63,624 nucleotides of DNA from Octopus bimaculoides (Eukaryota), in NCBI RefSeq assembly GCF_001194135.2, contig NC_068998.1, positions 47,712,032 through 47,775,655 on the forward strand. Reading direction: 5' to 3'. Below the pieces are notes generated by a model. It was not told the DNA's origin. It searched no databases and worked only from the letters and a program-made list of their open reading frames with translations. The position numbers were made by a program, and so were the translations under genes. Of this stretch, positions 1 to 63,624 are shown piece by piece; position 1 is the first letter of the stretch, and each line of letters begins with the position of its first letter.

Positions 1-14234: not shown

Positions 14235-15300
14235 ACGAAAGAAGGTCGTGAGACTAAAAGTTGGTCAAACGGAAAGAACGGAATGATAAGACAAACAAAA
14301 GCAATGAGTAAAGAGGCGAAAGGAAGGAAGGAAGGAGAAAAGAAAAGAGAACAAGGAAAAGAAAGAAGAGTAGAGAGAGCGAACTCACAGCATGGATGAT
14401 CACAGAACGACCGGCGAAAACTGTTTAAAGTGGCTATAGAAAGAGAGGAGAAGGAGGAGGGAGGATTAGAAGGAATGTAAAGAGAGGAAGTGAAAGAGAG
14501 AGAAAGGAAGGCGTAAACAACAACATGGGAGGAGGAGGAGGAGGATTAAATTGACTGAAGAAGTGGGGGAGAAGAAAAAGTGTAATAACTATAATAAGAG
14601 GGGAAGGAAGAGGAGGTAAAACAAAGTGAATTAGGAGCTTGAAGCCAACCAAGAATGTAGGAGGAGATGAAGTGAAAGAGTGAAAGAAGGAAACAAAATA
14701 GATAGAAAGATAAATATGAAGAAGAAGAGAAAAAGAAGAAAGAGATTGAGTGGACTGAGAGGGATGTAGAGAGAGAAAGTGCAAAAGTGTGTGAGGAGAG
14801 AAGGGGAGGAAATTAAGAAATGAGAAAATAATTGGAGGCAGAAGGGGAGAGAGTAAAATAGTAAGTGGAAAAGCATGAATGAAATTGGCTGTGAGTAATA
14901 GGAAGAGGGAAGAACTAAGACTGGAGGAAAATGTGGGAGGGAGAGGGAGATAAGAGATAAGTGGGAGAGGAAGGCAGGATGATAAGGGAGTCGGGTAAGA
15001 AGGAAGTGGAAGATAAAGAATGCAGAAGGAAGTATAAAGAAATTGGAGACGGGGAAAGGGGGTGAAGTGAGAGGTGTAGATAAAAGGAAAGAAATAGAGG
15101 AGTGAGTGATTATAGGAAGGGGAGGAGAAGAAGAAAAGAGAGATTAGAGCAGAAAGTGAGGGAAAAGAGAGAGAAAGAGAGAGAGAGAAGTGGTAGAGGA
15201 AGAGGTAGAGATTTAAGGAGTAAAGAAATTATGAGAGGGTGAGAAAGAAAAGGTGGTGTTAGGTGGAGAGTGACGAAGGGGAGGATTGACGGACAAGATA
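14235..15300. repeat. About 1.1-kb polypurine (GA-rich) tract
   Basis: Plus strand is almost entirely A/G with no fixed period. Confidence 0.85.
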
Positions 15301-16670
15301 GGTAGATAGCTAGTAATAGATACGTCTGCCTTCCGGCTACAAGGTGGATTGATGGCTCTTTTGGGGGTCTACCTTAATAAGGGCAGGAGGGATTTTCATT
15401 AGAAATACAAGGTGCTATTCTTCGGGTCGGATCCGTTTTAGTAGGAGCTAGGTACACTCGCTCCTCACCCGAAATTTAGGGGTCGGAACAAACCTGTCAT
15501 TTAACACACATATACACATACATACATATAGGCATACACATATATATATTTTTTTTCTCAGGATTAAATAAAAAGACAACAAACGGAAAATATGACATGT
15601 ATTCTTTTACTTGTGTCAGTCGTTTCACTGTGGCCATGCTGGGGCACCGCATTGAAGAATTTTTAGTCCAATGAATCGACTCCAGTACATTTTTTTAAAA
15701 ATAATTTTAATAATTTTTTTTATTTGCCAGGTGCTTGTTCTATCGGTTTCTTTTGCGGAATCGCTATATTTCGCGGAAGGAAACACACCAACCCCGGCTG
15801 TCGTGTGTGTGTGTGTAGGATAAGTGAGTTTTTTTCAGTTTCCATCTACCAAATCCACTCGCATGGCTTTGGTCGGCCCAAGGCTACAGTAGAAGCCACT
15901 TGCCCAAGGTGCCATGCAGTGGGACTGAACGCAGAAGCATGTAGTGAAAAACAAGCTTCATATCACACAGCTAACACGAGGATTGCAGCGGCAATGCTGT
16001 AGCAATTCCGTCTAATCCACGGCCCTAGTCTAGAATGCTTAATTTCATCGACCCCGGAAAGATAAATAGGCTAAGATGGCTACAGCTGGATTTGAACGTG
16101 AGACAGCAAAGAACCAGATTAAATACCGCAAGGTATTCGGTCCGACGTTTAAACAATTCTGTAAAATCGCCCGCCTTGCTGCTAATTATGTAATTAACAG
16201 GGATTGTTAATAAGCAAACTTCTCTCAACACACACAGATTTATGTACATAACAGCATACATGCATACAACCACATAAACGCACGCACACACGCACATCTC
16301 AGATAAGGCCTGCCTCCTCTCCTCCTCCTCTTAATATGTCTTCCCTTTCAGACCTTCGTCCTCCTCCTACCACGTCTCATCGTATGACACTTGCTCCCAT
16401 CTTCCATGCGTTACTTCCTCTTTCTCCCTTTCTTCCTCTGTTTATCTTTCAACTCTTAACCTTTTTTCCTTTCTTGTCTGATTGTCTGTCGGTCTTTTGA
16501 TCACTGCTTGCTTCTCTAACGAATGAGTAAGACTACCTGTTAATCTATCTATCAGTCTATCCAGCTGTCTGTCTATTTATTGATTGTCCATCCATCTATC
16601 TATCAATCTCTATCTATCTATCAGTCTCTATCTATCTATCTATCTGTCTCTATCTATCTATCTATCTGTC

Positions 16671-16704
<34 letters not shown>

Positions 16705-17540
16705 AATGACTGTGTATAATTATGTATACGTGTTATACGTGTGTGTGTCTCGGCGTATGTGTCTCTAACCAATCGCAACTCAGTGAACCAACTTTTATAT
16801 TTTATATTTGCCAACTTTTAAAGATTTCAAGATTTCCTGTTTGCTGAGAGCAAACGTGGAAAGAACTGACAACTGTGTATGATGTATACGCGCGCACACA
16901 CACACACACACAGACACACACGTGCGCGCATAGACTTTTGTATATACATATAGTGGGCGCACTTGTGTTCCGTATTCTATTCCAGCAATGCTGTCCTAAC
17001 TTTATACCGAGTCAAAGCATATTTATCAAACGTAGACATTTATATGTATATTTTTGTTGCCTTCACAGTGTTTACCGTTTTACAAAATTAGATTAGAAAA
17101 TTGGACAAAGCAGAGAACACGACNNNNNNNNNNNNNNNNNNNNNNNNNNNNNNNNNNNNNNNNNNNNNNNNNNNNNNNNNNNNNNNNNNNNNNNNNNNNN
17201 NNNNNNNNNNNNNNNNNNNNNNNNNNNNNNNNNNNNNNNNNNNNNNNNNNNNNNNNNNNNNNNNNNNNNNNNNNNNNNNNNNNNNNNNNNNNNNNNNNNN
17301 NNNNNNNNNNNNNNNNNNNNNNNNNNNNNNNNNNNNNNNNNNNNNNNNNNNNNNNNNNNNNNNNNNNNNNNNNNNNNNNNNNNNNNNNNNNNNNNNNNNN
17401 NNNNNNNNNNNNNNNNNNNNNNNNNNNNNNNNNNNNNNNNNNNNNNNNNNNNNNNNNNNNNNNNNNNNNNNNNNNNNNNNNNNNNNNNNNNNNNNNNNNN
17501 NNNNNNNNNNNNNNNNNNNNNNNNNNNNNNNNNNNNNNNN

Positions 17541-17848
17541 NGTAAGCCTTGTACTTATTCTATCGGTCTCTCTGCCAAACCGCTAAGTTACGGGGACGTA
17601 AGTACACCAGCATCGGTTGTCAAGCGATGTTGGGGAGGGGGGACAAACACACACACACATATGTATACATATACATATATACGACGGGCTTCTTTCAGTT
17701 TCTGTCTACCAAATCCACTCACAAGGCTTTGGTCAGCCCAAGGCTACAGTAGAAGATACTTGCCCAAGGTGCCACACAGTGGGACTGAACCCGGAACCAT
17801 GTGGTTGGTAAACAAGCTACTTACCACACAGGCACTCCTGCGCCTATA
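17541..17848 (-). mobile_element. tRNA-derived SINE family C
   Basis: Shared block ccaaatccactcacaaggctttggtc...gggactgaacccggaaccatgtgg, also at ~15600-15970, 48500-48660 and 52950-53235. Confidence 0.75.
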
Positions 17849-18031
17849 GCTACTCACCACAGTCTCCTCATACATACATACATACATACGGTGCCATTTG
17901 AAACGCATTGTGACGCAGAAGTAACATCTGCTGCAAAGGAAAGAGGCCAGTAATTGTCTTGTGACTATGAAATCAACAGCCTAATTAGGATTGCTAATGA
18001 AATTGATAAGCAATATGAAATATGAGCTGAT

Positions 18032-18076
<45 letters not shown>

Positions 18077-19386
18077 TGGGGAGCATTGGTAAATTCTATT
18101 TATCAAAACGAAGTTTTTAAAAATGGACCAGTTCATTGTGAAAGTAGAGCATGGATACTTGACATGAAAAACTCAAACCATAAAAGGAACAAACCATATC
18201 AAAAGCTTGGAATGGAATATCGAATAGTTTAAGACATCCCACTTTGAAGACTACATCCATACACTTCGAGAATATGAGTTCCCCACCAGCGTCTGTAGTG
18301 TAAAAGGCAGACGACAAATGTAGGCTGTGCAAAGCCAAGGCAGAAGACACCAATCATATGATTGTCAACTGTGAGAGAATGTCTTCCAGATATTATCTTT
18401 CTGTGACGTATGATGCAATGACCAGAAGAATCTGGAGCAAGTTAAGAAAAAAAAGGAAATGCCAGCAGACGAATTTGATTGTATTGAGACCGATGAGTCA
18501 AAAGAATATTAGTGAAACTTGTAAATTAAAACAGCTACCAATTACAGAATCGTCAGTTGGACCCTCTACTCTCCAAAAGATGAAGATTGAGGTCTTATGG
18601 TTCGTGTAGTACACCAGTCTCAGCCAAAAAGTCTTGAGGGTTCGAGGCTCTACCATTAACCACAATGGTATACTAAAAATAATTCATCATAGCTTCCTCC
18701 GCTGAATCGTGTGCGTGGGACCTTCTCTTGGCGCGGGGTCCAGTTTAAACAAATATGTCTAATTGGCTAAAAACCGGCCGTGTGTTGAAATGGGTAACGA
18801 CAGGGTGGCCTGGAATACGCAGTGAAATACTTCAAATGTTACTGCCGAAAGAAATCGTCAAGACATCGGCCTGTTTCTCCAATGTAAAGAGTACTATAAA
18901 GTTTATATATGATACAGTGTGTATACGTATGCGCGTGATTATTCCGTTTTATTTCAAGATTTCTTGCCAATAGAGAAAGAACCGGCTTCTAGCCTAGATC
19001 CAAGGCTCCTTCATTGGAATTTCAGCAACATCAACAGGGTGTTTTTGCATGTATGTGTCTACGTGTGCCGTATTTGGAGTCAGTGTATGTGCAGATTTGT
19101 ATGTATGTATGTATGTATGGATGGATGGATGGATACGTTTTTGCATAGTAAACGATCCGGTGGAGTTCTCGCTACAAGAGTAGAGTGAAATATATATTTA
19201 AAGCGATTCAGTGACCTGTTAGTCTGTACTAAATAAAGTACGTGCGTGTGTGTGTGTGTGTATGCGCGCACACAGATAGATAGATAGGTAGATGGATGGA
19301 TAAACAAACAGACAGACAAAGAGGTAAACAGACAGATAGATGGATAAACAGACAGACAGATAATGAGGTAGATAGATAGATGGATG

Positions 19387-19435
<49 letters not shown>

Positions 19436-19728
19436 AAAGTGAAGAGGTGGATAATCTTTATTTACTCTGAAAATTAGGAGTACTAATTACACCACTTATG
19501 TTTAATGCTTGCTAATTATCTAATTATTGCTAATTGAACGTTATGCAGACACACAAGCCCACACATATCCCGGTTAAATGAATGATTTCTTCATTCGAGG
19601 AAAAAATGCGGCTTGTAGTGTTTATATATTTAATGGAAAGGACTCTCTTTAACAAAACTATAAGCCTTTGGGTAAAGTAATACATAGGAGTCATCTTCGT
19701 TTATAACCTTCTTCTTCTTCTTCAGTTT

Positions 19729-19765
<37 letters not shown>

Positions 19766-20314
19766 GCATGTAGTCAGACAGACACATACATACATACATG
19801 ATGGCCGTCCACTCGTGACCGAGGAAGACCATTGGTGATCTTTAGGAACATTGTGCGCTCTAGGACTAATTTATATATTGCATTTGCGGTTCCGTTGGTG
19901 GATAATGGGCCCTGCTCTTGACAAGCATACACGACTGTAAACATTGCAAGCCAAACTTTCTCCAGTCCCAACGCTTTCAAGCAGCAGCCTTTCGAGCAGC
20001 ACGCTTAAATTCTTCATGCAAAATATTTGCTCTTTCGGTGTCGACTCCCTCCTTAACCTGCTTCCAATACATACATACATACATACATACATGCAAACGC
20101 GCATGCGTATACAGTTCATGGATTCCTTACAACGTGGCCAGAAGTGTGAACTATTATTTCTTATTTCAATATTGCCCACAAGGGGCTAAACACAGAGGGG
20201 GACAAACAAGGGATTAAGTCGATTACATCGACCCCAGTGCGTAACTGGTACTTAATTTATCGACCCTGAAAGGATGAAAGGCAAAGTCGACCTCGGCGGA
20301 ATTTGAACTCAGAA

Positions 20315-21110
20315 CGTATCTCAATAATTTATCCAAAATAAAACTACTCACCATTTTATATAATCTTTTATTTCCTCGTAGTTCACCAGTGGAGTGCTGG
20401 GTTCGAAATTCACCTCGGGCCTCAGGAAAAACTGCTGCCATTACCTATTCCAACTCTATTTTCGGTGGGATCCTACCTATTCTAATCCACGTTGGACGTC
20501 TACCCAACTTATTGGGAAAGAGCATCCAATTTCCTTCAGTTAACGTCTTATTGGCGCATTTCTTTGCTGCCTCCTCCGATACAAATGTGATCTCTACAGA
20601 CGCGTATGTCTTGTCTCTTATAAAAAAAAAACGACACAACTTCTTGCAATTCCTTCAAACACTCCTCCACCTCCTCCTTCGTTGCACTCCCTATTCTTCT
20701 ATTTTTCCTTGAAAATGATTTATACTCCACGACTCCAATTTCCATTTTCGTCTTTTCCTCCTCTGATGGGGTCAACTTTACGTTTGGCCCCTCCTTCTTT
20801 ATCATTTCTTTATATTTTCCAACCTTCTCAGCCATGTCTTCATTCCAATGTATTTCATATTGCTTCAGCAGGCCTGGGACGACGGCAGCTCGACTCCCCG
20901 TCGCTGCTGCATACGTCTTCATTTTCTCCATCTCAGCAACGACCACCAAATAATAGTGGCGTTATAGTAATAACACGTCCGACCAGTAAACTCAGAGACG
21001 AAATATCGATTTCTTTATTAGGCATAAAGCCCCAAAACACAAATGGGGACACCACAAGGACAGACAAGACCACAGTAGGGACAAAAAACATAAAACGAAT
21101 GTAAATGAAA
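20315..21110 (-). mobile_element. Degraded 5' fragment (ORF1-like) of an L1/Tx1-type LINE
   Basis: Frameshifted ORF pieces: an E/K-rich N-terminus, then VEITFVSEEAAKKCA and RRPTWIRIGRIPPKIELE, resembling RRM-type LINE ORF1. Confidence 0.45.
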
Positions 21111-24100
21111 TGAAAGTTATATAAAAATGAAAATGGACGCATGAGCCCCACTCCCATGCAGTACCATTTGAACCGTTATATGTACTATTTACAATTGTTC
21201 TTTATTTTTTCCTTTAATTTCATACTTTTTTTTTTGTCTTTAGTAGAACTTCAATAGTGGTTCGATATCTCTTAGATCCACCACTGGTGGCAACTCTTTA
21301 AACTTATATATTTCTTTATTGCCCACAAGGGGCTAAACATAGAAGGGACAAACAAAGACTGACAAAGGGATTAAGTCAATTACATCAACCCCAGTGCGTA
21401 ACTGGTTCTTATTTAATCAACCCCGAAAGGACGAAAGGCAAAGTCGACCTCAGCGGAATTTGAACTCAGAACGTAAAGACAGACGAAATACCGCAAAGCA
21501 TTTCGCCCGGAGTGCTAACGTTTCTGCCAGCTCGCCGCAATAGTTTGAACGATTCTTTCTCCAGGAAGGACGGTTGTGCTTGTTGCTAAGCTCTACATAT
21601 ATCATTAAGAAGATGAGAAGCCGTGTGCAATGTTTCTTTTCTGTTGCACATGCCCGTTTTAACTCTAGCTTTGTTTATTTTTTACTCCGCAGAGACTAGG
21701 GTTGAAACATCTGGCCATATTGTACAAGACAAAAATACGGTGAATACACTTATTCTGCTTGTTTCACCTGAAATTATTATTATAATTATTTATTTATTAG
21801 TTTGAGGATTACTGGATTACTCTCTCTCCCTATATATACACATATATATATATATTCTCATACATATGCCTATATAGGTACACACACACATCCACGCATA
21901 TATATATAAAGATTCATACATATAGACGTGTGTGTGTGTACAAATACACTCATAAATATAGATGTGTGTATGTGTATATACACGTGTGCGTGCGGACGTG
22001 CAAGAAAGAGAGGGAGAGAGAGAGGAAAAGTATTATCAGAGAATATAATGGCTGTTGTTTTGTTATTCAACCTCAAACCCTCTGACCCATGGATCAAATC
22101 TGTTCCAGATATGACCAACACGTCGTTTATTCAAACATAATTAATCTACAACTTACAATTATACCAATATTCTATTCTCATTTCTTACTAACAGTAGCAT
22201 GAGAATTGAGAGAGGTTTCTTCGCTATTTCTAACAGATCGAACCACCATCAGGAACTGTGCCATTAAATCGATACAAATATCTGTTGATGGTTAATATTT
22301 TATAGAATCCTCGCAGACTCCTGCTTGGTTTATCATCAAACATTTAATTCCACTGGGAATCCTGTCTTTTAACTAAATTGACCATTAACAATGGTGCCAT
22401 TACTCTGTTGACATATTTATTATTTATGTTCAAAATGTCACCAATTTTACTAAAACAGTCTCTGTCTGTTTAGAAAAATATTCCAGTGGACAAAAAGAAA
22501 AAAAAAATTTGAAGAAGCCATCCTGTAACAAACTGTCAAATGTTCAAGTTCTTGCCATAATTGAGAAAAAAATATGAATTCTATTTATTGCTAATCTTGT
22601 CCTTTACACACACGTGTGTGTGTGTATGTAGCTTATATTTTTTCTTTCAGTCACTGGACTGCGGCCATGCTGGGGCACCACCTTGAAGGGTTTTGACTCA
22701 AATTGACGCCAATACTTTTTTTTTTAAAGCCTGGTATTTATTTTATTGGGAGGCGCAATGGACTAGTGGTTAGGGTAGCGGTCATAGGATCGCGGTTTCG
22801 ATTCCCAGACCGGGCGTTGTGTGTGTTTATTAAGCGAGAACACCTAAAGCTCCACGAGACTCCGGCAGGGGACGGTGGCGACTCCTGTTGTACTCTTTAT
22901 TTATTAAAACATTTATTCTCATCAAATTCCAATCAAACACATGTTTCTGCTGGAGAAGTATCCTTGTGTCATTTGATGTAGCATTCATGTGCATCTACTT
23001 GATTTAAATTCAAATTATTTGCAGTAGATATTCATCCAAGAAAGACATTCCAATGCAGCTTTGTTCAAGGTTATTTGTGGAGAATACAAATGTCTGTTAA
23101 ATCACGTGACAAAACAGGTACAGGAAATTACCGCTCAGGTCAAGTTTATGCTTAAACAGCAAGTTTAAATGCAAAGAAGCAGCAGCTGGCTAAATGAAGG
23201 TTTGCTATTGGCAGTATCTTGAGAGAGCTGGTTGATGTGTAAAAGAACAAAAAGGATAGACAGACAAGCAACAGGTTTTGAATCAGATTATGATACATTA
23301 ACATAACATATGCAGAAAGGAGTATAAATCACAGCTGTTTCAGGAATAGTTGTGTAATTGGTATAATTCTCTGCATGTTGCCAGCATCCAGCATTTTGTG
23401 GCAGCCTATCTATTCTGTGTTTTATAATTGTCATAATCTGACCCAACACTTATTGTCTGCCTGTCTATCATTTTATTCTATTATATGTACATGCATATTT
23501 ACATAGATACATGCATGTATATATCTATATACATCATTTAAGTATATATGAGCATGTCTAGATATGCAACTATATGCATAAGAATACATACATAAAACAT
23601 ACAAATCTGCACGTATACATACATACATACAAAAATACTTTGTTGATGTTGTTGAAATTCCAATGAAGGAACCTTAGATCTAGGTTAGAAACCGGCTCTT
23701 GCTCTAGTAGGAAAGGCATTCAGCTGTAGAGAAACCTTGCCAAGTCAGATTGGAACCTGGTACAGCCTCCCGGCTTGCTACTTCTCAGTCAAATCATATA
23801 ACCCATGTCAGCATGGAAAGCAGATATTAAACAAGGACAATGATATATCTATATATATATGCATACATACTAGGCCACTGGTAGAAAAAAATTCTATAAT
23901 TTTACCTACCCGATATGGTTGGAAAGCATGTTCTTTCATCACACAGCCATGCTTGTACTGTGTGTGTGTGTCTGTGTGTGATACATTCACATAAATAAAG
24001 ATAGTAAAGCAGTAAAAATGCAAAAACAATAAGAAAAATGAAGACAGAATGGAAAAACATCTTTATTTACCTTCACAGAGAAGAGTGATAAAAAGAAGGG

Positions 24101-24602
24101 AGAGAAGACTTAAAAAAAAATTTAATGTAAAAAATATTAAGAAATATATATAAAAAAACAAAGAAGTGATCAAATTTCTTATTAAATTTTTTTTTTCTTT
24201 TTTGCCTCTTCAGGATTTCATTATCTAATTAAATATTTAATTAAATATTCTTGGATTTATTCGTTACTGTCTTTTATATATTTTTTGTTTTATTTTATTT
24301 TAATGTAAATAATTACTTTTAATTTTTTTTAATTCTAAAAAGTAAAAAAAAAAAGAATTTATTATATTTTACTCAGTTCTTTCATTTAGTTACACTTTAC
24401 ATATGTACCTGTGTGTGGGGTGGGGGTGGGGGTGGAGAGGTATGAGTGTATGTGTATATATATATATATATGCGTTTACATATATGTGTGTGTTTGTAGT
24501 ATATGTATGTGTTTATATATACATATATAATGTGTGTATACATACATATGTGTACATATATATATACATGTTTGTGCATATGCATACATGTATGTGTGTA
24601 CA

Positions 24603-24658
<56 letters not shown>

Positions 24659-24988
24659 NNNNNNNNNNNNNNNNNNNNNNNNNNNNNNNNNNNNNNNNNN
24701 NNNNNNNNNNNNNNNNNNNNNNNNNNNNNNNNNNNNNNNNNNNNNNNNNNNNNNNNNNNNNATATATATGTGTGTGTGTGTACAAGTATATATATATGTA
24801 CATACAAATAGAAATATATGCATATTTACATACATGTACATTATATATATATATATATGTGTGTGTGTGTACAAGTATATATATATGTACATACAAATAG
24901 AAATATATGCATATTTACATACATGTACATTATATATATATATATATATGTGTGTATATATAAACACGCATACAAATTTATACATATC

Positions 24989-25031
<43 letters not shown>

Positions 25032-25100
25032 GTAACATACATATACATGCTTATCTCTCTCTGAATGGCCACAGTCAAAATTAGTGAAACTAGTAAAAGA

Positions 25101-25153
<53 letters not shown>

Positions 25154-25177
25154 TACTGAAATACATATACACATAAT

Positions 25178-25241
<64 letters not shown>

Positions 25242-27340
25242 AGAGAGAGAGAGATATATATACTGAAATACATACACACATAATACATACATATATATAT
25301 ATATACTGTCAATACTGACAGTTTGCTTTGGACATTGCTAGGTGCCAATAGAAGTTCTTCAGAATACCCAAAGTGACCAACCACATACAAATACACATGT
25401 ACACAGATCTAATACATATTGTCAATGATAGCCGGTCACTTTGAAGCTTTGCCAACAAAGTCTCTGCAAAGGCTCAAACTGTCCGGTCACCACTGATAAT
25501 ACGGTTTCCACTCTGCACCTATATTGAGTCCTTTCAGTATTCAGTGCATATTTAGTGTACAACCATGTTTACATGTATATATATATATATATATATACAT
25601 ATAAACATATAGAAACATATATATCTAATGGAGACAGAAAACATTGCCATACAAGCATATATATATATATATCTATATATATATATATATATACACACAG
25701 AGACATAAATATTTACATACATAAGTTTACAAACATTTAATATACATAATATACATACATACAGAAATATATATAACAGATATATAATATATACAGTTGA
25801 AATTCTGAATTATGTACATATAAAGATCTTTGAGTGAATAAAAAGGAAAAGGAAAAAGAAAAAAATATTAAAAATAGTCATAAAAGAGAAATATTGTTTG
25901 AATATTGTTTTACATAACATAGCAGTGAGGACTATTGAAAATATCGATGTGTTTGTTACAGCTTAGTTTTGGGGAAAGACCTCCAGCACAACTAGTGACA
26001 CCAGAAACAGCTCCACTTATGTCAATGTGGTGAATACCTCCAATTGAACCTCCAGTAAATCCATAAACACCTCCACCACCATGCAGCCTCCATCACCTCC
26101 ATCAACATCACCATAATGAATACTTCCATCTCCACCATCAGGAATGACCTCCAACAGAACCCCCAACCCCCAACACCATTAAAACAAACTTGATGACTAC
26201 TTCCATCGTATATACCCTCCTCCACTTCCTCAAGTGAGAGTTGCTTCCCTTCCGTATCCAACAGAGGGCACTCCGAGCTGACTACGGTGTTTTTACATTT
26301 ATGTCTTGAGTTAGAATTCCTTTCCCCATAACAAAATGCCATGAAAGAACTGGTCTTAAATTTGTTTAGTTTCAACCACTGCTTTGCACATCACTTCATG
26401 AATTTATTTATTTATATACATATCATCATCATCATCGTTTAACGTCTGCTTTCCATGCTAGCATGGGTTTGACGATTTGAGTGAGGACTGGCAAGCCAGC
26501 AGGCTGCACCAGGCTCCAATCTGATTTGGCAGAGTTTCTACGGCTGGATGCCCTTCCTAACGCCAACCACTCCAAGAGTGTAGTGGGTGCTTTTATGTGC
26601 CACCGGCACGAAGGCCAGTCAGGCGGTACTGGCAACGACCACACTCAAAAAGGTATTTTTTATGTGCCAGAGAGAGGAGAGACTGGATTATATATTCAAT
26701 TGAATCAAACTGACTTCATACATTATCCGAAGATCATTCTGCCAATACTTTTGTGTGGAGGCACATGGCCTAATGGTTAGAGTAGCAGTGTTGCAGTCAA
26801 GGGATCACAGGTTTCGAATCTCAGACCAGCATTATAACAATGGTGAGAAATACAATAAACCCAAATACTGTAAGATAATCCTTAAACTGCACAATAATCC
26901 TATAAATGCATAACAATAATCCATGAAGTTCCAACTGTTTCAGTCAGTGTTACAAGCAACAGACCATTTCTCTGGCAAGTCTGTGGTTGGGGGGGGGGGG
27001 GAGCAGAATTTGGGATATTTCAGTTTCTTAGGTGAGGAGTTATAAAGTATGCTAAACACCACAGCTAAAAACACTGGTTTCAAATTTTGGCACAAGGCCA
27101 GCAATTTCAGGGACAGGGCATGTCAATTACAATGACCCCAGCACTCAACTGGTACTTATTTTAATTTTAGTACAACCCCTCTGTGTTGGCCCCTTGTGGG
27201 CGATAAAGAAATCTGGTACTTATTTTATCGACCCTGAAAGGATGAAAGGCGAAGTTGACCTCCGTGGAATTTGAACTCAAAATTTAAATAGGAATAATAT
27301 ATTTCTAAATCTCTCACAGAGATTTATGCATTAGCAGCAC

Positions 27341-27540
27341 GATAAAGTGTTGTCAACTTAATTTGACAGTCCCATAAAAGGAAAGAATGCTACTATTATT
27401 TAGCACTAGGAAACACCATTTCCTGTTGGACTTGACACATTTTCTGTGTCCTTATGTTTTCAAAGTGGCGACAAGGGCTAAATAACAGTAGCATTCTTCC
27501 CTTTTATGGGAGTGTCACATTAAGATGACAACATGCTATC
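27341..27540. mobile_element. Foldback/MITE-like element with ~64-bp inverted arms
   Basis: 27341-27404 is the reverse complement of 27477-27540 with few mismatches. Confidence 0.65.
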
Positions 27541-40153: not shown

Positions 40154-41316
40154 TATATATATTCAATTAGAAGTTACGTTAGCCTCATGAAGGGTAATTA
40201 GGGTTCAATGTCTAATATTTTAGGGTAATTGATTTTCTTAAAATAATAGGTGTATATATAAAGCCATATAGTTTATATTCATATAAAAGAAAAAAAAAAA
40301 AAAAAAAAAAAAGAAAATGGAGACTGAATTTAATAATTGTTTATTATTAACAACAAATCAATCATCATCCCTTACAGCTGTTTTAATTAATACTCGGTGA
40401 ATTAATTAAATATTAAATTCATATGCCCTGAACATAATACCTTCAGTCGGTAAAAAATATACCCTTGGATGTTTTATATATGTGTGTTTATGGAATCTTT
40501 ATAGCAGACTGGATGATACTGTTTATGATTTGTATTTTTATGTGTTCAGGCGAGGGTTTTGCAGGTTGGTTGGCGATAAGATAGAGCAGGTAAATAGAAT
40601 TAGAGTGGATTTGGTAGACGGAAACTGAAAGAAAGCTGTCATATATATATATATATATATATACATACAGACATGCTAGCAATGCATCCCGGCATTGCCC
40701 GGCTGTTATGACCTACAACCATATTGTATTATTTGTTCCTTTCTTATGGGCAGAATCAGCACAGCTGATATACAGTAAACTGGATTACTGGTGCAATGGA
40801 AGTTACTGCTTGTTTAAAAGTGAAGTGGGGGAGGGTACAATTTGAATGGGTTTGCATGAAAGTGCTTTCTGTTCTTAAGAAGCATCACAAACTATGTATT
40901 GGTTCATTGTATAAAAGAGGGTTAATACAATTTTGCCCCAAAATCACGTTTTCAAAATTTAGTTTCCCCACCGCAATTTCTTAAATTGTAACTTCTTTAC
41001 GAATTGGTTTTTTTTCTATCCTTGTAGTAAAATACAGAGATTACAAACCTGGGGAATATTATAATGAAGAGTGTTCTACATTAGTATATTCGTTTTTTTT
41101 TTAATATGCAGTATATCTAGGAATACATTATCAAATGTTGCTATTGTAAGATAGTGATATGAAGGAAATTTGATTGCCATTTCTAGCATGTGAAATTGCT
41201 ATGCAGAAACTCCCATATTATGTCACAATGATGCTTGAATAATTTCTTCAACTGAATTTTTTAATTTTGAAGACACTGAGGACTTCTGAGCAGAAAAAAA
41301 AAAAAAAAAAAAAAAA

Positions 41317-41536
41317 GGCAGTGAGCTGGCAGAAACGTTAGCACGCTGGGCGAAATGCTTAGAGGTATTTCATCTGCCGTTATGTTCTGAGTTCAAATTC
41401 CGCTGAAGTCGACTTTGCCTTTCATCCTTTCGGGGGTCAATAAATTAAGTACCAGTTACACACTGGGGTCAATGTAATCGACTTAATCCCTTTGTCTGTC
41501 CTTGTTTGTCCCCTTGTGGGCAATAAAGAAATAAGA
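41317..41536 (+). mobile_element. tRNA-derived SINE family B (Meta-like central domain)
   Basis: A/B-box-like head, gtcgactttgcctttcatcctttcgggg core, aataaagaaataag tail. Copies at ~20165-20315 (-), 21311-21538 (-), 33620-33790 (-), 34820-34950 (-), 51315-51515, 62623-62848 and 62872-63020. Confidence 0.8.
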
Positions 41537-44353
41537 AACTCCCTTATTATGTCTTTGATGTTTGCTTATGTAACAACTGCTGTCCCAGATAAGCAGTGTT
41601 GTAATGTGGTCTATGTTTGTATATTTAATAACAGCACTGTCCCAGATATGTAAGCACCACTACTGAACATATTCAGATGTTGCCACAGCTATCATTAGTA
41701 CAGATGAAGTGACTATATGTCTCCTGCACCTGTTGCCAAAGCCTATATGGTTAGTGATATTACTGAATCTATTTAATATTGTGTCTACGTCCTGAGTGGA
41801 AGACAAGTGTGAGAGGAGCAGTACGTATCTGGTGAAGGTGACACAAGAGTGCTAATTGTATTACAAGAGATACCCTGTAGTCAGTTTGGCAGAATGGAGT
41901 AACCAGAATTAAGTACCTTGAACAGGGTCACATGATGACACAAAAGATAAAACATCTGAATTTCTAATTTCTACACAGTACATTACAGTGCCAACCCTTT
42001 AGCATTTAAACCAGCTGGATCTGGTCTCTTGAACCGACCCTACAATGTCGTTCTAAAAATATTCACATCATTGAAATCTTGAAACTATGAAATTGTAGCG
42101 AGACTAATTTCTAGTATTGTATATTGAAATCGCTAGACTTATACTGGCTTATCAAGTTAATCTGTAGTGATTGATTAACATACTTGTGTTTAGACATTTG
42201 TTGAATCCTGGGTTGTGATTGGTCGAGTGTTGCTTGGAAATTGGATCAAAGGTCCAATCACTTTGCACGTAATATATTAAAAAAAACTAATCCTCTATGT
42301 GTTCTGGAGCTGCCTTTTTTTCCCCAAAAGTTGGTGCGACAAATTATTTATGAGTCAGAGTTTTTTTTATCAAGGTGGGTTATGCAGTTCTTGCCATTTC
42401 TGAGGAAAATTAATATATAACAGAACCCAATGACGACCCAAACTGAATTATCAAAATGAAAGATGAACCACCACCACAATTTGTGATGCTTCTTGCTTTG
42501 ATCCACTGTACCACTTTAGAAAGAAATAAAGTCTGACTTATTTTGAAGTTGGTTTCTTTTGTTACTTCTACAAATGAACATGCAATATATATTATACAAT
42601 GGTATACATGATTCTTGAGTAAAACCAATGTAAAAAAGATAATTTTAATTAAAAACAATGCAAATAAGCATTACATTTGACGGAGTAATCTGAATGCTAA
42701 AGGATTAAACAAATGGTGACCGTCATCTTCATCATTTAATGTCCATTTTCCATGCTGGCACGGGCTGGATGCTTTTACAGGCGCTACACCATGTTGCTAT
42801 AGTTTGTTCTAGCATGATGGTTATAGTAGAAGACTGAACCCGGAACCATGTAGCTGCAAAGCAAGCTTCTCACCACACAGCCACACCTGTGTCTCTATAA
42901 TATATATATATGCAAATATTTTATAAACGATCAACATATGACTAATGAAAATAGTCTAATACTGGGACATGAAGCCCGTCGTATATATGTTTGTCCCCCC
43001 CAACATCGCTTGAAAACCGATGCTGGTGTGTTTACATCCCCGTAACTTAGCGGTTCAGCAACACTGACAGAATAAGTACTAACTGTTCTACTCCTTCTGG
43101 GGTTGTTTTGTTCAACTAAAGGCAGTGCTCCAGCATGGCCACAGCTAAATGACTGAAACAAGCAAAATATATTGCATTTGTTTCAGATAATTTTGGAAAT
43201 AAAGAAGAATTTAGCAAAATAACTTTTTGAAGAAGGTTGGTATTAAATGGGTTAAAAAATATTAGAATGCAAAAAAAAACAAAAAACAACCCATTTCAAG
43301 TACAGAACATTTATTATGTATTTGTAGAACCAGTAATATTTCAAGTGATCTAAATTAAAACTTCATGCTAATTTATATTTTAAACAAGAGTTTAATAATG
43401 ACAGTTATTTTACGAAGTTAAATGAATGAAAAAAAAAGTATATTCCAAGAGAAACGTGGTAACAGAATGGTGAAATTATTTTTTGTACATTTCATATAAA
43501 GGGACGTAACTCTCCACAGATTTGCAAAAACAAAAAACAAACTTTTGTAGACTTCATCCGCTAAATGTTACTAATATCCTTAAATTAGATACAAGTTGTC
43601 TCACAATGGAACCAAACTCAGGATCATGTGACTGAGAAGGAAATGTTTATATATACATAAAAATCACATTCTGATCGAATTTTTGCGTCAACATGCACCT
43701 CCTTGCGACAATGTAGCCTTTAATCTAATCAAGATATACTTGGCCGGATGAGTAGCCAGCAATATACACTTCACTTGGATTTCCCATACTCCATTCCGTA
43801 ACTCTTGCATTCCTCTTCGCACACTCAGCAACCCTGGTTACCTACCGAGGAATATTTTTTCAGCTCATCATTGTTCGAAAAATGAAAAGAAACATCTACA
43901 ACCTTCCGACTCAATAAACCACTATTAAACATCTACAACCTTCTGGCTCAATAAACCACTATTGTTCCTGGAAGTTTGGAGCCTGGTGCAGCTCTCTGGC
44001 TGGCCAAACAAGGCCAGCATAGAGGACAGACATTAAATGATGATATACACACACACACACTCAGAGAGGGCTTCCTTCAGTTTTCATTTACAAAGTAACA
44101 AATAGTGGCGCAGAGGAACATACGCCAATGATTTCACTAATTTGGGAAGAATAGCAAAGTTGACGTCAGAAATAACCGGAACCAGTAACAATAAGTACGA
44201 AAATAAACACGAAGCCAGAAATTTAGGAGGAAGGAATGGTCGCATTAGAAAACCCAGTTGTAGAACCTTAGTCAAGCCTAGAAAGATGAAAGGTGAAATC
44301 AACTCCCCTCAGCAGGAATGGAACTCAGAACATAAAAAGACCAAAATGAGAAG

Positions 44354-44394
<41 letters not shown>

Positions 44395-44641
44395 TTTTTT
44401 CTTTTTTGGAAGAAATAATGATTGAATATAATAAAATTTAAACCTTTATTTTTTTTCTTCTCTTTTTTTGTTATCCAATAACCAAAGTATTGGAAATACA
44501 CATTAAAAAATAACATAATTTAAAATGGTCCGCTACAGATGCTACCAACTAGCGGCATCCGTCTTTGATAACACAGACATACAAACACACACATACACTC
44601 GTGCAAATCAACTCGTTCACTCAGTCATCCTCATCTTTCAC

Positions 44642-45418
44642 TTATGAAGATTTCTTCTTTTTACTTTTCTTTTTTGACAGAGTTTCTGTATTTTCTGTAA
44701 AATCCACATCATCAGTTTTTTTCTTCTCCTTCAACAGAGTCGTTGATTTCCCATCTTCCTCTTCAGCATCCAACTTCTTTTTCTTCTTCTTCTTTGATGG
44801 AGTCTGCGTATTTACAACTTCCACCTCTGCTTCATCTTCTTCATCGTCATCACCAGATTTCTTCTTCTTCTTTTTCAACAAAGGAGTTTCTATATTTACA
44901 ACCTCTGCTTCCTCTTCCTCTTCAACCTTCTTTTTCTTCTTCTTCGACAAAGATGGAACTTCTATATTTACAACCTCTGCTACCTCCTCCTCCTCTTTCT
45001 TTTTCTTTTTCTTCTTCTTTGATGGACTTTCTGTATTTACAATTACTACCTCTTCTTCCTCCTCCTCCTCATCACCAGATTTCTTTTTCTTTTTCTTCTT
45101 TTTCTTTGACAAAGATGGAGTCTCCACATCATCACCGCCACCATTAACCGTTTCCATCTCCTCCACCACACTTTCATCATGCTTCTTTTTCTTCTTCTTC
45201 TTGCTCTTCTCTGTCACATCAGCCTCCTCTTCATCATCTGCCAACTTCCTCTTTTTCTTTGAAGAAATCAACTTATCACCGCTGCCGCCCTCATCATCAG
45301 GAACGCCCACCACAGTGTCACCATTGACCATAGCATTGTCCGGCAGTTCTACAATCGACAGAGACTTTTTCTTCTTTTTCCTTTCCTTCTTCTGGTGCTT
45401 GATATAAAGATTGGCAAC
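44642..45418 (-). CDS. NOP56: NOP56 terminal exon, Lys/Glu block-repeat tail
   Basis: Strong acceptor (tttctcaattttcag|GTTGCC), phase 0, 777 nt to TAA. In frame with track ORF 44642-45331. AATAAA on the minus strand at 44445-44450. Confidence 0.9.
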   Translation of the reverse strand, partial: VANLYIKHQKKERKKKKKSLSIVELPDNAMVNGDTVVGVPDDEGGSGDKLISSKKKRKLADDEEEADVTEKSKKKKKKKHDESVVEEMETVNGGGDDVETPSLSKKKKKKKKKSGDEEEEEEEVVIVNTESPSKKKKKKKKEEEEVAEVVNIEVPSLSKKKKKKVEEEEEAEVVNIETPLLKKKKKKSGDDDEEDEAEVEVVNTQTPSKKKKKKKLDAEEEDGKSTTLLKEKKKTDDVDFTENTETLSKKKSKKKKSS

Positions 45419-48400
45419 CTGAAAATTGAGAAAGAAAAACTAATTAGACTTGACAGCAGTAATTAGATATAACTTATTAACAATAAAAAAAAGCAATCAG
45501 TGAAATGGATAAGACCAGGTTTAATGTTCTTTAACACGTTGTTGTTGGCACTCTGTTGTTTACGACGTCGAGGGTTCCAGTTGATCCGATCAACGGAACA
45601 GCCTGCTCGTGAAATTGGCTGAGCACTCCACAGATACGTGCACCCTTAACGTAGTTCTCGGGGATATTCAGCGTGACAAGGCTGACCCTTTGAATTACAA
45701 GCATAACAGAAACAGGAAGAGTGAGAGAAAGTTGTGGTGAAAGAGTACAGCAGGGTTCGCCACCATCCCCTGCAAGGAATCGAAACCGCAATCCTATGAC
45801 CAAGAGTCTACTGCCCTAACCACTGGGCCATTGCACCTCCACTCTTTAATACCAAATATACAGTAATTAAACATGTAATAATTTGTTCTAATTTTGGCAC
45901 TAGACTAGCAATTTTTCGAGGGGAAGGGGAAGTTAAATTCCATAGACACCATTGTTCCATTGATGTTTATTCCATCAACAGTGGAAAGATTAAAGGCAAA
46001 AACAATCCTGGCAGATTTGTATCCAGAACATAAAGCCGATCGAAATGCCGCTAGGTATATTGTCTGAAATATTAACAATTCTGCCAAATTGCTGCCTTGA
46101 GATACAATGTAATAATCAAGCAGTAATTAGGTGTGATGTAACAATTAGACAAACTGGCATTAGTAAAGTCATCCAGCCGCAGAAACCACACCAAGCAGAC
46201 ACTGCAGTTTGATGTGGTTGTCTGGCATATCAATACTAGTAGAACCGTCCAACCCATACTGACATGGAAAATTGATGTTAAATGGTGATGTTAAAATCTC
46301 AGTGAATTACTTCGCAAAAATATGACCATAGAATAGGGGGAAGTTGGAGCAACAGGACGCTGTATGATAAGACATGAAAGAATAGGGAAGGATTTTGCAT
46401 CACTTTTCCTCAGACCCAAAGCGACCACACACTGGCCATCTTTGGTCCCTGGGGTTGACTAACATATGCCAAGTTGCTGTAGCAGCAGACTCCAGCATTC
46501 TGTGCGCAAGGATGGTTTCATCATTGGAAAAGTGAGCAAAACCTAAAAGAGCACATTATACAGACATCATGTACCAATATATTTAGCCATCAACTTATTG
46601 CATCCAAAGGCTCTTTTTTTAAACGCCATATTCACACACTATCATTTATAGCTTTATCTGCCTGAGTTTCATAATTAAAAATTAATTAAGTAAATACTAA
46701 CCTCAGCCAGGGCCAGTCTCATGATATCAATGTTCTTCCTTGGCGTGGAACCTGTTTCATAATACAAAAGCCTGTCTTCTACTTGCTGCCGGAGATGTAC
46801 ACCAATCACAGAATTTGGGAAATCTGGAAAATAACAAACATCATATTTTCAATACTAACAATGAACATGTACACCAATAACAATAAACAACCATGAACAA
46901 TAGGAGGATGTACTGTTATAGCCAGTTAATGAAACAAACTGACAGCATAATAGTATACACAATTAATATAAACCCATGTGAACATACACAACAGGATTTG
47001 ATAGATGACAAAAGCAGGGGCTGCAGCAGGTTCTCTGGTCTGGTTTACACAACTGGATGCCCTTCTTAATGCCAACCACAGAAACCATACATAATAAGGG
47101 TGTTTAGCAGTTGACTCTTTTAATTTAAGTAAAGGAATTCACAAAGGTATGAGTGAATAGGCACAGATTCTGTAAAAACAATAGATGAAAATCACATCAC
47201 CACAGATGATCAGACAAATTTATTGCTGCAACCCATTAGCACTTACACTGGCTATTATGTGGCCCAAATTGGCCAGATCCAGCATCTCATACCTACCCAA
47301 CAATGCTCTTCTAAAAACAACCACATCAAAATGTTGAAGTTATATAACATAATACGTGATTAATTCAAAACAATGTTAGGAAGGTCATTCAGCCGTAAAA
47401 ACTGCCAAAAACAGACACAGAAGTCTGGTGCAATCTTCTACCTGGCCAGTTCCTGTCGAACTGTCCAACCCATACCAGCATGGAAGACTTATGTTTGACT
47501 GAGGAATCCGAATTCTAAAAGGCTAAACCAACAGAAAAATTGCCAAAGCCAGCATCATCTCTGGTAGACTTCTTAAGACTCTTTGGGCAAAGAAGGGTCT
47601 TAGCCCTGAAACCCCGTTGAAGGTCTACAGAATTTCTTTATCATTTACTAATTAGTTGTATGCTCTAGAAAGACCCAAAAACAAGTCAACCCCCGACGCC
47701 ATCTTACTACACAGCCCTATCATTTACACTTCTAGCAATGCACCACCACCACTACTCACCTGCAAAACAATCAACCCTGGTGGCCAGAGAACATTTGTTG
47801 GCCAAAAACCGAGATATCCTGCCCTTGTTTTGGGCGCCAGCTCGCCCAATGAATGTGGAGTGAAATATTAGACCATATTTCGGTGTGTTCCCTCGCATCT
47901 TCAAGGCTCTAAAAATAGAAAATACATAGAAAGTTCAACCAAAGGAGTCATAGCAGAGCAAATGTTGTGTCTTTCTTTTACAGAAATTCTACATTTTCAA
48001 AACTGTTGCACAATATGGCACTGGATGGGGGAAGGGGGTATTGCTATGATAATTGCCTTCACATCTCCTTGGGTGGCTCCCTGCTCAAACATACAACAGC
48101 AAGTGGAATTCACAGCTGACTGATATACACAAATGCGTAAACAACAAATGGATGTATTAGGTTAACTGGCACTCTGTTGATTACAAGGGTTCCAGTTCAT
48201 TTGATCAACGGAACAGCCTGCTCATGAAATGAACATGCATGTGGCTGAGTGCTCCACACAAACACGTGTACCCTCCAGCATGACACAGAATGTGATGAGG
48301 TTGACCCTTTGAAATACAGGTAAAACTCGTTTTTGCCAGCTGAGTGAAGTGGAGCAATGTGAGAGGAAGTATCTTGCTCAAGGACACAATGTGCCATTGG

Positions 48401-51400
48401 TAATCGAGTATACGTATGTTACTTAAAGTTTTACAGGAGGTGACAGTGACTTCGAAGTTCCTGCTTGCTAGCCTTCAACAGACTGTCAGGAATACACCCA
48501 CACACAATGGGCTTCTTTCAGTTTCCATGTACCTAATCATCGACAAGGCTTCGATCAACCTGAGGCCATAGTAGAAAAAAACTGTTTCAAAGTGCCACAT
48601 AGCAGGATTGAACCAGAAACCAGGCAACTGAGAGGCAAACTCCTTACCACACAGCCATGTCCATGCAAATAGAAAGCGAAGATCTCAGGTTCACAACACT
48701 TGGAAAAACTTAAAAAAGCCCCAACAGTCCAGACTAAATATAAAAAGCTCCAAACAGAATGAACAAATTATTCCACACAACAGCACCAACTCTGTGACTG
48801 GTCATTGTATATGTCTTACCTGAAGAGTGCCTTCTCAGCTCCAAGAATCTGTAAAGTTGAAGCCGGACATTTGGCAAGATTTGTCAAACTTCCAGCATGA
48901 GAAATAAGTCGAGCACCAACCTGTCCGAAAGAAACCATTCGAAAATCAAACATTTTTATTCACAGACAAAATTAAGAACACAGCAAATGGTAGGCACCAA
49001 CTCTTGTTTGGTATACTGCCTGCCTGCCAATGCGAAACGTTGATAAAGTAGGGACCTTATTAAATACCCACCACCCATTCTGAGCCAACTTGGTTTAACC
49101 AAAGCCATTTCTTTAAACCCCGCATCACCAATTCAGACCTTTCTTTTAAATAGAAAACCTATCTATTCATACAGTTTTGAATTAACCATGCATTATCTCG
49201 TAGTTTTCAATCTTTTGATAATGCGATTGTGTTCATTTCAGAATGACATTGTAGGCAAAGTGTGAGAGACTGGATCTGGCTGGTTTAAATATTAAAGGGC
49301 TTATGTGACACCAAGTTTGGCATCAGGAAGGGCATCCACGCCAAATCAGATTGGAACCTGATGCAGCTCTTCAGTTTATCAGTCCCAGCCAAAGCTTACC
49401 CAAGTGTCACATGGCAGGACTGAACCCGAAACCATATGGTTGGGAAGCAAACCCGTTTTTAGTAACACAGCCATGCCTTTGCCTATATTCTTTTATAAAA
49501 GATCTATAATAAGACTTAACTGTCAAAGCCCACCCACATTCTGTATATGCCATTTACTATGCACCGACACATCATATTTGACAGACATTACAGAAACCCC
49601 ATTCCTGTGATAATTTTGATGAAGAGAGAAAGATTGAAATAGTTTACCGTTTCTCCGATTAATGCTGTGAGATTTGGTGCAACTTGAGACATTTTCTTTT
49701 GCAGATAATCCACAAGATTAGCTCGATAGTCAATGAGGTCGACCACACGTCTAGCAAACATCTCAATATTTAGTAAGTCTATCAGTGATATATCCATACC
49801 TGAAATAGAGATTAGATTCAAATATTAAATATAAATAGGCAATGGCATAACTGGGGTTGATTTGTTTGATTAAAAACCCTCCAGGGCAGTGCTCCGGCAT
49901 GGACGCAGCCAAATGACTGAAACAAATAAAAGAATAGCAGCAAGCACAGATATATATATATATATACACATACACACCCATATACATATATCTATATATT
50001 TACACACCCATATACATATATCTATATATTTACACACCCATATACATATATCTATCTATATATATATATATCTATATCGAGAGAGAGAGAGAGAAAAGAA
50101 GAAATCTTAAAACGTCTGCGGCCCAAATAAGTCAGCATCACTTCAGTGATGCCAAAATAGATGCACTCTAAGCAAACCATCTATTGAAATAATTAATTAA
50201 TTCACAAAATGAAAAAATTGAAAGAAAACGGTCGGAACCGAATCTCACCCATTGAAGACTTTGATGCTTTATAAACAGCCTGAGCTTTACTTCTGTCGCT
50301 AAGAATCTCTTCCATCACATCTATAGTTTCTTCTGTAATCGTTTTCCGTGACTTGATGACTTTCACTAGTTTTGCGTACAGTGCTTGTTCTGGGACAATT
50401 TTGTAAAGTTCTGGAAAATGGTAGGAATACCACTCTCTGGAGCACAACAAACAATTATATAAACATACGCACATATATACATCATCTTATCAAATCATAA
50501 AAAAACAAGCAACAACTACAACAATATCAAATGTATGTGTCCGTGGTTTCAAAAATTACTCCTGTCAAACTGTCCAACCCATGCCAGCATGGAAAAATAG
50601 ATGTTAAGAGATGGACTTTTCTCAATGCAAAGGTTTTACTTGGTAATGACCCAAACGTGATTTCATTCATTGTTTTTACACAGCAATTAACAATAAATCT
50701 GACTAATGACTATTTTTTGTATATATCCTCATAAAACTACAGAAAACTGTGGGTATTATACTCGCCCCTACCCTAAAGATTATAGTAACAGTATACAAAC
50801 ATGGAGTATGTTTATGCATGTCAGCAAACATTAAATGTACCTGGGTATAGAATTCCAGGTACAAGTAGAAGAATATGTATAGCTGTTTATGTACCAAGTT
50901 TAATTCTGCCACCACAATTAGAAATATGGTTGCAGACTCAAAGACTTGGAAATAATCAAACAATTAACTGAATTCAATTAAAACAAGGACGAACAGACCA
51001 TATATATATATCTTAACCCTTTAGTTACTCTGTCAAATGTTATGCTTATTTATTTAATTTGAATTAATCATGCATTATCTCATAGCTTCGAGATTTTGTT
51101 GGTGCAATTTGTTTATTTTCAGAATGACATTGCAAGGTATGTGAGAGAGATCAGATCTGATGGGCTGGATATGGCCAGTTTAACCCTACCAAAATATTCT
51201 ACCTGTTTTAAGTTTAAACCAGCCAGATCTGGGCTCTCCTACCTTCCTGACAATATTATTCTAAAAATAAAGTCACATCATCAAAATCTCTCATTTCATT
51301 GGACAGAATAATCGGCAAGCTGTCAGAATTGTTAGCACGCCGGGCAAAATGCTTAGCAGTATTTTGTCTGCCGTTACGTTCTGAGTTCAAATTCCACCAA

Positions 51401-63624: not shown

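Follow-up and report, generated by a model that had tools for sequence, protein, structure and literature searches.

Within the window, the whole stretch of 63,624 nucleotides of Octopus bimaculoides DNA that was analysed, we identified a putative box C/D small nucleolar RNA (snoRNA) in an intron of the NOP56 gene (Table 1). The intron lies between coding exons 8 and 9, the latter being the last coding exon, and the snoRNA begins 168 nt downstream of the 5' splice site GAG/GUUAGU. This splice site was read from the sequence; the 5' boundary of exon 8 (about 46825) and the 3' splice site of the last coding exon are approximate. The host protein is 90% identical to the NOP56 proteins of Octopus sinensis and O. 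vulgaris. The snoRNA is on the same strand as NOP56 and is thus intronic and sense in a gene of the ribosome biogenesis or translation class, as is characteristic of such RNAs. Together, the host exons and the anatomy of the RNA support the sequence-only reading that had first pointed to a long intronic box C/D snoRNA of NOP56, antisense to the U6 internal stem-loop.

Table 1. Features of the NOP56 locus and of the putative snoRNA. Positions are those of the window.
Feature	Position	Strand	Basis or remark
NOP56 coding exon 8 (upstream host exon)	46703..46825	minus	tblastn, O. sinensis NOP56 against the window
NOP56 last coding exon, K/E-rich tail (downstream host exon)	44624..45415	minus	tblastn
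Putative box C/D RNA, 134 nt	46534..46401	minus	boxes and stem read directly, and folding
Terminal stem, 5' arm (U)CACUUUUCC	46526..46535	minus	pairs with 46400-46409
Box C, AUGAUGA	46518..46524	minus	direct reading; invariant in three Octopus species
Antisense element CAUCCUUGCGCA, which complements U6 nt 64-75	46503..46514	minus	complement search, duplex energy
D'-like box, CAGA	46499..46502	minus	3/4 match to CUGA, G-A kept; invariant in three Octopus species
Internal hairpin 1, AUGC..GAGU.UGCUG-CUA-CAGCA.ACUU.GCAU	46466..46498	minus	MFE and centroid folds
Linker between the two hairpins, CCCCAGGG	46447..46454	minus	invariant in Octopus
Internal hairpin 2, CCAAAG-A-UGGCCA GUGUG UGGUCG-CUUUGG	46416..46445	minus	folding
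Box D, CUGA	46410..46413	minus	direct reading; invariant in three Octopus species
Terminal stem, 3' arm GGAAAAGUG(A)	46400..46409	minus	folding

Anatomy of the RNA

Every element that had been described (terminal stem, box C, AAC, U6 complement, CAGA, two hairpins and box D) was found, on the minus strand. Box C is near the 5' end and box D near the 3' end, and they are joined by a terminal stem of 9 bp, CACUUUUCC (46534-46526) with GGAAAAGUG (46409-46401), which an extra U-A pair (46535/46400) extends to 10 bp. The spacer AAC separates box C from the antisense element, which exceeds the usual minimum of 10 nt and ends at CAGA; this box in turn directly adjoins the base of hairpin 1. Hairpin 2 fills the place that a D guide would take. 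Within the RNA we saw no convincing C' box, the sequence AUGUUAG just 3' of hairpin 1 being a 4/7 match by eye. We rejected AAGAUGG in hairpin 2 as a C' box, as neither O. sinensis nor O. vulgaris preserves it.

Complementarity to U6

The antisense element CAUCCUUGCGCA is a perfect 12-nt complement of the U6 segment UGCGCAAGGAUG, which we take to be nt 64-75 of human U6. The Rfam U6 consensus carries the matching CUGCGCAAGGAUGACAC and, from this consensus and general knowledge, octopus U6 is expected to be identical over nt 64-75. The complementary segment comprises the pentaloop and the 3' strand of the U6 internal stem-loop, with which the RNA would presumably pair in vivo.

By our own arithmetic, about 0.7 complements of 12 nt to any part of U6 are expected by chance in 2 x 63.6 kb, and therefore the 12-nt match alone says little. 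It is, nevertheless, the sole U6 complement of at least 12 nt in the window. Four strict architectures of C box, D box and terminal stem occur in the window, among which the candidate has the longest stem, and the guide sits 3 nt downstream of box C in one of these four. The predicted energy of the guide:U6 duplex is -22.3 kcal/mol, compared to -7.9 +/- 2.0 for shuffles (0/2000 reached -22.3). This energy was computed from the guide alone; whole-molecule RNAduplex runs against U6 gave meaningless long duplexes. As a rough estimate, the joint chance of the whole arrangement is about 2e-4.

Conservation in Octopus and other lophotrochozoans

Identity between the snoRNA and its O. sinensis copy is 94.8%, compared to 62% for the remainder of the intron and about 96% for the flanking exons. 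The 40-nt flanks of the snoRNA are also about 92% identical, all three Octopus species compared being closely related. The seven substitutions avoid the boxes, CAGA and guide positions 2-12. The guide is 11 nt in O. sinensis and O. vulgaris since its last A is U there. Nine of the ten terminal stem pairs are intact in all three species, the remaining one, U-A, being mismatched as C.A in both O. sinensis and O. vulgaris. Hairpin 1 keeps all 13 pairs, with its sole substitution in a bulge, and in hairpin 2 two substitutions within pairs retain pairing (A-U to G.U and G.U to A-U) while a third falls in a bulge.

The sequence-only reading had looked to related species for the same boxes and guide. 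In the three Octopus species these are kept, with the pairing of the last guide nucleotide lost in two; the expectation did not hold for other mollusc NOP56 introns, those of Haliotis, Mytilus and Lottia yielding no homologue. In Haliotis rubra, Mytilus californianus and Lingula anatina, neither a scan of the NOP56 locus for U6 complements nor an Rfam scan found a homologue, and a covariance model built from the Octopus sequences found none in these loci or in that of Lottia gigantea with filters off. A protein search with a 41-aa exon-8 peptide for genomic fragments of other cephalopods gave no matches.

Several candidates were set aside along the way. A match to ACATCCTTGC in Haliotis NOP56 has no box C. 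The sole further cephalopod-like NOP56 match is an intron-less transcript contig. A repeated element in the O. sinensis and O. vulgaris introns contains CAGGGGCCA, a complement of U6 nt 57-65, which we rejected as a second U6 guide because no box C accompanies it and the window has a mutated version.

Likeness to SNORD23

The RNA had initially been treated as unrelated to known snoRNAs, which missed its closest relative. The best Rfam match is SNORD23 (HBII-115; RF00603), a mammalian box C/D snoRNA in NOP53/GLTSCR2. The proposed Rfam search did return a family, but its score of 18.6 bits (E=0.11, with 261 nt searched) lies below the gathering threshold of 64 bits. The match runs through UGAUGA.ACCAUCCUUGC, and only model positions 1-31 and 106-110 were aligned; true SNORD23 sequences from lemur, rat and elephant NOP53 score 118-128 bits. 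In the reverse direction, a covariance model built from the three Octopus sequences only matched SNORD23 alone in the three mammalian NOP53 genes, at 31.8, 21.2 and 19.4 bits (E = 1.7e-5, 0.0085 and 0.025), compared to a best noise score of 12.2 bits in four other loci with filters off; its alignment to SNORD23 is global. Generic C/D features and the guide account for a large share of the covariance-model score. In an alignment of the Octopus and SNORD23 sequences that was itself fitted to the structure of the model, paired cells make up 96% of the total and 21 pairs differ on both sides, compared to 2-7 in slid controls.

Several features are common to the two RNAs. SNORD23 carries CAUCCUUGC, the complement of U6 nt 67-75, just after box C; this 9-mer is identical in both, and its distance to box C is 3 nt in octopus and 4 nt in the three mammals. 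Both RNAs have a 10-bp terminal stem and two internal hairpins, the second of which adjoins GGN-CUGA and leaves no free D guide. Both are also unusually long (108-112 nt for SNORD23 and 134 nt for octopus) and contain a CCCC(A/U)GGG string. On the other hand, the host gene is NOP56 in octopus but NOP53 in lemur, rat and elephant, and the octopus internal sequence is AU-richer, so that plain sequence comparison cannot align the two. At its 3' end the octopus guide extends 2-3 nt further, stopping at the D'-like CAGA where SNORD23 has UCCCCGU, and the canonical rule gives C68 in octopus compared to the A70 proposed for SNORD23. Convergence on an identical antisense core is possible, because U6 is invariant.

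Judged by its sequence, this is likely to be a genuine intron-encoded box C/D snoRNA of the last coding intron of NOP56 and the protostome counterpart of mammalian SNORD23. It is probably SNORD23-like rather than a new kind of guide, and what is new is a protostome member. SNORD23 was a long-standing orphan for two decades, and its link to U6 consists of a few chimeric reads and an inferred register (PMC5389715, PMC11863803). SNORD23:U6 chimeras were described in one study (PMC5389715) and Snord23-U6 chimeras in another (PMC11863803), so that the physical interaction is documented in human and mouse only.

Proposed mode of action and modified nucleotide

We propose that the RNA would be processed from the last coding intron of the NOP56 pre-mRNA and that, as in other members of its class, a fibrillarin snoRNP would form on the terminal stem and boxes C and D. 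The single antisense element, 3 nt after box C, would pair with U6 nt 64/65-75, and fibrillarin would 2'-O-methylate one nucleotide within this segment. The RNA would carry one guide only, since a hairpin takes up the region 5' of box D and would leave no D-side guide available.

The nucleotide originally named as the target was C68. Counted from CAGA, the canonical +5 rule does give C68, and this position is indeed outside the eight human U6 Nm sites, namely 47, 53, 54, 60, 62, 63, 70 and 77 (PMC7960923). No mention of Cm68 or U6-C68 was found in the searched literature. However, C68 is one of two live registers rather than a firm assignment, because the SNORD23 literature proposes Am70 (PMC5389715, PMC11863803). 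On the sequence, we give methylation of C68 in the CAGA register slightly less than an even chance; by analogy with SNORD23, methylation of A70 is a lesser but serious possibility. As a D' box, CAGA keeps the G-A for the kink-loop, is invariant in the three species and adjoins hairpin 1, and the complementarity extends right up to it.

The alternative register would use CACA (46501-46504) as the D' box, which would point to A70. The RNA would then be a strict functional orthologue of SNORD23 that guides U6-Am70, with C(A/U)CA, two nt upstream of CAGA, as its effective D' box and the pairs with G65 and U64 incidental. We regard this as a credible explanation, though one that falls well short of an even chance. 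Am70 is a conserved, LARP7-dependent site to which a 2021 review assigns no guide, and homologous guides usually keep their target site. The guide core of SNORD23 is identical and equally near to box C, and is followed by U-CCCC with no canonical D' box. The D' of SNORD23 has been placed at Am70, where RiboMeth-seq scores are high, but the SNORD23-Am70 pair is under the authors' own significance cut-off and comes with no knock-down (PMC11863803). In O. sinensis and O. vulgaris CACA becomes CUCA, which matches CUGA at three of four positions and loses the U64 pair; nevertheless, neither CACA nor CUCA has the G-A dinucleotide, and in the window species the complementarity would extend into the box. 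CAGA, for its part, is invariant and adjoins hairpin 1 as in the classical D'-stem-C' arrangement.

A different explanation is that the snoRNP attaches to the U6 internal stem-loop but methylates none of it, acting as an RNA chaperone or escort. It would keep the loop open while U6 matures, for instance ahead of m2G72 formation or U4/U6 annealing. Both the octopus RNA and SNORD23 lack a convincing C'/D' pair, no methylation was seen at the predicted site when SNORD23:U6 chimeras were first studied, and methylation scores were low for many novel interactions (PMC11863803). However, the octopus RNA has a reasonable D' box exactly at the end of the duplex, and vertebrate Am70 exists and needs a guide. 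We consider such a role unlikely.

Less probable still is a functionless sequence, either a chance resemblance to a box C/D RNA or a snoRNA pseudogene in decay. The flanks within 40 nt are likewise well conserved between these close species, but the element itself is conserved at exon level in an otherwise divergent intron, substitutions spare its functional elements, the joint chance estimate is low and the architecture is common to SNORD23.

Human NOP56 hosts SNORD56, and the octopus RNA shares with the 3' end of SNORD56 a 13-nt identity, CUUUGGGUCUGAG. The RNA might thus derive from this rRNA guide, or be a dual guide, with the 3' element CGCUUUGGGU next to CUGA directed at rRNA and the U6 match secondary. 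The element could pair with GCCCAAAGCGG, presumably a segment of LSU rRNA, and Rfam gives a weak match to the 3' end only of SNORD56 (RF00275), at 17.2 bits against a gathering threshold of 36 (E=0.51). This is the least probable explanation: the score is far under threshold, the 5' half and overall architecture of SNORD56 are unlike those of the octopus RNA, the Haliotis, Mytilus and Lingula NOP56 loci yielded no SNORD56-like RNA, and CGCUUUGGGU is the 3' arm of the conserved hairpin 2, where a G-to-A substitution in O. sinensis weakens the putative rRNA pairing and betters the hairpin. A D guide or dual guide was therefore rejected as the primary reading.

Returning to the U6 guide related to SNORD23, we tentatively suggest that octopus U6 may carry Cm68 in the pentaloop of its catalytic internal stem-loop. 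A SNORD23-derived guide would install it, with a D' box shifted by two nt relative to the mammalian register. If so, a single ancient guide may have been retargeted between A70 and C68 within the bilaterians.

Significance

A protostome RNA with the antisense element and layout of SNORD23 would suggest that a guide for the tip of the U6 stem-loop dates to the bilaterian ancestor. Such antiquity would be independent evolutionary support for a functional SNORD23-U6 interaction. Since the octopus RNA, unlike SNORD23, has a recognisable D' box, it yields a sharp prediction of Cm68 versus Am70, and the outcome would show how degenerate guides pick their site. The same region of U6 contains m2G72, a modification dependent on nearby 2'-O-methyls (PMC13109388), and therefore the exact methylation pattern of the loop matters for spliceosome assembly.

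Comparison with other snoRNAs

The LARP7-associated U6 guides SNORD7, 8, 9, 10, 67 and 94 (mgU6-47, mgU6-53/53B, mgU6-77, HBII-166 and U94) are, like the octopus RNA, intron-encoded box C/D RNAs that target U6 and are not scaRNAs. Some are also long, the Rfam SNORD94 model being 137 nt. However, they have other antisense elements and modify A47, A53, C60, C62 and C77, and their Rfam models gave no match covering the candidate. SNORD23 is absent from the published LARP7 list quoted in PMC11863803. The vertebrate NOP56 gene hosts SNORD56, SNORD57, SNORD86, SNORD110 and SNORA51; the host is as in octopus but, unlike the octopus RNA, those whose targets are assigned act as guides for rRNA.

The octopus RNA also contains CAGGG, which had been put forward as a LARP7-associated motif. 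No paper with both terms was found in the searched literature, and by our own arithmetic the chance of CAGGG in 134 nt is about 12%. The motif also occurs in SNORD23, elsewhere in the structure.

A conserved box C/D snoRNA candidate in a NOP56 intron

The candidate is a well-formed, conserved, putative intronic box C/D snoRNA with an element antisense to the U6 internal stem-loop (ISL). On the minus strand it reads CACUUUUCC-A-AUGAUGA-AAC-CAUCCUUGCGCA-CAGA-(hairpin 1)-AUGUUAGUCAACCCCAGGGA-(hairpin 2)-GU-CUGA-GGAAAAGUG. Its terminal stem has 9 bp, extended to 10 by a flanking U-A pair, and this stem and both internal hairpins are kept in the MFE and centroid folds alike (-47 kcal/mol, z = -2.5). 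The antisense 12-mer matches the reverse complement of U6 nt 64-75 at every position, with numbering counted along the human U6 sequence; the Rfam U6 consensus has the identical CUGCGCAAGGAUGACAC in upper case. Direct reading of the minus strand, folding and the U6 complement bear out every element observed in the sequence-only reading, including the insert sequence CCCCAGGG, which is present and invariant in the Octopus sequences compared. That reading also named CAGGG as a LARP7 motif, for which our literature search found no confirming paper.

The location claimed for the candidate, inside NOP56, was also correct. Searching the window with the O. sinensis NOP56 protein (tblastn) mapped nine coding exons, including those on either side of the candidate, and their concatenated translations are 90% identical to O. 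sinensis and O. vulgaris NOP56 and contain Pfam NOP5NT and Nop domains. The candidate starts 168 nt past the 5' splice site GAG/GUUAGU and ends ~1 kb ahead of the last exon. We number the host intron by coding exons; the label "intron 9" would hold or fail with the number of 5'-UTR exons.

About 0.7 12-nt complements to any part of U6 are expected in the window on both strands (own arithmetic), so U6 complementarity alone proves nothing. The candidate's is the only U6 complement of at least 12 nt in the window, and a strict architecture scan of both strands (RUGAUGA, CUGA and a terminal stem of at least 5 bp) returned only four candidates, among which this RNA has the longest stem. The 15-nt spacer from box C to CAGA forms a duplex with U6 at -22.3 kcal/mol, against -7.9 +/- 2.0 for shuffled spacers (0/2000 reached). 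As a rough estimate, the joint probability of such a candidate arising by chance is ~2e-4.

The same RNA is found at the orthologous NOP56 loci of O. sinensis (L001:25133-25266) and O. vulgaris (L007). It is 94.8% identical to the O. sinensis copy, the level of the adjoining coding exons, while the remaining intron is 62% identical with indels counted; the window belongs to neither of these two species, and alignable intron DNA is ~88% identical. The seven substitutions relative to O. sinensis spare boxes C and D, CAGA and guide positions 2-12. This pattern is what would be expected of a functional C/D RNA, but the species are close, and conservation is high in the 40-nt flanks too. In the wider comparison of cephalopod and mollusc NOP56 introns that had been proposed, the boxes and guide core are kept in O. 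sinensis and O. vulgaris, the cephalopods covered being close Octopus species, and no homologue was found in the NOP56 genes of Haliotis, Mytilus, Lingula and Lottia.

Positions of the candidate, its parts and neighbouring features in the window, with substitutions relative to O. sinensis
Feature	Position	Strand	Remark
NOP56	~56.6 to 44.6 kb	-	
Host intron	46702..~45416	-	between coding exons 8 and 9; tblastn exon map
Candidate snoRNA	46534..46401	-	
Antisense 12-mer CAUCCUUGCGCA	46514-46503	-	
D'-like box CAGA	46502-46499	-	
Hairpin 1	46498-46466	-	
Hairpin 2	46445-46416	-	
Hairpin 2 apical loop	46428-46434	-	GUGUGUG
SNORD56-like CUUUGGGUCUGAG	46410-46422	-	13 nt
Terminal stem substitution			one pair broken
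Spacer substitution			one, between box C and guide
Guide substitution			last nucleotide, adjoining CAGA; A to U; pair with U64 lost
Hairpin 1 substitution			one, in bulge
Hairpin 2 substitutions			three: one bulge; A-U to G.U; G.U to A-U
NOP56 stop codon	~44648-44650	-	last exon
~125-nt element, three copies	52816-52948, 54534-54656, 55392-55519	-	NOP56 introns 1 and 2
SNORA41-like region	50816-50951	-	NOP56 intron 3
CAGGGGCCA repeat, window copy	53568-53663		mutated
SNORD36-like sequence	41223-41294	+	outside NOP56, opposite strand
tRNA genes, three	61109-61181, 61965-62038, 63314-63389	+, -, -	upstream of NOP56

Relationship to SNORD23

The Rfam search that had been suggested gave no match over the candidate at gathering thresholds; a permissive scan gave SNORD23 (RF00603) as the best match (18.6 bits, E = 0.11 for a 261-nt search), carried by UGAUGA-ACCAUCCUUGC. 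By the Rfam criterion the octopus RNA is not a SNORD23 member. SNORD23 (HBII-115), a C/D snoRNA of mammals hosted by NOP53/GLTSCR2, counted as an orphan in lists from 2011 and 2015. A 2017 study then described CLIP chimeras that join it to U6, with a predicted site at U64 where no methylation was seen (PMC5389715), and a 2025 chimeric-eCLIP study saw Snord23-U6 again, under its significance cut-off, and placed the Snord23 D' to target Am70, a known LARP7-dependent Nm (PMC11863803). SNORD23 is absent from the list of LARP7-associated snoRNAs quoted there (PMC11863803), and a 2021 review of snRNA modification gives no guide for U6 Gm54, Cm63 or Am70.

We recovered real SNORD23 genes from NOP53 of lemur, rat and elephant (118-128 bits). 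These three read UGAUGA-(C/U)A(C/A)C-CAUCCUUGC-UCCCCGU-(GCCCC..GGGGC hairpin)-..-(hairpin)-GGN-CUGA and are flanked by a 10-bp stem (CCCUGUGCCC/GGGCACAGGG in rat). In the reciprocal search, R1, a covariance model built from A3, an alignment of the three Octopus sequences alone, was run against the three NOP53 loci, the window and three lophotrochozoan NOP56 loci. Besides the window copy it matched exactly the three SNORD23 genes, aligned end to end (31.8, 21.2 and 19.4 bits; E = 1.7e-5, 0.0085 and 0.025); with filters off, the top noise in four other loci was 12.2 bits. In the model-fitted six-sequence alignment 96% of cells are paired, and both sides differ between octopus and mammals in 21/35 pairs, against 2-7 in slid controls, in an alignment fitted to structure that covers two lineages only and includes GC-rich mammalian sequence.

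Both RNAs share a 10-bp terminal stem, box C, a 3-4-nt spacer and CAUCCUUGC, followed by hairpin 1, a linker and hairpin 2 abutting box D, which leaves neither with a free D guide. They differ in host, NOP53/GLTSCR2 versus NOP56, and SNORD23 too has CCCCAGGGG and CCCCUGGG, but at other structural positions than the octopus CCCCAGGG. The model comparison provides good evidence that the octopus RNA would work like SNORD23. Homology seems probable, if not strongly so; under convergence, the invariant target would also force the same antisense core. The candidate is best described as a putative protostome SNORD23-like guide and not as a categorically new U6 guide, and would lend independent-lineage support to the disputed SNORD23-U6 relationship.

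The apical loop of hairpin 2 is GUGUGUG, where SNORD23 has only GUG or UUG. In box C/D scaRNAs of vertebrates, GU/UG repeats within a terminal stem-loop are described as signals for localisation to Cajal bodies.

Predicted target nucleotide

If CAGA serves as D', the nucleotide five positions upstream (G) lies opposite U6 C68, which gives the register proposed in the sequence-only reading. CAGA keeps the G-A dinucleotide, is invariant and lies directly on the hairpin 1 base in a classical D'-stem-C' arrangement; U6 complementarity reaches right to the box, and the sole guide substitution falls on the normally dispensable position 1. Against this, the aligned position in SNORD23 reads CCGU and does not resemble CUGA. 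The ISL pentaloop (G65-A69) contains C68 and is closed by A70, which pairs with U64 (PMC13109388). Cm68 is absent among human U6 sites, as had been stated, and our literature search found no paper mentioning it. Methylation of C68 is a tentative prediction, just short of an even chance.

In the published SNORD23 register, D' is CCCC, one nucleotide past the duplex, which makes A70 the target; at the equivalent site the octopus RNA has CACA in the window and, in both O. sinensis and O. vulgaris, CUCA. A70 is a possible, if doubtful, target, and it is unlikely that the RNA directs no methylation or modifies another site. With its clear D' box, the octopus RNA would lend itself to a simple experiment that tells C68 from A70.

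Other RNA genes and elements

The SNORD56-like 13 nt match the Rfam SNORD56 consensus at its 3' end without a difference (17.2 bits, E=0.51), and NOP56 hosts SNORD56 in human. Chance or a remnant of common ancestry could account for the likeness; it falls within the conserved hairpin 2, on its 3' arm, and we regard it as unexplained rather than informative.

A repeated NOP56 intronic element carries CAGGGGCCA, the complement of U6 nt 57-65 (O. sinensis locus L001 at 12809, 14421 and 15993; O. vulgaris locus L007 at 11053 and 12623). It was considered as a second U6 guide and rejected, lacking box C and being mutated in the window copy; the complement is probably a chance match within a repeat. 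The three paralogous ~125-nt copies have a two-hairpin layout, an ACACCA hinge and an ACA 3 nt from the end, features that point to an H/ACA snoRNA; in Rfam they reach no more than a weak SCARNA24-like match (24.5 bits), and in O. sinensis a tandemly expanded stretch of NOP56 holds six copies or more. The H/ACA-like region in intron 3 has a weak full-length SNORA41 match (31.5 bits, GA 80, E=0.087) and is ~89% identical in O. sinensis. The SNORD36-like box C/D sequence (29.0 bits against a gathering score of 30) is directly followed by a run of ~25 A, which suggests a retroposed snoRNA copy.

The stop codon in the last NOP56 exon stands where O. sinensis has lysine, eight codons ahead of the O. 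sinensis stop (..KKKKSS*VKDEDD in the window versus ..KKKKSSKVKDEED); further differences in the K/E-rich tail are repeat-unit indels. Of the upstream tRNA genes, one is tRNA-Asn(GUU) and the other two are tRNA-Lys(CUU) copies in inverted orientation, with a single base difference between them (aligned position 4).
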